Shown here: positions 1 through 64,000 of the stretch, piece after piece
Position numbering within the stretch: position 1 is the stretch's first letter
Layout of the letters: every line of letters begins with the position of its first letter
NCBI GenBank assembly: GCA_016214545.1
Contig: JACROH010000001.1
Location: 116,239 to 180,238 of the forward strand
DNA: 64,000 bases
DNA from: Candidatus Lloydbacteria bacterium
GTDB taxonomy: Bacteria > Patescibacteriota > Minisyncoccia > Phycocordibacterales > 21-14-all-47-15
Direction of reading: 5' to 3'
Made by a program: the position numbers and the translations under genes
The notes under the pieces: model-generated
What the model saw: the letters and a program-made list of their open reading frames with translations, nothing else
The model's database searches: none
What the model was told of the DNA's origin: nothing

Positions 1-141
1 GAAGATGAGACCATCAAAAAAGGCCTTCGGCTCGGTGCGGAAGATTACTTGGTAAAATCAAGCCATGCACTTGCCGAGATTGTGGAGAAGGTCAAGAATT
101 TTTTTGCCGAGGGTAAGCATCTGAAATCTCAAACGCTCTAA
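1..141 (+). CDS. 3' end of a response-regulator (CheY-like receiver) domain protein; 5'-partial, runs off the window start
   Basis: Frame 1 translates EDETIKKGLRLGAEDYLVKSSHALAEIVEKVKNFFAEGKHLKSQTL and stops at TAA 139-141. The GA-DYLVK motif is typical of the last helix of receiver domains. Confidence 0.45.
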   Translation, partial: EDETIKKGLRLGAEDYLVKSSHALAEIVEKVKNFFAEGKHLKSQTL

Positions 142-177
142 AAATCTGCAGAAGTCAGACTTCTACAGAGAGTCTCC

Positions 178-2259
178 ATGTTTTCATTAAAAACGACTTC
201 ACGATTGGTGATAGGAATGCTCGTTGTTCAGATGCTCTATTCGTTTTTTCCTATCGGAGTTTTGGCTAGTACCGGAACTTTTAATTCTACCGCCGACGCC
301 TATCTCTCAAGCGGTTCGCCAAATGCCAACAACAGCACGGGCATCATTATGGACCTAATCAACACGAGAGATGGAGTCGTTCGCTTTGACACGAGCTCTA
401 TACCTTCGGGCTCGACGATTACTTCGGCAACGCTGACGTTGGTAGCGACCGCGGTCGGTAGCGCCACGTCGATTAAAAATTATGGGGCGCATCGCATATT
501 GGTTGATTGGACTGAAAGTACGGTTACCTGGAATACTCCCGGCAGTACGGCCGGGACCCATTTTGCGACTTCGCCGACGGATACGGTTGCCGTTTCTACC
601 GCCGGCTCATATAGCTGGAATGTGACGAGCGATGTGGCGAGTTTCATCGCCGGAAGCGCTACCAATTATGGCTGGCGTATTATTTGGTCTTCAAACACAA
701 GCGGCACCAATAAACAAGTTGATTTTGGAACAAAAGAAAATACTACGGCGTCTAATCGACCGGTTTTGAGCGTTACCTATACCACTCCCGACACTATCGC
801 GCCATCGGCGGTTTCAGACCTTGCCCTTTCGAGTCCTTCAAATTCTGCGATAACTGTTTCATGGACGGCTCCGGGAGATGATGCTTCCACCGGCACTGCG
901 GCGAGCTATGATTTACGCTATTCAACTTCTGCGATTACTTCCGGCAATTTCAGTTCAGCTACTGCGGTCACCGGTGAGCCAACGCCGTTAGTCGCTGGCA
1001 CTTCTCAATCAATGACGGTCACAGGTCTTTCTCCAAGCACCACCTACTATTTCGCCATCAAAACTTCCGATGAAGTTCCGAATACCTCGGCAATCTCAAA
1101 TGTTCCGAGCTTGGCAACGACGGCAACCCCCGACACTACCGCGCCATCGGCGGTTTCAGATCTGGCCGCGTCGGGCGCAACCGCGTCGTCAGTCCTTCTT
1201 TCGTGGACGGCTCCCGGTGATGACGCCTCCACCGGCACTGCGACAAGTTATGAAATCCGCTACTCCACAAGCAATATCACCGATGGAAATTATTCCGGAG
1301 CGACCCAGGTGAGTGGAGAGCCTGCGCCGCAAGCGGCGGGGGCCAGTCAATCAATGACGGTCACAGGTCTTTCTCCAAGCACTACCTACTATTTCGCTAT
1401 CAAAACTTCAGATGAGGTGCCGAATGCCTCGGCGATTTCGAATGTGCCGAGTTTGGCAACGACGGCAAGCGGCGGTGGGGGCGGCGGAGGAACAGAGACA
1501 TCAAGTTCGGGTGGTGCCGGGGCCGCCGTGTTGCCGACCAGGGTGGTCATTTCCGGGCAAGCATACCCGGGTGCAAAAGTGGATTTGCTCCGAAAAAGCA
1601 TTCAAGACGAGATATACCGAAATACGCCGGAAGCTATCTCAACCGTGTCCGCCGACGGCACTTTTTTCATACAGCTCACGGCGCTTCTCCAGGGGCAGTA
1701 TTTCTTTGCGCTTCGCATCGCAGATAAAGACGACAGAAAGACCGGCAACATCGCTTTTAACGTTGATTTGACGAGTGCAAATGAGCTTGTCGCGCGAGAT
1801 CTTTTTGTTCCGCCAACTATTGATTTTGAAACAGCTATCGTTCCGCTTGGAAAAGAAATAAAGGCACAAGGGTATGCCGCTCCCAAAAGCAGTGTTGTCG
1901 TCGAAATTGATGGTATACTGAAAGAGGAAGTGAAATCAGAAGAGGACGGCTTATGGTCTTTTGCGACAAGCACGGCGTCTTTCCGCATAGGGAATCATTA
2001 CGCGCGGGTAAAACAAACGGGCGCAAGCGGCAAAGAAAGCGAGTTCTCATCATCGCGCGCGTTTCGTGTCTCGCTTCTTGCTGTGCCAAAATCGGATTTA
2101 AATAATGACGACAAGATTACTATTGCCGATTGGAGCATCTTTCTTTTCAGGTGGGGCTCCAAAGATACGGCGTTAAGAAGTAAAATTGACATGAACAATG
2201 ACGGGAAAATTGACATTTCAGACTTGAGCATTTTTTTAAAAACGTTAAAGACGCTATAA
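178..2259 (+). CDS. Secreted multidomain surface protein: signal peptide, DNRLRE-like N-terminal domain, two tandem fibronectin-III-like repeats, Gly-rich linker, Ig-like region, C-terminal type-I dockerin
   Basis: 693-aa ORF with a hydrophobic N-terminus; two near-identical repeats (TTPDTIAPSAVSDLA...TTYYFAIKTSDEVPN). The C-terminus DLNNDDKITIADWSIF...DMNNDGKIDISDLSIF forms the duplicated Ca-binding dockerin motif. Confidence 0.85.
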   Translation: MFSLKTTSRLVIGMLVVQMLYSFFPIGVLASTGTFNSTADAYLSSGSPNANNSTGIIMDLINTRDGVVRFDTSSIPSGSTITSATLTLVATAVGSATSIKNYGAHRILVDWTESTVTWNTPGSTAGTHFATSPTDTVAVSTAGSYSWNVTSDVASFIAGSATNYGWRIIWSSNTSGTNKQVDFGTKENTTASNRPVLSVTYTTPDTIAPSAVSDLALSSPSNSAITVSWTAPGDDASTGTAASYDLRYSTSAITSGNFSSATAVTGEPTPLVAGTSQSMTVTGLSPSTTYYFAIKTSDEVPNTSAISNVPSLATTATPDTTAPSAVSDLAASGATASSVLLSWTAPGDDASTGTATSYEIRYSTSNITDGNYSGATQVSGEPAPQAAGASQSMTVTGLSPSTTYYFAIKTSDEVPNASAISNVPSLATTASGGGGGGGTETSSSGGAGAAVLPTRVVISGQAYPGAKVDLLRKSIQDEIYRNTPEAISTVSADGTFFIQLTALLQGQYFFALRIADKDDRKTGNIAFNVDLTSANELVARDLFVPPTIDFETAIVPLGKEIKAQGYAAPKSSVVVEIDGILKEEVKSEEDGLWSFATSTASFRIGNHYARVKQTGASGKESEFSSSRAFRVSLLAVPKSDLNNDDKITIADWSIFLFRWGSKDTALRSKIDMNNDGKIDISDLSIFLKTLKTL
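781..1470 (+). repeat. Internal tandem duplication (~345 bp x2, ~85% nt identity) encoding two FN3-like modules inside the dockerin protein gene
   Basis: Direct comparison of 781-1124 with 1125-1470: both carry acaggtctttctccaagcac(c/t)acctactatttcgc(c/t)atcaaaacttc and flanking similarity. Confidence 0.8.
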
Positions 2260-2263
2260 CCAT

Positions 2264-4024
2264 ATGGCAAAAAATTTTTTTACAGTATGTTTTTCACTCC
2301 TTGTCTTTTTCTGGTCGGCTTTTTCGGCAAATGCCGCCACTATTTCTCTTTTGCCGCAAGCGCGCGCTTTTGGCATCGGGCAGGAATTCAGCGTTGATAT
2401 AAAAATTGATACCGAAGAAGCATACATTAACGCAAGCCAGGCGACGGTGCGGTTTCCTGTTAGCGTGCTTGAGCTGGTAAGCGTTGATAAAACAAACTCT
2501 GCTTTTGGTTTTTGGGTTGAGGAGCCGAAAATCTCAAACGATGAAGGCACGCTCATGTTTACCGGCGGTACAACGAGCGGTGTTTCGGGCGGCTCTCTCC
2601 AGATTTTGAAATTGAAATTTAAAGCAAAAGGCACGGGACTCGCCGAGATTGCCCTGCAAGACGCGGCGATCACGGCTTCCGACGGCAAGGGAACGAACGT
2701 TCTCTCGGCACTCAAGGGGACGAGTGTTTCCGTGGGAACGCAAGTTGTTGTCCCGATTGCCCCTTCGGTTCCATCTTCTGTCAAACCATCTGCTCCCGCT
2801 GTCCCTGTCGCTCCGACTGTTGAACCGCAAAAAATAATCCGAGAGGCCGTTGTGGCGCAAAAATTGCCGGAGAAACCGCTGCTTCGGGTCCCGTTATATT
2901 CTGACGCAACCCGTTGGTACAATCACCAAGGAGAAGCGGCTGTCTTTTGGGATGTTCCATCGGACGCTATTGAGGCGGCCGTGGTCGTCGACCATAGCCC
3001 GTTAACGAAGCCGCAAAAGCCTGAACCAGAATTATTAACCGGCAAAAATCTCGGAGTTTTGAAAGAGGGAGAGTGGTATGTTCACGCGCGATTTAGGAAC
3101 AACATCGGATGGGGTGACACCGCGCACTTTAAGATTTCAATTGACGCAACGCCCCCACTGCCGTTTGAAATCAAAGATTCACTCACGAGCGATAATCCAA
3201 CCCCGGAAATAAAATACGAGGCGCACGACGCGCTCTCGGGGGTTTCTCACAATATTCTCTTTCTTGATGGTAAAGAATTCGTGAAAGGGACTACCACTTC
3301 TACCGTATTGCCACCGCTGTTGCCCGGTCCCCATATGGTACTGGTGCGGGTATTTGACTTGGCGGGCAACAGTGCCGAGAGCGATTTAAAATTTGAAATC
3401 TTGCCGCTTGCGACGCCAATCGTTGATTTTGTATCAAGTTCAATAATCCAGGGGGAGTCTCTGTATGCGTCGGGAAAATCAATTCCGAATGCATTTGTCG
3501 ATGTGCGTATAGTAGATAAGCGGCAGCGGGAAGTGATATCGGAGAGCGCAAAAAGTGATAATAGAGGCGATTGGAAAATTTCAATAAATGACCCCCTGCC
3601 AACCGGTACGTACACCATTTCTATCACGGCGCGCGATGAACGGGGAGCGAGGAGTTTCTCTGCGGATGTCGGGGCGCTCAAGGTGCATCCGAGAACCGTA
3701 TTATCATTGGGCGGAGTCGTCGACCTCGGCTGGTTTGAAATTCTCCTTATTTTGATACTCTTTATTACCTCGGCAACCGGACTCTTCGCATGGCAGTATG
3801 TTTCAAAAAATAAGACGCGCGAGGCATATAAAATGATTGTCGGCAGAGACGTCAATAAATTTGTAGACATGCTCGTTTCTTTTTTGAAAGAGTTTGAGAG
3901 CGCCGGAGATTTGAACGAAGACAGCCGTCGCGTAAAACAAAAAGCGCTCATAGAGCAGGCCAGAGAAACGGTTGCAAAAATGAAAAAATACATCGGCGAA
4001 GAAGTGAATAGACTGGGGAAGTAA
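2264..4024 (+). CDS. Membrane-anchored protein with N-terminal signal peptide and cohesin-like domain, C-terminal TM helix and cytoplasmic tail
   Basis: 586-aa ORF; N-terminal AATISLLPQARAFGIGQEFSVDIKIDT...LQILKLKFKAKGTGLAEIAL resembles type-I cohesin. Hydrophobic segment GWFEILLILILFITSATGLFAW near the C-terminus; start lies 5 bp after the dockerin gene stop. Confidence 0.8.
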   Translation: MAKNFFTVCFSLLVFFWSAFSANAATISLLPQARAFGIGQEFSVDIKIDTEEAYINASQATVRFPVSVLELVSVDKTNSAFGFWVEEPKISNDEGTLMFTGGTTSGVSGGSLQILKLKFKAKGTGLAEIALQDAAITASDGKGTNVLSALKGTSVSVGTQVVVPIAPSVPSSVKPSAPAVPVAPTVEPQKIIREAVVAQKLPEKPLLRVPLYSDATRWYNHQGEAAVFWDVPSDAIEAAVVVDHSPLTKPQKPEPELLTGKNLGVLKEGEWYVHARFRNNIGWGDTAHFKISIDATPPLPFEIKDSLTSDNPTPEIKYEAHDALSGVSHNILFLDGKEFVKGTTTSTVLPPLLPGPHMVLVRVFDLAGNSAESDLKFEILPLATPIVDFVSSSIIQGESLYASGKSIPNAFVDVRIVDKRQREVISESAKSDNRGDWKISINDPLPTGTYTISITARDERGARSFSADVGALKVHPRTVLSLGGVVDLGWFEILLILILFITSATGLFAWQYVSKNKTREAYKMIVGRDVNKFVDMLVSFLKEFESAGDLNEDSRRVKQKALIEQARETVAKMKKYIGEEVNRLGK

Positions 4025-4050
4025 AAATAGTATTAGTAGTACAAAAAGAA

Positions 4051-4089
4051 AAATCGCTAAAGCGTGTCTTTAGCGATTTTTCTTTTTTT
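4051..4089 (+). terminator. Rho-independent terminator after the cohesin gene
   Basis: aaatcgctaaag-cgtgtc-tttagcgattt hairpin followed by a T-run. Confidence 0.75.
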
Positions 4090-4140
4090 CCTCTGTCTTG
4101 CGACAGAGTCGGGCCGAAGCCGTTTGTATTTATATGATAC
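4090..4140 (+). repeat. Copy A of a ~50-bp motif: hairpin with TTGCGA loop, then GGCCGAAGCC..TTGTA.TTA.AT.ATAC
   Basis: cctctgtcttgcgacagagtcgggccgaagccgtttgtatttatatgatac; partner copy at 4610-4658. Confidence 0.7.
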
Positions 4141-4204
4141 TTGGCATTGTATCAAAGTCAAACAAAATTTTTGTTTTGCAGCTTTTTGATTTATACTGTT
4201 TGGT

Positions 4205-4588
4205 ATGAAAAAAGATTTTGATAGTTGGAATGGAGCGAAGAAAAAAACAAACGTGGAATATCCTCGCCTCTATACCGTTCGCGAGATATGGTGGTGCCGC
4301 CTCGGTGTAAATATCGGTTCTGAACAGGATGGAAATGGCCGCTCATTTCTCCGCCCAATTGTTATAATGCGTGCGTTTGGTCCAGAAACGTGTGTTGTTG
4401 TTCCTCTTACCACGTCAGAACAGAAACATCCGCTCCGTATTCCCGTTGGAAAGATACAAGAACGGAATGCATCAGCCTTGCTTTCTCAGGTTCGTGTTAT
4501 TGATACTCGTCGCTTGGTAGAAAAGGTGGGGTTTCTTGATAAGGAAACTTTTGAGCGCTTAAGAAAAGCCGTCAGAAATTTGTTCTGA
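4205..4588 (+). CDS. MazF/PemK-family toxin (mRNA interferase), apparently solitary
   Basis: 127 aa; RLGVNIGSEQDGNGRSFLRPIVIM...CVVVPLTTSEQ aligns with the MazF/PemK core (GSEQ.G.RP.vv.s / c.p.Tt). No antitoxin-sized ORF upstream or downstream. Confidence 0.8.
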   Translation: MKKDFDSWNGAKKKTNVEYPRLYTVREIWWCRLGVNIGSEQDGNGRSFLRPIVIMRAFGPETCVVVPLTTSEQKHPLRIPVGKIQERNASALLSQVRVIDTRRLVEKVGFLDKETFERLRKAVRNLF

Positions 4589-4600
4589 CGGCTTTTCTTT
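4564..4600 (+). terminator. Rho-independent terminator after the mazF-like gene
   Basis: aaaagccgtcagaa-atttgt-tctgacggctttt followed by a T-rich run. Confidence 0.75.
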
Positions 4601-4609
4601 TGCTGTTCT

Positions 4610-4658
4610 CCCTCTTGCGAGGGTAAGGCCGAAGCCACTTGTACTTACATATTATACC
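4610..4658 (+). repeat. Copy B of the ~50-bp motif (see 4090-4140)
   Basis: ccctcttgcgagggtaaggccgaagccacttgtacttacatattatacc shares the TTGCGA-loop hairpin, GCCGAAGCC and TTGTA.TTA.AT blocks with copy A. Confidence 0.7.
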
Positions 4659-4667
4659 TTATAATAT
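4639..4667 (+). promoter_or_regulatory. Candidate sigma70-type promoter (TTGTAC-17-TAATAT) for the downstream coiled-coil protein gene
   Basis: Hexamers at 4639-4644 and 4662-4667 with 17-nt spacing, about 70 nt upstream of ATG 4740. Confidence 0.5.
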
Positions 4668-4739
4668 GTAGAGTCAAGCGCATACGGTGCGTATCAGTGC
4701 GTATTGCAAAAAGGCCGAGAAAAGGGCTACAATATCATA

Positions 4740-5993
4740 ATGAAAAAACTATCCACAATCGCTCTCTCGTTGCTTTTGGTAGTCTCTTTTGTTTTGCCCT
4801 CTTCCGCTTTAGCCGCGGCAAGCCCTGGCGTGAAGCCCGGAAGTTTCTTTTATTTTTTTGACACCACTTTTGAAAAAGTGGGGCTCTTTTTTACATTCAA
4901 CCCCGAACAAAAAGCGAGAAAAGCGCTTGAGTATGCCGATGAACGATTGGCGGAAATAGAATCCGTCGCGGAAGAAAAAAATCCCGATGCGGTGAAGACG
5001 GCTCTCGCCGATTATGAAAACAACATCGCGCTCGCCACGGAAAAATCAAAAGAAATAAAAGACAAAGCGCAAGCGGAAAGCCTGCTTACCTCCATTGAAG
5101 ACAACGCTTCAAAAAATCAGGAGGCGTTATCGGCCGTTTTGATTAAAGTGCCCGAAGAAGCAAAGGCGGCGATAGAGCAGGCGATTGAAGCAAGCAAAAA
5201 AGGCCAGGAAGAAGCGGCAAAGCAGGTAGCGGAACTCAAAAAAGAAGTCTCGGAGCTCAAACAAGAGCTTGAGAACGTGAAAGAAAAGCTCAAAGAAAAA
5301 GAAACGGCGCCAAAAGCGGGCGATACTGCTGATGCGAATGACGCGAAAGATGAAGAGAAAGAGGCGGTAGAAGAACTCAAAAGCGAAATAAAAAATCTGA
5401 AACAAGAAATAGATGAACCGGAGGAAATAGAAAGTAAATTATTTAAAAAGCAGTCATATCTTGTTACTCCAAGTGGTGCAAAAGTTGATGAAAAAGGCAA
5501 TATCCTTAATCAAGACGAGCTAGATCTTATAATAGCGGATGTGGCAGAAAAGGATCGAGTGAAAAAAGAAAGTCTTTGGAGAAAAAAAATAGCTGAGAAT
5601 AAAATCTTAAAAGAAAAGCAAGATGAACAAAACATTATCGCAGACGAATTAAGAAGACTGGAAATCGTTGATAGTCTTAACAGAGAATATGGAATGAAAA
5701 TAAATAATTTAAAGAAACAACTTATTGAAATAAATATTTTGGATAATGGAATTAAAGCTACCGAGATACTTAGGTTTTACGGAAATAAAACATCACAATA
5801 CCCGGATTTTATCGATACTGATTTTAAAAAACAAGCAATAATAACAATCTATAATAAATTAGATAATATTAATCCTGTTAGTCGAAGTTCTGGTCACGTT
5901 ATAGAATTTATTAGAGAACAAACCTCTTCAATAAATACTCAAATATATTTACTTCAAAATGAACTAGAAAGGAAGCTTTTAGAAATTAAATAA
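4740..5993 (+). CDS. Secreted coiled-coil protein of unknown function with an AT-rich C-terminal module
   Basis: Start at the MKKLSTIALSLLLVVSFVLPSSALA signal peptide (ATG 4740, within the longer ORF 4704). Long E/K/A-rich heptad-like region; the last ~190 codons drop to ~30% GC. Confidence 0.8.
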   Translation: MKKLSTIALSLLLVVSFVLPSSALAAASPGVKPGSFFYFFDTTFEKVGLFFTFNPEQKARKALEYADERLAEIESVAEEKNPDAVKTALADYENNIALATEKSKEIKDKAQAESLLTSIEDNASKNQEALSAVLIKVPEEAKAAIEQAIEASKKGQEEAAKQVAELKKEVSELKQELENVKEKLKEKETAPKAGDTADANDAKDEEKEAVEELKSEIKNLKQEIDEPEEIESKLFKKQSYLVTPSGAKVDEKGNILNQDELDLIIADVAEKDRVKKESLWRKKIAENKILKEKQDEQNIIADELRRLEIVDSLNREYGMKINNLKKQLIEINILDNGIKATEILRFYGNKTSQYPDFIDTDFKKQAIITIYNKLDNINPVSRSSGHVIEFIREQTSSINTQIYLLQNELERKLLEIK

Positions 5994-6014
5994 GGCCGAT
6001 TATTACCTTCTAAC

Positions 6015-6050
6015 AAAACCAACCTTTTAAAAGGTTGGTTTTGTTTTGTT
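6015..6050 (+). terminator. Rho-independent terminator between the coiled-coil gene and pheS
   Basis: aaaaccaacctttt-aa-aaggttggtttt followed by gttttgtt. Confidence 0.7.
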
Positions 6051-6075
6051 GAAAATCTTCGCTATACTGAAGAAT

Positions 6076-6804
6076 ATGGAAAAAAGTGGGCATTTGCATC
6101 CGCTTACGCATGTTATCCGCCATATGGTGGGTATTTTTCGCGAGCTTGGGTTTCAGGTGGCAGAAGGGCCGGAAATTGAAACCGAACACTATAACTTTGA
6201 CGCGCTGAACATTCCCAAAGACCATCCGGCGCGGGATATGTGGGATACCTTTTGGCTTAAACCGCAAAATAGAGGTTTGCTTTTGCGCACGCACACGTCG
6301 CCTGTGCAGATTCGCTACATGGAAAAACATAAGCCGCCGATACGGATTATCGTGCCCGGTAAAGTGTTTCGGTATGAAGCGACCGACAGCACGCACGAAG
6401 CGCAGTTTTATCAGCTGGAAGGGCTTCTCATAGATAAAGATATTTCGCTCGCGCATTTGAAGGGCGTGCTTGGAAAGTTTTTTGAAGGGCTTTTTGGTAG
6501 GCAGACGGCAGTGCGTTTGCGCCCGAGCTACTTTCCGTTCGTTGAGCCGGGGGTGGAGGTGGACGTATCGTGTTTCAAGTGCGGAGGCAGGGGGTGCGGG
6601 CTTTGCAAAGAGAGCGGCTGGATTGAGATCATGGGGGCGGGCATGGTGCACCCGAACGTGCTCCGCGGCGTGGGCATAGACGAGCGGGAGTGGCAGGGCT
6701 TTGCCTTCGGCATCGGGATTGACCGCGTGGCGATGCTGAAATACGGTATAGACGATATCCGTCTCTTGTACCAAGGCGATTTGCGAGTGGTGAATCAATT
6801 CTAA
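6076..6804 (+). CDS. pheS: Phenylalanine--tRNA ligase alpha subunit (short form lacking the N-terminal coiled coil)
   Basis: Class-II aaRS motifs ([30 protein letters not shown]). The ORF opens at TTG 6046, but that overlaps the upstream terminator T-run, so ATG 6076 (MEKSGHLHP) is preferred. Confidence 0.85.
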
Positions 6805-6899
6805 ATGGAATCACGAATTATGAGTCATGAATTATGAATAAAATTCGTCTCGCTGTTTTTTATTCTTGATTCATAATTCCTGGTTCTTAATTCATAAAT
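6805..6899 (+). promoter_or_regulatory. pheS-pheT intergenic region with AT-rich inverted repeats (gaattatgaataa / ttattcttgattcataattc)
   Basis: Repeated gaattatga and attcataa words form a potential long stem-loop between the two subunit genes. Confidence 0.35.
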
Positions 6900-9320
6900 A
6901 TGGTTATCTCACACAATTGGCTACAATCATTTTTTAAGGAAAAACTGCCGGTGCCGGAAAAAGTGGCGGAGCTTTTGACGATGCGCTCTTTTGAGGTGGA
7001 GTCGTTTGAAAAAAGGGGAGACGATACTATTTTTGAAATTGATATTTTGCCCAATCGCGCGCATGACTGCCTCTCGCATCGCGGTGTGGCGCGTGAACTT
7101 GCGGCTTTGCTTAGTTTGAAATTGGAGGATGGAGGAAAAAAATCCTCGTTTGAACTTGTGAAAGTACCCCGCGCGCTCTCGGTTCGCATTGAAGACGAAA
7201 AATTGTGCCGCCGATACGTCGGGCGGACGATTGAGAATGTGAAGGTCGTCCCTTCGCCGGACTGGCTTCGCCTACGGCTGGAATCTATCGGACAAAAATC
7301 AATCAACAACGTAGTAGACGCGACCAATTACGTGATGTTTCATCTGGGCCAGCCGATGCACGCGTTTGATGCGGATAAGCTTGCCTCTCCGGACATCATC
7401 GTGCGCAAAGCGCGTAATGGGGAGCGTATTACCACGCTTGATAAAAAAGAAGTGACACTTTCTTCCGATACGCTCGTTATTGCCGACACTGAAAGCGTGC
7501 TTGCCATCGCGGGCATCAAAGGAGGCACGAAAGCGGAAGTGGACGAGTCAACAAAAAATCTTATTTTGGAGGCGGCCAATTTTGAGCCCTCAAATATAAG
7601 ACGGACGGCGCAGAAAACGGGCATTCGTACCGATTCTTCAAAGCGGTTTGAACAGGGGATTGCTACAGAGCTTGCGCTTGAGGCGATGGAGCTCGCAACC
7701 GAGCTTGTCGTTCAAATAGCGGGCGGCAAAGAAACGCGTGAGGGCGGCATGATAGACCAATACCCGCGCCCGGGCGCACAATATAAAGTCGGTGTGTCGC
7801 TTGAGGAAATAAACTCGCTCTTGGGGCTCTCGCTTCGCGAAGAAGAAGTTGCGAGCATTCTTCTACGTCTCGGTTTTCAATACGAAATTCTTGACCCGAT
7901 AAAAAAAGTGCTTGAACTTGCACCGACATTTGCGGGCGCGCCATACAAACATGGCGCAAGTGTCGTCTATGATGCGCCGCGTGCGTTTGATTGCTCATCA
8001 TTTACCGCATATCTTTTCGCGCAGGCGGGGGTGGCGATTCCGCGCATGTCTGTTGACCAGTATGTGTTTGGAAAAGAAGTGTCGCTTGAAGAAATTACCG
8101 CGGGCGATTTAATATTCTCAAACACGCATGAGGGGACACAGCATGAAAAAAGCATTGATTTTTTTCCGGGAACACCGGTATCGGAACATATTGACCACGT
8201 CGGGCTTTTTCTTGGAGATGGCATGGTGATTCACGCATCGCGCCATAACGGCTCGGGCGAAGTGCTGAGCGAGAAGCTCAAAGAAAGCAAGGCGTTTACG
8301 CATATTGTCGGTGTGCGCCGTGTGTATGAGGGCAGCAAGCGTTTTGCCGTGACGGCACCCAACGAACGGCTTGATATCCGCATCGCGTATGACCTGATTG
8401 AAGAAATCGGGAGGGTGCACGGCTATGGCGATATTCCGGAAGCTCTGCCGGCCGTCTTGCAAAAAAATGAAATTGAATCGTGTATTTTTTATCAAAACGC
8501 CGTTCGTGAAATTTTGGCGGACGAAGGATTTTCTGAAATCTACACGTATACGTTTGTGGGCAAGCAAGACGGCGTAACACAGCCCGAGCTTGAAAATCCG
8601 CTCGCTGCTGATAAAGCCTTTTTGCGCGGAACGCTTGCGACCGAATTTTTTGAAAAATTTGAAACCAACGCCTACTATGCCGATTTGCTCGGCATTGATA
8701 CGGTGAAGATTTTTGAAATCGGCAGAGTATTCTCCGCCCAAGGCGGAGATGATGAGGCAGAGAAGGAAGTCTTGGGCATTGGAGTGAAACGGGTGAAGAA
8801 AAACAAAAAAGCCATGTCGGCGGAAGATGCGCTCTCGGAGGCGCTTGAAAAACTTTTTCTTGTGCTTGGCCTTAATGAGTCGCTCGTGCCGGCAGAAGCA
8901 ATTCAAATAAATAAAGAGAAGATGAGCGCATTTATAGAACTGCCGCTTGAAAAACTTTTTGCAAATGTTGATAGAAACATAATCCAAAAACTTTTTGATG
9001 AACGCCGGATGTTTGCTCCGTCGCCCGATGTTTCCTACCGACCGCTTTCAAAATATCCTTTTATCGCGCGTGATATTGCGGTGTTTGTGCCGGAATCAGT
9101 TGATGCGGGGGCGATTGCTTCGCTCATCAAAAATACGGCAGGAGAAAATCTTGTCCGGTATTGGCTTTTTGACACGTTTGAAAAAGACGGGAAAAAATCG
9201 TTCGCATTCCGATTGATATTCCAATCATACGAAAAAACGCTTTCAGACGAAGAAGTAAATGCGGTCATGTCCCGAGTGTCTAAAGCTTTTGAAGCAAACG
9301 ACGGGTGGAAAGTCAGATAA
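6900..9320 (+). CDS. pheT: Phenylalanine--tRNA ligase beta subunit with an NlpC/P60 (C40 peptidase) domain inserted into the B5 domain
   Basis: N-terminal, B3/B4 (IFEIDILPNRAHDCLSHRGVAREL; VVDATNYVMFHLGQPMHAFD) and B5 (LEEINSLLGLSLREEEVASILLRLGF) regions are collinear with PheT. Residues ~333-480 read YKHGASVVYDAPRAFDCSSF...IPRMSVDQ...GDLIFS...HVGLFLGDGMVIHAS, the NlpC/P60 signature. PheT resumes at VTAPNERLDIRIAYDLIEEIGRVHGYGDIP. Confidence 0.9.
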   Translation: MVISHNWLQSFFKEKLPVPEKVAELLTMRSFEVESFEKRGDDTIFEIDILPNRAHDCLSHRGVARELAALLSLKLEDGGKKSSFELVKVPRALSVRIEDEKLCRRYVGRTIENVKVVPSPDWLRLRLESIGQKSINNVVDATNYVMFHLGQPMHAFDADKLASPDIIVRKARNGERITTLDKKEVTLSSDTLVIADTESVLAIAGIKGGTKAEVDESTKNLILEAANFEPSNIRRTAQKTGIRTDSSKRFEQGIATELALEAMELATELVVQIAGGKETREGGMIDQYPRPGAQYKVGVSLEEINSLLGLSLREEEVASILLRLGFQYEILDPIKKVLELAPTFAGAPYKHGASVVYDAPRAFDCSSFTAYLFAQAGVAIPRMSVDQYVFGKEVSLEEITAGDLIFSNTHEGTQHEKSIDFFPGTPVSEHIDHVGLFLGDGMVIHASRHNGSGEVLSEKLKESKAFTHIVGVRRVYEGSKRFAVTAPNERLDIRIAYDLIEEIGRVHGYGDIPEALPAVLQKNEIESCIFYQNAVREILADEGFSEIYTYTFVGKQDGVTQPELENPLAADKAFLRGTLATEFFEKFETNAYYADLLGIDTVKIFEIGRVFSAQGGDDEAEKEVLGIGVKRVKKNKKAMSAEDALSEALEKLFLVLGLNESLVPAEAIQINKEKMSAFIELPLEKLFANVDRNIIQKLFDERRMFAPSPDVSYRPLSKYPFIARDIAVFVPESVDAGAIASLIKNTAGENLVRYWLFDTFEKDGKKSFAFRLIFQSYEKTLSDEEVNAVMSRVSKAFEANDGWKVR

Positions 9321-9323
9321 TTC

Positions 9324-9875
9324 ATGCTAGAGAAAGATTTTGTTTTAAAAGTTCCATACTATTCGCAGCATCGTGATGTGAAAGACCCGACATGGCGGCA
9401 CCGTGCGTGTGGCATAGCCTGTTTTAAAATGGCGCTTGCGTATGCGGGGAAAGAAACGCCCCCACTTGATGAGATGATTCACGCGCATCGTGCGGCGGCG
9501 TACCAGGAAGGAGTGGGTTGGAAACACATGCCGCTCGTAGATATTGCGGTTACAGAATACGGCCTCAAAGATTCTTATCGAAAGGAGTATCGGGAGGTGC
9601 CGTTCGCAGAAGCTTTTTTGGGGCTTGTGTCGTCGCTAAAAAACAATTGCCCGCCGATTGTTTCCATCTTCCAAGACGAATCGCGCAAGGGCTCTCATTT
9701 GATTGTATTGACCGGATTCCGCGTTTCTCAAGACGGAGGATTTGAGGGTGTGCGCTATCACGACCCCGACTCTCTCATTGAAGAAGAGAAGAAAACGGAT
9801 CTCTCCATGGATATACCCGCGTTTGAAAAAAGATGGCGGAAGCTTGCGATTTTTATCGGTGCACAAAAGGCATAG
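9324..9875 (+). CDS. Peptidase C39-like (papain-fold) domain protein
   Basis: VPYYSQHRDVKDPTWRHRACGIACFKMALAYAG matches the C39-like / BtrH-type motif (YYSQ...W...CGpas.aM.l.y.G) with downstream His (GSHLIVLTGF) and Asp (HDPD). Start lies 4 bp after the pheT stop. Confidence 0.7.
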   Translation: MLEKDFVLKVPYYSQHRDVKDPTWRHRACGIACFKMALAYAGKETPPLDEMIHAHRAAAYQEGVGWKHMPLVDIAVTEYGLKDSYRKEYREVPFAEAFLGLVSSLKNNCPPIVSIFQDESRKGSHLIVLTGFRVSQDGGFEGVRYHDPDSLIEEEKKTDLSMDIPAFEKRWRKLAIFIGAQKA

Positions 9876-9894
9876 ATATTAAAAAGAACAAAAG

Positions 9895-9930
9895 AAAAAC
9901 CGCGAGCAAGAAAAGCTCGCGGATTTTAAA
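9895..9930 (+). terminator. Bidirectional rho-independent terminator
   Basis: aaaaaccgcgagc-aagaaaa-gctcgcggatttt between convergent genes. Confidence 0.7.
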
Positions 9931-10369
9931 AGATAAACGATAAAAAATAGGGTCCGGTAACGGTTGATAGAAACCAGCACACAAAGAACGCGTACACAAT
10001 CACCACATGGCATCGTTTCCAATACTTTTTCTCACACTGCCTTTCCCGATAGGCGGCAAACCCCGACAAGATAACCAGCACAATACAGGCAATGAATACA
10101 ATAGACGCCCACACATGAACGCGAATGATAAGGGTTGATATCTGCGAATATGTGGCGTGCTCGGCAATGCGGAGCATGTACCATATCGCGAATCCTTCGC
10201 AGGCGAAACCAAAAAGCGAGATGATGCCGTGCCATATTTTTCCTTCTCGCGCGCATTTCCAGGTGATGATGTAGAGGCAAAACGCAAGCCCCACCATTCC
10301 GGATACGATAATCGCTTCGCTCATTCTGCCGAGCCCCCTTTTAATTAAGTGTGTGATATAAAAAAACAA
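9926..10369 (-). CDS. Small integral membrane protein (about 4 TM helices), unknown function
   Basis: 147-aa ORF, strongly hydrophobic segments, sits in a gap between convergent terminators. Confidence 0.6.
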   Translation of the reverse strand: MFFYITHLIKRGLGRMSEAIIVSGMVGLAFCLYIITWKCAREGKIWHGIISLFGFACEGFAIWYMLRIAEHATYSQISTLIIRVHVWASIVFIACIVLVILSGFAAYRERQCEKKYWKRCHVVIVYAFFVCWFLSTVTGPYFLSFIF

Positions 10370-10458
10370 AGAACCCCTTTCTGTATTGTCCGTATGGGGA
10401 AGGGTTTGTCAAATTTGCGCTTCTTGAGTTTGAGGGCGGGGAAGTATATGATTATTAC

Positions 10459-11418
10459 ATGGAAACAATTTCACAAAAACCAAAAACATCGCCGAAAGAT
10501 TTTTTTATAAATCTTGGCGTCGTGGCCGCGCTCTATATGGGCGTGATAAGCGTTTTGAATCTTCTTTTTGATGTTATCAATCGTGTTTTTCCGGACCCGC
10601 TTTCGCCGTATGTCGACCCATACGCAGGCACAATCAAATGGACGATTGCGTCGCTCGTGATTGTCTTTCCGCTCTACCTCTGGCTTTCGCGAATTTTAAA
10701 TACTGATATTGAACGAAACCCAGAAAAACGGGAGCTCTCGGTGCGCAAATGGCTTGTATACTTGACCCTTTTTGTCGCGGGAGTAGCTATCGCGATTGAC
10801 CTCATCGTGCTTATCAACACGTTTTTGGGCGGAGAAATCACGACGCGCTTTCTTTTGAAGGTGTTTACGGTCGCGATTGTGCTCGGTGTCATTTTCAGCT
10901 ACTACCTCTCCGATATCAAAGGAAAATTTATCAACGGCAGTGGGCGAAAATATTTTGCGTGGGGGGCGTTGCTTTTTGTCGTTCTTTCTATTGCAACCGG
11001 TTTTTTTGTAATGGGTTCTCCTCAAACACAGCGCCTCCTTCGTTTTGACGAAACGCGCGTAGGGAATCTCCAAATGATTCAGTCGCAAATCGTAACCTAT
11101 TGGCAGCAAAAAGAAGTGCTCCCAAAGACGCTTGGTGACCTCAAAGATCCGATAAGCGGTTTTGTTATTCCGACTGACCCTGCGACGGGCGTTTCGTATG
11201 AATATGCGGCGACAGGAAAATTGTCGTTTCAGTTGTGCGCGGAATTTAGCCGCGACACGGCAGCAACAGCAGCCTCAAAAGCGGTTCGAGCGCCGGTGTA
11301 TCCGTACGGAGACTATGTCGGGGACGCGAGCAACGAAAATTGGCAGCACGGTGTCGGGCGAGTTTGCTTTGACCGAACCATTGACCCCGAGCGCTACCCG
11401 CCTCTCAAAAAACGCTAA
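10459..11418 (+). CDS. Integral membrane protein (multi-TM N-terminal half, soluble C-terminal half), unknown function
   Basis: 319-aa ORF with several predicted TM helices (LGVVAALYMGVISVLNLLF, LVYLTLFVAGVAIAIDLIVLI, FTVAIVLGVIFSYYL, ALLFVVLSIATGFFVMG). Confidence 0.7.
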   Translation: METISQKPKTSPKDFFINLGVVAALYMGVISVLNLLFDVINRVFPDPLSPYVDPYAGTIKWTIASLVIVFPLYLWLSRILNTDIERNPEKRELSVRKWLVYLTLFVAGVAIAIDLIVLINTFLGGEITTRFLLKVFTVAIVLGVIFSYYLSDIKGKFINGSGRKYFAWGALLFVVLSIATGFFVMGSPQTQRLLRFDETRVGNLQMIQSQIVTYWQQKEVLPKTLGDLKDPISGFVIPTDPATGVSYEYAATGKLSFQLCAEFSRDTAATAASKAVRAPVYPYGDYVGDASNENWQHGVGRVCFDRTIDPERYPPLKKR

Positions 11419-11519
11419 CGACTCTATTAGTTAGTAGTAGGCGTCTGGGCATAACCAAGAAACACCACTCCGCGGTTTGTCGGGGCGGTGTTTTCTGTTA
11501 GAATGAAAATCATCTGCGT

Positions 11520-13928
11520 ATGGAACAATACGACCACAAAAAAATAGAGAAGAAGTGGCAGAAGAAATGGACGGAGGAGGGGATATACAAGACGAGCGAC
11601 GAATCGGACAAGCCGAAAGAGTATGTGCTTGATATGTTTCCGTATCCGTCGGGCGAGGGGCTTCACGTGGGGCATCCGAAAGGATACATTGCCACCGATA
11701 TTTATTCGCGTTACAAAAAAATGCGCGGGTTCAACGTGCTTCATCCGATGGGGTGGGACGCGTTTGGCTTGCCCGCCGAAAACTACGCCTTGAAAAATAA
11801 AGTGCACCCGCGGCAGGCGGTAGAGAAAAATATTGCCCGCTACAAAGAACAGCTTTCAATCATCGGTTTTAATTACGATTGGGATAGGGAAATAAACACG
11901 ACCGACCCCGAATACTACCGATGGACACAGTGGATTTTTTTGCAGTTATTTAAAGTGGGTCTTGCCTACGAATCAAACGAGCCGATTAACTGGTGTCCGT
12001 CGTGCAAGACCGGACTTGCGAATGAAGATTTGGACAATGGGGCGTGCGAGCGGTGCGGGAGCGCGGTGGAAAAGAAACGCATCAGGCAGTGGGTGCTTCG
12101 CATTACCGATTACGCCGAGCGGCTTTTGAACGATTTGGACGAATTGAAAGAATGGCCGGAGCATATCAAAGAATTGCAGAGAAATTGGATTGGAAAGAGC
12201 GAGGGGGCGGAAATTGATTTTGGCATTGCGGGGCGCGATGAAAAAATCAAGATTTTTACCACGCGGCCCGACACGCTTTTTGGCGCGACGTATATGGTGC
12301 TTGCGCCGGAGCATCCTTTGGTTCTAAATAATGAATTAGGAATTTCAAATTATGAGGAAGTAAAAAAATATATTGAAGAGGCGGGCAAGAAAACTGAAAT
12401 TGAGCGAACGGCCGAAGGCAAGGAAAAAACAGGGGTTGAATTGAAGGGTGTCAAAGCAATCAATCCCGCCAACAAAGAAGAAATTCCTATTTTTATTGCC
12501 GACTATGTGCTTGCCGATTATGGCACGGGAGCGATTATGGCAGTGCCGGCACACGACGAGCGCGATTTTGCGTTTGCGAAAAAATATAAATTACCAATTC
12601 GTATGGTGATTTGCCCGCATTATCCCGCGCCGACATGCCCGGTGCTCGATGAGGCGTATATCGGGAACGGACATCTTGTGGAATCCGGTCAATTCAATGG
12701 TCTCCCCAACGAAGACGCCAAGAAAAAAATTACCGAATTTGTCGGAGGAAAAATGAAGACGACGTACAAACTCCGCGATTGGGTATTTTCACGCCAGCGA
12801 TATTGGGGTGAGCCGATACCGCTTATTCATTGCGAGAAATGCGGCGTGGTGCCCGTGCCCGAAAAAGATTTACCGGTGACATTGCCCGAGGTGGAGCATT
12901 ACGAGCCGACCGGCACGGGGGAATCACCGCTTGCGAATATTTCGGAATGGGTGAATGTCCTCTGCCCCACATGCGGCGGGAAAGGGAAGCGCGAGACGAA
13001 TACGATGCCGCAGTGGGCGGGCTCGTCGTGGTATTACCTCCGCTACATTGACCCGAAAAATCAAGATGCTTTTGTTGATACAAAAAAAGAAAAATATTGG
13101 TCGCCCGTTGATATGTATGTCGGCGGCGCGGAACACGCCACACGGCATCTCATCTATGCGCGATTTTGGCACAAGTTTTTATACGACCAAGGGTTTGTGT
13201 CGCAAAGCGAGCCGTTTATGCGCTTGAAAAGTCCCGGGCTTATCGCAGGCGCCGATGGCAGAAAGATGAGCAAGCGTTTCGGTAACGTGATAAACCCCGA
13301 TGACGTGGTCGCTACCTATGGCGCTGATACTCTTCGTTTGCATGAGATGTTTATGGGCCCGTTTGAGCAAGGCGCGGCATGGAGCGAGGAAAGTATCATC
13401 GGCCCGCGGCGGTTTGTGGAAAAAGTATGGCGGCAAGCCGCGCGGATAGGCGGCACAACGGACGCGTCTCTTTTGTCAAAGCTCCACCAGGCAATCAAAA
13501 AGGTGGGCGAGGGAATTGAACTTTTCCGATTTAATACGGCTATCAGTACCATGATGATTTTTATGAACGAGGCGGAAAAATCGGGAACGATAGGGCAGGG
13601 GGAGTATGAATTATTTTTGAAAATAGTAAGCCCCTTCGCGCCCCACGCCGCCGAAGAATTGTGGCGCGAGGTGCTTGGCCATAAAAAATCTATTCACCTT
13701 GAGCCGTGGCCAGTATACGATGAGTCAAAAATAGTGTCCGAAGGGTTTACTATCACGGTGCAGGTGAACGGCAAAGTGCGCGATACATTCATGATTGAAA
13801 CCGAGCTCTCGGAAGATGAAGTGAAAGACCAGGCCCTCGCGCTTGAAAAAATCAAGAGGTGGATTGATGGGCAAGCAATCAAAAAAATCATTTACGTGAA
13901 GAACAAAATCGTGAATATTGTAGTCTAA
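11520..13928 (+). CDS. leuS: Leucine--tRNA ligase
   Basis: 802 aa; HIGH-type motif PYPSGEGLHVGHPKGY and KMSKS motif KMSKRFGNV; CP1/editing region present. Confidence 0.95.
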   Translation: MEQYDHKKIEKKWQKKWTEEGIYKTSDESDKPKEYVLDMFPYPSGEGLHVGHPKGYIATDIYSRYKKMRGFNVLHPMGWDAFGLPAENYALKNKVHPRQAVEKNIARYKEQLSIIGFNYDWDREINTTDPEYYRWTQWIFLQLFKVGLAYESNEPINWCPSCKTGLANEDLDNGACERCGSAVEKKRIRQWVLRITDYAERLLNDLDELKEWPEHIKELQRNWIGKSEGAEIDFGIAGRDEKIKIFTTRPDTLFGATYMVLAPEHPLVLNNELGISNYEEVKKYIEEAGKKTEIERTAEGKEKTGVELKGVKAINPANKEEIPIFIADYVLADYGTGAIMAVPAHDERDFAFAKKYKLPIRMVICPHYPAPTCPVLDEAYIGNGHLVESGQFNGLPNEDAKKKITEFVGGKMKTTYKLRDWVFSRQRYWGEPIPLIHCEKCGVVPVPEKDLPVTLPEVEHYEPTGTGESPLANISEWVNVLCPTCGGKGKRETNTMPQWAGSSWYYLRYIDPKNQDAFVDTKKEKYWSPVDMYVGGAEHATRHLIYARFWHKFLYDQGFVSQSEPFMRLKSPGLIAGADGRKMSKRFGNVINPDDVVATYGADTLRLHEMFMGPFEQGAAWSEESIIGPRRFVEKVWRQAARIGGTTDASLLSKLHQAIKKVGEGIELFRFNTAISTMMIFMNEAEKSGTIGQGEYELFLKIVSPFAPHAAEELWREVLGHKKSIHLEPWPVYDESKIVSEGFTITVQVNGKVRDTFMIETELSEDEVKDQALALEKIKRWIDGQAIKKIIYVKNKIVNIVV

Positions 13929-14034
13929 AGACCGGGGGTGTTTTGGTTGATTTGACATTTTTTGGCAGGTTATTTAGGATACGGGCATCAAGCCATAGTT
14001 TATCGTTGCAAGCGTAGGATTTTTTAGCATATAT

Positions 14035-14634
14035 ATGACAGGAAACAACCCCTATCAAAAAACAATATCCGGAGGAGCGGCAGAACGCGATGGTGCGTTC
14101 CCCGTTTCAGCGAAACGAGGCGGCTGTGCCAAGCACCTTGTTGTTTTTTTGCTCGGATTTGCGCTTGGTTTTGGAAGTCTTTGGCTGTGGAATAAAAATA
14201 ACGCTGTCTCTTTGAACAAAAACTCCAATGAGACAAAAGGAATTTTGTTTCCGGCAAAGGAAGCAAAAGAAAATGTCGACGGAGCCGCAAACGAAAAAGA
14301 CCGTAATCGCATCGTTGTTGTTTCTCAGGAAGCGGGCAGTCTGGTTGTCATTACGGAAGTGCAGGCGGAAGCGCCGACATGGGTGGCGATACACGAAGAC
14401 GTTGACGGAAAGCCGGCGAATATTCTCGGAGCGCAGTTATTTGATGCCGGAGTTCATTCGGGCACCGTCGCCCTCTTGCGCAACACCGAACCGGGCCGCA
14501 CCTACCATGCTCTTCTCTACAAAGACAACGGAGACCGTGTATTTGACTATGTTGTTGATTTGCCGGTTGAAAGCGCTTCAGAAATGGTCGTTTCCGCATC
14601 ATTCGCCACTACGCCTCCATCGATACCGTTATAA
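14035..14634 (+). CDS. Hypothetical membrane-anchored/secreted protein
   Basis: 199-aa ORF with an N-terminal TM (LVVFLLGFALGFGSLWLW), then a soluble domain; terminator immediately downstream. Confidence 0.6.
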   Translation: MTGNNPYQKTISGGAAERDGAFPVSAKRGGCAKHLVVFLLGFALGFGSLWLWNKNNAVSLNKNSNETKGILFPAKEAKENVDGAANEKDRNRIVVVSQEAGSLVVITEVQAEAPTWVAIHEDVDGKPANILGAQLFDAGVHSGTVALLRNTEPGRTYHALLYKDNGDRVFDYVVDLPVESASEMVVSASFATTPPSIPL

Positions 14635-14669
14635 AAAACCCGCCCCTTGCACGAGGGCGGGCTTCTTTT
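14633..14669 (+). terminator. Rho-independent terminator
   Basis: aaaaaacccgcccc-ttgcacga-gggcgggcttcttttt. Confidence 0.8.
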
Positions 14670-14690
14670 TGAGATGAATTGCGGGAGATG

Positions 14691-14719
14691 TTGACAAATA
14701 AAACTAAAACCTATATAGT
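14691..14719 (+). promoter_or_regulatory. Near-consensus sigma70 promoter TTGACA-17-TATAGT
   Basis: ttgaca 14691-14696, 17-nt spacer, tatagt 14714-14719, 22 nt upstream of ATG 14742. Confidence 0.65.
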
Positions 14720-14741
14720 TTAAATAATAAATAATACAAGT

Positions 14742-15773
14742 ATGTCAATCATTATTTTTAAGCCGAAGCAAGTTACGAAGAAATTTTTGGCCGTGCTGCC
14801 GGAGCGTATTCGCGTTGTGGTTTCAGAACGGTTTGGATTAGGCCCCGACGGGACAAGAAAAACACTTGAGTCTATTGGTCAAAAATATGGCGTTACCCGA
14901 GAGCGTATCCGCCAAATTGAAGACTTCGGGCTTAAAAGCATACAAAAATCAGACGTATACAAAGACGAACAGGCGGTTTTTGATAATCTGAGAGAGGCGC
15001 TTGTTGAATACGGCGGAGGAGTGGCGCCGGAGAATCATTTTTTCAATCATGTGTCCAAAGACGAATCGACCCAAAATCATTTGCACCTCCTTTTAGTGTT
15101 GGGCGAGCCGTTTGAAAAAAAGAAGGAAGATGAAAAATTTGTACACCGATGGATTGTGGAAGAATCAATGGCAAAAACAGTGCACGATGCGCTTGAGCGG
15201 CTGGTTTCCGGTTTGAAAGAAGATGAGTTAATCACCGAAGATGATTTGCTCGAACGTTTCTACGGACACTTGAGCGGGGTGCCGTCAGAGTATCGCAATG
15301 AGACGATTGCCCGCCGATGGCTCTCTCTTTCAAAAATGATTGGTACGAATCCGCTTGGCGAATGGGGGATCGCCTCGTCTCCAAATGTGAATGCCCGCGG
15401 AATGCGCGACTATGCATTTTTGGTTATTCGCCGGCACGGTTCTCCCATGCACTTCACTGAAGTGGCAAAAGAAATCACCAAACTTTTCGGCAAAAAAGCG
15501 CACACCGCGACCTGTCACAATGAATTGATCAAAGACGGACGGTTTGTGCTTGTCGGACGGGGACTTTACGCTCTTACCGAATGGGGGTACGCACGCGGCA
15601 TCGTGCGCGATGTCATCAGCGATGTGTTAAAAGAACACGGCGCACTTTCAAAAGAAGAAATTATCGACAAAGTAATGCAAGAACGGTACGTCAAGCCGAA
15701 CACGATTATTGTGAATCTCCAAAACGGAAATTACTTCAAAAAAACCGATGAGGGCGATTACACCTTAGCGTAA
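14742..15773 (+). CDS. Sigma-70 region-4-like HTH domain protein (DNA-binding, function unknown)
   Basis: RFGLGPDGTRKTLESIGQKYGVTRERIRQIEDFGLKSI is a sigma-70 region-4-type helix-turn-helix; a second winged-helix-like segment lies near the C-terminus. Confidence 0.75.
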   Translation: MSIIIFKPKQVTKKFLAVLPERIRVVVSERFGLGPDGTRKTLESIGQKYGVTRERIRQIEDFGLKSIQKSDVYKDEQAVFDNLREALVEYGGGVAPENHFFNHVSKDESTQNHLHLLLVLGEPFEKKKEDEKFVHRWIVEESMAKTVHDALERLVSGLKEDELITEDDLLERFYGHLSGVPSEYRNETIARRWLSLSKMIGTNPLGEWGIASSPNVNARGMRDYAFLVIRRHGSPMHFTEVAKEITKLFGKKAHTATCHNELIKDGRFVLVGRGLYALTEWGYARGIVRDVISDVLKEHGALSKEEIIDKVMQERYVKPNTIIVNLQNGNYFKKTDEGDYTLA

Positions 15774-15795
15774 GCTGCATCATCCTTTAGCAAAT

Positions 15796-15845
15796 AAAAA
15801 CCCCCGCTTTTCTTTAAAAAAGGACACAAAAGCGGGGTTTTTTAA
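15796..15845 (+). terminator. Rho-independent terminator
   Basis: aaaaacccccgcttttc...aaaagcggggtttttt. Confidence 0.8.
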
Positions 15846-15886
15846 TTTGCTACATTTTCGGCCGTCAATCTGCTATACTTTTATTA

Positions 15887-17116
15887 ATGGATGCGTTTAT
15901 TCAAGAAACTCTTGCGAGAATCGTTGTCTCGTCTTTTCAAACAGCTCCGTATTGGCTTACGATAGTCCTCGGATTTGCTTTTTGGCAGATGTGGCTTTCG
16001 TATATTCACACGCGAAATATTGCCAACCTGCAGTGGACGATGCTTGAAATAAAGATACCGCGGGAGATTTCAAAATCTCCGCTCGCGATGGAGCTTGTGC
16101 TCAATGCACTGTATCAAAAAGGCTCAATTTCAAACCTCCTTCAAAAATATGTGCAGGGAAATCTGCGCCCGTGGTTTTCGCTTGAGCTCGTTTCTCTTGA
16201 GGGGAAAGTACATTTTTTTATCTATACTCAAAAATTTTTCAGCAAATTAATCGAAACACAAATTTATGCGCAATATCCGACCGTAGAAGTAACGAGCGCC
16301 GAAGACTATACGACAAAGATACCCTACGGGCATCCGGGCTCCGATTGGCAGATGTGGGGAGGGGAATTTACGCTCACCAAACCGGATCCGTATCCGATTA
16401 AAACGTATGTGGATTACGGACTGCACAAAGACCCGAAAGAAGAATTTAAAATCGACCCTATTACGCCGATACTTGAATATTTGGGTTCCATAGGCAAAGG
16501 AGAACAAATTTGGATTCAAATTATGGTGCGTCAGGCCGAAGAGCGTTTCAAGAAGCCGGGGACATGGTTTGAAAAGCGGGGGTGGAAAGATGAGGCAAAA
16601 GATTTGACCGCAAAATTATTGAAAGAAGCTGCAGAACGGACAAAGAAATTGACCGGCGCCGATAAACCGGGACCGATTATTCAGACAAAGGCCGACGAAG
16701 AGGTGATTTCCGCCATTGAGCGAAGCACGTCAAAATTCGGATTCGATTGCGGTATTCGGGGCGTGTATCTTGCGCGCGAAGGGGTATTCAATTCAGTGAA
16801 TGTGCCCGGCCTCGTTGGTTCGTTGCGTCAGTTTAACTCCGAGCACTTGAACGGTTTCAAGCCGGCGAGAACGACGAGCCTTGATTATCCGTGGCAAGAT
16901 ATAAAAAATTTAAGACTTGGCCGCATGAAAGCGCGCATGTTTGATGCGTATCGCCGGCGCAGTTATTTTTATCCTCCGTATGATCGGAAGCCGTTTATTC
17001 TTAATTCGGAAGAGCTCGCAACCATGTATCATTTCCCGGGCAAGGTTGCCGAGACGCCTTCTTTCACGCGCATCGAATCGCGCCGAGCCGAGCCGCCGCA
17101 AGACCTTCCTATATAG
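15887..17116 (+). CDS. Hypothetical protein with an N-terminal TM segment, unknown function
   Basis: 409-aa ORF; hydrophobic stretch YWLTIVLGFAFWQMWL; no recognisable catalytic motifs. Confidence 0.7.
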   Translation: MDAFIQETLARIVVSSFQTAPYWLTIVLGFAFWQMWLSYIHTRNIANLQWTMLEIKIPREISKSPLAMELVLNALYQKGSISNLLQKYVQGNLRPWFSLELVSLEGKVHFFIYTQKFFSKLIETQIYAQYPTVEVTSAEDYTTKIPYGHPGSDWQMWGGEFTLTKPDPYPIKTYVDYGLHKDPKEEFKIDPITPILEYLGSIGKGEQIWIQIMVRQAEERFKKPGTWFEKRGWKDEAKDLTAKLLKEAAERTKKLTGADKPGPIIQTKADEEVISAIERSTSKFGFDCGIRGVYLAREGVFNSVNVPGLVGSLRQFNSEHLNGFKPARTTSLDYPWQDIKNLRLGRMKARMFDAYRRRSYFYPPYDRKPFILNSEELATMYHFPGKVAETPSFTRIESRRAEPPQDLPI

Positions 17117-17120
17117 CCAT

Positions 17121-18113
17121 ATGTTTCCGGAACAAGAGCCATTGGCCGCACCGAAGAAAAAATTTTTTTTTGAAACGCAGAGCGCATGGGCGGGTCTTTT
17201 TTTTGTTGCCGCTCTGCTTCTTTTTTATGCGGTTTCGTTTGCTCCGCCTAAAACATTTCCTTCTCAGATATTTATTTCCATCCACCGCGGAGATACGATA
17301 AACGAGGTGGCTACCCAATTCAAACAAATCAATCTGGTGCGCTCTTCGTTTTATTTCAAATTATTGGCGCATTGGTTTGGCGGCTCCACCGGCGTTATCG
17401 CGGGAAAATATTATTTCAATGAGCCGCTGTCGGTCTTTGGTGTGGTGTATCGGGTTCTCACCGGAGCCTACGATATAAAACCGCAAAAAATACTTATACC
17501 GGAAGGTACGACTGTAAAAGATATCGCCGATACGATAGCTGGTGTTTTTCCCGATTTTGACCGCGAATCTTTTTTACGGCTTGCAAAAGATAAAGAAGGG
17601 TATTTGTTTCCGGATACGTATCATTGGTTGCCCGATGTTTTGCCGGCACAAGTCATCGCGGACATGCAAGAAAATTTTCACAAACGGATAACGCCGCTTG
17701 CGCCAGCTATTTCTGTATTTGGAAAAACGGAAAAAGACGTGATTATCATGGCGTCGCTCATTGAAGAGGAGGCGCGGCAGACGGAGACGCGGAAAATCGT
17801 ATCTGGTATTTTATGGAAACGCCTCGCGCTCGGCATGCCGCTTCAGGTGGACGCGGTGTTCCCGTACATCAATGGGAAGAATACATTTCAATTGACCGTG
17901 GAAGATTTGAAAGTAGACCATCCGTATAATACCTATACCCGCAAAGGGCTTCCGCCCGGCCCCATCTCAAACCCGGGGCTTGATGCCATCATTGCGGCAA
18001 TTACGCCCATCGCTTCTCCGTATCTCTATTATCTTTCCGACAAAGACGGGAATATGCACTACGCGCGCACCTTTGCAGAGCACGTAGCGAACAAAGAAAG
18101 ATATTTGAGATAA
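17121..18113 (+). CDS. mltG: Endolytic murein transglycosylase MltG (YceG-like)
   Basis: N-terminal TM, then YceG-like core ending ...TRKGLPPGPISNPGLDAIIAAITP. Start taken at ATG 17121 inside the longer ORF 16941, which would overlap the upstream gene. Confidence 0.85.
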   Translation: MFPEQEPLAAPKKKFFFETQSAWAGLFFVAALLLFYAVSFAPPKTFPSQIFISIHRGDTINEVATQFKQINLVRSSFYFKLLAHWFGGSTGVIAGKYYFNEPLSVFGVVYRVLTGAYDIKPQKILIPEGTTVKDIADTIAGVFPDFDRESFLRLAKDKEGYLFPDTYHWLPDVLPAQVIADMQENFHKRITPLAPAISVFGKTEKDVIIMASLIEEEARQTETRKIVSGILWKRLALGMPLQVDAVFPYINGKNTFQLTVEDLKVDHPYNTYTRKGLPPGPISNPGLDAIIAAITPIASPYLYYLSDKDGNMHYARTFAEHVANKERYLR

Positions 18114-18128
18114 ACAGAAGGGAACATC

Positions 18129-19490
18129 ATGAAAAAAGTCCATTGTATTGGCATCGGGGGAATTGGCGTGTCGGCGTTGGCACGATTTTTTCTGTCGCGC
18201 GGAATGCGGGTGAGCGGTTCGGACGGTAAAGACGGCTCGTGGAGGAAGTCTATTGAAGACGCGGGAGTGAAAGTTTTTATTGGACACGATGCGAAAAATA
18301 TTCCTCTCGATTGTGATTTGATTATTTATTCGTCAGCGGTGCCAGAAGACAATGCCGAAAGAAAAGAGGCGTTCCGTCGCAATATTCCGCAAAAGACTTA
18401 TGCGGAAGGGCTCGGCGAAGCGATGAAAGAATACGAAACGCGGATTGCCGTATCGGGGACGCACGGCAAAACGACGGCCACCGCGCTTTTGGGGCTTCTC
18501 TTTGAAGGGGCAAAGAAAGATCCGATGGTGATTGTCGGCGGGAAAGTCCCTTCGTGGAAGAGCAACTTCAGGAACGGGTGGGGAAGTGTTGCCATTGCCG
18601 AAGCGTGCGAATACGAAAGGGCGTTTGACGCGCTTTCTCCTACGGTTGCGATTGTGAACAATATTGAAGCCGACCATCTTGATTACTACCGCGATATTTT
18701 GGATGTTGAAAATGCCTTTGGAGATTTTGTGGAGAGACTGCCAAAAAACGGACTGCTTATCTACAACGCGGATGACGAGCGGGTACGGAGAATCGCTCTT
18801 CTGGCCAGATGCCGTGGCGCTTCTTTTGGCGTAAAAAATGATGCTGATGTTGTCGCGAAAAACAGGACGATGGGGGATGGAGGGCAGAGTTTTGATGTAT
18901 GGAGAAGGGGGGCGTTGCTTGGGCGCGTGATGCTCCATGTCCCCGGGGTTTTCAATATTTCAAACGCGCTCGCGGCACTTTCGTGCGCTCTTGAGCACGG
19001 CGTGCCGTTTTCGGAAGCAAAAAAGACGCTTGAATCTTTTGTAGGCAGCTGGCGGCGATTTGAAAAAACGGGAGAGATTGACGGCAAGCCGATGATTTCC
19101 GATTACGCGCATCATCCGACGGCGGTACGCGGAACCATAGAGGCGGCGAAAGAATTTTTCCCAGGCAAAAAAATACTCGCGGTATTTCAGCCGCACCAGC
19201 GTGATCGGACGCTCAAACTCTTTGATGAATTTGCTCGTGCCTTTGACGATGCGGATGGCGTCATTCTTTCCGAAATTTATGATGTCGCGGGCCGAAACGA
19301 AGCCGAAAAAGACATAAGCTCTTGCGAGCTTATGTCTGCCATTCAAAAAAGAAATCTAAAACAGGATGTTGCATACGCTCGTGATGTAGCGGAAACAAAA
19401 AAAATGATTCAGAAAAAAATAAATGATTTTGACGTCCTGCTCATTATGGGGGCGGGGGATATTGATACTATTGCAAGGAATATTTTTTGA
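18129..19490 (+). CDS. murC: UDP-N-acetylmuramate--L-alanine ligase
   Basis: MKKVHCIGIGGIGVSALARFFLSRGMRVSGSD Mur-ligase N-terminus; ATP-binding GTHGKTTATALL. Confidence 0.9.
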   Translation: MKKVHCIGIGGIGVSALARFFLSRGMRVSGSDGKDGSWRKSIEDAGVKVFIGHDAKNIPLDCDLIIYSSAVPEDNAERKEAFRRNIPQKTYAEGLGEAMKEYETRIAVSGTHGKTTATALLGLLFEGAKKDPMVIVGGKVPSWKSNFRNGWGSVAIAEACEYERAFDALSPTVAIVNNIEADHLDYYRDILDVENAFGDFVERLPKNGLLIYNADDERVRRIALLARCRGASFGVKNDADVVAKNRTMGDGGQSFDVWRRGALLGRVMLHVPGVFNISNALAALSCALEHGVPFSEAKKTLESFVGSWRRFEKTGEIDGKPMISDYAHHPTAVRGTIEAAKEFFPGKKILAVFQPHQRDRTLKLFDEFARAFDDADGVILSEIYDVAGRNEAEKDISSCELMSAIQKRNLKQDVAYARDVAETKKMIQKKINDFDVLLIMGAGDIDTIARNIF

Positions 19491-19521
19491 TTTGTAAAGA
19501 GTTTCATGTTAGTTTAGATAA

Positions 19522-20073
19522 ATGAAGAAGCACAACCTCGCTTTTATAGACCTTGAAACCACGGGCTTTTCGCCGGAGAAGCATGAGATTATTGAAATCG
19601 GATGCGTGTTGGCAAAACAAACACAGCGCGACGGAAAAGGCCCCGAGCTTGAAAAAATAACCGAATTTGATATCAAAGTGAAACCGACGCGGTTGAAAGA
19701 CGCAGACCCGGAAGCGCTTGATGTGAATGGCTACAACGACGCCGACTGGCTCTTTGCCACGGATCTGAAATCGGCGATGCAGGCGTTGTCCGACAAAACC
19801 GAAAACGCCAACATGGTGGCGCAGAATGTGTCGTTTGACGCCGGCTTTCTTGATAAGGCGTTTTTTCTGACTGGCGTGGAAAATAAAATGCGGCGTTTCA
19901 GAATAGATACGCTCTCGATGTTTTTTGCAAAATATTACGACGACCCGACGGTACAGCAGTACTCGCTCAAATATATGTGCGAACGTTTTGAAATCGAAAA
20001 TCCCAAAGCTCACACCGCGCTCTCCGACGCACGTGCGACCTTTGAAGTCTATAAAAAATTAATGGGGGCATAA
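19522..20073 (+). CDS. DnaQ-like 3'-5' exonuclease (DEDDh family)
   Basis: LAFIDLETTGFSPEKHEIIEIG Exo I motif; QNVSFDAGFL Exo II; HTALSDARAT Exo III. Confidence 0.85.
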   Translation: MKKHNLAFIDLETTGFSPEKHEIIEIGCVLAKQTQRDGKGPELEKITEFDIKVKPTRLKDADPEALDVNGYNDADWLFATDLKSAMQALSDKTENANMVAQNVSFDAGFLDKAFFLTGVENKMRRFRIDTLSMFFAKYYDDPTVQQYSLKYMCERFEIENPKAHTALSDARATFEVYKKLMGA

Positions 20074-20112
20074 AAAAATCCCCTGCGTGCTGGAGAAGAG
20101 CAGGGGATTGAA
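20074..20112 (+). terminator. Probable intrinsic terminator
   Basis: aaaaaaatcccctgc...gcaggggatt hairpin with a weak T-run. Confidence 0.55.
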
Positions 20113-20143
20113 TTTATTTAACTGGTAACTGGCGGCTGGCGGT

Positions 20144-20328
20144 TCAAAAATATTTAATGAAATGCCCTCCGCTTGAGCCGTCCGAGTTCTTGATTTCCAA
20201 GAATCCGCATGGCATGTTTTGAGCGAGACAGAGCAGTCTTGCTCGTTTGGGGATATATCCAAATCTGTTCAGGTCCCAATAAAGCACGGCCTTTTTCGCT
20301 TCCTTGGGATTGAATAACCCAATCATCA
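20144..20328 (-). CDS. Possible small hypothetical protein (61 aa); low confidence
   Basis: Minus-strand ORF MPTMMIGLFNPKEAKKAVLYWDLNRFGYIPKRARLL... fills the 300-bp gap between the exonuclease gene and mnmA. The track ORF 20144-20683 is longer but would overlap mnmA. Confidence 0.3.
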
Positions 20329-20414
20329 TAGTAGGCATTGTCGTCTGGCCTTTCGTGAAAAATATTTTTAGATAATTAAAGAAATCTAAGTATATTATAC
20401 AGCATAAATATAAT

Positions 20415-21509
20415 ATGTCAAGTATCGCTGTTAAAAACAAAAAGAGGGTATTTGTCGGACTTTCCGGCGGGGTTGATTCGTCGGTCGCCGCGGCGCTCTT
20501 AAAAAAAGAAGGATACGATGTGACGGGTGTGTTTATCAAAACATGGCATCCGGATTTTTTGCCGTCCGCCTCGTCTCCGAGTCGAGACGGGTGCACGTGG
20601 AGAGAAGAGCGGCTTGACGCGATGCGTGCCGCCGCACATTTGGATATTCCGTTTCTCACGTTTGATTTTGAAAATGAATACAAAAAAAATGTCGCGGATT
20701 ATTTTATCAGCGAATACAAAATGGGGAGAACGCCCAATCCTGATGTCATGTGCAACAAAGAAATTAAATTTGGCGCATTTTTAAAAAAAGCGAGAGCAAT
20801 GGGAGCGGATTTTGTGGCCACCGGACACTATGCGCGGAAAGACGGCGCGGAGCTTCTTACCGGAGTTGATACCGGCAAAGACCAGGCATATTTTTTATGG
20901 ACACTCTCGCAAGAGCAATTGAGCCGTTGCTTGTTTCCCATCGGCAAATATAAAAAAAATGACGTGCGGAAGCTTGCAAAAAAATTCGGGCTGCCGACCG
21001 CGGAGAAAAAAGATAGCCAAGGTATCTGTTTTCTTGGCAAGACCGACATGAAAGAATTTTTAGCACACTACATGACGCCACGTGTTGGGTCTGTGGTGAG
21101 CGAACAAGGAAAGACCATCGGTACGCACCAAGGGGCGTTCTTTTATACCTTGGGAGAACGGCATGGATTTACCATTACCGCTCATAACGACCGGGCAAAA
21201 CCATACTATATTGTTAAGAAAGACTTGGAAAATAACACTATAATGGTTTCACACGTTATCCACAGCGGAGACAAGCATTTTTCACATAAAGAAATAAATT
21301 TGGAGAATGTCAATTGGATTTCCGGCATTGCCCCCGACGAAAGCAAACAATATACGGCGCACATTCGCTACCACGGAGAGTTCTTGCCGTGCCAAATAAA
21401 AGAGAGCGGCAAGAAAGTTATTTTTAAAAAGCCGTGTCTCGCGGCATCGGGTCAATCAGTTGTCGTATATGACGGCGATGTTTGTCTGGGCGGCGGTATT
21501 GTCGCGTAA
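20415..21509 (+). CDS. mnmA: tRNA-specific 2-thiouridylase MnmA
   Basis: VFVGLSGGVDSSVAAALLKKEGYDVTGVFIK PP-loop; catalytic Cys region and C-terminal barrel conserved. Confidence 0.9.
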   Translation: MSSIAVKNKKRVFVGLSGGVDSSVAAALLKKEGYDVTGVFIKTWHPDFLPSASSPSRDGCTWREERLDAMRAAAHLDIPFLTFDFENEYKKNVADYFISEYKMGRTPNPDVMCNKEIKFGAFLKKARAMGADFVATGHYARKDGAELLTGVDTGKDQAYFLWTLSQEQLSRCLFPIGKYKKNDVRKLAKKFGLPTAEKKDSQGICFLGKTDMKEFLAHYMTPRVGSVVSEQGKTIGTHQGAFFYTLGERHGFTITAHNDRAKPYYIVKKDLENNTIMVSHVIHSGDKHFSHKEINLENVNWISGIAPDESKQYTAHIRYHGEFLPCQIKESGKKVIFKKPCLAASGQSVVVYDGDVCLGGGIVA

Positions 21510-21565
21510 GATTAAAAGACGGAGTCCGCTTTGAATTCTTTCTTTTCTGGGATACTATTTTGAAT

Positions 21566-23338
21566 ATGCAGTCAGGAGAAATCCGCAATAGATTTTTAAC
21601 TTTTTTCAAAAAACGGGAACATGCGATTATCCCAAGTGCTTCGCTCGTGCCTGAAAATGACCCTTCCGTGCTTTTTACGACGGCCGGCATGCAGCCCTTG
21701 GTGCCGTATCTTTTAGGAGAACCGCATCCGGCGGGAAAGCGATTGGCGAATGTGCAGAAGTGTGTCCGCACGCAAGACATCGATGAGGTGGGAGACGCGA
21801 CGCACGATACTTTTTTTGAAATGCTCGGCAACTGGTCGCTCGGTGATTACTTCAAAGAAGAAACGATTAAATGGAGTTATGAATTTTTGACCTCAAAAGA
21901 GGAGGGGCTCGGGCTTGATCCGTCGCGGCTCTACATTACCGTCTTTGGCGGGAACGATTCGGTAAAAGAAGCTGATGAAGAATCAAAAAAAAACTGGATG
22001 TCGCAAGGGATTTCTGAGCGCCGTATATACACCATGGAAGGGGAGACAAACTGGTGGAGCCCGGGAGATAATGGCCCCTCTGGCCCCGATACGGAAATGT
22101 TTTATGATGTGACCGAAAAGGGTCTTGGAGATTTGACCAAAGAAGAATTTATGCGCGCCGATGAAGAGCAAAAGGTGGTTGAGATCTGGAACGACGTATT
22201 CATGGAGTATGAGAAGAAAGGCGGAAAAGTAACGGGCAAATTGAAGAATAAAAACGTAGATACGGGGGCGGGGCTTGAACGGCTTGCGATGGTGATGCAG
22301 GGGAAAGACAACATTTTTGAGACGGATTTGTTCAAACCGCTCATGAACGCGATTGAAATGCGCGCGATGTCTAACGGCGCGCGCGCGAAACGGATTCTTG
22401 CCGACCATGTTCGCACGGCGGTCTTTATGATCGGCGACGGCGTGCTTCCGTCAAACACCGACCGCGGGTATATTTTACGGCGGCTCATTCGCCGCGCGGT
22501 GCGGTATGTTGATGTGCTCGGCATGAAAGAAGGAGCCCTCGCGGCGCTTTCCGATGTGGTGGTTGAAACGTATGCCGGTGTTTATAAAAATCTTTCTTCG
22601 GAGAAAGTGCACATTGGGCAGACGATTGCCGACGAATCTGCGAAATTCCGACAGACGCTTGAACGGGGGATGCGCGAGTTCGAAAAAATAAGCGCAAGCG
22701 GTATTTCCGGGAAAGAAGCCTTTGCGCTTTTTTCAACGTATGGATTTCCTTTTGAATTAACGCTTGAACTCGCCGCCGAACAAAATATTACGGTTAATAA
22801 AAAAGAATTTGAAGAAGAATTGCAGAAACACCAAGCGCTTTCACGTGCGGGTGCGGAGAAAAAATTCAAAGGAGGGTTGTCCGGGCACGGAGAAATGGAA
22901 ACCAAATATCACACAGCGACGCACCTTTTACATCAGGCGCTGCGGTTGGTGTTGGGAGAGCATGTTATTCAAAAAGGAAGCAACATTACGCCGGAGCGGC
23001 TCCGCTTTGATTTCTCACATCCTGAAAAATTGACGGACGAAGAAAAGAAAAAAGTGGAGGATATTGTAAACGAAGAGATAGCCCGCGCTTTGCCGGTCTC
23101 ATACGAAGAATTGCCGATAGAAGAAGCGCGCGCCCGCGGCGCTATCGGCGCATTTGGCGACAAATACGGCGAGATGGTGAAAGTCTATACAATAGGAAAT
23201 GAAAAAACGGGTGTCTTCAGCGCTGAGTTTTGCGGTGGCCCGCATGTTAAAAATACATCCGAGCTCGGGCATTTCAAAATAACCAAAGAAGAAGCGGTCG
23301 CGCAAGGGATACGGCGCATCAAGGCGGTGCTTGGGTAA
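21566..23338 (+). CDS. alaS: Alanine--tRNA ligase, short form (catalytic plus editing domains, no C-Ala domain)
   Basis: N-terminus FLTFFKKREHAIIPSASLVPENDPSVLFTTAGMQP...CVRTQDIDEVG...HDTFFEMLGNWS; editing-domain HTATHLLHQ and CGGPH motifs. Start at ATG 21566 inside ORF 21482. Confidence 0.9.
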   Translation: MQSGEIRNRFLTFFKKREHAIIPSASLVPENDPSVLFTTAGMQPLVPYLLGEPHPAGKRLANVQKCVRTQDIDEVGDATHDTFFEMLGNWSLGDYFKEETIKWSYEFLTSKEEGLGLDPSRLYITVFGGNDSVKEADEESKKNWMSQGISERRIYTMEGETNWWSPGDNGPSGPDTEMFYDVTEKGLGDLTKEEFMRADEEQKVVEIWNDVFMEYEKKGGKVTGKLKNKNVDTGAGLERLAMVMQGKDNIFETDLFKPLMNAIEMRAMSNGARAKRILADHVRTAVFMIGDGVLPSNTDRGYILRRLIRRAVRYVDVLGMKEGALAALSDVVVETYAGVYKNLSSEKVHIGQTIADESAKFRQTLERGMREFEKISASGISGKEAFALFSTYGFPFELTLELAAEQNITVNKKEFEEELQKHQALSRAGAEKKFKGGLSGHGEMETKYHTATHLLHQALRLVLGEHVIQKGSNITPERLRFDFSHPEKLTDEEKKKVEDIVNEEIARALPVSYEELPIEEARARGAIGAFGDKYGEMVKVYTIGNEKTGVFSAEFCGGPHVKNTSELGHFKITKEEAVAQGIRRIKAVLG

Positions 23339-23414
23339 ATCGGCTGTCCGCGATAACGACAGGCAATCCACATGCCTGTGATTTTTCTTTTGGCATGCGT
23401 GATATAATACTCAC

Positions 23415-24632
23415 ATGAGTCCGCTCTCTTTTTCTGCACATAAACCATACACGTCGGTGGCGCTGCTTGATATCGGGAGCACCAGTGTCGGTGCGGCGCT
23501 GGTGCGCCTTTCAGAACAAACCGACGGCGCCTTTCCGCCGACCGTTGTTTGGAGTCGAAGAAAAGAAATCCCGTTTCAGCAGGCGGTTGATTCCGACCAC
23601 TTTTTTCAGCGCATATCGGGGGCTTTAAAGGCGGTCCTGGAGGCGATGTCGACCGAAGCAAAAGAATCTCCGCAGGCTTTTTTTTGTACTTTTTCATCGC
23701 CGTGGTATGCGGCGCAAACGCGTATTGCCAAGAGTACTTTTCCGCAATCCTCCATCATTACTCCTCAGATCGTCAATTCGCTGGTCGATGCCGAGGCCGC
23801 GGCTTTTGAGGCGGCATACGCATCGCATATGCCGGCCGAGTCGTCCGGGCGCGCCGCGTTGCTGGAGCAAAAAATCATGCGTGTGCGTCTGAACGGATAT
23901 GCGGTAGAAAAACCGTATGGAAAATCTGCGCAAGAGGTTGATGTCGCGTTGTATATCAGCATGAGCCCGCAATTTTTTTTGGATGAAGTAAATCGGCTTG
24001 TTGGGGAAGTGTTTCATCGCGGCATTGACCAATATCATTCGCTCGCGTTTGTGTCGTTTTCAGCGCTGCGCGACATCTTTCCGGAGCGTGAACATTTTCT
24101 TATGTGCGACATCGGCGGGGAGATTACCGACCTCTCGCTCGTTAAAAATAATCTCTTGGTGGAGACGGTCTCTTTTCCAAAAGGACGAATGACGCTTATG
24201 CGCGATGCCGTCTCACGGCTTAAACGGCAGCCCGAAGAAGTGCTCTCGATGCTCACGCTTCATTTTGAGGGATTGCGCGGGGAGGACGCGCTCTCTCCAA
24301 GGCTCAATGAGATTATTGAGCAAGGCAGAAAAGAGTGGCTCGAGGCGTTTTATGCAGCGATGACGGAATTAAGAAATCGCAACTTTCTTGCGGGCGATAT
24401 TGAGATAACGGCGCACCCGCTTATGCGCCAATGGATAGGTTCGGCGCTATCTTCCGCAACTCCTCCTCTTGGCGCCGTAGGCAATGTAAAACTCAATCCG
24501 CATTTTATAGATGCTCCTTTTTTACGCACGTTTGTTTCATTTCAGGATGCTGCTCGGCAATTTGACGCGTTTCTCGGGCTTGAAGCGGTGTTTGCGGAGA
24601 AAATATTGAATCTTGCAGGGAAAGCGGTATAA
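23415..24632 (+). CDS. Actin-like ATPase (ASKHA superfamily; FtsA/PilM/Ppx-like fold) of unknown role
   Basis: Phosphate-1-like VALLDIGSTSVGAALV and phosphate-2/adenosine-like MCDIGGEITDLSLV motifs. Confidence 0.65.
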   Translation: MSPLSFSAHKPYTSVALLDIGSTSVGAALVRLSEQTDGAFPPTVVWSRRKEIPFQQAVDSDHFFQRISGALKAVLEAMSTEAKESPQAFFCTFSSPWYAAQTRIAKSTFPQSSIITPQIVNSLVDAEAAAFEAAYASHMPAESSGRAALLEQKIMRVRLNGYAVEKPYGKSAQEVDVALYISMSPQFFLDEVNRLVGEVFHRGIDQYHSLAFVSFSALRDIFPEREHFLMCDIGGEITDLSLVKNNLLVETVSFPKGRMTLMRDAVSRLKRQPEEVLSMLTLHFEGLRGEDALSPRLNEIIEQGRKEWLEAFYAAMTELRNRNFLAGDIEITAHPLMRQWIGSALSSATPPLGAVGNVKLNPHFIDAPFLRTFVSFQDAARQFDAFLGLEAVFAEKILNLAGKAV

Positions 24633-24732
24633 TAAATAAAAAGGTTACTCATCTAATTTTTATTATTACAATTATATGGCAAAAAACATTCTTCAAGACG
24701 TAATCGCATCTCGAAAAAAAGGAGTTACCGTG

Positions 24733-25944
24733 ATGGATACCGTCGCACGAGCGGCTGTAGAAGAACACTATGGCGAACAGGGTTTTCGAAAATATGCTAT
24801 ATGGATTGTTGTTGCCGTAGCCGTGCTCTTTCTCATCATTTTTTCTTCTTTTATTGTTTTATCCGGGGCTACCATAACACTGACTCCACGAAGCCAGGAT
24901 GTTTCAGTTGATGCCACATTTTCTGCGCATAAGCGTGCGCTCGATAGCCAAGTGGAATTACCCTTTGACATAATGACGATTGAGGAAACGGCTGAAAAAG
25001 CGGTGCCGGCAACCGGCTCTGAAACCATTCATCAAAAAGCTTCGGGTGAAATAATTGTTTACAATAATTACAGCGCCCAAACTCAGAAATTTGTAAAAAA
25101 TACGCGCTTTGAAACGCCTGACGGCAAAATATACCGCGTCCAAAAATCAATAGCGGTCCCCGGGAAAACGGGTTCAGGAACCAGTGCCGTGCCGGGCTCT
25201 GTTGTGGCAACGGTCTATGCCGATGAGGAAGGAGACGCTTTCAACATCGGGCTTTCCGATTTCACTCTGCCGGGCCTAAAGGGGACCCCGATGTTTAGCG
25301 GCATCTATGCGCGTTCTAAAACGCCGATGACCGGAGGATTCTCGGGGGTACGGAAAATTATTTCCGATACGGACCGTCAGGCGGCTGAAACTGAATTAAG
25401 AAAAATAACTCAAGACAAGCTCACCCAGCGTGTTCATCAGGAGAAGCCGGAGGGGTTTGTTCTTTACGATGACGGGGTATCAATTGAATTTATAAGCGAC
25501 AATAAAGAGGGTGACACAAACGCCGCCTCAAATACCGTAACCATGCGAATGCGTGCCGTGCTGCGCGGTATTATGTTCAACGAGCGTGATTTGAGTCAGT
25601 ATATTGCCAAAAAGACAGTCGACAACTTTGACGGCGGAGCGGTGACTGTCCCAAATATGGCATCCTTGCGTTTTGTTTTACTCAACAAAGAAAAGCTATC
25701 GTTATCTGACGCGCAGTCGATATCATTCGGGCTTTCAGGTCCGGCCCGGATTGTCTGGTCAATAGACGGAGATTCATTAAAAGAAAAGCTTGCCGGAACC
25801 CCGAAAAGCGATTTCCAAAAAATTATGGGAAGCTTTTTGAATATTGAGCGGGCTGGAGTATCGATTAAGCCGTTTTGGAAAACAAATTTTCCTGAAAATA
25901 GCCAAAAAATAAAGGTGGAAATAGTAACACCGGCTTCTCAATAA
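24733..25944 (+). CDS. Single-pass membrane protein with a large extracytoplasmic domain, unknown function
   Basis: ORF 24676-25944; preferred start ATG 24733, preceded by aaggag at -8. TM IWIVVAVAVLFLIIFSSFIVL. Confidence 0.65.
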   Translation: MDTVARAAVEEHYGEQGFRKYAIWIVVAVAVLFLIIFSSFIVLSGATITLTPRSQDVSVDATFSAHKRALDSQVELPFDIMTIEETAEKAVPATGSETIHQKASGEIIVYNNYSAQTQKFVKNTRFETPDGKIYRVQKSIAVPGKTGSGTSAVPGSVVATVYADEEGDAFNIGLSDFTLPGLKGTPMFSGIYARSKTPMTGGFSGVRKIISDTDRQAAETELRKITQDKLTQRVHQEKPEGFVLYDDGVSIEFISDNKEGDTNAASNTVTMRMRAVLRGIMFNERDLSQYIAKKTVDNFDGGAVTVPNMASLRFVLLNKEKLSLSDAQSISFGLSGPARIVWSIDGDSLKEKLAGTPKSDFQKIMGSFLNIERAGVSIKPFWKTNFPENSQKIKVEIVTPASQ

Positions 25945-26131
25945 TCTCAAAAAAATGTCGACCATGGTTCTCTCGGCCGGCTTGAAAACATGAAGAATCG
26001 AAGCTTTTGCGGGCGGGTAGAGAAAGGTGTTGACGCCAAAGGCTTCTTTTGCTATAGTCTTTGAAGCGGTATTTTCCGCGGTCTTTTTATTTTGTGACCC
26101 CATTAATTTAGGTCCGCTTTTTTTTACAAAC

Positions 26132-26344
26132 TTGAGTATACAAAAAAACAACGAAGAAAGAGGGACGGTCATTGAGGCGTTGCCGGACACCTTATTTAAA
26201 GTGGCGCTTTCGAACAAGCAAGAAGTTCTTGCGTATTTATCCGGTAAAATGCGCATGAATCGGATCAAAGTAATGGTTGGTGATACGGTAACGGTTCTGC
26301 TTGACCCATACGGCGGAAAAGGCAGGATTACCAGACGAGAATAA
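26132..26344 (+). CDS. infA: Translation initiation factor IF-1
   Basis: GTVIEALPDTLFKVALSNKQEVLAYLSGKMRMNRIKVMVGDTVTVLLDPYGGKGRI matches the IF-1 S1-like fold. Probable TTG start at 26132 within ORF 26027. Confidence 0.75.
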   Translation: MSIQKNNEERGTVIEALPDTLFKVALSNKQEVLAYLSGKMRMNRIKVMVGDTVTVLLDPYGGKGRITRRE

Positions 26345-26401
26345 TCAATGGCGAACATATTGCTCCGGCACGGGGCTTGCCAAACAAAACATTTACATAC
26401 T

Positions 26402-26515
26402 ATGAAAGTAAGAACATCGGTAAAAAAAATATGTGCGCAATGCAAAATTATACGGCGCCGAGGAAGCGTGCGGGTTATTTGCATGAATCCGAAGCATAAG
26501 CAAAAACAAGGATAA
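26402..26515 (+). CDS. rpmJ: 50S ribosomal protein L36
   Basis: [37 protein letters not shown] read directly from the sequence (37 aa, below the ORF-track cutoff). Confidence 0.85.
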
Positions 26516-26521
26516 AAACAT

Positions 26522-26902
26522 ATGAGAATTTTAGGTATCACTATTCCTGAAAATAAGAGGTTGGAAATAGGGCTGACTGCTTTGTACGGCATAGGCCGTT
26601 CTCGCGCGCAGAAAATTTTGGATTCCGTTCATGTTGACTATGGAACCAGGCCGAAAGATATTTCCACTGATATTGAAAATCAAATCCGGAAAGAAATAGA
26701 ATCGCTCAAACTCGAAGGAGACCTTAAACGCGAAGTGGCGGGGAATATTAAACGCTTGAAAGATATTAAAAGCTATCGCGGCACACGGCACGCAAAACGG
26801 CTCCCGTCTCGCGGGCAGCGAACGAAGACAAATTCGCGCACGGTGCGGGGGAATGTTAGAAAAACCATGGGGTCAGGACGCAAAAAGGCTGAAAAGACAT
26901 AA
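26522..26902 (+). CDS. rpsM: 30S ribosomal protein S13
   Basis: MRILGITIPENKRLEIGLTALYGIGRSRAQKIL. Confidence 0.95.
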   Translation: MRILGITIPENKRLEIGLTALYGIGRSRAQKILDSVHVDYGTRPKDISTDIENQIRKEIESLKLEGDLKREVAGNIKRLKDIKSYRGTRHAKRLPSRGQRTKTNSRTVRGNVRKTMGSGRKKAEKT

Positions 26903-26914
26903 TTTATAATACAT

Positions 26915-27349
26915 ATGGGAAAAAAACGTATTGTTAAAAAAGCAGGCGAAGGACTAAACAGCGAACTTAAAAATCGCGCGCTTTCGCGTGCGTCGAAAAG
27001 GAAAGTTGTTAATGGTGTTTTGCACGTACAGGCAACTTATAACAATACGAAATTACTGCTTGCCGATGAAAAAGGGAATACGCTCGCGTGGTCTACCAGC
27101 GGCGCTTTGGGGTTTAAAGGGGCAAAAAAGGGGACACCCTTTGCTGCGGCAAAAATCGGGGAACTGATCGGCGAAAAGGCGGCTTTGATGGGGATGAAAG
27201 AGGTGCAGGTTGTTATCAAGGGAGTCGGCTCGGGGAGAGAGTCGGCGGTGCGGGCATTCGCAACAAAAGGTATTGGAATTGCCTCATTAAAAGACACTAC
27301 GCCGGTTCCCTTCAACGGTCCGAAACCGCGTAAGCCGCGTCGCGTATAA
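26915..27349 (+). CDS. rpsK: 30S ribosomal protein S11
   Basis: GVLHVQATYNNTKLLLADEKGNTLAWSTSGALGFKGAKKGTPFAA. Confidence 0.95.
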   Translation: MGKKRIVKKAGEGLNSELKNRALSRASKRKVVNGVLHVQATYNNTKLLLADEKGNTLAWSTSGALGFKGAKKGTPFAAAKIGELIGEKAALMGMKEVQVVIKGVGSGRESAVRAFATKGIGIASLKDTTPVPFNGPKPRKPRRV

Positions 27350-27377
27350 CGTGTATAAGATTGTCTAAATATTATTT

Positions 27378-28025
27378 ATGGCACAAGAAACATCACAAGC
27401 AGTATGCAGAAAATGCCGGCGAGCCGGAGAAAAACTTTTCCTAAAAGGAGAGAAGTGTTTTACGCATAAGTGTATTTTTGAGCGGCGGCCTCATTCGCCG
27501 GGGATGTTAGACTCACAGCGCAAGCATCGTTCTACGGTGTCGGAATACGGCTCGCAATTGCGTGAAAAACAGAAAATCAAAAATGCATACGGATTGCGGG
27601 AACAACAGTTTGTGAATTATGTACGAAGCGCGTCCGGCAAGCGGGGAGGCGATCCGACAAAAGAACTGTTTTCTTCCCTTGAGTCGCGTTTAGACCGCGT
27701 GGTGTATCGGCTTGGACTTGCGTCGTCGCAAGCGATGGCGCGTCAGATGGTCGGGCATGGGCACGTGCTGGTAAACGGAAAGCGGACAACCGTGCCGTCT
27801 TATCGCTTGCGAAGCGGCGACACTGTAAGCGTTCGGCAGGGGAGCAAAGATTCGCCGCTCTTTGTCGGTGATGCGGTAAAAAATCGCGTTGAAAAGCAGC
27901 TGTTGCCGCCGTGGCTTTCCTTTGATGCGAAAAAATTTGAAGGGTCGGTGCGCGCGCATCCGTCGCTTGATGCGACTGTGATGCCGTACGATTTGAAAGC
28001 GGTTATTGAATTTTACAGCCGATAA
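27378..28025 (+). CDS. rpsD: 30S ribosomal protein S4
   Basis: CRKCRRAGEKLFLKGEKCFTHKC zinc-finger N-terminus; S4 domain SRLDRVVYRLGLASSQAMARQMVGHGHVLVNG. Confidence 0.95.
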   Translation: MAQETSQAVCRKCRRAGEKLFLKGEKCFTHKCIFERRPHSPGMLDSQRKHRSTVSEYGSQLREKQKIKNAYGLREQQFVNYVRSASGKRGGDPTKELFSSLESRLDRVVYRLGLASSQAMARQMVGHGHVLVNGKRTTVPSYRLRSGDTVSVRQGSKDSPLFVGDAVKNRVEKQLLPPWLSFDAKKFEGSVRAHPSLDATVMPYDLKAVIEFYSR

Positions 28026-28090
28026 AAAACCCTAAAGAATTTAAAAAACCACTCTATTATAAATTATACGATTATTTCAATACAATTATT

Positions 28091-29092
28091 ATGTCAGAGC
28101 ACAACATCATCTTACCCTCAAAGCCGAAGATTGTTTCCGAAGAAGGTTTCGCGGGAGTCTATGAAATAGACGGCTTGTATCCGGGATATGGACACACGCT
28201 GGGGAATTCATTGCGAAGAATCATTCTTTCTTCGTTGCCCGGAGCTGCGATTACTTCGGTAAAAATCGATGGCGTAAGTCATGAATTTTCCACATTGGAA
28301 GGCATGAAAGAAGACGTTATTGTGCTCCTGCTCCATTTAAAGAAGGTGCGTTTCAAGATGGTCTCAAATGAGCCTCAAACGGCGACCATTTCGGTAAAGG
28401 GCGCAAAAAACATAACTGCCGGAGACATAAAAACTCCGGGGCAGCTTGAAGTGTTGAATCCGGATCTCCCTGTCGCGACGCTGACCGATAAAAAATCGGA
28501 ATTGCATGTTGAGCTCCGCGTTGAAAAAGGGCTTGGGTATATACCCAAAGAAGTGTTGCAGGAAGGAAAAGTCGATGTTGGGGTGATTGCCGTTGATGCG
28601 TCTTTCACTCCCATTCGTCGGGTAAGCTACGAAGTTGAAAATATGCGCGTTGGCGACAGGACCGACTATAATCGTCTGCGAATCTCTATTGAAACGGATG
28701 GCACCATCACTCCACATGAAGCTTTGGAAAAATCAATCATTATCATGATTGAGCAGTTGAAAGCCATTGTTGGATTTCAGGAAGAAGCTCCGTTTGTCGC
28801 CGCTTCGTCGGGAGAATCAATTACTGATTCCGAGCAAAAAAACGAGTTGTCGGCGTCGAGTGAAACAAAAAAGTCGACAAAAGCGCCGGATACTGAATTT
28901 TTAAAGACCCGTATCGAAAAATTGCCGTTCTCGACACGTACCATGAATGCTCTTGATACGGCAAATATCAGAACGGTTGGCGGATTGGTCAGAAAAAAGG
29001 AAGAAGATTTGAAAGTTATTAGCGGACTCGGCACCAAAGGTATCGAAGAAATAAAAGAAGTGCTTGGAACGTACGGGATAACGTTGAAATAG
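28091..29092 (+). CDS. rpoA: DNA-directed RNA polymerase subunit alpha
   Basis: N-terminal GYGHTLGNSLRRIILSSLPGAAITSVKIDGV and C-terminal domain LPFSTRTMNALDTANIRTVGGL. Confidence 0.95.
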   Translation: MSEHNIILPSKPKIVSEEGFAGVYEIDGLYPGYGHTLGNSLRRIILSSLPGAAITSVKIDGVSHEFSTLEGMKEDVIVLLLHLKKVRFKMVSNEPQTATISVKGAKNITAGDIKTPGQLEVLNPDLPVATLTDKKSELHVELRVEKGLGYIPKEVLQEGKVDVGVIAVDASFTPIRRVSYEVENMRVGDRTDYNRLRISIETDGTITPHEALEKSIIIMIEQLKAIVGFQEEAPFVAASSGESITDSEQKNELSASSETKKSTKAPDTEFLKTRIEKLPFSTRTMNALDTANIRTVGGLVRKKEEDLKVISGLGTKGIEEIKEVLGTYGITLK

Positions 29093-29121
29093 CCAAGAAA
29101 GAAGAAAAATAGAAACAGCAT

Positions 29122-29481
29122 ATGAGGCACCATAATACCATACGAAAATTTGGACGAGTAAAGAATCAGCGTGAGGCGCTGCTTCGTTCCCTTGCCCGCG
29201 CACTTATTATCGAAGGGAAGATAGTAACCACTGAGGCAAAGGCAAAAGAATTGCGTCCGTTTATAGAAAAGCTGGTCACCAAGGCGAAACAAGCGACCCT
29301 TGTTTCGCGACGGTTGATTATTGCGCGGCTTGGCGGCGGAGGGAAAAAGAAGCCTGCAAAAATGCTTATTGATGACATTGCGCCAAAGTATAAAAATCGA
29401 CCGGGCGGTTATACGCGCATTATTAAAATGATGCCGCGCAAAAGTGACGCGAGCAAAATGGCTGTTATTGAATTTGTATAA
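29122..29481 (+). CDS. rplQ: 50S ribosomal protein L17
   Basis: MRHHNTIRKFGRVKNQREALLRSLARALIIEGKIVTTEAKAKELRPFIEKL. Confidence 0.95.
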   Translation: MRHHNTIRKFGRVKNQREALLRSLARALIIEGKIVTTEAKAKELRPFIEKLVTKAKQATLVSRRLIIARLGGGGKKKPAKMLIDDIAPKYKNRPGGYTRIIKMMPRKSDASKMAVIEFV

Positions 29482-29490
29482 TTTTTATAT

Positions 29491-29844
29491 ATGGAAACAC
29501 CCCTTCACACATTAGATGCCACGGAAAAATCAATCGGACGCGTAGCCAGTGCCGCCGCGACCATTTTAATGGGGAAGCATACGCCGGCGTTTAAAAAGAA
29601 CGTAGTTTCAAAAGAACGAGTGCATATTATCAATGCCTCCAAGGCGCGATTCTCACAGAAGAAATTAAAAGGAAAAGTGTACGTGCACTATACTGGAAGC
29701 CCGGGCGGTTTAAAAATGCGCCATGCTGAAAAAGTTATCGAACAAAAAGGGTATTCTGAATTATTCAAAAAGGCGGTCTATGGGATGCTCCCTTCGAATA
29801 AATTGCGCACCGAGCGCATGAAGCTTTTGCGTGTGACCGAATAA
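29491..29844 (+). CDS. rplM: 50S ribosomal protein L13 (short form)
   Basis: GRVASAAATILMGKHTPAFKKNVVSKERVHIINASKARFSQKKLKGKVYVHYTGSPGG. Confidence 0.9.
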   Translation: METPLHTLDATEKSIGRVASAAATILMGKHTPAFKKNVVSKERVHIINASKARFSQKKLKGKVYVHYTGSPGGLKMRHAEKVIEQKGYSELFKKAVYGMLPSNKLRTERMKLLRVTE

Positions 29845-29855
29845 TACTGATATTT

Positions 29856-30266
29856 ATGGCAACAAAATTAAAAAAAGAAACAGAAAAATACATTGAGACG
29901 GTCGGCAGGCGCAAAACGGCAACGGCGCGCGTGCGTATTACCCCTGCGGTCAAACAATCGGTTGTTGTGAACGGCAAACCGCTTGCGGAATACTTTAAGA
30001 CCAAGGAATTGCAAGAGTCGGTGCTTGATGCGCTCGGCAAAGCGAAGGAGATTTTTTCCGTTGTGGCACAGGTGAATGGCGGCGGTATTACCGGGCAGGC
30101 AGAGGCGGTGCGTCATGGAATCGCGCGTGCGTTGGTTGCCCATAATGAAGAATTGCGCAAAAAATTGAAGCGTGCCGGGTATTTGAAGCGTGACCCGCGA
30201 ATGAAAGAGCGAAGAAAATTCGGACTCAAGAAGGCCCGCAAGAGCCCTCAGTGGAGCAAGCGTTAA
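29856..30266 (+). CDS. rpsI: 30S ribosomal protein S9
   Basis: GRRKTATARVRITP...GGGITGQAEAVRHGIARAL...KRDPRMKERRKFGLKKARKSPQWSKR. Confidence 0.95.
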   Translation: MATKLKKETEKYIETVGRRKTATARVRITPAVKQSVVVNGKPLAEYFKTKELQESVLDALGKAKEIFSVVAQVNGGGITGQAEAVRHGIARALVAHNEELRKKLKRAGYLKRDPRMKERRKFGLKKARKSPQWSKR

Positions 30267-30350
30267 TATAGCGGTTCAAGAGAATTGCAAAAAAGCGGAA
30301 CGAGAAATCGTTTCGTTTTTTTAATGCGTAGGTTTTTTCTGCAAGGAAAT

Positions 30351-30390
30351 AAAAAACCCGTAAGCGCAAGCGCTTACGGGGGAGCGGGGT
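30351..30390 (+). terminator. Bidirectional rho-independent terminator
   Basis: aaaaaacccgtaagcgcaagcgcttacggggg, A-run upstream and T-rich downstream; serves rpsI (+) and the minus-strand zinc-ribbon gene. Confidence 0.75.
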
Positions 30391-30399
30391 TATTGTGAC

Positions 30400-30681
30400 T
30401 TAAACGGGATTGGTCGACACGTGCTCTCTCTTTCTACAGAGAGTTCCGCCGTGTATCTTGGGCTTTCCTCGACGCTGCTCTTTTTCTTGTATTCTTGCTA
30501 TTGAGTCGGCCAGATTGCGGCATTTTTCACATGCATTGAGGATTGTTGTCTGCAATCCCAGCATGCGCGGCGTGTTGCCGCATTTCGCGCACTTTTTGTT
30601 CAGCACACTGGCGCTTTCTTCTTTTACCGTCGTCTCATTAGCTGCGATTTCTGGATCAGCAAACCTTCTTTTCATGCTCAT
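30400..30681 (-). CDS. Small zinc-ribbon protein (CxxC...CxxC), hypothetical
   Basis: 93 aa with KKCAKCGNTPRMLGLQTTILNACEKCRNL; RBS aaggaaagg about 10 nt upstream of the minus-strand ATG. Preferred over the overlapping plus-strand ORF 30410-30742. Confidence 0.5.
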   Translation of the reverse strand: MSMKRRFADPEIAANETTVKEESASVLNKKCAKCGNTPRMLGLQTTILNACEKCRNLADSIARIQEKEQRRGKPKIHGGTLCRKREHVSTNPV

Positions 30682-30808
30682 GTCAGAGTCCTTTCCTTTG
30701 GGTTGGTTTTATTTTATACAGGTACAAACAAAGTGCCTCTGACACCATAACATGCATATAAAAAAATGCAAGTACCCGTCCTTTTTTTAGACTATCCCCA
30801 AAAGGTTG

Positions 30809-31357
30809 TTACAAATATGCTTGCGCGGAAGTTTCTTCTTGCCGGTGGAAAATCTCAAAAAATTTTGCCAGTTCAGGAAGGAAATCTTTCTCCCATGGCA
30901 TAAGATTTTCTCCGTAGGCGAGGCGTTTTTCGGGCGGAATATGCTCAAGCAAGGCATGCGCTTTTGAGCACCATACCACGATCTCTCGCGCGGAAGCGGT
31001 CTGGCCGTTCGAGGCTTCTCTTAAGAGGCCAATCCTCGGGTTGACACGACCGATTATTTTTCCGAATCGTATGGCTGATTCCAATACGCCAACGCTTGGC
31101 GGTGGTATTTTTGTTCGAAATTCCGGATGGGCAATTCTTTCAAAATGCATAATAATCGGCGGAAAAAATTTCAAGAGGTCTCGGTAGAGACCCCGAGGAA
31201 TTTCTCCGAACGCGGGTTTTTCCCCCGACTTTGATACCGCACATATTTTTTCAGTCTCAAGCATGTGCTGTATCGCGTCTCTTATGCATACGGCTCCGTA
31301 TGCTCCGATGATGGGGGGCCAGCAGAAATCTTTATTCAATGACAATATCATCTCCAT
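30809..31357 (-). CDS. Hypothetical protein
   Basis: 182-aa ORF divergent from the glycosylase gene; no recognisable motif. Confidence 0.6.
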
Positions 31358-31434
31358 GCGCGTGGTATCCTTTCAAGAAGTGGTGTGATGACAATGAAAT
31401 GAACCCCTGTATCTCTTTAGGAGCATACGATATT

Positions 31435-31974
31435 ATGACCAATATGCAACTGCGCCATATTCTTAGCGATTCTTTTTTTTGCCGCGATACGCGTATTGTC
31501 GCGCGGGAGCTTTTGGGGAAATTTTTAGTGCGCCGTATAGGAAAAGAAGAAATAGCGCTCATGATTACCGAAACGGAAGCGTATGACGGTCCGCATGACA
31601 AAGCGTCGCATGCGCATCGCGGAGAAACGCCCCGCAACGAGGTGATGTTTCGGGAAGCCGGATTTTGGTATGTGTATTTGGTGTACGGGGTGTACCACAT
31701 GCTGAATATTGTGACGGGGGAAAGGGGGTATCCCGCGGCAGTACTTATTCGCGGAGCGGGGGAGTACGATGGTCCCGGGAAATTGACGAAAGCGCTCCGT
31801 ATCAACCGACAACAAAACGGCAAAAAAGCGAGGCGGTCAAGCGGACTTTGGATTGAAGACCGAGGGGTTGTCATCCCAAAGCTGGGAATACAAAAAGCAC
31901 CTCGCATCGGGGTTGCATACGCGGAGGAATGGGCAAAAAAACCGTATCGGTTTCTTTTGAGGGCCGGAGAATAA
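31435..31974 (+). CDS. DNA-3-methyladenine glycosylase (Mpg/AAG family)
   Basis: [21 protein letters not shown]...[66 protein letters not shown]. Start at ATG 31435 avoids overlap with the divergent gene. Confidence 0.8.
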
Positions 31975-31976
31975 AA

Positions 31977-32014
31977 AAGAGTCTGCCAATGGTATTGGCA
32001 GACTCTGAACACTT
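31977..32014 (+). terminator. Bidirectional terminator
   Basis: aaaaagagtctgccaatggtattggcagactct hairpin between convergent genes. Confidence 0.75.
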
Positions 32015-32018
32015 TCTT

Positions 32019-32330
32019 TTACGGATCGGGGAGCAAATTGTCGTTTCGTTCTCGGGCCATATTCTGGGCCTCTTTTTTTTGTTGGTCGGTCCTGTGTTGA
32101 GACCGGCGAATAACATTTGCGATTTTCACTCCTCTTTTTACGGCTGCTCCGCGCCTTCCTAGCTCACTGCAGATGGCATGGTAATGGGCAGTATTATCGC
32201 TCATTTTTTCTTGAGCGAGTACTTGCTTTACCGCTGCTGTTATTTCCAAACCATCTGATTTTCTCAATGCCGCCGCTTTGTCGGCGAGTCTTTTTACAAC
32301 ATTGCTGTCAATTCTGAGTCTCTTCACCAC
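32019..32330 (-). CDS. Small hypothetical protein, possibly DNA-binding; GTG start
   Basis: 103-aa ORF beginning VVKRLRIDSNVVKRLADKAAALRK with aaaggagg 5 nt upstream of GTG 32330; sits in a gap between terminators. Confidence 0.5.
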   Translation of the reverse strand: MVKRLRIDSNVVKRLADKAAALRKSDGLEITAAVKQVLAQEKMSDNTAHYHAICSELGRRGAAVKRGVKIANVIRRSQHRTDQQKKEAQNMARERNDNLLPDP

Positions 32331-32517
32331 TGGCTCCTCCTTTGTTTTGTGATTGATGTGAAATACAATGGGTATTCTTTATATATAGTAACCTAATCTA
32401 TATATTTTGTCAAATATTTTACAGCTCACTAAGCAGTCTTTTCCGTTATCTGCAATAGTTGAGACCGTAAAAAGGTTGCCGTTTTTTATGTTTTTATGCG
32501 CCGTCGGGAGAGTTTAA

Positions 32518-32967
32518 TTAAAAAAGAGAATCAACGACCTCTTTAACGTCGGCCCCGTCGGCTTTTCCGGCAGTCTCTTTCATGATGGCGCCCATGAGGA
32601 TTCCTTTTTTTGAAGCATCAGTAATTCCGAGTGCTGTCTTTTTTGCTTCGGCGATTTTTCGGATTTCATCTTTTCCCATCATGGTGGGGAGATAGACTTC
32701 AATAATACGTAATTCCGCTTCCTCGGCTTTTACCAGGTCTCCGCGGCCGCCTTGTCTAAATTGCTCAATGGAGTCTTTTCGTTGTTTGACTTGGCGTTTA
32801 ATGACGGCGAGGGCATCGATGTCGGAAATGGCCTCTTGAGGCGGTTTGCCTTTTGCAACAAGCTCGTTGGTAAACGCAGCGAGCAACCCCCGGAGCGCGT
32901 CTCGTTTCAAGGTGTCTTTTGAAAGCATTGCTTGTTTCATTTCTTCTTTAATTTGTATCTGAAGCAT
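32518..32967 (-). CDS. GatB/YqeY domain protein
   Basis: MLQIQIKEEMKQAMLSKDTLKRDALRGLLAAFTNELVAKGK...IIEVYLP typical of the YqeY family. Confidence 0.9.
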   Translation of the reverse strand: MLQIQIKEEMKQAMLSKDTLKRDALRGLLAAFTNELVAKGKPPQEAISDIDALAVIKRQVKQRKDSIEQFRQGGRGDLVKAEEAELRIIEVYLPTMMGKDEIRKIAEAKKTALGITDASKKGILMGAIMKETAGKADGADVKEVVDSLF

Positions 32968-33053
32968 ATAAATTCAGTATAGCATACCGTGTTTGAAATG
33001 GATTCGTGCCAATGACAGTTGCCTTTTTTGTTTTTCATAGTATAATTATTTTT

Positions 33054-33493
33054 GGCTTTGTGTCGGGTAGTTGCCCCGCTCCGCGAAAAGCGGGACGGGG
33101 AGGAAAGTCCGAACACGGGCGCGTTGAAAGACGCGCGAGCAGGGTAGCGGGTAACGCCCGTCGTCCGCAAGGATAGAGGTGCGAGCAGAGACGCTTTGAT
33201 TCGAAAGGATCAAAGCTCCGACGGCAACGTCGGAGAGTCCCGATGGCAACATCGGGGGTGAAACGGCAAAATCCTTACCTCCGTGCAAGGCCGTGCCCCG
33301 CTTTTATGGCGGGGAGTGCCGCTTGAGGCGTTTGGCAACAAACGTCCCAGATAAATAACTATCGCCGAGCACCACTTTTGACGAAAGGTTTAGGTGTTAA
33401 AAAGTGATTCTGTGAGAATCACTTTTAATAACAGCTTTATTTTGTTTCAAAAGTGGTGCTCGGTACAGAATTCGGCTTATAGACACAAAGCCT
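33054..33493 (+). ncRNA. rnpB: RNase P RNA (bacterial type A) with an AT-rich insertion helix
   Basis: -10 tataat at 33041-46. P1 gctttgtgtc (5') pairs gacacaaagc (3'). Conserved GGGAGGAAAGTCCGAACAC, GCAGGGTAGCGGGTAACGCCCGT, GGTGAAACGGCAAAATCC and 3' ACAGAATTCGGCTTAT blocks. 14-bp stem 33366-33379/33451-33464 encloses ~70 nt of AT-rich sequence. Strong terminator follows. Confidence 0.85.
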
Positions 33494-33504
33494 TGAAGAT
33501 TCAT

Positions 33505-33545
33505 GAAAACCCGCGGCGCGTTAGCGCGCCGCGGGTTTTCGCGAG
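33505..33545 (+). terminator. Rho-independent terminator of rnpB
   Basis: gaaaacccgcggcgcgttagcgcgccgcgggttttc. Confidence 0.85.
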
Positions 33546-33737
33546 AGGAAAATTCTTTTCGGGGAAGATTTTAATCAGCTATTCTGTTTGTCCACATAAG
33601 AGTCTATTTAAAATCTAAGACTGGGCATTGTGTAAAATACATAATTTCTTTATACTATTGGTATCCTTGCTTTGCGCGATTGGGGGCATCTCCCGCTTGC
33701 GTTTATTATTACTATATTATTTTTTATCGTCACTTTT

Positions 33738-36170
33738 ATGGATATTAAATTTCCTGTTCAAAAGCCTGAAATGTATCGCCCTGCCGATGCGTTGCCGCCA
33801 AACGAGGCGTCTGTCTCGCCGATTGGCGGCGAGCAGAAAGAAGACATGCTTGATACGATTTCTTTTTGGATAGTGCTCGGTCTCGCCTTTTTACTGCCGA
33901 TATTTTTTCTTCCGATCGGACACCTATCGATTTTGTTCAGCAAGAATATTCTTCTTAGTATGGCGATGTTCATTACGTCGACCCTGTGGTTTTTTGCCCG
34001 TCTCAAAAAAGGGGAATTTGTTATACCAAAGACTTTTCTTTTTGCCGCCGGCGCGATTATTCTTCTTGTCTTTTTAATATCGAGTTTTCTTTCGTCGGTG
34101 CCGCAGGTTTCTTTTTTGGGGGTTGGGTCTGAAATAGGCACCTTTTTCTCGCTTGCCATTCTGTTCTCGCTTTTCTTTTTCGCATCATTGTTTTTCCAAT
34201 CGAAAAAACGCATTCTCTTGCTTTATACGGCTCTTGCCGCGGCCTTTTTTGTGGTTGCCTTATTTCAAATCGTGCGTTTGTTTGGAGGGGTAACGGCAAT
34301 ACCGCTTGATTTCTTTGCCAATGCAACATCAAATCTTCTCGGCGGATGGAATGAGCTCGGTGTTTTTTTTGGAATGGCGGCCATATGGGCGCTCTTGTCT
34401 CTTGGAATGTTTTCATCGCACGGACGTTTCCGATGGTTTTTGTATTTTTTGCTTGCCGCCTCGCTCTTTCTCGTGGGAGTTGTTAATTTTACGCTTGTGT
34501 GGGAAGTGTTGGGCTTCTTTGCCTTGGTAATATTCGTATACACGTTTTCATTTAAAAAAGATTTTGGGCGAATCGGCGGCAGCACAGAGAAATTGCGCGG
34601 GGTTCCGATTGCGCCGCTGGTTCTTTTGGGGCTTTCGGTTCTTGCTATTTTAGGGTCTTCGTTTGTTGGAAATTTTGTTTCATCAAAATTCCACATTGAG
34701 TATGTCGAAGCGCGCCCGACGTTAGGGACAACGGTTATGCTCTTTAAAGAGACCATTGCCGAGCATCCGATCTTTGGTATTGGTCCAAACCGCTTTATCA
34801 ATCAATGGCTCTTGTCAAAGCCCGATGGTGTGAACGCGTCTCCTTTCTGGGATGTTAATTTTTCTTTTGGCATAAGCACCATTGCTACCTTTGCGATAAC
34901 CACGGGGATTGCCGGTTTATTGGCGTGGATTGTTTTCTTGGGCGGCATTATTCTTGTCGGGTTTCGTACCCTTTTCGCCTTTTCTGCCGACCGACTTTCT
35001 CATTACCTTGTCGTCTCTTCTTTCTTCCTCTCACTCTACCTGTGGATATTTATGTTCTTGTACGTGCCAAGCAATGCGATGGTTGCTCTTACTTTTCTTG
35101 TAACCGGAGCATGGATAGGGCTCCTTACCTCGCTTGGGATCTACAAGCAGTTTCGTTTTTCATTTGCAAAAAATCCGCAGCGGAGTTTTGTTTCCGTGCT
35201 GACACTCCTCGTTTTGATTATTGGTTCAATTACCGGCGGCTACATGATGTGGCAAAAATTTAATGCGGCCGTTTTGTTTGAGAAAAGCGCCGTCTCATTT
35301 GCTTCCGGTGATATAGCCGATGCGTCGGCGTCAATGAATCGCGCCGCTAAGCTCGGAAATCATGCGGTTTATTATCGTTCGCTTGCCGACCTCAATATTG
35401 CCGAACTTGGCGTTATTATTAATGAAAAAAATCTCTCGGTAGACGAAGCGCGCTCTCGGTTTCAAACGACTCTCGGTTTAGCTATCGATAATGCTCGGCA
35501 GGCAATCATGTACGACCCGACTGATTATCTCAACCTTATTTCGCTTGCGCGCGTGTATGAATCGGTCGTTCCGCTTGGTATCGCAGGGGCTTATGATAAT
35601 GCGAAACGGGCGTATGAAGAGGCGCTGAAATATAATCCAAAAAGCCCTGTGATGGAGCTTAATCTCGCGCGGCTCGCGTTATCGCAGGGAACCAAGGGGC
35701 ACGACGAAGCGCGGGCGCATATCGCACAAGCGCTGGCGCTTAAAAATAATTATACGGATGCAATATTTCTTTTGTCGCGGATTGAGGCGGATGAAGGAAA
35801 AATTGCCGATGCTATTTCCTCTGCTGAGATTGCTTCGCTTATCTCGCCCAACGATACCGGCCTCTTTTTGCACCTCGGATTGCTTCGATATACAAATAAA
35901 GATTACGAAGGCGCCATCTCAGCTCTTGAGCGGGCGGTTCAATTACAGCCAAATTATGCCAACGCAAAATATTTTCTCGGCTTAAGTTATGCGCAGGTCG
36001 GCAAAACCTTCAATGCCATCATTCAATTTGAAGATATTGCCAAATCAAATCCTGAGAACTCCGATGTGAAAAAAATTATTGCGAATTTAAGAGCCGGAAA
36101 GGCGGCTTTTGCCGCCGGAGAAGCGCCGACTCCGGATAAAAGAAAAACGCCCCCCATTCAAGAGCAATAA
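33738..36170 (+). CDS. O-antigen ligase (Wzy_C)-like polytopic membrane protein fused to C-terminal TPR repeats
   Basis: ~11 TM helices in the first ~500 aa; C-terminal YNPKSPVMELNLARLALSQG..., ALKNNYTDAIFLLSRIEADEG, LQPNYANAKYFLGLSYAQVG TPR-like repeats. Start at ATG 33738 within ORF 33672. Confidence 0.8.
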   Translation: MDIKFPVQKPEMYRPADALPPNEASVSPIGGEQKEDMLDTISFWIVLGLAFLLPIFFLPIGHLSILFSKNILLSMAMFITSTLWFFARLKKGEFVIPKTFLFAAGAIILLVFLISSFLSSVPQVSFLGVGSEIGTFFSLAILFSLFFFASLFFQSKKRILLLYTALAAAFFVVALFQIVRLFGGVTAIPLDFFANATSNLLGGWNELGVFFGMAAIWALLSLGMFSSHGRFRWFLYFLLAASLFLVGVVNFTLVWEVLGFFALVIFVYTFSFKKDFGRIGGSTEKLRGVPIAPLVLLGLSVLAILGSSFVGNFVSSKFHIEYVEARPTLGTTVMLFKETIAEHPIFGIGPNRFINQWLLSKPDGVNASPFWDVNFSFGISTIATFAITTGIAGLLAWIVFLGGIILVGFRTLFAFSADRLSHYLVVSSFFLSLYLWIFMFLYVPSNAMVALTFLVTGAWIGLLTSLGIYKQFRFSFAKNPQRSFVSVLTLLVLIIGSITGGYMMWQKFNAAVLFEKSAVSFASGDIADASASMNRAAKLGNHAVYYRSLADLNIAELGVIINEKNLSVDEARSRFQTTLGLAIDNARQAIMYDPTDYLNLISLARVYESVVPLGIAGAYDNAKRAYEEALKYNPKSPVMELNLARLALSQGTKGHDEARAHIAQALALKNNYTDAIFLLSRIEADEGKIADAISSAEIASLISPNDTGLFLHLGLLRYTNKDYEGAISALERAVQLQPNYANAKYFLGLSYAQVGKTFNAIIQFEDIAKSNPENSDVKKIIANLRAGKAAFAAGEAPTPDKRKTPPIQEQ

Positions 36171-36202
36171 TTTCAACCCGCTCTCTTTGAGTAATCGCAT
36201 CA

Positions 36203-37882
36203 ATGGTTAGACAATTTTTTACTGTTTTTCACAAAGAATGGAGCGGTCTTCACGAGGCCGCTTATCTTCTCGGGCTTTTCGCGTTTTTATCGCAGGTTCT
36301 TGCGTTGTTTCGTGACCGCTTGCTTGCCGGATCGTTTGGTGCGGGGGCCAATCTTGATATTTATTATACGGCTTTCCGTATCCCCGATTTTTTGTATATT
36401 GCCGTTGCGTCACTCGTATCAGTGACCGTTCTTGTTCCATTTTTTATTAAACATCTCGAAACCGAGAATACAGGCTCCGCGAAGAAATTTATCAATGATG
36501 TTTTCACGGTATTTTTTCTTGTGCTGGTTGGGGTGAGTATCGTTACGTTTCTCTTGATGCCGTGGCTGGTGAAGCTGATTGCTCCCGGGTTTCTTTCGTC
36601 CCAACATGAAACATTGATTTTTTTGTCGCGCGTACTGCTTCTTTCACCGCTTTTGCTCGGCCTTTCAAATTTGTTCGGGTCGATTACTCAATCGTACCGT
36701 CAATTTTTTGTTTATGCCTTGAGCCCGATTCTTTACAATATCGGGATCATTGTGGGTATCATTTTTTGGTCTCCGGCTCACGGCATAGCCGGTGTGGTGT
36801 ATGGGGTCCTCTTGGGCGCTCTTTTGCACCTGTTGGTGCAAATCCCCGCAGTGGCAAAAAAGGGGCTCCTTCCGTCTTTCTCTTTCCGTATTAATTTGCA
36901 GGAAATAAAAGAAGTAACGCTTTTGTCTTTGCCCAGAACCTTTGTGCTCTCGACGCAGCAGTTAATCATGATTATTTTTCTTGCACTAGCCTCGTTGCTC
37001 GGAGAAGGGGCGATTTCGGTGCTCAAATTCTCTTTTAACTTGCAATCGGTTCCGCTTTCCATTATCGGGGTGAGCTATTCGGTGGCGGCGTTCCCGACAC
37101 TGGCTCAACTTTTTTCCAATGGAGACAAGGAAGCTTTTGCAAAACAAATCATGGTGGCGGCCAAGCATATTATTTTCTGGTCGCTGCCGGTGCTCGTGCT
37201 TTTTATCGTGCTTCGCGCGCAGATCGTGAGAAGTGTTTTGGGAACCGGTGCGTTCGGATGGACTGAAACACGCCTAACAGCGGCGGCGCTTGCGCTCTTT
37301 GCGGTCTCTATTGTTGCGCAAAGTCTTGTCTTTCTTTTTGTGCGCGGCTACTATGCATCAAATCATACGCAAAAACCGGTTATTATTAACAGCGTTGCCG
37401 CCATTATCACGGTCGCGCTGGCTTTTTTCTTGCTGAAATTTTTTGAAGCAAATAATTTTTTTCGGTTTTTTGTCGAAGACCTGTTTCGTGTTTCCGATGT
37501 TGCCCATACGTCCGTGCTGATGCTCCCGCTGGCGTTTTCTATCGGCTCGATTGTGAATGCACTCCTATTTTGGGTTATTTTCAAAAAAGATTTTCCCGCT
37601 TTTTCAATGTCTATGGCGTATTCGCTCTATCATAGTTTTGCCGGCTCGGTGGCAATGGGTTTTGTGGCGTATCAAATGCTTGGCGTGCTCGATAATTTTT
37701 TTGACGTCACGACTTTTTGGGGTATCTTATTGCAGGGGTTTTTTGCGGGGGTTGCGGGCATCATTGTCGGCGTTTGTCTGCTTTATGTGCTTGAAAATAA
37801 AGAAGTCAGAGAAATTTGGGAATCCTTTCATCATAAATTCTGGAAAGCGAAAGTGGTTGCGCCGGACCAGCCGGAACTGTAA
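36203..37882 (+). CDS. murJ: Lipid II flippase MurJ (MviN)
   Basis: SQVLALFRDRLLAGSFGAGANLDIYYTAFRIPDFLYIAVASLVSVTVLVPFF; 14-TM topology. Confidence 0.9.
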   Translation: MVRQFFTVFHKEWSGLHEAAYLLGLFAFLSQVLALFRDRLLAGSFGAGANLDIYYTAFRIPDFLYIAVASLVSVTVLVPFFIKHLETENTGSAKKFINDVFTVFFLVLVGVSIVTFLLMPWLVKLIAPGFLSSQHETLIFLSRVLLLSPLLLGLSNLFGSITQSYRQFFVYALSPILYNIGIIVGIIFWSPAHGIAGVVYGVLLGALLHLLVQIPAVAKKGLLPSFSFRINLQEIKEVTLLSLPRTFVLSTQQLIMIIFLALASLLGEGAISVLKFSFNLQSVPLSIIGVSYSVAAFPTLAQLFSNGDKEAFAKQIMVAAKHIIFWSLPVLVLFIVLRAQIVRSVLGTGAFGWTETRLTAAALALFAVSIVAQSLVFLFVRGYYASNHTQKPVIINSVAAIITVALAFFLLKFFEANNFFRFFVEDLFRVSDVAHTSVLMLPLAFSIGSIVNALLFWVIFKKDFPAFSMSMAYSLYHSFAGSVAMGFVAYQMLGVLDNFFDVTTFWGILLQGFFAGVAGIIVGVCLLYVLENKEVREIWESFHHKFWKAKVVAPDQPEL

Positions 37883-37894
37883 CCTATCACTAAC

Positions 37895-39691
37895 ATGCAA
37901 AATACGATACGCAATTTTACGATTATCGCGCATATTGACCATGGTAAATCGACGCTTGCCGACCGCATGCTTGAGGTGACGAAAACCATCGAAAAGCGGA
38001 AAATGAAAGCGCAGGTGCTCGACAGCATGGAATTGGAGCGTGAGCGGGGAATTACCATCAAGATGCAGCCGGTGCGGATGTCTTTTGTGCACGACGGAAT
38101 TCCATATACATTGAACCTCATCGACACTCCCGGGCATATTGATTTTTCATATGAAGTCTCTCGCGCGCTGAAAGCGGTGGAGGGGGCGCTTCTTTTGGTT
38201 GATGCAACGCAGGGTATTCAGGCGCAGACTATCACAGTGCTTGAAATGGCGCGCGCCGCGGGGCTTGCCATTATTCCGGCGGTTACCAAAATTGACATGC
38301 CGAACGCACGCATTGAAGAAGTGAAACAAAATGTCGCGATGCTTCTCGACATAGAACCGGAAACGATTCTTGAAGTGTCGGGGAAAACGGGGCAAGGAGT
38401 AACGGAACTTTTGTCGGAAGTGATTGTGCGTGTGCCTCCGCCGAAATCGGCTTTTTCGGAACCTTCATTCCGCGGGGGCGGGCGTGCGCTCATTTTTGAT
38501 TTTGAATACTCGACGCACCGCGGGGTAATTTTGTATGTCCGCGTGACCGATGGGCAATTCAAAAAAGGCGATTCGCTTATGTTTATTGCCGCAAAAAAAT
38601 CATTTCAAGCGATAGAGGTTGGCGTGTTTATTCCGGAAAAAGAACCGGAAGATGTGCTGTCGTCGGGGAATATCGGCTATATTGTCACGGGGATTAAGCA
38701 GCCAAACATTGCATCGGTGGGGGATACGGTTACGTCTGCGCGGAATCCGCTTCCGCCGATTGCGGGCTATGCACTGCCATCGCCGGTTGTGTGGGCCTCG
38801 GTATATCCGGAAAGCCAGGATGATTTTACTTCATTGAAGGGCGCGCTTGAGCGGCTAAAACTCTCCGATTCGTCGCTTTCGTTTGAAGAAGAGTCGTCGG
38901 GGACGCTCGGGCGCGGCTTTCGATTGGGGCTTCTCGGAATGCTCCATTTGGAAATCATCACCGAACGTCTGCGCCGGGAATTTCAATTGGAGCTTGTGGT
39001 AACCTCGCCCACCATTACCTATAAAATAATTTTTGGGAAGGGGAAAGAGACCATGGTGTATTCGCCCTCGCTTTTTCCGGACCATGGGGCATACGAAGAA
39101 GCGTTTGAGCCGTGGGTGCGAGCGCGCATCATTACGCCGTCTGAATATGTGAGTGCGATGATGCCGATACTGCACGACCACGAAGCGACGCTTGAAACCT
39201 CGGAAAGCTTCTTAGGAGAACGAGTTTCTTTTGAAATCAAGATGCCGCTTCGGGAGCTTATGCGTAATTTTTTTGACGAGCTCAAGAGCGTCTCTTCCGG
39301 ATTCGCATCGCTTTCGTATGTCATTGAAGAATTTCGAAAGGCGGACGTGGCGCGGCTTGATGTCTTAGTGGCTGATGAGGTCGTCCCCGCTTTTTCTCAG
39401 GTAGTGTCTCATCGGCGGGCGGAAGAAGAAGCGAGGAAAAGCGTTGAAAAACTGCGCGCCATTCTTCCGCGGCAGCTTTTCGTGGTAAAAATCCAGGCAA
39501 AGGCGCTGGGCAGGATTATCGCTTCAGAAACGCTCTCGGCAATGCGGAAAGACGTTACCGGGTATCTCTACGGAGGCGATATTACGCGCAAAATGAAACT
39601 GCTCGAGAAACAAAAACGGGGAAAGAAAAAAATGAAATCGCGCGGACTTAAAAAAAGAGCGGCACGTACAACAAAACCATTCCGAGAATGA
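37895..39691 (+). CDS. lepA: Elongation factor 4 (LepA)
   Basis: IRNFTIIAHIDHGKSTLADR G1 motif, DTPGH G3, LepA-specific C-terminal domain; TGA stop. Confidence 0.95.
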   Translation: MQNTIRNFTIIAHIDHGKSTLADRMLEVTKTIEKRKMKAQVLDSMELERERGITIKMQPVRMSFVHDGIPYTLNLIDTPGHIDFSYEVSRALKAVEGALLLVDATQGIQAQTITVLEMARAAGLAIIPAVTKIDMPNARIEEVKQNVAMLLDIEPETILEVSGKTGQGVTELLSEVIVRVPPPKSAFSEPSFRGGGRALIFDFEYSTHRGVILYVRVTDGQFKKGDSLMFIAAKKSFQAIEVGVFIPEKEPEDVLSSGNIGYIVTGIKQPNIASVGDTVTSARNPLPPIAGYALPSPVVWASVYPESQDDFTSLKGALERLKLSDSSLSFEEESSGTLGRGFRLGLLGMLHLEIITERLRREFQLELVVTSPTITYKIIFGKGKETMVYSPSLFPDHGAYEEAFEPWVRARIITPSEYVSAMMPILHDHEATLETSESFLGERVSFEIKMPLRELMRNFFDELKSVSSGFASLSYVIEEFRKADVARLDVLVADEVVPAFSQVVSHRRAEEEARKSVEKLRAILPRQLFVVKIQAKALGRIIASETLSAMRKDVTGYLYGGDITRKMKLLEKQKRGKKKMKSRGLKKRAARTTKPFRE

Positions 39692-39834
39692 CGATAATAC
39701 CGATAATAGCCCAGATGCCGTGCGCTATTTTTTTGTATTTTTTATTAAACATGGCCGGTGTCTGATTCTTTTTGAGCTCGATTATTCTGTGTGCTATACT
39801 ATAGCACATTATCACGGTTACGCGCTATTTTACC

Positions 39835-40212
39835 ATGTCAATAAACGATTTTCGAAAAAAAAGACAATTAAAACGCATTCTGTATTCAACGGGGGCCCTC
39901 GTGGTTCTTGGTGTTATAGTCTTTTTCCTTGGTCATGCGACGTGGGATGTGTATCAAAAAGCGAAGCTTACGGATGAGCGGCGGCAAGAAGCATTAAATG
40001 AGCTCACGCGCCTAAAGAAACAAGAAGCAACCCTTAAAGAGCAATTACAGCGTTTGCAAACGGACCGCGGCATCGAAGAAGAGGTGCGCACAAAATTCAA
40101 TGTTGCAAAAGAAGGGGAGAAGGTCATCACGATTACTTCGCCGCAAAACGGGGAAGAAAGCGGTACCTCGCAGGCAGCCCCTTGGTGGAAGCGAATTTTT
40201 GGTATTCAGTAA
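39835..40212 (+). CDS. Septum formation initiator (FtsB/DivIC-like) protein
   Basis: N-terminal TM (LYSTGALVVLGVIVFFLG), then coiled coil NELTRLKKQEATLKEQLQRLQTD and RGIEEEVRTKFNVAKEGEKVI. Confidence 0.7.
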   Translation: MSINDFRKKRQLKRILYSTGALVVLGVIVFFLGHATWDVYQKAKLTDERRQEALNELTRLKKQEATLKEQLQRLQTDRGIEEEVRTKFNVAKEGEKVITITSPQNGEESGTSQAAPWWKRIFGIQ

Positions 40213-40218
40213 TTTTTT

Positions 40219-40289
40219 GCGGGTATAGTTTAGTGGCAGAATGGTTGCTTCCCAAGCAACAGATCGGAGTTCGATTCTCCGTACCCGCA
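40219..40289 (+). tRNA. tRNA-Gly (anticodon CCC)
   Basis: Cloverleaf folded by hand: acceptor GCGGGTA/TACCCGC, anticodon stem GTTGC/GCAAC with loop TTCCCAA, T-arm CGGAG-TTCGATT-CTCCG, discriminator A; no encoded CCA. Confidence 0.9.
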
Positions 40290-40309
40290 TCATGAGCCCT
40301 GCGAATGAG

Positions 40310-40467
40310 GTGGGTACAGCAAGCCAACTGCTTGGCTTGCGTGGAGAATCGAAAAGCGGAGCCATATTGCCAACAAGCAATGGCGAGCTGGGGTCGAGAG
40401 TACTTAGCAGATTTTGAGCGTAGCGAAGAAATCGCTTAGTAACTCGTGACCGATTCTCCGTACCCAC
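40310..40467 (+). other. tRNA-like element / degenerate tRNA-Gly paralog with a ~100-nt internal segment
   Basis: 5' GTGGGTA (40310-16) and 3' TACCCAC (40461-67) form a perfect 7-bp acceptor-like stem that differs from tRNA-Gly by a compensatory pair. 3' side repeats the tRNA-Gly T-loop (cgattctccgtaccc). Internal 7-bp hairpin gcaagcc/ggcttgc and a 9-bp long-range helix ggagaatcg/cgattctcc. No T-arm. Confidence 0.3.
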
Positions 40468-40601
40468 ATAAAAATAATAAAGAGTCAGGCGCGAAGAGGG
40501 AGCCGTTTATTGACATTTTAGTATCTTTACGTATAATATTTTTTAGGCTAGTTTAAAGTTTTTTATCTTTGTCATAAAATAAATAACTGAAAGGGAAAAT
40601 T

Positions 40602-40880
40602 ATGCCCACTCCTGTTTGGAAAGAGGGGTACGTTCCGCTTGAGAAAGGGGAATTGGTAGTCTTGATATGGCGGTGGGGACAGCCAAACAAAACGGAAGTT
40701 GACGCGGTCAGTGTATCCTCGGATGAGCTGCTCCATCATCCGTGCGGAGGGCGTCTCATCGTAAAGCCGGTGGAGAAAAATAAAGAACTCTCTTGTCAAA
40801 AATGTGGTTTTTGGACGGTCTTTCCGGAAGAAATAAAAACTCTGGGAGAACTCAAGAGTTTCCTTGCAAAAGAATCTTGA
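40602..40880 (+). CDS. Small zinc-ribbon-like protein, hypothetical
   Basis: 92 aa; HHPCGG...CQKCG pattern; RBS gaaaggga upstream; first gene after the tRNA-Gly region. Confidence 0.55.
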   Translation: MPTPVWKEGYVPLEKGELVVLIWRWGQPNKTEVDAVSVSSDELLHHPCGGRLIVKPVEKNKELSCQKCGFWTVFPEEIKTLGELKSFLAKES

Positions 40881-40923
40881 TTGCATAAAGTGTTTTTCCA
40901 AACGGTATTGAAAGGAGCGTACA

Positions 40924-41532
40924 ATGGAAGAAAGACAGAAAAAGATTATTTTTTTGAAAGGTAAAAAAGTTAATCTCCGTCCGTTGCGTAAAGCAACCGA
41001 CTTTGAATCGTGTCTTCGTTGGATTAACGATTGCGAAGTGAATCAGTATCTTGCTACCTATCTTCCAATGTCAGAACAAAAAGAGGAAGAATGGTTCGAT
41101 AAAACCTCAAAAAGCAGTGACAATATCGTTTTTGCGATTGAGGTTTCGGATGTCCTGAATGGCGGCATGCCTATCGGACTCATCGGGCTTCACAACATTA
41201 ATTGGAAAGACCGCACGGCTGTAACCGGAGCGGTAATCGGAGAAAAAGAATATTGGAATCAGGGTTATGGCACTGATGCCAAAATGTTGATCCTCGAGTA
41301 TGCCTTTAATACGCTCAATCTTCACAAGATTTGTTCCTCGGTAGTGGAGTTTAATAAGCGAAGTTTGCAGTACAATCTGCACTGTGGTTACAAACTTGAG
41401 GGAACAGAGCGCAAGCAGGTCTTCAAAAGAGGCAGATATTGGGATAAGTATATTTTGGGAGTGTTCAAAAACGATTGGCTACCGGTTTGGAGGACGTACC
41501 AAAAAACCGGAAAAGTAAAAGAAAAAATATAA
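40924..41532 (+). CDS. GNAT-family N-acetyltransferase (RimJ/RimL-like)
   Basis: VNLRPLRKATDFESCLRWINDCEVNQYL...GLIGLHNINWKDRTAVTGAVIGEKEYWNQGYGTDAKMLILEYAFNTLNLHKI matches the Acetyltransf_3 / RimL pattern. Confidence 0.85.
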   Translation: MEERQKKIIFLKGKKVNLRPLRKATDFESCLRWINDCEVNQYLATYLPMSEQKEEEWFDKTSKSSDNIVFAIEVSDVLNGGMPIGLIGLHNINWKDRTAVTGAVIGEKEYWNQGYGTDAKMLILEYAFNTLNLHKICSSVVEFNKRSLQYNLHCGYKLEGTERKQVFKRGRYWDKYILGVFKNDWLPVWRTYQKTGKVKEKI

Positions 41533-41534
41533 TC

Positions 41535-41653
41535 TTTTCAAAAAAGCCGCTACAATGTAGCGGCTTTTGTTTTTTTCTGGATTCATGCTATCGTACGGGA
41601 AGTTAAAAAAGAACATTGAAAAATCAAAGGAAAGGAGAAGGAAGATGAATATT
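41535..41653 (+). repeat. 119-bp module copy 1: terminator hairpin, promoter-like region, RBS, ATG AAT ATT
   Basis: ttttcaaaaaagccgctacaatgtagcggcttttgtttttttctggattcatgctatcgtacgggaagttaaaaaagaacattgaaaaatcaaaggaaaggagaaggaagatgaatatt; 100% identical to 42566-42684. Confidence 0.9.
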
Positions 41654-42502
41654 TTAGACTTAGATTGTCTGAAACGTTTACAGAATTGGGTAGCTGACAA
41701 CGAGCGCCGTATGCGCGGAGCGGGTCCTCGTTGGGAAATGTATAAAAGATTAGCTCGCGACCTGGTGGATAAAGGAGATTGGTTTTGGATTCCGCTTGAT
41801 AGCGGGACACAAATACCGCTTATTGATGCACTGCTCTACCTAGCAGAGATTTCTGACCGAAAATCGATTCCAAGATTAAAGAAACTTGTCAAAAGATATA
41901 CCGCCCCATCTCCAAACTCAAAAAACGAGGACGAGTGGCGAGCATGCCGAGGAGGTGGCTTTGTGAAGGCGCTCTATGGGCCAGCCGATGAGATACCCAA
42001 GGAGGTTCAAAGGCGGGCAATTGAATCGCTTCTCAGGTTACTTTCTCTCCCGGAAGCAAAGAAATATACAGAAGAGCTGTTTGACGAAATTGATATAGAA
42101 AGCTTAGACTGGAGAACCATAAAGACGCTAACGGGTTTCATCGAAAAAAATAAAATGGCGGAATTTTCCTCGAGGGTATTAAAATTAGGCAAAACCATGA
42201 AATTTATTTTTGATGGATGTTCCAAGTCGTTTAATAGTTTATATGGGTATGAAGAGTTAGTTTTTTGTGCCTTTAATATCTCGGAAGAGAACGCAGAAAA
42301 AAAAGAAGCGTGGTGGATTCTAATTGAAGAATATAATCATCCCGACGGTTATGATAAATACAAAAGATCACATGACAGGATCGATCTTATTTTGTGTGAA
42401 ATCGTGGACCGTGAACGCCGAGAAGGACAATCGAGAACAGAGCCTCTCCTTGATCAAAGACGTCTTGCGAAAGACATGCCTTATTACAGAAAACATTACT
42501 GA
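41645..42502 (+). CDS. Hypothetical protein A (285 aa), first gene driven by the duplicated module
   Basis: Starts MNILDLDCLKRLQNW at the module ATG; RBS aaggagaagg; ~42% GC; no recognisable domain. Confidence 0.7.
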   Translation: MNILDLDCLKRLQNWVADNERRMRGAGPRWEMYKRLARDLVDKGDWFWIPLDSGTQIPLIDALLYLAEISDRKSIPRLKKLVKRYTAPSPNSKNEDEWRACRGGGFVKALYGPADEIPKEVQRRAIESLLRLLSLPEAKKYTEELFDEIDIESLDWRTIKTLTGFIEKNKMAEFSSRVLKLGKTMKFIFDGCSKSFNSLYGYEELVFCAFNISEENAEKKEAWWILIEEYNHPDGYDKYKRSHDRIDLILCEIVDRERREGQSRTEPLLDQRRLAKDMPYYRKHY

Positions 42503-42565
42503 ATAAACTTCAAAAAACAGGAAAGGTGCCTGAAAAAAGATCCGTAATAAAGAAAGTTTTTTAAA

Positions 42566-42684
42566 TTTTCAAAAAAGCCGCTACAATGTAGCGGCTTTTG
42601 TTTTTTTCTGGATTCATGCTATCGTACGGGAAGTTAAAAAAGAACATTGAAAAATCAAAGGAAAGGAGAAGGAAGATGAATATT
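42566..42684 (+). repeat. 119-bp module copy 2 (identical to copy 1)
   Basis: Exact repeat 1,031 bp downstream of copy 1, again ending in ATG AAT ATT, which starts gene B. Confidence 0.9.
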
Positions 42685-42942
42685 ATTGGCGGATTTTTGT
42701 GTTCAGTTGGTCTGCATAAATTTGAAAAGGAACCGTCCCTGAAGGAGCCGATTAAAATGACGGGTGTGCACTTTGCCTTTTGGAGTGAGGCTGTTCAAAA
42801 AGGCGTCAAGAAGTGCTTAAGGGATGGTTGCGAAGCCACCAAGAAGGTATGGAGGCTAGGAATATATGGCCCCGGTGGCATGGCGAGTGAATGGGAGACA
42901 CTTGATGAAAAGAAAGAGAGGAAGAAAGATGAGTCCTATTGA
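42676..42942 (+). CDS. Hypothetical small protein B (88 aa)
   Basis: Starts MNIIGGFLCSVGLHKF at the module ATG; Cys/His scattered; KK/E-rich tail. Confidence 0.55.
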   Translation: MNIIGGFLCSVGLHKFEKEPSLKEPIKMTGVHFAFWSEAVQKGVKKCLRDGCEATKKVWRLGIYGPGGMASEWETLDEKKERKKDESY

Positions 42943-43189
42943 AAAAGGACCTACAGTAGTTACCATGCAATTTGATTGGGCGAATCACAGACACATTTTA
43001 GAAATGACCACATGCCGTGGGTCTGATCATTATTCTGGCGATAGAGAAGGGGAGGTGTGCTCGCTATGCCAGGAAGCCGCGAATCAGTCAGGAATTCCCC
43101 ACAAGGAACATTTCAAACATCCCCGTGACTGCAAATGTTTCCAGTGTGTGTTTTGTAAATGTTCAAAAGTCAACGAGCGCGATAAATAA
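42929..43189 (+). CDS. Hypothetical Cys-rich small protein C (86 aa), translationally coupled to B
   Basis: ATG 42929 overlaps the end of B by 14 nt; CRGSDHYSGDREGEVCSLCQ and HPRDCKCFQCVFCKC clusters suggest metal binding. Confidence 0.45.
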   Translation: MSPIEKGPTVVTMQFDWANHRHILEMTTCRGSDHYSGDREGEVCSLCQEAANQSGIPHKEHFKHPRDCKCFQCVFCKCSKVNERDK

Positions 43190-43205
43190 TCTGCAATCTG
43201 CCAAT

Positions 43206-43246
43206 TTTTCAAAAAAGCCGCTACATTGTAGCGGCTTTTGTTTTTT
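43206..43246 (+). terminator. Third copy of the module hairpin only (1 mismatch); bidirectional terminator for gene C and the convergent dCMP deaminase gene
   Basis: ttttcaaaaaagccgctacattgtagcggcttttgtttttt. Confidence 0.8.
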
Positions 43247-43254
43247 ATTCTTCC

Positions 43255-43755
43255 TCACGTCATATTATTTTTTTGGTAACGAGTTTCTGTCGCCATGCCC
43301 GTAATTTTGTCAAATTGAATGTTGCTTATTCCCAACGTTTCGGTAACCAGGCGGCACCCATCGCACGCCCAATAGTGCCCGACGAGACAGAGTGTTGCTC
43401 CCGCAAGGGTTGCCCGCTCTTCCTTTGTAAATGCCTGAAGAACCTCATCTTTTGAGGGCCGAAGGTGACTCGCGAATACCGCCAATTCTTCCGGTTTTCG
43501 ATTTGGTCTGATGTTGAGACACGCCATTACCTCTGCGTGTAATGGCTGGCACAATTCATAATTGGTTCCGGTTTTGACGGTTATTCTCGGGCATACCGAT
43601 ACCGACTCGCCGTGAGAAAGCCCCAGAGGAGCGCATAGATTGCAGCCAGTGGAGAGTATCTCATTATTTTTGACAATAATGGCGCCCGTTTTTGTTTTTA
43701 AACAGGTGGAATGCTTGCTAAACCGACTTGCTATCTCAAAGAACCTTTTAGACAT
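43255..43755 (-). CDS. dCMP deaminase (ComEB-like cytidine/deoxycytidylate deaminase fold)
   Basis: MSKRFFEIASRFSKHSTCLKTKTGAIIVKNNEILSTGCN...PLHAEVMA...ACDGC: H(A)E and CxxC zinc-binding motifs. Confidence 0.85.
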   Translation of the reverse strand: MSKRFFEIASRFSKHSTCLKTKTGAIIVKNNEILSTGCNLCAPLGLSHGESVSVCPRITVKTGTNYELCQPLHAEVMACLNIRPNRKPEELAVFASHLRPSKDEVLQAFTKEERATLAGATLCLVGHYWACDGCRLVTETLGISNIQFDKITGMATETRYQKNNMT

Positions 43756-43827
43756 AGTGCTTCCTCCAAAATAGAGATTTCTATTTTTATGCTATACTAT
43801 GTATATCATATTTAACAATTAATCATA

Positions 43828-44070
43828 TTGCCTTATATGAAAAACGTATCAATTTACACGACGCCGACCTGCGGATATTGCCGAATGGCGAAAGATTTTT
43901 TTAAAGAGCATAATATTGCCTATATTGAATATGACGTCGCGGCCGATACGGAGAAACGCAAAGAAATGATAGACAAGAGCGGACAAATGGGGGTGCCGGT
44001 CATGTTTATCGGAAAGGACATGATCATCGGTTTCAATGAAGAAAAAATAAAATCGGCGTTGGGGATATAA
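43828..44070 (+). CDS. Glutaredoxin/NrdH-like redoxin
   Basis: VSIYTTPTCGYCRMAKDFFKEHNIAYIEYDV...GQMGVPVMFIG with CGYC active site. Confidence 0.8.
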   Translation: MPYMKNVSIYTTPTCGYCRMAKDFFKEHNIAYIEYDVAADTEKRKEMIDKSGQMGVPVMFIGKDMIIGFNEEKIKSALGI

Positions 44071-44133
44071 TCAGTACAACAAAAAACTCGCCAAGAAATG
44101 GCGAGTTTTTTGTTTCATCATGCTTTATTGTTA

Positions 44134-44205
44134 TGCCCCCGGCAGGAATTGAACCTACATCTATCCCTTAGGACGGGACTGTTCTATCCGTTGAACTACA
44201 GGGGC
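44134..44205 (-). tRNA. tRNA-Arg (anticodon CCT)
   Basis: Reverse complement folds: acceptor GCCCCTG/CGGGGGC (one G-U), D-arm GTTC/GAAC, anticodon stem GTCCC/GGGAT with loop GTCCTAA, T-arm GTAGG-TTCAATT-CCTGC. Confidence 0.85.
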
Positions 44206-44274
44206 GCAAGGTATTATAACTCTAGCACTATAGCATATCCGCCTTGTTTTTTATAGATTTTTTAGTATTATTGG

Positions 44275-44541
44275 ATGATGGAACCGGATATACAAAAGCT
44301 GCTCAAAGAAAATCTGGCGTTGTCGGAGGAGAACAATAAGATACTAAAACGCCTACAGAGTAACATGCGATGGGGGAGATTTTTGCATGCCGTATATTGG
44401 GTTATTATTATCGGTTCGGCATTTGGCGCGTATTATTTTGCACAGCCGTATATCAATCAGCTTATGCAGATGTATGGGAAGCTGCAAAGTATCGGCGGTT
44501 CCGTTTCTCCGAATATATTGGACGCGCTCAAATCTTTTTAA
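44275..44541 (+). CDS. Small hypothetical membrane protein (88 aa)
   Basis: ORF between two tRNA genes with one TM helix (FLHAVYWVIIIGSAFGAYYFA). Confidence 0.45.
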   Translation: MMEPDIQKLLKENLALSEENNKILKRLQSNMRWGRFLHAVYWVIIIGSAFGAYYFAQPYINQLMQMYGKLQSIGGSVSPNILDALKSF

Positions 44542-44593
44542 GGTTTTTACCGGAGTAGCTGTTTTGGTTAGCGGTTCCATTCAAATATTTTTT

Positions 44594-44667
44594 GCCGAGG
44601 TAGCTCAGTTGGTTAGAGCATTTGCCTGAAGAGCAAAGGGTCGGCGGTTCGACTCCGCCCCTCGGCA
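44594..44667 (+). tRNA. tRNA-Phe (anticodon GAA)
   Basis: GCCGAGG-TA-GCTCAGTTGGTTAGAGC-A-TTTGC-CTGAAGA-GCAAA-GGGTC-GGCGG-TTCGACT-CCGCC-CCTCGGC-A, then CC. Confidence 0.9.
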
Positions 44668-44725
44668 CCGAACGAAGTAAAACGAAGTGAGGAGACGAGG
44701 GGGCTTTGTGCTGCGCGTAGCGGAC

Positions 44726-44754
44726 ATTGACATCGTTAATATGATGTGCTAAAT
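44726..44754 (+). promoter_or_regulatory. Candidate sigma70 promoter TTGACA-17-TAAATT
   Basis: ttgaca 44726-31, 17-nt spacer, taaatt 44749-54, upstream of the gene starting at 44842. Confidence 0.55.
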
Positions 44755-44841
44755 TAAAAACAGCTAAAAAGTTCTTTGTTGATTCTGCATCATCGGTGCC
44801 ATCATCGAAAAATCGAAAACCCACAACAAAAGGAGATCACA

Positions 44842-45480
44842 ATGTCTAAGGCCGTAGAAAGCGTTCGTCTAATTGCAGTGCAGTTCAGTTTTTCAAACCC
44901 CCGGGCAATTCCGTCAACGATAAGGAGGCTTAATGCCGAAACTGCGGCAGAAAGCGCGAGGAGACGGCTCAAAAATGAGCACGGCGACGGTTATGTTATT
45001 CTCAAACCGACGGAAAATTGCTCGCTCGCGAAGCTTCCTGGTGAACTCAGTACGGCCGGATATACATTGGTAGATGCATTTTACCAAGAACGCCTCAAAT
45101 CCGGGAGATTGTATCATATGGTGCGCTTTCTGTTTTCGCGTGAAAAGCCGGCGATATATGACTCGACAAACATGCAAAGGGCGCTGAATGAGATTGATTT
45201 CAAGGATATGTGCAACAGTGCTTTGTGGCGGGCGCAGGTATTTTCAAATCTTTTCTACGGACACGAAAAGATGCCTACCGGTGAGCGTGTTGTGAATATC
45301 GCTCTCGTGGCGCGGCAGCCGCTCTTTCGCCCTGATGGCACACCGGTAATGGTCTGGCAAAAGGGTGAGGATGGCGAAAGGATTGGAGATAGCCCGCGGC
45401 CATTAAGTGCAGAGTATTATCTCCGCATCAAAGAAGTTGTTGCCGATGTGGCGTTGACGGCCACGGAGAGTGCCGATTAA
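44842..45480 (+). CDS. Hypothetical protein (212 aa)
   Basis: ATG 44842 preceded by aaaggag RBS, within ORF 44776; no known motif; strong terminator downstream. Confidence 0.75.
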   Translation: MSKAVESVRLIAVQFSFSNPRAIPSTIRRLNAETAAESARRRLKNEHGDGYVILKPTENCSLAKLPGELSTAGYTLVDAFYQERLKSGRLYHMVRFLFSREKPAIYDSTNMQRALNEIDFKDMCNSALWRAQVFSNLFYGHEKMPTGERVVNIALVARQPLFRPDGTPVMVWQKGEDGERIGDSPRPLSAEYYLRIKEVVADVALTATESAD

Positions 45481-45496
45481 ACAACAACCCAAAACG

Positions 45497-45530
45497 AAAG
45501 GCCCGAGACATAATCTCGGGCCTTTTTTAT
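45497..45530 (+). terminator. Rho-independent terminator (bidirectional)
   Basis: aaaggcccgagacataatctcgggccttttttat. Confidence 0.8.
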
Positions 45531-45557
45531 GCAGACTCGTTTTTGTTTATGGCGTCT

Positions 45558-46046
45558 TTAGAGTGATTTGACTCTGATTTTTGTCGTCTTTTCTTTATTT
45601 AATTTTGGAAGGCGAATGGTGAGGAGGCCGTGTTTTTCGAGCGCTTCGGAATTATCGACGTCGATTTCTTGCGGCAAAAGAACGGTGCGCGAGAAAGAGC
45701 CCCAATATAATTCTTTGTAAAAATAATTATCGTCTCTTGCGCTACGCGAACCATCGCGCCGGCCTTTGATGGTGACCATGTCGCGGTTGATGGATATGTT
45801 CAAATCTTCCGGTTTTACGCCGGCAACCATCGTTTGTATGATGATGTCTTCAGGGGTCTGGTATACATCGACGGTAAGCTGTCCCTCTCCGTTGTCTTCC
45901 TCAATCCAGCCGCCCGTGTCTTTTTCGCGATCCTTTTTTTCCACAGCTCCTCGTATGTGAAGCTCGCGTTCCTCGAGCTCGTTTTCTGTGCTTGGGTTGA
46001 GGCTGCCGGTGAGTTTTTCAAAAAATGACTTTTTATTTTCAAACAT
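45558..46046 (-). CDS. Hsp20/alpha-crystallin family small heat-shock protein
   Basis: Alpha-crystallin domain: VDVYQTPEDIIIQTMVAGVKPEDLNISINRDMVTIKGRR...FSRTVLLPQEIDVDNSEALEKHGLLTIRLPK. Start at MFENKK within ORF 45558-46079. Confidence 0.9.
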   Translation of the reverse strand: MFENKKSFFEKLTGSLNPSTENELEERELHIRGAVEKKDREKDTGGWIEEDNGEGQLTVDVYQTPEDIIIQTMVAGVKPEDLNISINRDMVTIKGRRDGSRSARDDNYFYKELYWGSFSRTVLLPQEIDVDNSEALEKHGLLTIRLPKLNKEKTTKIRVKSL

Positions 46047-46177
46047 AATTATTTTTAGTGAATAAGAAATAAAAAACAACGCCGTGCGGCCGTCCTTTTC
46101 TTATCCTAATATGCTCCTAGTATAACACGGCTGTTCTGATGTAAACAACCGAATCTGTGCATAAAAGCGGCGTATCT

Positions 46178-46876
46178 TTATTCGTTGTTTGCCGGCTTTA
46201 TTTTTTTTACTTTTTCAAATAAATATAAGAGAAGGATAATGCCCGACCACAGCACGGAAAGAATAATAAAAGTGCTTTTATTTTGAGTTTGCAGAATAAA
46301 ATAATTAAAGGCGGCGTGCACGGCAATTGCAACCGCGATTCCCAGAACAGTGGCGATAATTTTTATTGCTCGGCGTTTGTAGAAGACAAGGCCCAATGCA
46401 ATGCCGATGGAACCCGATGCTACCACATGAAGAAGAGTCGCACCGAGGAAACGCAGATTCCCGGTAATTAGCCCTCCCATGAATTCGCCGTTATTGAATG
46501 AGGCCAACATAAAGAGTACATTCTCCAAAGCCGAAAAACCAAGCGCAACGGTGATGAAGTATATGGGCGCATCAACCGGCTCGTCGAAGAATCGGGTTCG
46601 CAAGTCGGCATAGACGGTGACCGCATACTTTACGATTTCTTCTATGAATGCCCATGCCAAGATAAGTAGCAATCCTCCGCTAAGCCGTGCATAGGCGAAT
46701 TGCTCTAAAGGAAAGACCAGAACGACGCTTGCCATGCCGGCAATGAAAGAAAAGAGGATGAGCCCGCGTGGCTCCGGACGCGCGGCATCTTCTTTTAGCC
46801 AAAACCATAACCACAAAAGCGCCGGAAGAATGCCTCCTATGAGCGCATAAAAAAGAATTTGCGGAGAGAAGGTCAT
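46178..46876 (-). CDS. PrsW-family intramembrane protease
   Basis: Multi-TM protein with FIEEIVKYA (EExxK), FSALENVLF and LLHVVASG motifs typical of PrsW/CPBP-type glutamic proteases. Confidence 0.8.
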   Translation of the reverse strand: MTFSPQILFYALIGGILPALLWLWFWLKEDAARPEPRGLILFSFIAGMASVVLVFPLEQFAYARLSGGLLLILAWAFIEEIVKYAVTVYADLRTRFFDEPVDAPIYFITVALGFSALENVLFMLASFNNGEFMGGLITGNLRFLGATLLHVVASGSIGIALGLVFYKRRAIKIIATVLGIAVAIAVHAAFNYFILQTQNKSTFIILSVLWSGIILLLYLFEKVKKIKPANNE

Positions 46877-49074
46877 GATGTAATCGGTTTGGTGTCAGGC
46901 CACGGTGCGGCAATCAAAAGATTTTTTGTGCCCGGCATAACCGACCAGACGGCTTCGGTCACAAACGGCGCAAAAGGATGCAGCATGATTATGCAGTCGG
47001 TAAAAATATAGAGGAGCGTGTATTGTGCGGAGATTTTATCTTGCCCGTTCGCATCGTCTTTAAGCCGCGGTTTTGTTTGTTCGATAATAACATCGGCGAA
47101 AGTATGCCAAAAATAATGATACAGTTTTTCTGATGCGAGATGCAGGCGGTATGCTTCAATGTCCGCGGTGATTTCTTTGGTGAATGTTTCAAATTCTGAA
47201 AGGGTGCGCGCGTCTATTTCGGAAAGGGCAGGGGCGGCGTTGATTGACATACTATTTGTGTTTGATAATACGAAACGCGCGGCGTTCCAGATTTTATTTG
47301 CAAAATGTTTATAGCCGCGGATTTTATCTTCCGAAAGGCTGATGTCGTTGCCCGCCGGCGCGCCTATTAAAAGCGAAAGACGCGTCGCATCGGCGCCGTA
47401 TTTTTCAATCATATCAAGCGGGTTAATGGTGTTGCCGAGCGATTTGCTCATTTTGCGGCCTTTTGCATCGCGCACGAGCCCGTGCAGATAGACCGTCTTG
47501 AACGGAACGTCGCCGAGGAGGTATCCGGACATAAGAATCATTCGCGCAACCCAAAAGAAAATAATATCGTATCCGGTTTCAAGGAGGCTGGTGGGATGAA
47601 ACATTTTAAAATCAGCATTTTCTGTATCAGGCCAGCCAAGCGTTGAAAAGGTCCACAAGCCCGACGAAAACCAAGTATCGAGCGTATCGGGGTCTTGAGT
47701 CCATCCGCTTTCTTTGGGGGTTTCTCCGGCGTGGATCTGGCTATCTTTATACCAAACCGGAATCCGATGTCCGTACCAAATTTGGCGCGAGACGCACCAG
47801 TCATGCAGGTTGTTTATCCAATTAAAATAAATTTTTTCGAATCTATCGGGGATAATTTGTATTTGTTTGCTTTCCACCACGTGCCGCATGAGGCGCTTTA
47901 AAGTGGTGGTGGCGCCGGAAGAGATGCCTTCAATCGAGGAGCGGGGAAGCGTAAATTCTTTATCTACCGCGACAAACCACTGCTTTTTTATTTGCGGTTC
48001 AATGACTCCTCCGCCGCGGCTGTTTATCGCAATATTATGAACATACTTTTCATCCACTTTTTCAAGCAAGCCTTTTTCTTTTAATTTTTCCACGATAAGG
48101 GGGCGCGCTTTTTTGATGTGCTGTCCCGCGAATTCCCCGGCAACGGGCAGAAGGATACCGCGCTCGTCGATGATTTGTTCTTTATCGAGGTCGTGTCGTT
48201 CCGCAATCTCAAAATCAGTCGTATCATGCCATGGGGTAATGGTCATAACGCCGGTACCGAATGTCATATCAATCGCGCTGTCTTTGACTATCGTGGCCGT
48301 GATCGGACCATTTATCCATTCAAGCTCTATTTTTTGGCCGTCTTTGTATTTGGCATATCGCGCGTCATCGGGATGCATGACGACGTATTTGTCTCCGAAT
48401 TTTGTTTCAGGACGTGATGTGCCGATAGTAAACGGACCATAGGTAAGATAATAGAAGGGCGCGGTTTCTTCCTGCCACTCGATTTCATCATCAGAGACGG
48501 TGGTTTGCAGTTTTGGGTCCCAGTTGACGATGCGTGCGCCGCGGTAAATGAGACCGTCGTCGTACATTTTTTTAAACGCGGTGTTGACCGCGCGGCCGCG
48601 CTTCTCGTCAAGCGTGAAGGCTTCGCGGGACCAGTCAACCGATGCCCCCATTTTTTTTATTTGATTTACAATCGTGTCGTGGCTTTCTTGCGCAAATGTT
48701 TCCACTTGTTTTAAAAATACTTCGCGCTCGAAATCATGCCGCGTTTTCTTTTCTTTTTTATAGATATCGGCTTCCACACGGGATTGGGTGGCGATGGCCG
48801 CATGGTCGGTGCCCGGAACCCAAAGCGTTTTGTGGCCCCGCATGCGCTTGTAGCGGACAATACTGTCCTCAATGGCGAGCATGGCCGCGTGCCCTATGTG
48901 AAGGGTGCCGGTTACATTTGGCGGAGGCAGCACTATTGAAAAACGCGGACCGTCTTCGCTGCCGGTTTTTTCCGGCGTAAAAAAGCCGCTTTTTTGCCAT
49001 GTTTCATACAGGGCGTCCTCGTGCTCTTTGGGGTTGTAGGGCTTAAGCAATCGTTCGTCCATAACGTCTTTCAT
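46873..49074 (-). CDS. valS: Valine--tRNA ligase (compact form)
   Basis: PPPNVTGTLHIGHA HIGH motif, KMSKSLGN, editing-domain and anticodon-binding regions present. Confidence 0.95.
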   Translation of the reverse strand: MKDVMDERLLKPYNPKEHEDALYETWQKSGFFTPEKTGSEDGPRFSIVLPPPNVTGTLHIGHAAMLAIEDSIVRYKRMRGHKTLWVPGTDHAAIATQSRVEADIYKKEKKTRHDFEREVFLKQVETFAQESHDTIVNQIKKMGASVDWSREAFTLDEKRGRAVNTAFKKMYDDGLIYRGARIVNWDPKLQTTVSDDEIEWQEETAPFYYLTYGPFTIGTSRPETKFGDKYVVMHPDDARYAKYKDGQKIELEWINGPITATIVKDSAIDMTFGTGVMTITPWHDTTDFEIAERHDLDKEQIIDERGILLPVAGEFAGQHIKKARPLIVEKLKEKGLLEKVDEKYVHNIAINSRGGGVIEPQIKKQWFVAVDKEFTLPRSSIEGISSGATTTLKRLMRHVVESKQIQIIPDRFEKIYFNWINNLHDWCVSRQIWYGHRIPVWYKDSQIHAGETPKESGWTQDPDTLDTWFSSGLWTFSTLGWPDTENADFKMFHPTSLLETGYDIIFFWVARMILMSGYLLGDVPFKTVYLHGLVRDAKGRKMSKSLGNTINPLDMIEKYGADATRLSLLIGAPAGNDISLSEDKIRGYKHFANKIWNAARFVLSNTNSMSINAAPALSEIDARTLSEFETFTKEITADIEAYRLHLASEKLYHYFWHTFADVIIEQTKPRLKDDANGQDKISAQYTLLYIFTDCIIMLHPFAPFVTEAVWSVMPGTKNLLIAAPWPDTKPITS

Positions 49075-49178
49075 ATTAACACGATTTGCGTTCTATAAAA
49101 AATGAGGTATCTTTATCACAGATTCACGATGGGTGCCGTATCAAGCAGCGCTTAGTCCCTTACTTAAAGGAGGATGTC

Positions 49179-49403
49179 GTGGAAAGACAGGAGACCCCGC
49201 AAGAAATGTATGAAAGAATGAGAAGAGAAAGAAAAGAGAGGGAAAAACCGGCGGAAGACAAAAAAGATATTTTTATGATTATGTTTATTTCTTTGGCTAT
49301 CATCGGCCTTCTGGTTATTGCCGTCATGGGTTCTAAAAAAGAGCCGCCAAAAGAATTCGGGCTAATCAAAAGTATGATGAAGCAGAATAACGGGGCGAAA
49401 TAA
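49179..49403 (+). CDS. Small hypothetical membrane protein (74 aa); GTG start
   Basis: aaggagg RBS 5 nt upstream of GTG 49179; single TM IFMIMFISLAIIGLLVIAVMG. Confidence 0.4.
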   Translation: MERQETPQEMYERMRRERKEREKPAEDKKDIFMIMFISLAIIGLLVIAVMGSKKEPPKEFGLIKSMMKQNNGAK

Positions 49404-49412
49404 AATTTGTAT

Positions 49413-50648
49413 TTATGTCCGCGGTAGAAATATCGCGGGCATTTTTTGTGCATCGATTCGCACGTTCCCGAGGGCTTTCAGTGCTGAAAGTTTTTTTGTT
49501 TTTACGCGCATTTTTTTTGCCGCCGGCTTTTTTTTGAAATAGGCGGCGAGCGCGATCATCGCGGCATTGTCGCCGGTGAATGAAGAGTCGGGGAGCCTCA
49601 GGGTGATATTTTCTGCATGGCGCGCCGTTGCTTCTTCAAGCGTCTTTCTGATTGCCGTATTTGCCGAAACGCCGCCGCCGACTAGGAGCATCCGCGGCGA
49701 GTGTTCCGATATTGCTCGCATTGTTTTTGAAACAATCACTTCTGCCGCCGCCGACTCAAATTCGTGGCAAATTTCCGCGATGAGCCCCCCAGTCAGCGGG
49801 ACTTTTTTCTTTTGTAAATCATCAAGCAAATATCTGACCGCTGTTTTGAGTCCCGAAAATGAAAAATTGCAATCATCGGAATGAAGCATCGGGCGCGGAA
49901 GAGAAATGCCCAATTTTTTTCCGCTTGGGTCAAACATTCCTGCGCGCTTTGAAACTTCCGGTCCGCCCGGATAGGGGAGCGAGAGCATGCGAGCCGCCTT
50001 ATCAAATGCTTCGCCCACCGCATCGTCTCGCGTCTGACCGATGACGCGATAGGTATCCCACCGCTTCATCAACACAAGCTCGGTGTGGCCTCCTGAAATG
50101 AGGAGCGCAAGAACGGGAAAGGGAAGGCTCGGAACGCGGAAAGTATCGCCCCGCATGAAAGGAGAAAACAAATGACCTTCCATATGGTTTACCGGAATGA
50201 TGGGGATGTTCCACGCGAGGGAAAGAGCTTTTGCAAAATTGATGCCGACCCAGAGCGCCGGTTCAAGCCCCGGACCGTAGGTGACCGCGATGGCGTCGAT
50301 GGCGGGTTTTTTGATGTTTGGTATTTCTTTTAAAAACGGCTCAAGCAACCCCGGTTCTTTTTCAAACAGCTTCTCCGCAAAAGAAAAATTTTGTTTGTGT
50401 GGCACCGGTTTCTTTTTTGAAAACAGACGGGCTTTTTTGAGCGCGGCAACAAGAAGTGGCACGAGATTTTTTGCATGCTCGCGCTTTGCGAGCGACGGGA
50501 ACACGCCGCCATACGGCGCATGAATTTCGATTTGCGAATGCACCATGTTTGCCAATATGCGCGCTTTGGTGCTCTTGCCAACAGCCGCAATATCAAGAAT
50601 CGCGATAGCGGTTTCATCACAGCTTGTTTCTATGGCTAAAATTTTCAT
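49413..50648 (-). CDS. tsaD: tRNA N6-adenosine threonylcarbamoyltransferase TsaD (Kae1/Gcp family) with short insertions
   Basis: MKILAIETSCDETAIAILD N-terminus; HMEGHLFSPFM; GGGVSAN near the C-terminus. Confidence 0.9.
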   Translation of the reverse strand: MKILAIETSCDETAIAILDIAAVGKSTKARILANMVHSQIEIHAPYGGVFPSLAKREHAKNLVPLLVAALKKARLFSKKKPVPHKQNFSFAEKLFEKEPGLLEPFLKEIPNIKKPAIDAIAVTYGPGLEPALWVGINFAKALSLAWNIPIIPVNHMEGHLFSPFMRGDTFRVPSLPFPVLALLISGGHTELVLMKRWDTYRVIGQTRDDAVGEAFDKAARMLSLPYPGGPEVSKRAGMFDPSGKKLGISLPRPMLHSDDCNFSFSGLKTAVRYLLDDLQKKKVPLTGGLIAEICHEFESAAAEVIVSKTMRAISEHSPRMLLVGGGVSANTAIRKTLEEATARHAENITLRLPDSSFTGDNAAMIALAAYFKKKPAAKKMRVKTKKLSALKALGNVRIDAQKMPAIFLPRT

Positions 50649-50660
50649 TTTTTTGTGGGG

Positions 50661-51911
50661 TTATGTCTTGTGGCGGGCGCGGTGCGGTTTTTGGGGAATA
50701 AGCGCAAACGAAAGTCCGCTATGCGAATGATGTTCCCGCATCTTTATTTGATACACTGCCCAGATGATAAGTATCGGAATAGCGCCGATAATAATAGTCA
50801 TTGAGGGGCCGACCAATCCGTAAGCGATACCCGCAAAAACCGGACCGATTGCCCAGCCCAAATCCTGAAAGAAACCGATGACGCCCGCAATTACACCGTC
50901 GCTCGCATGCTCTCGGTCGAGCGAATGAAGCCACGACCAAAGCGAAAGCCCGGCCATTTCGTCGCCGGTCGTCGCCAAAAATCCAAAGAGAAGAAAGAGC
51001 CACCCGAAGTTTAACCCAAGAAGCATGCCCGAGATTGAAAAAATCAGAAGTCCAAAAAATACGAGAGTGCGCTTATTTGCTTTGTCGGCAAGACTGCCTA
51101 ATAAAAATCCCAAAGCGACGACCGCGAAGTCAAAAATACCGAGCCCTAACCCAAGGAGCTTTGCATCGGCTTGGTGTGCGATGACTAAGGGCACCACAAA
51201 CCAAATGACGCCGTAGAATATCGAGCCGGCGAGGTCGAGCATGATGAGCATGCTGCTTGCCGGGTTAAGCCGCCTCATCGCTTGGATGGTCGTGTGAATA
51301 AAATGTCGGCGGATGTAGTGGTGTTGCGTTGGAAGTTTTGTTTCTGCGTGTACGGATACTCGGTCTTTCGGGCTGAAAAAAAGCGCAATGAAAGAAACAA
51401 ACAGGAACGCGAATATGACGTAGCCCATGTAGCTATAATGCGGAGCAAACAAAAGCACAAACGGCAGCGCCGCGCTTCCCAACATCATGCCGATTGAGCC
51501 GGCGACATCCCGCAAAGAAATAAATTTTCCGGCGGATTCTTTCGGTGCGTGCGAGAGGATATATGCGTTGACGCCGGAGCCGTAAAAAAGCCATCCAAAA
51601 ATACTAAAAAAAATACTCAAGAAATAGGTGTTGATGGTGAGTCCGTAGCTGATGCATAATGCGGCAACGAGAAAAAGAAACGTAGTAATTTTGAGAAACC
51701 GCAAATAGCCGTAGCGGTCAAGCAGGTGCCCTGCGGGCACATCAAGCAAAAGCTGCACCAAAGAACTGCCTCCCATGAGGATGCCCACAAGCCATAGTGG
51801 TAAGAATTTTTCTCCTAACGGCGAAATGAGCGAATAATGCAGCCCGCCTCCGAATTTGAAAAAGATTAAAAAAATCCAAAACGGAAAAAATTTCCAAAAA
51901 ATTTGTTTCAT
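50661..51911 (-). CDS. MFS transporter
   Basis: 416 aa, ~12 TM helices, typical MFS loop motifs (LLDRYGYLRFLK). Confidence 0.85.
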   Translation of the reverse strand: MKQIFWKFFPFWIFLIFFKFGGGLHYSLISPLGEKFLPLWLVGILMGGSSLVQLLLDVPAGHLLDRYGYLRFLKITTFLFLVAALCISYGLTINTYFLSIFFSIFGWLFYGSGVNAYILSHAPKESAGKFISLRDVAGSIGMMLGSAALPFVLLFAPHYSYMGYVIFAFLFVSFIALFFSPKDRVSVHAETKLPTQHHYIRRHFIHTTIQAMRRLNPASSMLIMLDLAGSIFYGVIWFVVPLVIAHQADAKLLGLGLGIFDFAVVALGFLLGSLADKANKRTLVFFGLLIFSISGMLLGLNFGWLFLLFGFLATTGDEMAGLSLWSWLHSLDREHASDGVIAGVIGFFQDLGWAIGPVFAGIAYGLVGPSMTIIIGAIPILIIWAVYQIKMREHHSHSGLSFALIPQKPHRARHKT

Positions 51912-51921
51912 ATTGAATCAG

Positions 51922-51994
51922 TGGGCGATACAGGATTCGAACCTGTGGCCTTTCGCACGTCAAGCGAACGCTCTACCAACTGAGCTAACCGCCC
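51922..51994 (-). tRNA. tRNA-Val (anticodon GAC)
   Basis: Reverse complement GGGCGGT-TA-GCTC-AGTTGGTAG-AGC-G-TTCGC-TTGACGT-GCGAA-AGGCC-ACAGG-TTCGAAT-CCTGT-ATCGCCC-A. Confidence 0.85.
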
Positions 51995-52148
51995 GTCATT
52001 GTAATTATAGATTATTACGGATATTTTTGTGTATTGTTTCGACTTTATCTACCAAAACAACTAACCGCCCCTTTATTTTTACGACTTGTCTGGCAGGACA
52101 GCCAATTGCCCTCGCACGAGATTACTATACTATCACATTAGCCGATTT

Positions 52149-52781
52149 TCAATTTCGTTCTTTGGGCTGGTCGGGTTGAGAGCGGGAGCGCCGATATTGC
52201 CGATAGAGCCAATATCCGCAATAAGCAATTATGCCCAAGGCTATAAATATGTCGACGCTTTCGCTGTATTTTTTTATTTCCCCCCAATTGCTTCCGAGCA
52301 CATATCCCACATACGCCAAAAAAGAATTCCACATGCTGGCGCCAATGGTCGTGTAGAGGGTGAAGCGCATCAAAGGCATTTCGCCGATGCCGGCCGGTAT
52401 GGAAATCAAATGTCTCACGACGGGGATAAACCGGCTGATGAAAATGGCCTTATTCCCGAATCGATTAAAAAAAAGTTCCGTCATCAGCAGATGTTTTTCA
52501 TTGAGAAAAAAATAATTTCCATAACGGAGAATGAACGCTCTGCCGCCGTAGAACCCGATGGCATACGACGCGAGCGATCCTGCGATGCTGCCGGCCGTGC
52601 CTGCCAAAACGATAGGCCAAAAAGACATGCCGCCGGAAAACCACAAAAAGCCTGCGAACGGCATCACGGCCTCGCTCGGGACGGGGAAAATCATACTCTC
52701 GAGAATCATGAGAAAAAAAATTCCCATGTATCCGCCCGCGTTTATGGTAGAAACAAAAAAGTTGAGGAGGTATTCGGTCAT
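52149..52781 (-). CDS. DedA-family (VTT/SNARE-associated domain) membrane protein
   Basis: GYMGIFFLMILESMIFPVPSEAVMPFAGFL...GSIAGSLASYAIGFYGGRAFI. Confidence 0.85.
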   Translation of the reverse strand: MTEYLLNFFVSTINAGGYMGIFFLMILESMIFPVPSEAVMPFAGFLWFSGGMSFWPIVLAGTAGSIAGSLASYAIGFYGGRAFILRYGNYFFLNEKHLLMTELFFNRFGNKAIFISRFIPVVRHLISIPAGIGEMPLMRFTLYTTIGASMWNSFLAYVGYVLGSNWGEIKKYSESVDIFIALGIIAYCGYWLYRQYRRSRSQPDQPKERN

Positions 52782-52783
52782 GG

Positions 52784-53131
52784 TTAAGCGCTTGCTTCCG
52801 AGCCGGCTTCTTTTTTCGTTTGTTTAATTGCTTGGCGCAATTCCATTTCAGGATGTTTGAGGATTGCGCGTACTACGTCTTTAATGTCGGCGCTGTCCAC
52901 CATCTTTTTTCCGTCTTCGCTCCAAAACGGAATTTTGTCCCACGCGTGGACACGCGTGCGTCCCGTTTCTTTTCCTGTTTCGTCGAAGCGGGGGATTTCA
53001 AAAAATTCACCGGTATATTCAATGCCAAATTCTTTGGCGATATTTTCTCCCCATTCTTGCCGAGCGCGCTGTTCCGCGCGGTTTCGTTCGTCCTCGGCGC
53101 TCACTCTCGGGGCTTGTTCGTGATTTTTCAT
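52784..53131 (-). CDS. Hypothetical protein (115 aa)
   Basis: ORF immediately upstream of the dedA-like gene on the same strand; charged, no TM. Confidence 0.6.
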   Translation of the reverse strand: MKNHEQAPRVSAEDERNRAEQRARQEWGENIAKEFGIEYTGEFFEIPRFDETGKETGRTRVHAWDKIPFWSEDGKKMVDSADIKDVVRAILKHPEMELRQAIKQTKKEAGSEASA

Positions 53132-53264
53132 ATACCTCTTTTATACACGCCTTTCCGGCAAACAACAAGGTATTTCTCGCCAGCCTCTGGGGCTTTTGCC
53201 AAGAGGACGAAGTGGATAAAATCGCTTCTCTTGGCAAAAATGAAAGTGGTATAATAGATACATT

Positions 53265-53510
53265 ATGAAACAATCAACAATCGTTATTTTGGTTGTCGTT
53301 TTTATCGCTCTGGCCGCTTGGCTTTTTGTGAGCAAAAAACAGGCAATCGCACCCGAAGCTCTGAAAGACGCCTCATTGGGCGGAGCGCTTTCGGAGGGAA
53401 CAGGAGTGGGAGGCACGCAGCCGCTCGAGAAATTACCAAACGTGAATCCATTTAATTCGGTCGAAACGAATCCGTATAAACAAGGATATACCAATCCTTT
53501 TGCTCGATAA
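53265..53510 (+). CDS. Small secreted/membrane-anchored hypothetical protein
   Basis: MKQSTIVILVVVFIALAAWLFVS signal/anchor, then short soluble tail. Confidence 0.55.
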   Translation: MKQSTIVILVVVFIALAAWLFVSKKQAIAPEALKDASLGGALSEGTGVGGTQPLEKLPNVNPFNSVETNPYKQGYTNPFAR

Positions 53511-53521
53511 TAGATATTAGT

Positions 53522-55648
53522 ATGAAAAAAATAAATTTTAATTTTGCCGTATCTAATTTTGCCGTTCTTTTGGCGGCGGCTTTTCTTTCTTTTTCGGGCA
53601 TAGCCGCACATGTGGCAACTGCGGCCGATAACGCCTGGGCGGATTACATAAATTCAGGTAAGACCTTTTATGTAATATTTGATGCCGCTACCTTTGATGA
53701 TTCCGGCTGGCAGGGAGCGAAAGACCCGATGGGCACGCTCAAGGCGGGCGAAACCTACACCGTCGTCTATAATCCCGCGACCACCAATTGGGCGGTGACC
53801 GGCTACAACGAAGGCACTGGCGGGAGTCTTTCTTTCGGATATAAAACGACCAGCCCGAAAGACGGGAAACTAAATCTTTGGGGGAGAGTGTACGCGTTTA
53901 ATGCTTCGGGAGAAGTCGTTGACAGTGCTTATGGTCTTGTCGGGCACTTGAGCAAGACGGCAAAGCCGCAAAGCGTTTATCCGATAAAAGAGCTCGGTAG
54001 CTGCAAGAGCGAAGCCGACTGCAAATCATACTGCGATAATCAAAACAATATTTCGGCCTGTGTTTCCTACGGCGAGAAAAATGGTCTTCTCACTAAAGAG
54101 CAAGCCGAACAATCAAAAAAATTTGCCGATGTGCTGAAAGGAGAGGGTCCGGGCCAGTGTAATTCAAAAGCCTCATGCGAAGCTTTTTGCAGTGATTTGA
54201 AAAATATTGATTCCTGCCTTTCTTTTGCCGAAAAGCACGACCTGATTCCGGCCGGGGCGCTCAAAGAAGCCAAACAGGTGGCGCAGGCGCTTAAATCCGG
54301 AGCCACGATGCCCGGAGGCTGTAAAAACAAAGAGTCTTGCTCAAATTATTGCGCCGTTTCAACTCATGCCGAAGAGTGTCTTGGATTTGCCGAGAAGGCC
54401 GGTTTTGTGAGCGCGGAAGAAGCGAGCCTTGCAAGAAAAGTGTTGCCACTTATCAATTCGGGCGAATCGCCGGGCGGGTGCAAGACGAAAGCTGAATGTC
54501 AAAAATATTGCGACAATGATAGCAATACAACCGAATGTTTGAATTTTGCCGAAAAAGCGGGGCTCATTAGCCCTGAAGATGCGGCAATAGCAAAGAAAGT
54601 GGGAGGAAAAGGCCCGGGCGGATGCCGTTCAAAAGATACGTGCGATGCGTTTTGCAATAACCTCGGCAATCAGGAAGTGTGTTTCCAGTTTGCCAAAGAG
54701 CACGATATTATTCCTTCCGACAAACTGAAAGAAATAGAAGATGGCATGGGAAGAATGCGTGCCGGATTGAAGCAGTCGCCGAAAGAGGTTATTCAATGTT
54801 TGAAGGATAATTTCGGAGAAAATGTCATCGGGCAAATCGAAAGCGGTAAATTTATGCCCGGACCTGAAATGGGAGCAAAAATAAAAGATTGCTTTGAAAA
54901 AAATATGGGCAAAATGGTAGAACAGCTGCAAGGGGCGCTCAATCAGGCGCCGCCCGAAACGGTTGCTTGTCTTGAAAAAGGGCTGGGAGAATCCGGAGAG
55001 CTAGAAAAAATAAAAGCGGGAGAAGCGCCAAAACCGGAACAGGGCGATGTGCTCAGAAAATGTTTTGAAAATATGCGGGTGGAAGGAATGAAGAAGTTTC
55101 AGGAAGGATTGGGCCAAATGCCGGAAGAGGCGCGGGCGTGCATAGAAGAAAAGCTCGGAAAAGATAAAGTATCGGCCATTGAGAGAGGCGAGGATGTCGA
55201 GATCGGACCCGAAATCGGGCAAGTAATGCAAGGATGTGCGGGGACGATTAAAGAATCGGCGCTCAAAATGATGGAAGATCGATTGAGTGGTGCGCCGCCT
55301 GAAATTCGCGATTGCATCAAATCAAAAATAGGTGATGTGTCGAAAATGACGAGTGCGCCGTCGAATATCCAGGAGATTATTGCCGGTTGCATGGCAAACT
55401 TCAAGCCGAATATCCCCGCAAGCTTTAAACCTGAAAATATACCGGAAGGGCTCAAGCCGGGAGATATTCCAAACGGGGAAGACTTCAAGATTCCTTCAGG
55501 AAACTTTGGCCCGTCATCGGGTGAGGGCAGTGCGCCTTCTGCCGGAGTCGCGCCGGCGGCCGACTGCAGTCTTTTTGCCTCGGTGCCGTCATGCTCCTAT
55601 GTGCCTGAAGCGGCACGAGACATGTGTGAAAAGTGCAAAGGGGATTAA
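53522..55648 (+). CDS. Secreted protein with five tandem ~53-aa 4-Cys repeats, then a second set of Cys-containing helical repeats
   Basis: Signal peptide MKKINFNFAVSNFAVLLAAAFLSFSGIAAHVATA. Repeats C-x5-C-x3-C-x7/8-C-x3-AEK (CKSEADCKSYC..., CNSKASCEAFC..., CKNKESCSNYC..., CKTKAECQKYC..., CRSKDTCDAFC...), later E..C(L/I)..K.G repeats. Confidence 0.8.
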   Translation: MKKINFNFAVSNFAVLLAAAFLSFSGIAAHVATAADNAWADYINSGKTFYVIFDAATFDDSGWQGAKDPMGTLKAGETYTVVYNPATTNWAVTGYNEGTGGSLSFGYKTTSPKDGKLNLWGRVYAFNASGEVVDSAYGLVGHLSKTAKPQSVYPIKELGSCKSEADCKSYCDNQNNISACVSYGEKNGLLTKEQAEQSKKFADVLKGEGPGQCNSKASCEAFCSDLKNIDSCLSFAEKHDLIPAGALKEAKQVAQALKSGATMPGGCKNKESCSNYCAVSTHAEECLGFAEKAGFVSAEEASLARKVLPLINSGESPGGCKTKAECQKYCDNDSNTTECLNFAEKAGLISPEDAAIAKKVGGKGPGGCRSKDTCDAFCNNLGNQEVCFQFAKEHDIIPSDKLKEIEDGMGRMRAGLKQSPKEVIQCLKDNFGENVIGQIESGKFMPGPEMGAKIKDCFEKNMGKMVEQLQGALNQAPPETVACLEKGLGESGELEKIKAGEAPKPEQGDVLRKCFENMRVEGMKKFQEGLGQMPEEARACIEEKLGKDKVSAIERGEDVEIGPEIGQVMQGCAGTIKESALKMMEDRLSGAPPEIRDCIKSKIGDVSKMTSAPSNIQEIIAGCMANFKPNIPASFKPENIPEGLKPGDIPNGEDFKIPSGNFGPSSGEGSAPSAGVAPAADCSLFASVPSCSYVPEAARDMCEKCKGD

Positions 55649-55740
55649 AAAAAGACCTGATAATGTTGATTTAAAAATACCCGTATGCCGCTGGTGTACG
55701 GGTATTTTTATTTGGCTTCAAATCGCGAAGTTTCAATCTG

Positions 55741-55758
55741 CGGAGAGGGAGGGATTCG
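55741..55758 (+). repeat. 18-bp exact direct repeat of the tRNA-Ser 3' end (cggagagggagggattcg); att-like
   Basis: Identical to 55941-55958, exactly 200 bp away, on the side beyond the tRNA 3' end. Confidence 0.7.
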
Positions 55759-55940
55759 GTCAGGAGTCGGTTATTTTTATACTACGCTTCGCTTCGTTAA
55801 AAATATACCGCTCACGACCCTGGCTCGGCGGAAAGAAAAGTTTTGCAAACTTTCCTCCGCCTCCGCCTTTCTAATCCCTCCTCGCGTCGATAGACGCCAA
55901 ATTTTGATAGCTATGAAAACGCTATCAAAATTTGTCGTTA

Positions 55941-56027
55941 CGGAGAGGGAGGGATTCGAACCCTCGATCCAGTTACCCGGATGCCGGTTTTCGAAACCGG
56001 TGCCTTCGACCACTCAGCCACCTCTCC
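55941..56027 (-). tRNA. tRNA-Ser (anticodon CGA), long variable arm
   Basis: Reverse complement GGAGAGG-TG-GCTGAGTGGTCGAAGGC-A-CCGGT-TTCGAAA-ACCGG-CATCCGGGTAACTGGATC-GAGGG-TTCGAAT-CCCTC-CCTCTCC-G. Confidence 0.85.
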
Positions 56028-56089
56028 ATCGGAGCCTATAATAGCACGCCCTTGTGTTTTTTTGAATGTTTGTTATGATAAAGCGCATT

Positions 56090-56407
56090 ATGACATTTGC
56101 TATTATAGAAACGGGCGGCAAGCAGTATCGCGTCTCGGACGGCGATGCTTTGATGATAGAAAAATTGCCGGGTGAATATAAAGAGGGCGATTCGGTCGTG
56201 TTTGATAAAGTGCTTCTTTTTGACGATGGCAAAACAACGAAAGTCGGAGCACCCTATATTGAAGGGGCGACTGTTGAAGCGTCTTTTGAAAAAGTTGGTA
56301 GGGCAAAGAAAGTAACGGTCATCAAATACAAACAAAAGAGCCGCTATTTCAAAAAGAGAGGACACCGCCAGCCGTTTACGAAAGTAAAAATCGATAAAGT
56401 AAAATAA
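56090..56407 (+). CDS. rplU: 50S ribosomal protein L21
   Basis: [26 protein letters not shown]...; start at ATG 56090 within ORF 56066. Confidence 0.9.
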
Positions 56408-56408
56408 C

Positions 56409-56441
56409 AAAAAAATTCCGCTCACAAGCGGAATTTTTTTA
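56409..56441 (+). terminator. Bidirectional rho-independent terminator
   Basis: aaaaaaattccgctcacaagcggaattttttt between rplU (+) and recR (-). Confidence 0.8.
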
Positions 56442-57059
56442 ACCTCTATTTTTGAGAGCGTTTTTAAACGTGTCGGTGTCGGAGTATTCAAGCTCGGTGC
56501 CGGTGGAGAGGCCGCGGCCGAGAGCGGAAAGTCGGAGCGAATATTTTTTCACGAGCGGCTCAAGTGTTTTTGCGACATACTGTGCGGTATTTTCTCCCTC
56601 GCGTGTTGCTCCCATGGCAAGGATGATTTCTTTGAGCGCGCCGCTTGCGGCTTGTTTGTCCGCTTCTTCTACAAGCTCCTTGATGCTTATTTTTTCATTC
56701 GGGTTTGGCTCAAGTATCGGCAGGGAGCCGCCCAAAAGAAAATAGCGGCCGTGGTAGGCGTTTGTTTTTTTGATTGCTTCAAAATCGGTTTCTTTTTCAA
56801 CGACAAGCAGTGTTGCATTGTCGGTATTTGGAGAAGCGCAGATATCGCACAAGATGGAAGTGGTGCCTCCGCGCATGAAAAATCTTCGGCACGAAACGCA
56901 TTGCGATACGGCTTCATCAAGCGTCAAAATCTGTGCCGCGAGCATTTTGCGAAAAACACTCCCGCTTGAGAGCAAAAAATAGACAAATCGCTTCGCCTGC
57001 CGCGGCCCGATCCCCGGGAATTTCAAAAAATATTCAGCGAGTTTTTCGATGGGATTCAT
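56439..57059 (-). CDS. recR: Recombination protein RecR
   Basis: MNPIEKLAEYFLKFPGIGPRQAKRFVYFLL HhH; C4 zinc finger CVSCRRFF...CDICA; Toprim region. Confidence 0.9.
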   Translation of the reverse strand: MNPIEKLAEYFLKFPGIGPRQAKRFVYFLLSSGSVFRKMLAAQILTLDEAVSQCVSCRRFFMRGGTTSILCDICASPNTDNATLLVVEKETDFEAIKKTNAYHGRYFLLGGSLPILEPNPNEKISIKELVEEADKQAASGALKEIILAMGATREGENTAQYVAKTLEPLVKKYSLRLSALGRGLSTGTELEYSDTDTFKNALKNRG

Positions 57060-57186
57060 GCAAAAAGTATAGCGTATTTATCATAAGCGAGCTACGTTTG
57101 ACTTTTATCTTATTTTTGGCATGCTTAGTGGCAGATTAGACCGTACGAATTGTTTTTTAAAACCGCTATCAAGGAGGAGGCTTCAA

Positions 57187-57837
57187 ATGAACAAGACAAG
57201 TAATACTGAATCTGAATCGCCAACTATTGCCTGCAGAGAGGCGCGGTTGTTGTTGCCGGGAATGGGGATGCGAGCTGCGGAACGAGATGGATTTTCCACC
57301 GAGGAAGTCTCTGCGTATCAACATTACTTAGGATGCTCTGAGTGTACCGAGCTGGGGATGTCGTCTCTCGCACGTGTGCCTATGACTTGCCAACGGGCTG
57401 CTGAAATTGCCGCAAGCGCTATAGACCAAACAGGCTTATTTTTTGATTCTGGGACAGTCCTTGAAACAGCGGCGCGAGAGCATATTTATGGGCGCGGATT
57501 CAAGAGAACCTCTTTTGCTTTTGGTTCGATTTATAAACGGGGGACAGCTTGCACATGCTCTCTTTGTAAAAAGATAGCTCAGTATTGGTGTAGTATCCCT
57601 TTTAGCTCGTCGTATGACGGGGACACCGAAGGAGTAAAATTTTTACCCCGTCTTATTTCTTGGTTCTACGAGCTTTCCTTGCCGCTGGATGTTTTGTTTG
57701 AAATCCAGGAGAAAGAGATAAAGAAGATGATTTCATCTGCCGTTAGACATGCAGAAAAAGAGGCTATTCTTTTGCATGTGGAGATATTGCAGGGAATGGT
57801 TCTCGAAAAGAAAGAAAAAAAACCAAAAAAATCTTGA
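57187..57837 (+). CDS. Hypothetical Cys-containing protein (216 aa)
   Basis: ATG 57187 preceded by aaggaggagg RBS, within ORF 57121; CSECTELG and CTCSLCKK motifs; no known family. Confidence 0.65.
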   Translation: MNKTSNTESESPTIACREARLLLPGMGMRAAERDGFSTEEVSAYQHYLGCSECTELGMSSLARVPMTCQRAAEIAASAIDQTGLFFDSGTVLETAAREHIYGRGFKRTSFAFGSIYKRGTACTCSLCKKIAQYWCSIPFSSSYDGDTEGVKFLPRLISWFYELSLPLDVLFEIQEKEIKKMISSAVRHAEKEAILLHVEILQGMVLEKKEKKPKKS

Positions 57838-57847
57838 GGAAAAAATG

Positions 57848-57876
57848 AAACCGCTCATAACGAGCGGTTTTTTTAT
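57848..57876 (+). terminator. Bidirectional terminator
   Basis: aaaccgctcataacgagcggttttttt between convergent genes. Confidence 0.75.
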
Positions 57877-57879
57877 TGA

Positions 57880-59262
57880 TTAAAAATCTCCGAATGAGTC
57901 ATCGGCGCTTTTCAGGACTTGCGAGCCGCCGAATCCGCTTTTGTCAACGCTCAAGAAAGTGCTCTTTTTGTCGTCGAAGTAGAGATCCACTTTTCCGGTC
58001 GGGCCGTTGCGGTGCTTTTCGATGAGAATCTCCGTAACATTTTGTCTTTCAGAATTTTCATCTCGGTCTCGGTGAATAAACATCACCACGTCGGCGTCTT
58101 GTTCAATACTGCCCGAATCGCGCAAGTCGGAAAGACGAGGACGCCCGCCGCGCTGTTCAACAGCGCGATTAAGCTGCGAGAGGGCAAGCACCGGCACGTC
58201 TAATTCGCGCGCGAGCGCCTTGAGCGAGCGCGAAATCTCCGTAACCTGCTGCACCATTGAATCGGAGTTTCGTGAGCCGGTTGACGGTGTCATGAGCTGG
58301 AGATAGTCAACGACGATGAGCCCCAGGCCGTGCTCGCTTTTTAATCGGCGCGCGACCGAGCGCATGTTCAAGATATTGTTGCCGGCCTGGTCGTCGATGT
58401 ATATCGGCGCGTGCGCCAGACGGTCGAGTGCATCGCGCAAGTGGGTAAATTCTAAGTCGGCGTTTAATTTTCCGGTACGGAGTTTCCATGCGTCCACCTT
58501 TGATTCTGCCGCGAGCATGCGGTCAACGAGTTGTTGTGAGCTCATTTCAAGCGAGAAGATGCCGACGGGGATATTGTGTTTGGTTGCCGCGAGCCGCGCG
58601 ATATCAAGGGCGAGAGATGTCTTTCCGACGGATGGCCGCGCGGCAAGAATAATCAAATCGGATTTTTGCAAGCCGGCGAGTTTGTTATCGAGCTCCGGAA
58701 AACCGGTCGGTACGCCGCGCATTTCGTCGCCTGCTTTGTGCAGTCTATCAAGCCGCTCCCATGCCTCGGCGAGCGTTTCTTTCAGCGCGACAAACTGATG
58801 CCTGACCCCCGTGTTGGTTACTTCAAAGATTTTTTTCTCCGCTTCGTCGAGCACGTGCTCTATTTCTTTTTCTTCCTGATAGCCCAAATCGGCAATATGG
58901 TCGGCGGCGGCGAGCAAATTTCGCAAAATATGCTTTTTTCTGACGATATCTCCGTAGTGCTTGATGTTGGTAGAGGAAGGGACGGTGTTGACAAGCTCGG
59001 TCAGATACGAGCTTCCGCCGACGCTTTCAAAAATTTTCTGCTCTTTTAATTTTGCAGCGAGCGAAATCAAATCAATCGGCTCGTTTTTGCCGAAGAGGGC
59101 GAGCATTGCCTGATAGATTTTGGCGTGCTTGTCGACGTAGAATGTGTCGGGCGTGATGAACGCGACGATGTCGTTTATCGTTTGCGGACGGAGCATGATG
59201 GCGCCCAGGAGCGCTTTTTCGGATTCAATATTTTGCGGCGGGATTTTGAGAGCGTCTGACAT
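57880..59262 (-). CDS. dnaB: Replicative DNA helicase DnaB
   Basis: N-terminal PPQNIESEKALLGAIML; Walker A GARPSVGKTSLAL; RecA-like C-terminal domain. Confidence 0.95.
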   Translation of the reverse strand: MSDALKIPPQNIESEKALLGAIMLRPQTINDIVAFITPDTFYVDKHAKIYQAMLALFGKNEPIDLISLAAKLKEQKIFESVGGSSYLTELVNTVPSSTNIKHYGDIVRKKHILRNLLAAADHIADLGYQEEKEIEHVLDEAEKKIFEVTNTGVRHQFVALKETLAEAWERLDRLHKAGDEMRGVPTGFPELDNKLAGLQKSDLIILAARPSVGKTSLALDIARLAATKHNIPVGIFSLEMSSQQLVDRMLAAESKVDAWKLRTGKLNADLEFTHLRDALDRLAHAPIYIDDQAGNNILNMRSVARRLKSEHGLGLIVVDYLQLMTPSTGSRNSDSMVQQVTEISRSLKALARELDVPVLALSQLNRAVEQRGGRPRLSDLRDSGSIEQDADVVMFIHRDRDENSERQNVTEILIEKHRNGPTGKVDLYFDDKKSTFLSVDKSGFGGSQVLKSADDSFGDF

Positions 59263-59504
59263 GGTGCTAGTCTAGCACAAAATTATTTGTGCGAAAGAGG
59301 TTTTTTGCTTAACAAACTGGACAAAGTGTTCGTAAAGTGGGGATGAGGATTGATTGATATTTCTTCAGGATTCTCGGCGGGTATTACCGGGGGGTTTGAC
59401 AAACTTGTATAATATGCTACTCTTTAAAAAGAGCTAAATATTCTTTGAAATGCAGGATATCTTACCACACTAAATTTTTTCTTTTTGGGAAGGGGCCATA
59501 ATAT

Positions 59505-60035
59505 ATGTATTACTTTGCTTACGGATCAAATATGGATACGAAACAATTGGAAACAAGATTCGGGGGATTGAAGAATAAAAAATTTTCCGTCATCGGGAGT
59601 GCGATACTATTAAACTATGCGATTAAGTTTAACAAAAGAAGTAGCAAAGATGGAAGCGGCAAGGCCAACATTGTCCCCCATCGAAAATCAAAAGTTGAGG
59701 GTGTGATTTTTGATTTGACCGGAAAGCAGTTTAGTGAGCTAGACACTTACGAAGGTGGTTATCACCGCGATAACATGTTAATTAGCCTAGGTAACCAATC
59801 TATAATAATTGCCACTGTGTATGTGGCTGATACCGATGCATTGTGCGACGGGTTGCGTCCGACGAAAGAGTATCTCAATAAAATTCTAAAAGGAGCGAAA
59901 AATTTTCAGTTGTCCCGCTCGTACCAGAAAAAGTTATCAAAATTTAATAGCCACTTGCGAGGAGGTCACCATGGAAATCTGGACGTTAAATGCCAAAAGA
60001 AACGCTTACTTAAAAACCCCGATTGCCGAGGATAA
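59505..60035 (+). CDS. Gamma-glutamylcyclotransferase-like (AIG2/GGCT fold) protein with a basic C-terminal tail
   Basis: MYYFAYGSNMDTKQLETRFGG... YGSN hallmark plus downstream E; ~39% GC, lower than neighbours. Confidence 0.7.
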   Translation: MYYFAYGSNMDTKQLETRFGGLKNKKFSVIGSAILLNYAIKFNKRSSKDGSGKANIVPHRKSKVEGVIFDLTGKQFSELDTYEGGYHRDNMLISLGNQSIIIATVYVADTDALCDGLRPTKEYLNKILKGAKNFQLSRSYQKKLSKFNSHLRGGHHGNLDVKCQKKRLLKNPDCRG

Positions 60036-60074
60036 AAAAAAGCTTTAATGTGTGAGCTAGAGGTGGTGTTGTGT

Positions 60075-60338
60075 ATGAACAAACCACGACTACAATACGG
60101 GGATTATTTTATTGTTTTTTCTGAAGAAGAAAAACAGAGGATTAGGGAGGCAACCTTGCAGTTATTGGGGCTAAAAAGTGAGGCCACTTTCCTTAATTAT
60201 CTCATGTGTCATTATTTTAAGGGAGGAATATACGCTGCTTATATAACAGATAATCCAAGAGACATGAGAAACCTGATTGTGGATGCGGACCCGAACAAGC
60301 CCAATAAGAACATTCTTGTCGTGGTAGTCGAAAAATAA
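60075..60338 (+). CDS. Small hypothetical protein (87 aa)
   Basis: ATG 60075 with gaggtgg RBS, within ORF 60048; co-oriented with the GGCT-like gene in the same AT-rich pocket. Confidence 0.45.
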   Translation: MNKPRLQYGDYFIVFSEEEKQRIREATLQLLGLKSEATFLNYLMCHYFKGGIYAAYITDNPRDMRNLIVDADPNKPNKNILVVVVEK

Positions 60339-60351
60339 GGAGCAAACAAAT

Positions 60352-60391
60352 CAAATCCACTTAGACGCTGGGCGTCTAAGTGGATTTTTTT
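60352..60391 (+). terminator. Bidirectional rho-independent terminator
   Basis: aaatccacttagacgctgggcgtctaagtggattttttt. Confidence 0.8.
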
Positions 60392-61770
60392 ATTGAGAAG
60401 CCGTCTTTGGTGTCGCTCATTTCGTAGCCCAGGCTTGCGATTTTTTTGCGGAGTTCGTCCGCTTTGGCGAAGTCGCCTGATTTTCGCGCGGACTCACGCT
60501 CTTCCGCGAGTTTTTTTATTTCTTCCGGTATCGGTTCTTCCGCGGTGTGTTCTTTCGCACGCGTCAAATCAAGCCCCAAGACGCGGTCAAAATCGAGCAA
60601 GGTCGCTTTTTTATCGGCAGAAGAAATGGAATCGTCTTTTACGAGTTCCCAAACGAGGGCGATTGCGCGCGGGGTGTCTAAATCCTCGGAAACTATACCA
60701 GCGAATCTTTTTTGATATGGAGAGTTGATTGAGCCTCCGTCTTTGTATCCCACGACATTTCTATATAATTTTTCAAGCGCTGTTTGCGCGGCTTTCACGG
60801 CGTCTTCAGTGAAGTTGATCGTTTTTGTGTAATGCGCGGTGAGAAGCCAATAGCGATAGGCGAGCGGACTTATTCCTTTTTCAACGAGTGTCTTAAGGCG
60901 AATAAAATTTTCCGTCGATTTTGCCATTTTACCTTCGGGCACATTCACAAATCCGCTGTGCATCCAGTAATGGACGAACGGCTTGCCGGTGGAGCTCTCC
61001 GATTGCGCGATTTCGTTGGTGTGGTGCACTGGGATATGGTCAATACCACCGGTGTGAATGTCAAATGTTTCGCCGAGATACTTCATGCTCATCGCGGAGC
61101 ACTCAATGTGCCAGCCGGGGAAACCCAAGCCCCATGGGCTCTCCCATTCTTGCTCGCGTTTTGCTCCGTCTTTTGGAGAGAATTTCCAGAGTGCGAAATC
61201 GGTCACGTTTCTTTTTTCCGGATTTTTTTCTATTCGCGCGCCTTCTTTGAGTCCCTCTATGTCTAGTTGCGCAAGCGCGCCGTATTCTGGGAAGGTGCTC
61301 GTGTCAAAATAGATGCCGTCGCTTGTGCGATAGGCATGCCCGCCTGCTTCCAGTTTTTTAATAAGCGCAATCTGTTCGGGAATATGCTCGGTTGCTCTAG
61401 GGTACTTATCGGCGCGTTCGATATTGAGCATATCCATATCGTGGTAAAAAGCGCGTATGTATATGCTTGTAATTTCCTGCGCGCTTTTACCTTCGCGCTT
61501 GGCGCTCTTTTCAACTTTATCCTCACCTTCATCGGCATCTGATGTGAGATGCCCGACATCAGTAATATTGATTATCTGATTCACCTTAAAATTTTCATAC
61601 TCAAACATTCGCCGCAAGGTGTCGGCGAAAACATATGCGCGGAGATTGCCGATATGCGCGTAGTTATAGACCGTCGGCCCGCAATGGTACATTGAAACAT
61701 ACCCCTGCGTGAGGGGCTCAAACGTCTCCTTTTTTCTCGTCAGTGTGTTGTAAAGCAAAATCATGCCCAA
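60376..61770 (-). CDS. cysS: Cysteine--tRNA ligase
   Basis: YHCGPTVYNYAHIGNLRAY HIGH region; KMAKS motif; zinc-binding Cys/His. Confidence 0.95.
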   Translation of the reverse strand: MGMILLYNTLTRKKETFEPLTQGYVSMYHCGPTVYNYAHIGNLRAYVFADTLRRMFEYENFKVNQIINITDVGHLTSDADEGEDKVEKSAKREGKSAQEITSIYIRAFYHDMDMLNIERADKYPRATEHIPEQIALIKKLEAGGHAYRTSDGIYFDTSTFPEYGALAQLDIEGLKEGARIEKNPEKRNVTDFALWKFSPKDGAKREQEWESPWGLGFPGWHIECSAMSMKYLGETFDIHTGGIDHIPVHHTNEIAQSESSTGKPFVHYWMHSGFVNVPEGKMAKSTENFIRLKTLVEKGISPLAYRYWLLTAHYTKTINFTEDAVKAAQTALEKLYRNVVGYKDGGSINSPYQKRFAGIVSEDLDTPRAIALVWELVKDDSISSADKKATLLDFDRVLGLDLTRAKEHTAEEPIPEEIKKLAEERESARKSGDFAKADELRKKIASLGYEMSDTKDGFSIKKST

Positions 61771-61813
61771 ATCTTATTTCGTCTTCGCTCGGACGAAATA
61801 CCGGTTAATACCT

Positions 61814-62731
61814 TTATATCCACTTTTTATGTTTGAAAAATATAAACATGAAAATGGTCGCTAGCCCCATGCCGCTCAAAATAATCCAAAAATCATTGGG
61901 CATTCCGACGATAGGGAGCATCTGAGTGTTCATTCCAAAAATAGACGATATGAGCATGAGCGGGAAGGTGACAAACGCCATCACGGTGAGGGTCTTCATT
62001 ACCTCGTTTGTTTTCGTGGTGAGAAGCGCATCGTTGGTATCACGGAGCCCAAGGAGCGTCTCGCGGTTGCTTTCGAGGATGTTTGAAATTTTGTAATATT
62101 CACCGGAAATCGCGTGCAGATAGTAGGCGAAATCTTCACCAAAAAATTTTTTTCCCGCCACTTCAAACGACGCCAATACTTCCTGGTGCGGGCGGGTCGC
62201 CTGTCTGAAATTGAGAAGATTGCGGTTTACTTTTGAAATCTCAAATACCATTTGTTTTTCTTCCCCGTGGAAAATGCGGGACTCGATGTCTTTTAGGTCG
62301 GTTGTCACCGAATCAAGCTCTTCTTCGAGGAATTTGTAGAGCTGGCGCACGAGATAGAAGAATAAAAATCCGGCGTGGTCGCCCAAATTGCTTTTATCGA
62401 GGATGGAGTTTACTTCAAACGCTTTTGAAAATTCATAAAGTGTATCGATACGCTTGTAGTGTGTTGTAATCAAAAAATTTTTCCCAATAACAAAATCAAT
62501 TTCTTGGTCGGTGTTGTTTTGCTCGGGCGAGCGCGCAAAAAAGGGGAAATGCAAGATAAGGTAGATGAGGTTGTGGTGGAGCTCCACTTTCGGGCGGAGG
62601 GTCGGCGAAAGAAGCTCGTTGGCGACAAGCGGATTGATGCCGTATTCGTCGGCTAGGGATTGAATCTCTTCAGAGGTTGGATTTTCAATATCAATCCAGG
62701 TGAGTTTTTTGTGTAGGTGTTTGGTAATCAT
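61814..62731 (-). CDS. corA: Magnesium/cobalt transporter CorA
   Basis: C-terminal two TM helices with FGMNTQMLP (GMN motif). Confidence 0.9.
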   Translation of the reverse strand: MITKHLHKKLTWIDIENPTSEEIQSLADEYGINPLVANELLSPTLRPKVELHHNLIYLILHFPFFARSPEQNNTDQEIDFVIGKNFLITTHYKRIDTLYEFSKAFEVNSILDKSNLGDHAGFLFFYLVRQLYKFLEEELDSVTTDLKDIESRIFHGEEKQMVFEISKVNRNLLNFRQATRPHQEVLASFEVAGKKFFGEDFAYYLHAISGEYYKISNILESNRETLLGLRDTNDALLTTKTNEVMKTLTVMAFVTFPLMLISSIFGMNTQMLPIVGMPNDFWIILSGMGLATIFMFIFFKHKKWI

Positions 62732-62835
62732 GATGTAGTGTTTCTTCGTGCAGAATTATCCATCGTTACTTTATATCAAGTATACTGTTTCGGCTGTTTG
62801 ACCACAAGTAGATAGTTTGCGATAATACATCGCAA

Positions 62836-64000
62836 ATGAATACGCGCAGTAAATTGGGAATGATTTTTTTGGCCCTGGCCGTTGTGGGGGTCGCTTTTTT
62901 CGTTGGTGTATATGCCGGATACCATGAACGCCCGGAGGTAAATAAAATTACCTCTCTTCTTAATAAAGAAGAACCTTTGGTGGCGGCAAGCGGGGCCGAC
63001 TTTGACGCCTTTTGGAAAGTATGGAATGTACTTAATGAAAAATATATTGCCGCGACTTCAACTATTCCTTCCGACCAAGAAAAAGTATGGGGGGCGATAG
63101 CGGGGCTCGCGTCTTCCTATGGCGACCCGTATACCGTCTTTTTCCCGCCAAAAGAGGCGACTATATTTCAAAGCGATGTGAACGGCAATTTTGGCGGCGT
63201 TGGGATGGAAATCGGGATACGTAATGGCGTTCTCGCGGTTATTTCTCCTTTGAAGAATACGCCGGCAGAAAAAGCGGGGCTCAAGGCGGGGGATACCATT
63301 CTCGAAATAAACGGAGTCAGGAGCGTTGATACTCCGGTTGATGAGGCGATACAAAAAATTCGCGGTAAGCAAGGCACCTCGGTGAAGCTCAAGATTGGGC
63401 GCGAAGGCATCTCGCCGTTTGAAGTTTCTATCACGCGCGATATCATCAACATCCCCGTTATCGATACCAAGCTTCGCTCCGATGGAGTGTTCGTCATTTC
63501 ATTGTATACTTTTGCCGCGACCTCTCCCGATGCGTTTCGAGGTGCGCTTCAAGAGTTTACCAAGAGCGGTTCCGACAAGCTCATTCTTGATTTGCGGGGG
63601 AATCCGGGCGGATTTCTTGAGGCGGCGGTGGATATTGCAAGCTGGTTTTTGCCGCAAGGCAAAACAGTAGTGCGCGAGAATTTCAAAGACCATGACAATG
63701 AACAGGTGTACCGAAGCAAAGGATATGATATATTCACCGATAAGCTCAAAATGGCGATTTTGATAAACGGGGGCTCGGCATCGGCATCGGAAATTTTAGC
63801 CGGTGCGCTTCGCGAGCATGGGAAGGCCGTGCTCGTCGGCGAAAAATCATTCGGCAAGGGCTCGGTGCAAGAATTGGTGCCCATTACGAGCGATACATCG
63901 CTTAAAGTGACTATCGCCCGATGGCTTACTCCAAACGGTGTTTCCATTTCAGAAGAAAAATTGGCTCCGGATTATGAAGTAAAAATGACTGCCGAAGATG
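62836..64000 (+). CDS. Carboxyl-terminal processing protease (S41 family, Ctp/Prc-like); 3'-partial, runs off the window end
   Basis: ATG 62836; N-terminal anchor LGMIFLALAVVGVAFFVGV; PDZ region; catalytic GGSASASEILAG...GEKSFGKGSVQ Ser-Lys dyad. Absent from the ORF track because no stop lies within the window. Confidence 0.85.
   Translation, partial: MNTRSKLGMIFLALAVVGVAFFVGVYAGYHERPEVNKITSLLNKEEPLVAASGADFDAFWKVWNVLNEKYIAATSTIPSDQEKVWGAIAGLASSYGDPYTVFFPPKEATIFQSDVNGNFGGVGMEIGIRNGVLAVISPLKNTPAEKAGLKAGDTILEINGVRSVDTPVDEAIQKIRGKQGTSVKLKIGREGISPFEVSITRDIINIPVIDTKLRSDGVFVISLYTFAATSPDAFRGALQEFTKSGSDKLILDLRGNPGGFLEAAVDIASWFLPQGKTVVRENFKDHDNEQVYRSKGYDIFTDKLKMAILINGGSASASEILAGALREHGKAVLVGEKSFGKGSVQELVPITSDTSLKVTIARWLTPNGVSISEEKLAPDYEVKMTAED

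Follow-up and report, generated by a model that had tools for sequence, protein, structure and literature searches.

Some tRNA and tmRNA genes of Patescibacteria (CPR) are followed by a small non-coding element of about 110–250 nt, whose two arms copy the 3' end of the host gene, once inverted and once direct, and enclose a conserved structured core. One copy follows a tRNA-Gly gene in the window, that is, the whole 64,000-nt stretch of DNA that was analysed. About 146 copies were collected overall by pattern scans and a covariance model, and every named source belongs to the Patescibacteria. Almost all copies were located 0–100 nt downstream of a tRNA or tmRNA gene of nearly any identity and were co-oriented with it. 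Our preferred reading, which we hold with slightly less than even confidence, is that these are small non-autonomous elements which insert at tRNA 3' ends and are selected for the fold that they adopt as a single strand. A bolder claim, which we regard as possible and rather doubtful, is that it represents a new kind of (semi-)mobile element: a conserved RNA/ssDNA junction that copies the 3' end of its target twice, inverted and direct, with a closing stem built from host sequence, no protein gene of its own and a distribution specific to CPR.

The whole element in the window spans positions 40310–40468 on the plus strand. Its host is the tRNA-Gly(CCC) gene at 40218–40291 (+), which was called by ARAGORN and scored 68.1 bits with the Rfam tRNA model. 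The unit copied by the element is the last 18 nt of this gene, CGATTCTCCGTACCCGCA (40272–40289), which runs from C56 of the T loop to the discriminator. A 20-nt spacer, TCATGAGCCCTGCGAATGAG (40290–40309, +), belongs to the insertion and is also present in a truncated copy at an orthologous locus (L005). The outer part of the 5' arm, GTGGGTAC (40310–40317, +), is the inverted complement of the acceptor 3' strand and forms the 5' strand of P1; it pairs with GTACCCAC (40460–40467), and A40468 comes next. It is followed by the hairpin P2, GCAAGCCAA/TTGGCTTGC (40319–40340, +), which has 9 bp and a CUGC loop; an earlier reading of this DNA made from the sequence only had noticed the same hairpin and assigned it 7 bp. 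The inner part of the 5' arm, GGAGAATCG (40343–40351, +), complements the T-stem 3' strand and T-loop positions 56–60. It forms P3 with CGATTCTCC (40451–40459), which confirms the 9-bp long-range helix of that reading.

The core begins with an A-rich junction and P4, its first arm (40352–40389, +). The junction AAAA occupies 40352–40355, and A40355 also closes the basal stem. P4 shows the motif GAAArGCGGAG-hairpin-CGAGC; its basal stem has 3 bp and its internal loop is GGA/GA. P5, the second arm, lies at 40392–40450 (+) and carries the loop motif GAGCGUAGCGA. The element ends with the 3' arm, CGATTCTCCGTACCCACA (40451–40468, +), which repeats the tRNA 3' end directly except for a single substitution; its two halves are the 3' strands of P3 (40451–40459) and P1 (40460–40467).

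The repeat of the tRNA-Gly 3' end, also noted by the sequence-only reading, was 15 nt exact and 18/19 nt overall, and the 15-mer shared with tRNA-Gly had 3 exact copies in the window against 0.02 expected. The second GTGGGTA/TACCCAC-A stem was found 20 nt after tRNA-Gly, as that reading had described. Its compensatory change at pair 2-71, from C:G to U:A, is real against both tRNA-Gly and the relatives: the G to A substitution in the 3' arm is mirrored by C to T in the 5' arm. P1 is intact in the window copy, with U:A where relatives show C:G or U.G, and the U.G of relatives stands opposite an unchanged 3' arm. Two other copies (L002 and L035) carry the C:G state, GCGGGTAC/GTACCCGC, and the truncated L005 copy already has GTGGGTAC on its 5' side. 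The minimum free energy of the window element was -75.1 kcal/mol, against -43.6 ± 3.7 for shuffled sequences (z = -8.6), and none of 200 shuffles equalled it. Because of this difference, the fold is not due to chance.

The acceptor-like stem has an A next to it, and the short reading frame inside had been taken as reminiscent of a tmRNA tag. The frame itself (GCA GAT ... GCT TAG TAA, 10 codons and a double stop) is present at 40408–40443. It lies within P5, where length and sequence vary among relatives with indels that are not multiples of three, and TAG TAA is the conserved 3' strand CUUAGUAAC of this hairpin. The first stem pairs are G1:C, U2:A and G3:C, that is, not the G3:U70 of tmRNA. 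There are no pseudoknots and no cloverleaf with D, anticodon and T arms, and the identity pair 2-71 is not conserved. ARAGORN found no tmRNA in the window, and a scan of 40150–40650 with the Rfam tmRNA and tRNA models gave no match on the element, either at the gathering threshold or at E<=10. Both programs do find the canonical tmRNA in another locus of the family (L034), and bona fide, canonical tmRNA genes in related CPR genomes are themselves followed by copies of the element. A miniature tmRNA-like or aminoacylatable tRNA-like RNA is thus for practical purposes refuted, and we give it hardly any credence.

We scanned 185,579 species genomes for the P3/P4 motif GGAGAATCGAAANGCGGAG and obtained 72 loci. 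About 50 showed the full architecture, all of them in CPR MAGs, among others of Saccharibacteria, Paceibacterota, Campbell-, Vogel-, Nomura- and Yonathbacteria. All genuine occurrences of this motif were located 37–110 nt downstream of a same-strand tRNA/tmRNA gene. An automatic complementarity search for P1 produced too much noise, and a covariance model, R1, was used instead (152 positions and 40 pairs, built from 20 members). R1 found 78 copies in the pattern-scan loci and 0 in non-CPR loci; about 20 of the 72 loci were rejected as random pattern matches in non-CPR or unrelated DNA, and R1 matched none of them. Seventy-four of the 78 copies stood directly behind a same-strand tRNA/tmRNA gene, the hosts being Gly (47), Pro (8), Glu (5), tmRNA (4), Leu (3), Ala (3), Arg (2), Trp (1) and Ser (1). 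The window copy, a member of the seed alignment, scored 142.5 bits (E 7e-36). It shows the features by which the family is defined: it follows a tRNA on the same strand and has a host-copied 3' arm, a complementary 5' arm and the core.

Metagenomes were scanned with a host-independent core pattern, which gave at least 120 loci, and 80 of these were examined. R1 found 68 further copies in them; about 30 of the 80 were random pattern matches that R1 did not match. The hosts were tRNAs for Ala, Arg, Asp, Cys, Glu, Gly, Ile, Leu, Lys, Met, Pro, Ser, Tyr and Val, as well as tmRNA; even where no tRNA was called upstream, several copies come after a 3' end that resembles a T-arm and acceptor. The about 146 copies come from about 1.1 Mb sampled around pattern matches, so that their density is biased upward. 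The family is apparently confined to Patescibacteria/CPR. When 13 copies in 7 loci were searched against Rfam 15 at E<=0.1, no family matched them and only the neighbouring tRNA/tmRNA genes were hit. Nothing describing such an element was found in open-access papers, and the family is apparently undescribed so far.

A second member was detected in the window itself, at 55740–55909 on the minus strand. R1 matched it with 39.6 bits (E 6e-9), and it was not in the seed. It lies 31 nt downstream of tRNA-Ser(CGA) (55940–56028, -). The 3' arm, CGAATCCCTCCCTCTCCG, exactly repeats 18 nt of the tRNA-Ser 3' end, beginning at C56, and the 5' strand of its P3, GAGGGATT, matches the T-arm of tRNA-Ser. The fold (z = -5.7) has the same architecture as that of the tRNA-Gly copy.

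Members of the family consist of four parts: the 5' arm, an optional P2, the three-way-junction core with P4 and P5, and the 3' arm. The 3' arm repeats the host 3' end directly and exactly, usually over 18–22 nt. Its left edge is nearly always C56 of the T loop, whatever the host, and its right edge is the discriminator plus 1–4 nt. The 5' arm complements the host 3' end, and the 3' arm, in inverted orientation. It does not reproduce the tRNA 5' strand, because behind tmRNA its position 3 is A, which pairs with U70, and not G. The acceptor-like stem of the sequence-only reading was right as to its acceptor and T-stem sequence and has to be corrected in this respect. The two arms pair as P1 and P3 and thereby close the core, and throughout the family P1 follows the host tRNA and P3 varies with the T-arm of the host (Gly, GGAGAATCG; Pro, CCGAGATTTG; Ser, GAGGGATT).

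The core is composed of the junction GAAA, P4 (rGC, GGA-GA loop, hairpin, GCy), a 2–3-nt linker and P5, and follows the sequence pattern GAAArGCGGAG...CGAGCnnGGG, with GAGCGnAGCGA often at the tip of P5. Type A has P2 between the halves of the 5' arm and type B is without it. A third, short-armed type has arms of about 5 nt, which copy only the last about 5 nt of the host, and it directly adjoins the terminator hairpin of the tRNA. By-eye comparison of the junction with a hammerhead core (no 7-nt CUGANGA strand) and with a canonical k-turn (a bulge of 1 nt rather than 3 nt) led us to reject both.

Covariation, which the sequence-only reading had proposed to test, is strong. RNAalifold on a MAFFT alignment gave 32 pairs, 19 of them with compensatory double changes. 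In the alignment of the 78 copies, which was fitted to R1 so that pair counts favour pairing, 90.6% of cells pair, against 66.9% when shuffled and 32–42% when partners were slid by 1–3 columns. Double changes were observed at 38 of the 40 pairs. The P2–P5 helices were 95–98% paired: P2 reached 95% with double changes at all 9 pairs, pair 74:236 in P4 was GC in 52 and AU in 18 copies, and helices 7-8 of P5 were 96–98% paired, with 3–4 pair types at several pairs. On these comparative grounds the fold is shown to be under selection. Since G.U outnumbers A.C in P2–P5 (65 versus 19, a bias that is only indicative in a model-fitted alignment), the data point to the tRNA-sense strand as the one that folds. 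P1 was only 69% paired, with no G.U excess, and the outer stem decays in many copies, for which reason P1 may be a decaying by-product.

The main rival explanation is a functional non-coding RNA, or cis module, made from the tRNA trailer by read-through of the tRNA or tmRNA gene, with mobility being secondary. Such an RNA might take part in 3'-end processing or stability, bind a protein, or serve as an insulator or a sponge; the host-derived arms would be a processing stalk for tRNA-maturation enzymes, and the element would spread by local duplication of tRNA ends and be homogenised by gene conversion. The strong covariation and the conservation of the junction across deeply divergent CPR classes, the excess of G.U over A.C, the compensatory U:A at pair 2-71 of P1, the strict co-orientation with the host gene and the concerted evolution of interiors within genomes (below) are all in its favour. 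So is the transcription context in the window, where tRNA and element are not separated by a terminator. Because no promoter or terminator was found between ftsB, tRNA-Gly and the window element, co-transcription of the three is the simplest expectation and is predicted as most likely, and it would give a stable structured trailer RNA. A consensus sigma-70 promoter (TTGACA-16-TATAAT, 40510–40537, +) lies outside the element and serves the downstream genes; it probably marks the end of the tRNA-Gly/element transcription unit.

Several observations speak against such a trailer RNA. At other loci, a terminator-like hairpin precedes the element in many cases, and co-transcription is questionable for this reason. 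In 92 loci, each chosen for holding a copy, 98 of 181 tRNA/tmRNA genes have a copy next to them, a share that is biased upward by this choice; hence few genes beyond the one selected at each locus carry a copy, and the element is carried by only a minority of tRNA genes. Truncated copies are tolerated, and presence, absence and replacement of subtypes are seen among close relatives. P1 often pairs the discriminator and trailer too, so that it is not a faithful mimic of the acceptor stem. We consider the trailer RNA a possible explanation, and on the whole a doubtful one.

The differences among close relatives were followed at orthologous loci, which were fetched through homologues of the FtsB-like protein encoded upstream. 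In the window, which is DNA of a Candidatus Lloydbacteria (Parcubacteria/CPR) MAG, this protein is 100% identical to an NCBI Lloydbacteria protein. In one orthologous locus (L002, FtsB 96% identical), the same site behind tRNA-Gly holds a 236-nt element of a different subtype. An uninterrupted stretch of 17 nt, GCGGGTACGGAGAATCG, makes up its 5' arm and CGATTCTCCGTACCCGCA its 3' arm, and there is partial homology in the interior. The same 17-mer also occurs exactly in murC of the window (18779–18795); murC orthologues have 2–4 mismatches in the same codons, and this match was rejected as a related site and treated as chance plus coding constraint. Another locus (L005, protein 80% identical) retains only a stub, namely a spacer of the window type followed by the element's first 22 nt. 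In four further loci (L004, L006, L008 and L010) the tRNA is followed by no element at all. The DNA past the 3' arm of L002 aligns with the DNA directly 3' of the tRNA in L004 and L008. Since filled and empty orthologous sites can be compared in this way, and the flank of L002 is homologous to those of L004 and L008, sequence alignment shows that the unit, which comprises the spacer, the 5' arm, the core and a single tRNA-end copy, is an insertion, and the element turns over quickly among close relatives. This result bears out the att-type alternative of the sequence-only reading, as far as the duplicated tRNA 3' end is concerned.

Another account of the duplicated tRNA 3' end would be inert debris: a decayed tRNA-Gly duplicate or the att remnant of a lost island, with hairpins that arose by palindrome extension at the tRNA terminator. 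In its favour, attL/attR sites typically show such a direct repeat, there are stubs and internally deleted copies, and the tRNA end, spacer and 5' arm often form one long imperfect palindrome. Against this, about 146 copies behind many tRNAs share a homologous core with covariation at nearly all pairs, which cannot have come about by independent decay, and nothing in the interior resembles the D or anticodon arm of a tRNA. For the same reasons the element is not a decaying tRNA paralog; a tRNA-Gly paralog had been among the suggestions for the window. We regard debris as largely refuted and very improbable.

The interiors of copies behave differently from their arms. On one Vogelbacteria contig (L027), the copies behind tRNA-Gly and tRNA-Pro share a 98-nt interior (GAATCG...CGATTC) with 100% identity, and P2, the 5' arm and the 3' arm differ and each fit their own host. 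In one metagenome, a copy behind tRNA-Pro (L116) and another behind tRNA-Ser (L131) are identical over 103 nt with host-specific arms, and other pairs of copies have only the left or only the right module in common. Because of these identical interiors with differing, host-matched arms and this sharing of modules, interiors are taken to be exchanged or homogenised between copies while the arms remain host-specific. Identical interiors can be explained by gene conversion instead of transposition.

We surveyed 477 ORFs around about 50 copies by all-against-all clustering. No integrase, transposase or reverse transcriptase was enriched within ±3.5 kb of these copies. The recurrent neighbours were genes of conserved CPR synteny (YraN/UPF0102, HU, RNase Y, CCA-adding enzyme, FtsB and LepA), and YraN was rejected as a partner of the element in view of its scattered positions. 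Two motif scans of 2.9 million viral contigs gave 0 matches, on which basis a phage or plasmid attP origin was rejected. The lack of a recombinase or reverse transcriptase near the copies, and of matches in viral contigs, counts against an insertion element, and we know of no autonomous partner or free form of the element. Further, an att site or terminal repeat recognised by a protein should not vary freely with the host tRNA, and an inverted 5' arm matching the target is unexplained by any standard integrase or transposase mechanism.

Our preferred reading, a miniature non-autonomous element specific for tRNA 3' ends, would work as follows. The insertion scar would be the duplicated tRNA end, which could represent an att-type identity block or, equally well, a long staggered-cut duplication of the target. 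Its edges would fall at both classical integrase sublocations, the T loop and, in the short-armed type, the extreme 3' end; tyrosine integrases are said to use these two sublocations of tRNA/tmRNA genes (a finding attributed to Williams, 2002). Mobilisation would take place in trans, by an enzyme encoded away from the copies. The single-stranded fold, in a transcript or a top-strand ssDNA intermediate, would present a duplex copy of its own target and place it beside the conserved junction, and it would be the junction that is seen by selection and presumably also by the trans-acting factor. The inverted copy of the target suggests, by analogy, either a folded single-strand substrate that mimics the target duplex or guide-like pairing.

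Guide-like pairing would lead to a nucleic-acid-guided or retro-type mobile element, in which the 5' arm is the guide and the 3' arm the resulting target duplication. Group II intron EBS/IBS pairing, IS110 bridge RNAs, CAST homing guides and R2-like co-transcript-primed insertion could serve as analogues. The 3' arm is exact and the 5' arm often imperfect or wobble-paired, like an old guide beside a fresh target copy; the left edge fixed at 56 and the variable right edge (18–22 nt) resemble staggered-nick duplications; and nearly all tRNAs serve as hosts with matching arms. However, no reverse transcriptase, TnpB/IscB, IS110 or Cas gene was found nearby, and Rfam gave no match to group II introns or known guide-RNA scaffolds. 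The 5' part of P3 is almost always perfect to the host, which would require the guide to be rewritten at each host switch. We consider such a guided element unlikely.

Among known systems, the islands and CIMEs integrated at tRNA genes come close to our preferred reading. They also use the 3' end of tRNA/tmRNA genes, with a direct repeat from the T loop, tandem arrays and empty sites, and the short-armed subtype resembles their extreme-3'-end sublocation. The direct repeat and empty sites by which they are recognised were found for the element, but a cognate integrase was not, within ±3.5 kb. The element also differs in its size of about 110–250 nt, its absence from viral contigs, its inverted att copy and covarying fold, and the occurrence of one homologous core behind almost every tRNA type. 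Integron attC and CTX-phi attP(+) are recombination sites that act as folded single strands and are strand-specific. As in the element, structure is conserved over sequence, inverted arms refold a duplex, which in the element would be a putative recombination site, and the folding strand is apparently specific. In contrast to them, the arms of the element copy the target tRNA and its 'loop', instead of being a variable terminal structure, is a three-way junction of conserved sequence, and an ssDNA stage is purely hypothetical for it. None of the IntI/Xer motifs, the R-box or the dif motif was evident in its host-derived arms.

MITEs and REP/REPIN sequences are likewise small non-coding sequences present in many copies; they too have inverted repeats at their ends and a direct repeat beside them, and their transcripts form hairpins. 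Unlike the family-constant terminal repeats of MITEs, those of the element are re-derived from each host tRNA; the duplication is 18–22 nt with its edge fixed at tRNA position 56, and compared with MITEs and REPINs the position and orientation are strict. A parental IS, by which a MITE is identified, was not seen among the ORFs near the about 50 copies, and we know of no parental IS or RAYT (REP-associated tyrosine transposase) for it.

tmRNA, mascRNA, YrlA and viral tRNA-like structures share with the element a terminal stem of the acceptor/T-stem kind and a place in a tRNA transcription unit. In contrast to them, the element has no T loop, D arm, anticodon arm or G3:U70, its stem often runs over the discriminator, and it matched neither Rfam nor ARAGORN models. 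Finally, the tRNA 3'ETS RNAs, for example E. coli 3'ETS-leuZ, are short, unstructured, locus-specific and not repeated. The element would also come from the trailer of a tRNA precursor and could act as a stable RNA, but its fold is conserved and dispersed, and its arms are copied from the host.

A large part of bacterial diversity falls within the CPR/Patescibacteria, whose ncRNAs and mobile elements are to our knowledge almost uncharted. The present family is abundant, structurally well defined and tied to the most conserved genes of the cell. Should it be mobile, it would target tRNA genes with both arms derived from the target, an arrangement that the standard models of integrases, transposases and introns do not predict. 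As a cellular RNA, it would be a widespread CPR-specific partner of tRNA transcription units. The family explains spurious 'tRNA-like' or 'att-like' signals beside CPR tRNA genes, and R1 provides a covariance model that can be used in annotation.

The family also marks rearrangement hot spots at tRNA loci. Tandem arrays of identical and of divergent copies were observed (L042, L038, L034 and L022), and in two loci (L035 and L037) the second copy has internal deletions. Two interrupted copies were considered as 'full-length' versions of the element and rejected. One (L076) is broken up by AT-rich DNA that is unrelated and contains palindromic repeats of its own. The other (L067) has a 3.3-kb segment inside P4, which contains no recombinase and carries radical-SAM/SPASM, methyltransferase and GNAT genes.

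The family of tRNA-trailing elements extends to host RNAs that received no call from ARAGORN. Such elements were located in five metagenome loci: L158 (4339-4460), L159 (1339-1460), L114 (737-860) and L147 (6835-6960 and 9090-9233), all on the minus strand, and L160 (1-90), on the plus strand. The 3' end of the RNAs preceding them consists of a T-arm and an acceptor-like sequence, as in ...GGTCGGCGGTTCGAGCCCGCCCCTCGGCAC and ...GGTCGGGGGTGCAAGTCCCTCCCCCGCAAC. Possible identities of these hosts are unusual tRNAs, tRNAs with an intron and other RNAs that resemble tRNA. A divergent copy was found 3' of tRNA-Ala in L013 (7190-7583). At its junction, GAAAGGCGGAG is replaced by GGCGCAAGGCGG, and in P3 the copy is complementary to the T-arm of the tRNA-Ala. 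The family is therefore wider than the search patterns used in this analysis.

One family member is interrupted (L067, 2991-6252; Saccharibacteria-type MAG contig CAJVWH010000023.1). It is divided inside P4 by a 3.3-kb segment, whose borders carry inverted repeats of ~28 bp (CCGGAAATTTTAGCAGGGTGTTGCCAAA) together with a part of P4 that is present in duplicate. The segment encodes radical-SAM/SPASM, methyltransferase and GNAT proteins, and no recombinase was observed among its genes. A palindromic repeat, TGTTTCACGTGAAACA, occurs in many copies in Patescibacteria UBA2135 (L076, 6300-7700), some of them inside a YraN/UPF0102 gene whose product exceeds its homologues by about 60 aa. These copies form a small repeat family distinct from the tRNA-trailing elements.

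In three of the orthologous tRNA-Gly loci, tRNA-Gly 5' fragments (e.g. gcgggtatagtttagtgg) or related debris lie directly upstream of the functional tRNA-Gly (L010, 3390-3420; L004, 1470-1500; L005, 3200-3235). Judged from these sequences, the locus is rearranged on its 5' side as well.

An exact 17-mer, GCGGGTACGGAGAATCG, lies on the plus strand of the window at 18779-18795, within murC (18129-19490). It is complementary without mismatch to the 3' end of tRNA-Gly, and the same 17 nt form the contiguous 5' arm of the element in the orthologous locus L002. Only about 1e-5 such exact matches are expected by chance. The 17-mer translates as (E)RVRRI, and the same codons in two orthologous murC genes differ from it at 2-4 positions, because of which the murC copy was read as probably due to chance and coding constraint.

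Two plus-strand ORFs of the window, of 311 aa (41567-42502) and 114 aa (42598-42942), have the same first 28 residues, MFFSGFMLSYGKLKKNIEKSKERRRKMNI, which implies a direct repeat of ~90 nt with copies about 1 kb apart. The repeat is located between the tRNA-Gly-trailing element and tRNA-Arg/tRNA-Phe, a region that is a possible rearrangement hot spot. The window also encodes a class A bacterial RNase P RNA (33055-33495, plus strand, 118.5 bits), which contains insertions, since the match spans 441 nt versus 367 positions of the model.

Follow-up and report, generated by a model that had tools for sequence, protein, structure and literature searches.

A duplicated terminator-promoter-start module in front of two unrelated orphan gene units, within a variable slot of a Candidatus Lloydbacteria genome

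The window (the whole 64-kb stretch of DNA that was analysed) carries two copies of a 119-nt repeat, here called R, which is a real duplicated unit of terminator, promoter, ribosome-binding site and start codon heading two unrelated orphan gene units. The arrangement is probably best explained as a duplicated expression scaffold in a hypervariable slot, where homologous recombination or gene conversion has very recently stacked cassettes composed of a promoter module (P), a cargo and a terminator hairpin (T). On present evidence, the array does not look like a new kind of mobile element.

The two copies of R are located at 41535-41653 and 42566-42684, 1031 bp apart from start to start, and direct comparison within the window showed identity at 119/119 nt, with no extra matching base beyond either edge, left or right. 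The perfect duplication claimed in the first-pass annotation was thus borne out base for base, sharp edges included, as was the third hairpin with one mismatch at 43206-43246, which agrees at 40/41 nt and differs solely in the central base of the loop (ATT for AAT). Beyond these three clustered hairpins no further copy of R was detected in the window, the hairpin pattern gave no match in 100 shuffles of the window, and the only other exact repeats of at least 20 nt were two short ones within a repeat-protein gene at about 800-1350. Each copy of R is composed of T, a predicted bidirectional intrinsic terminator, followed by P, with an extended -10 element, a leader, a Shine-Dalgarno sequence and the codons ATG AAT ATT. 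The anatomy proposed earlier (hairpin with T-run, promoter, ribosome-binding site and first three codons) agrees with the folding energy of the hairpin and with a -10 motif found across the window.

Regarding the hairpin, T1 (41535-41575, both strands) is laid out as an A-run, an 8-bp GC-rich stem (GCCGCTAC/GTAGCGGC) with the loop AAT, and then TTTTGTTTTTT; A:U pairs lengthen the stem to 12 pairs around the 3-nt loop. The predicted folding energy is -18.1 kcal/mol (z=-5.2) for one strand and -17.6 kcal/mol (z=-4.5) for the reverse strand, and T-runs are present on both sides, the reverse-strand hairpin being followed by TTTTTTG. In sequence and predicted fold T has the GC-rich stem-loop directly before a U-run by which Rho-independent terminators are recognised, and it is predicted to be a bidirectional terminator of this type. 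T1 would end transcription of an upstream GNAT N-acetyltransferase gene, T2 (42566-42606, identical to T1) is the predicted terminator of gene A, and T3 (43206-43246) would end transcription of genes B and C on the plus strand and of a deaminase gene on the minus strand.

The promoter module P1 (41576-41644, plus strand) has the putative extended -10 element TGCTATCGT at 41586-41594 and the Shine-Dalgarno sequence AAGGAGAAGG at 41632-41641; P2 (42607-42675, plus strand) is identical, with these elements at 42617-42625 and 42663-42672. In both copies TGCTATCGT (at 41586 and 42617) is 51 nt upstream of the ATG. It fits the extended -10 motif TGCTATAnT, which recurs in the window before DivIC, glutaredoxin (Grx), tRNA-Arg, tRNA-Ser and other genes, and at the level of motifs P has the TGn and TATAAT-like hexamer of sigma-70 extended -10 promoters, as in the organism's own promoters. 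No clear -35 element was found upstream of TGCTATCGT. The P1 leader, of about 45 nt on the plus strand, is purine-rich (A/G) and unstructured, includes the 16-mer AAAAAGAACATTGAAA at 41606-41621, and showed no significant fold (z=+1.05). P is predicted from its motifs to combine an extended -10 promoter with a strong Shine-Dalgarno sequence. In an Rfam search of the slot and four related loci only tRNAs reached the threshold; sub-threshold leader and sRNA matches on R were rejected, as they were driven by the terminator hairpin.

The two units headed by R had been recognised in the first-pass annotation, and their layout required small corrections, one being that the second unit consists of two overlapping open reading frames, B and C. 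The corrected start positions are ATG at 41645 in copy 1 and at 42676 in copy 2. Gene A (41645-42502, plus strand) encodes 285 aa and its first three codons (41645-41653) are the last 9 nt of R copy 1, while gene B (42676-42942, plus strand), encoding 88 aa, takes its first three codons from the last 9 nt of R copy 2. Gene C (42929-43189, plus strand) encodes a Cys-rich protein of 86 aa, shares 14 nt with B and possesses a separate RBS-like sequence, GAGAGGAAG; it is missing from the GenBank annotation. BLASTP comparisons of A with B, A with C and B with C gave no alignment better than E=2.7, which agrees with the claim that the downstream genes are unrelated and rules out a tandem duplication of paralogs. 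No match to Pfam, PHROG, PADLOC or NCBIfam was found for A, B, C or the neighbouring orf92, and for B and C neither these collections nor 16 related loci revealed any relatives; A is likewise absent from all 16 loci. A full HMMER scan with gene A recovered 35 distant homologs of at most 44% identity, none of them annotated, and in a word-indexed set of 5.8 billion proteins A matched only itself. The AF2 model of A built with an alignment has an all-alpha fold (pLDDT 87.6; single-sequence model, pLDDT 41), and Foldseek searches of the PDB and BFVD with this model returned only generic helical-repeat matches (E>0.1), while a profile search of PDB sequences returned nothing and no relatives were found in viral contigs. 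As modelled, the product of gene A would be a helical-repeat protein of a rare family.

The array is located in an interval that begins at a tRNA-Gly(CCC) gene (40218-40291, plus strand; ARAGORN and Rfam) and ends at the Grx gene. DivIC and tRNA-Gly align with all relatives up to 40290, and conservation resumes from 43781 with the glutaredoxin promoter and gene (43781-44070, plus strand; TGCTATACT at 43790-43798, ATG at 43837), so that these form the conserved left and right borders of the slot. Within it the GNAT gene (40924-41532, plus strand; Pfam Acetyltransf_3, E=1.5e-23) has a stop codon ending 2 nt upstream of R copy 1 and orthologs of 78-84% identity in lineages L010, L012 and L013, and a cytidine/dCMP-deaminase-like gene (43255-43755, minus strand; Pfam dCMP_cyt_deam_1), convergent with B-C, has 82% amino acid identity to its L017 ortholog and a 3' remnant in L010. 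The slot is low in GC, and its genes are below the core genes in GC3 and codon adaptation. The window derives from a metagenome-assembled genome of Candidatus Lloydbacteria, in a contig of 270,910 bp.

Comparison of the interval from tRNA-Gly to Grx across about ten related lineages, with gene presence scored at 16 related loci, revealed different gene content in nearly every lineage. The window has orf92, GNAT, A, B, C and the deaminase gene, L010 has cdd and GNAT, L012 has GNAT and an open reading frame X, L013 has GNAT, L014 and L015 have MscS, L017 has only the deaminase gene, L040 has about 3 kb of ORFans, L041 has two small open reading frames and L047 has one of 127 aa. T, by contrast with this variable content, is a conserved landmark at the right end of the slot, present as a single copy in all relatives, to which T3 is orthologous. 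In L017 the order is tRNA-Gly, T and deaminase gene, with 37/37 nt identity to T. In L010 the site is uninterrupted and one hairpin stands between GNAT and the deaminase remnant, its left side aligning with T1 and GNAT and its right side with T3 and the 3' end of the deaminase gene. This is an empty site, relative to which the window genome carries a 1671-bp insertion between direct repeats of T, composed of P-A-T (1031 bp) and P-BC-T (640 bp). In L012, positions 7508-7570 are homologous to P1 (77.6% over 67 nt, with TG, T1, A2 and T6 of the -10 element conserved) and precede ORF X (115 aa), a third gene, which is followed by the same hairpin T; A, B, C and ORF X are mutually unrelated. The cassette logic suggested in the first-pass annotation gains from the L012 arrangement and from the single-hairpin site of L010; the portability that had been attached to it was not supported. 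P is common to just three cargo units from two lineages, so that to call these cassettes exchangeable is to generalise from a small sample, and none of the related loci showed A without B-C or B-C without A.

Regarding its operation, the T at the head of each copy of R would, judging from sequence motifs, insulate the unit upstream, and about 10 nt past T would follow the extended -10 element TGCTATCGT, the leader of about 45 nt, the Shine-Dalgarno sequence and ATG AAT ATT. The result would be three insulated units in series (GNAT, A and B-C), of which A and B-C would receive identical signals for transcription and translation initiation, with T3 closing the array and also terminating the convergent deaminase gene. 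Regarding its origin, alternative P-cargo-T units may have been exchanged and stacked through their shared P and T by RecA-type homologous recombination, either by unequal crossover between variants or, once DNA had been taken up, by Campbell-type insertion of a unit in circular form. Gene conversion may instead have homogenised the two copies of R. The duplication or conversion is very recent, as had been claimed, because the copies are identical at every position, against a divergence of 8-22% from the closest relatives in orthologous DNA. Competence and homologous-recombination genes as well as many genomic islands have been reported in Patescibacteria (PMC12455944), and Saccharibacteria integrate linear cassettes through natural transformation and homologous recombination (PMC10633639). 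The homology on offer is short, 41 nt for T and 78 nt for P, and homologous recombination alone does not account for the way in which unrelated genes became fused to P at codon 3; the joining of these coding sequences would most likely have occurred by illegitimate recombination, with selection keeping in-frame, expressed fusions.

It is rather unlikely that the duplication is instead older and has been kept identical by gene conversion or selection, the conversion tract being bounded by non-homologous flanks. If the modules had coexisted for long with periodic conversion, their perfect identity would be uninformative on the time at which A or B-C arrived; as a conversion tract would, the identity stops on both sides exactly where homology stops, T3, with no P attached, has changed at one base, and the L040 slot, with older, diverged repeats (74-83% identity) between its cargo ORFs, indicates that intergenic repeats can persist there. 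However, a tract of 119 nt is short for efficient conversion, there are no mosaic, partially converted positions from which such a history could be read, and both the empty site of the closest relative and the lack of A, B and C at every related locus favour a recent arrival.

The preferred reading, recent stacking by homologous recombination or conversion, places the slot close to the minimal mobile elements of Neisseria (Saunders and Snyder, 2002), described as strain-variable clusters of one to three genes between conserved flanking genes, without mobility genes and thought to be exchanged through transformation and homologous recombination (PMC1797815). The synteny agrees with a hotspot of this type, as conserved DivIC-tRNA-Gly and Grx flanks enclose content that is unrelated between lineages, and in about ten Lloydbacteria lineages the interval varies in this manner; a search for mobility genes gave none in the slot or among the scanned ORFs of the window. 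Unlike in Neisseria, the recombining homology may here include P and T within the slot, so that cargo would be swapped or stacked in the form of complete transcription units; a perfect 119-nt repeat accompanies the stacking of two such units, the exchange is inferred, and the organism is an uncultured CPR bacterium. The sharp-edged R-A-R arrangement also resembles the outcome of Campbell-type integration or unequal crossover, in which identical direct repeats, as long as the stretch of shared homology, flank the inserted segment, although the homology here is only 41-119 nt.

R was also compared with other known repeats. Correia elements, REP/BIME and other MITEs are short repeats between genes, able to furnish their neighbours with terminators or promoters, and occur in tens to hundreds of dispersed copies, MITEs having terminal inverted repeats and target-site duplications. 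R is likewise short and intergenic and is predicted to supply a terminator and a promoter to adjacent genes, but it is found at one locus, is without terminal inverted repeats or target-site duplications and runs in frame into coding sequence. The ends of R match their own reverse complement at only 6-7 of 29 positions, and a dispersed MITE- or REP-like repeat was rejected given three clustered copies in 64 kb. Chromosomal integrons of Vibrio contain cassette arrays with repeats (VCR) of about 120 nt, and the array shares with them tandem unrelated open reading frames, mostly ORFans, each followed by a palindromic repeat of comparable length. It differs in that its palindrome is a canonical terminator and its units have their own promoter, ribosome-binding site and first three codons in common; no GTTRRRY or RYYYAAC core sites were found in R, the stem is a perfect palindrome without bulges, and neither IntI nor attI was found. 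A Pfam scan of about 48 of the window's ORFs detected no integrase, resolvase or transposase domain, in agreement with the statement that no obvious integrase was present in the window, and with neither IntI among these ORFs nor attC architecture the integron array, and with it the integron-like logic originally suggested, was set aside. An integrative island linked to tRNA-Gly was likewise rejected. A 19-nt duplicate of the tRNA-Gly 3' end (40451-40469, plus strand; 18/19 match), separate from R and present also in L010 at 9076-9098, is possibly an old attachment-site scar; it is only 160 nt downstream, so that A, B and C fall outside that interval.

The idea of a portable cassette gained no support from the search for further copies. 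Among one genome per GTDB species (of which the source genome is evidently not a representative), the hairpin pattern had six matches, all of them single terminators in Flavobacteria, Clostridia or Filimonas, and the 19 JGI metagenome and 3 IMG/VR matches to the P leader pattern were rejected as chance matches without R's flanks, ATG spacing or neighbours. In L040 a stretch with weak resemblance to P (64% over 70 nt, E=0.5) was also rejected as homology, since its internal blocks are not collinear and only a generic -10 (CATGCTATC) and a Shine-Dalgarno sequence are common to both. An integron reading of the motif GGTTCTAAC in L040 was likewise set aside; the motif is one base off RYYYAAC and is absent from the window.

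Two readings with a dedicated role for T follow. It is improbable that the slot represents an integrase-independent cassette platform beside tRNA-Gly in CPR bacteria, with a terminator palindrome that doubles as recombination site; units would be captured, swapped and stacked via their shared ends by RecA or a hairpin-specific enzyme, and genome-reduced epibionts would then own a pre-wired expression slot in which to sample foreign ORFans. Quite improbable is a site-specific version, in which T or the whole of R is the site of a recombinase whose gene lies elsewhere; this enzyme, either integron-like or of the HUH/Y1 kind that recognises hairpins, would insert and excise P-cargo-T units at the slot adjacent to tRNA-Gly. 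The same palindrome does end every unit and its direct repeats bound the array, unrelated cargo occurs within the same 5' and 3' modules in two lineages, the hypervariable slot adjoins a tRNA gene with a duplicated 3'-end scar, and in the L040 slot, too, a repeated module separates cargo ORFs. Against such an enzyme stand the lack of recombinase domains among the scanned ORFs, a perfect-stem terminator without attC bulges, an R without core sites or terminal inverted repeats, cassettes that bring their own promoter, a T that is single-copy in all relatives, and the confinement of R copies to this locus in the window and the public collections scanned.

If recent stacking in the slot is correct, the locus would show accessory-gene turnover in an ultrasmall, host-dependent bacterium at base-pair resolution, with a fixed slot, a conserved terminator landmark and a reusable promoter and leader receiving unrelated ORFans as ready-to-express units. 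For Parcubacteria, a lineage without genetic tools, it would also offer a compact terminator-promoter-RBS module of natural origin and a site that is probably neutral for integration; parts of such a kind have been hand-picked in the engineering of Saccharibacteria (PMC10633639).

Regarding the reality of the duplication, an assembly artefact, which the first-pass annotation had named as a possible objection, is very doubtful. Two strain variants could have been threaded in series, or a 1031-bp loop of R and A traversed the wrong number of times, the true state of that unit being an extrachromosomal circle or a tandem array. The window does come from a metagenome-assembled genome, and in a k=31 graph R collapses into one node, entered and left by two paths each, on which A loops. 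The junctions were checked in an independent assembly (Logan, k=31) of run SRR12113407, in which a contig of 972 nt is identical to 41624-42595 of the window and comprises gene A flanked on each side by exactly 30 nt of R, and a second contig starts 30 nt before the end of R and continues into B, C, T3 and the deaminase gene. Because they are present in these contigs, both A/R junctions and the R/B junction exist in the reads, and the breaks 30 nt inside R flanking A are as expected for a true repeat in such a graph. R sequence thus flanks A on both sides independently, so that the junctions of at least one such arrangement, R-A-R or an A-R circle, are real. In GenBank the contig passes through the region, a repeat of 119 nt would normally be resolvable because typical Illumina reads and large assembler k exceed that length, and a 1-kb circle would be without a replication function.

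It is highly improbable that translation starts instead at ATG 41585/42616 and that R encodes a common 23-residue N-terminus (MLSYGKLKKNIEKSKERRRKMNI) on two proteins, even though the frame is open from 41585 to 41645 and the PGAP start in GenBank is placed there (A, 305 aa; B, 108 aa), as no Shine-Dalgarno sequence precedes 41585 while AAGGAGAAGG stands 7 nt ahead of 41645 (counted from GGAG), the ATG at 41585 shares bases with the proposed -10 element, the matching upstream frame in L012 is shifted by indels and meets a stop, A homologs have nothing like the extension, and 20 stop-free codons are calculated to arise by chance in about 38% of cases.

Direct comparison of positions 41535-41653 and 42566-42684 shows that the two copies (R1 and R2) of the repeat R are identical at 119 of 119 nucleotides, as the first-pass annotation had claimed, with mismatches already at the first flanking bases on the left and right and a distance of 1031 bp from R1 to R2. 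The third hairpin copy with one mismatch, also reported there, was recovered by repeat search and mismatch-tolerant search at 43206-43246 (T3), where it matches the first 41 nt of R with a single change at the loop centre (AAT to ATT). Across 100 shuffled versions of the window, the hairpin pattern never matched; the exact 119-nt identity, the third hairpin and the shuffle result therefore show a real duplication, far beyond chance. Apart from R, the 64 kb contain just two exact repeats of at least 20 nt, both short and located near 800-1350 in the gene for a repeat protein; exact 21- and 36-nt repeats with a 342-bp period (798-1383) lie within the gene at 178-2259, encoding a 693-aa fn3/CBM96/purple-acid-phosphatase-N protein, and are internal domain repeats of this probable surface protein.

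The terminator part of R, T (41535-41575 in R1; TTTTC-A6-GCCGCTAC-AAT-GTAGCGGC-TTTTGTTTTTT), was detected by the terminator scan in all three copies and folds as RNA at -18.1 kcal/mol (z=-5.2) on the + strand and -17.6 kcal/mol (z=-4.5) on the - strand; T-runs follow the hairpin on both strands, so T is predicted to be a bidirectional intrinsic terminator. A perfect 16-nt inverted repeat with 5-nt spacing (AACAAAAAACTCGCCA / TGGCGAGTTTTTTGTT), located at 44078-44114 between glutaredoxin and the convergent tRNA-Arg, is also predicted to terminate transcription in both directions, and its sequence is not related to that of T.

R lies in a variable slot between tRNA-Gly(CCC) and glutaredoxin (Grx), for which 16 related loci were fetched via relatives of the GNAT acetyltransferase and glutaredoxin. 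The left flank (TPR-MurJ-LepA-DivIC-tRNA-Gly) and right flank (Grx-88aa-...-HSP20-PrsW-ValRS) are syntenic, with conserved slot borders at 40290 and 43781 (BLASTN), and the slot, GC-poor compared with its flanks, has a different content in almost every lineage: cdd and GNAT (L010/L011), GNAT with an uncalled 115-aa membrane ORF, X (L012), GNAT only (L013), MscS (L014-L016), a deaminase only (L017), about 3 kb of small ORFans (L040), two small ORFs (L041) or a 127-aa ORF (L047). No relatives of A, the gene behind R1, of B and C, behind R2, or of orf92 were found in the 16 loci. A single T marks the right end of the slot in L010/11, L012, L017, L040 and L041-44/46; in L017 it lies between tRNA-Gly and the deaminase and is identical to the T of R across 37 nt. 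In L040 (1140-3730) a different intergenic module, present in four diverged copies (74-83% identity), lies between the small ORFans; it contains GGTTCTAAC, often in or beside a short hairpin, and is followed by a promoter-like site. This is a second and older case of cargo in the slot being punctuated by repeats; the GGTTCTAAC motif, which differs by one base from the integron core RYYYAAC, also occurs at L047 41-50.

The GNAT-T segment of L010 aligns to window 40908-41577, and the same T with about 55 nt more aligns to 43206-43302, that is, T3 and the deaminase 3' end; the window therefore has a 1671-bp insertion relative to L010, consisting of [P-A-T][P-BC-T] and bounded by direct repeats of T, with L010 as an empty site (P being the promoter-leader part of R). 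In L010, the closest relative, only about 55 nt of the deaminase 3' end are left beside T (10650-10715), and the remainder of the gene, as far as the glutaredoxin promoter, has been lost, evidence that the slot loses genes as well as gaining them. In L012, GNAT and a different terminator are followed by a P-like sequence (77.6% identity across 67 nt, with TGnTAnnGT, GTACGGG, the 16-mer AAAAAGAACATTGAAA, AAAGGAGAA and GATGAA conserved), then by the unrelated ORF X, then by T; thus, three unrelated cargos in two lineages lie within the same 5' and 3' modules.

Regarding the origin of the duplication, a single crossover through R would produce a sharp-edged perfect repeat, and unequal crossover at T between variants with different cargo would have the same expected product. 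Joining of unrelated coding regions to P at codon 3 would most likely involve illegitimate recombination and selection for expressed in-frame fusions. The closest relatives diverge by 8-22% at orthologous sites while the copies of R are 100% identical, so the latest event at R, crossover or conversion, is much younger than the split from them, in agreement with the very recent duplication or gene conversion suggested at first pass. An older duplicate homogenised by gene conversion would give an indistinguishable outcome and is considered unlikely. DNA uptake with homologous recombination is plausible in this group: competence and recombination genes are common and genomic islands many in Patescibacteria (PMC12455944), and cassette integration through natural transformation and homologous recombination is known from Saccharibacteria (PMC10633639). 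The slot appears to behave like the minimal mobile elements of Neisseria, in which small groups of genes, with no mobility genes among them, replace one another at a syntenic position (PMC1797815), but differs in that its cargo lies within a shared promoter/terminator scaffold. The locus may be regarded as a variation on a known type of genome-plasticity hotspot, and the slot as a candidate neutral site for CPR genetics.

The proposal of a portable, integron-like cassette survives only in a weak form, in which one scaffold, bound to its locus, serves different cargos. The 64-kb window has no further copies of R, of T or of the 16-mer in P; scanning for the hairpin in a single genome from each GTDB species gave unrelated terminators only, and the P-leader pattern gave only chance matches in JGI metagenomes and IMG/VR. 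Neither integron core sites nor terminal inverted repeats were detected in R, and Pfam scans of about 48 of the window's ORFs revealed housekeeping genes and RecR and no integrase, resolvase or transposase. A site-specific cassette system, integron-like or hairpin-directed, would have its enzyme encoded elsewhere and is improbable. At 40451-40469, 160 nt downstream of the tRNA, 19 nt of the tRNA-Gly 3' end recur (CGATTCTCCGTACCCACAT, 18/19), as they also do in L010 (9076-9098). This scar resembles what an integrative element, its integrase since gone, would leave of an old attachment site, and A, B and C are not enclosed by it.

In an independent assembly (Logan contigs, run SRR12113407, k=31 graph), a 972-nt contig is identical to window 41624-42595, comprising gene A and exactly 30 nt of R per side, and B-C-T3-deaminase-Grx lie on a contig whose first 30 nt are the end of R. 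Breaking 30 nt inside R is the behaviour of a true repeat in a k=31 graph, and the reads contain the junctions of A with R on both sides as well as the R/B junction, which does not fix the number of loop traversals; an assembly artefact or a mis-counted loop is very improbable.

P (41576-41644 in R1) contains a predicted extended -10 element, TGCTATCGT (41586-41594), a slightly degenerate version of TGCTATAnT. This motif lies just 5' of DivIC, glutaredoxin, the gene at 15887, tRNA-Arg, tRNA-Ser and others (TGCTATA[ACG]T at 15871, 32984(-), 39792, 43790, 44235(-) and 56046(-), on the 5' side of protein genes, tRNA-Arg and tRNA-Ser), and is evidently, from this recurrence, the extended -10 element of the organism; the consensus could serve for genome-wide promoter mapping. 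The ~45 nt downstream are purine-rich and unstructured (z=+1.05), with no Rfam family above threshold, and are followed by the Shine-Dalgarno sequence AAGGAGAAGG (41632-41641), the ATG at 41645 and the 9 nt ATG AAT ATT that end R. The terminator scan, folding, recurring -10 motif and Shine-Dalgarno sequence thus bear out the anatomy of terminator, promoter, RBS and first three codons predicted initially. The GenBank (PGAP) starts of A and B lie 20 codons upstream, within R (305 and 108 aa; 41585-42502 and 42616-42942), giving both an apparent common 23-aa N-terminus. They were rejected and the SD-proximal starts adopted, because the upstream ATG lacks a Shine-Dalgarno sequence and coincides in part with the -10 element, the frame of the extension is interrupted by a stop codon in the L012 homolog, and homologs of A have no N-terminal extension resembling it; a genuine common peptide is thus highly improbable. 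We infer that T-P is an insulator and expression module, which would split GNAT, A and B-C into three transcription units and give A and B-C the same promoters and translation-initiation regions; R may be of some practical use as a naturally occurring expression module.

Regarding the cargo, the GNAT gene (40924-41532), with its stop codon ending 2 nt before R1, encodes the same protein as MBI5004716.1 from a Candidatus Lloydbacteria MAG (270,910-bp contig; locus tags HZC04_00815-00835). A perfect consensus sigma-70 promoter (40510-40537; TTGACA, 16 nt, TATAAT; 12/12) precedes it and a 92-aa CxxC-containing ORFan (40602-40880), a block missing from L017. Gene A (41645-42502, 285 aa) has no family match in Pfam, PHROGs, PADLOC or NCBIfam and only a self-match in a word-indexed protein search; exhaustive HMMER search gave 35 relatives of at most 44% identity, none annotated. 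The family is rare (~35 cluster representatives among 1.84 billion), with some members inside larger proteins of 400-1345 aa, and has a conserved N-terminal motif, NW..D..RR..G.GP.W.MYK.LAR.LVD...IPL.SGMQ.PL.DAI.YL..I.DR.SIPRLK.L; an AlphaFold model from the relatives' alignment predicts an all-alpha, helical-repeat fold (pLDDT 87.6, confident) with no significant structural neighbour. Gene B (42676-42942, 88 aa) overlaps by 14 nt the Cys-rich gene C (42929-43189, 86 aa), which has no GenBank annotation, and no relatives of either were found in searches restricted to closer homologs. Pairwise comparison of A, B and C gave a best E of 2.7, consistent with the earlier description of unrelated genes, and they are not paralogs; GC3 is below that of core genes for A and C, not B, and codon adaptation is below core for all three. 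The convergent deaminase-like gene (43255-43755, - strand) has its stop 8 nt beyond T3 and is followed by the glutaredoxin promoter and gene. Elsewhere in the window, the phenylalanyl-tRNA synthetase beta chain (6900-9320, 806 aa) has an inserted NlpC/P60 peptidase domain (Pfam E=1.4e-18, residues 346-415) between the B3_4 and B5 domains, and such a fusion is unusual in a core enzyme of translation.
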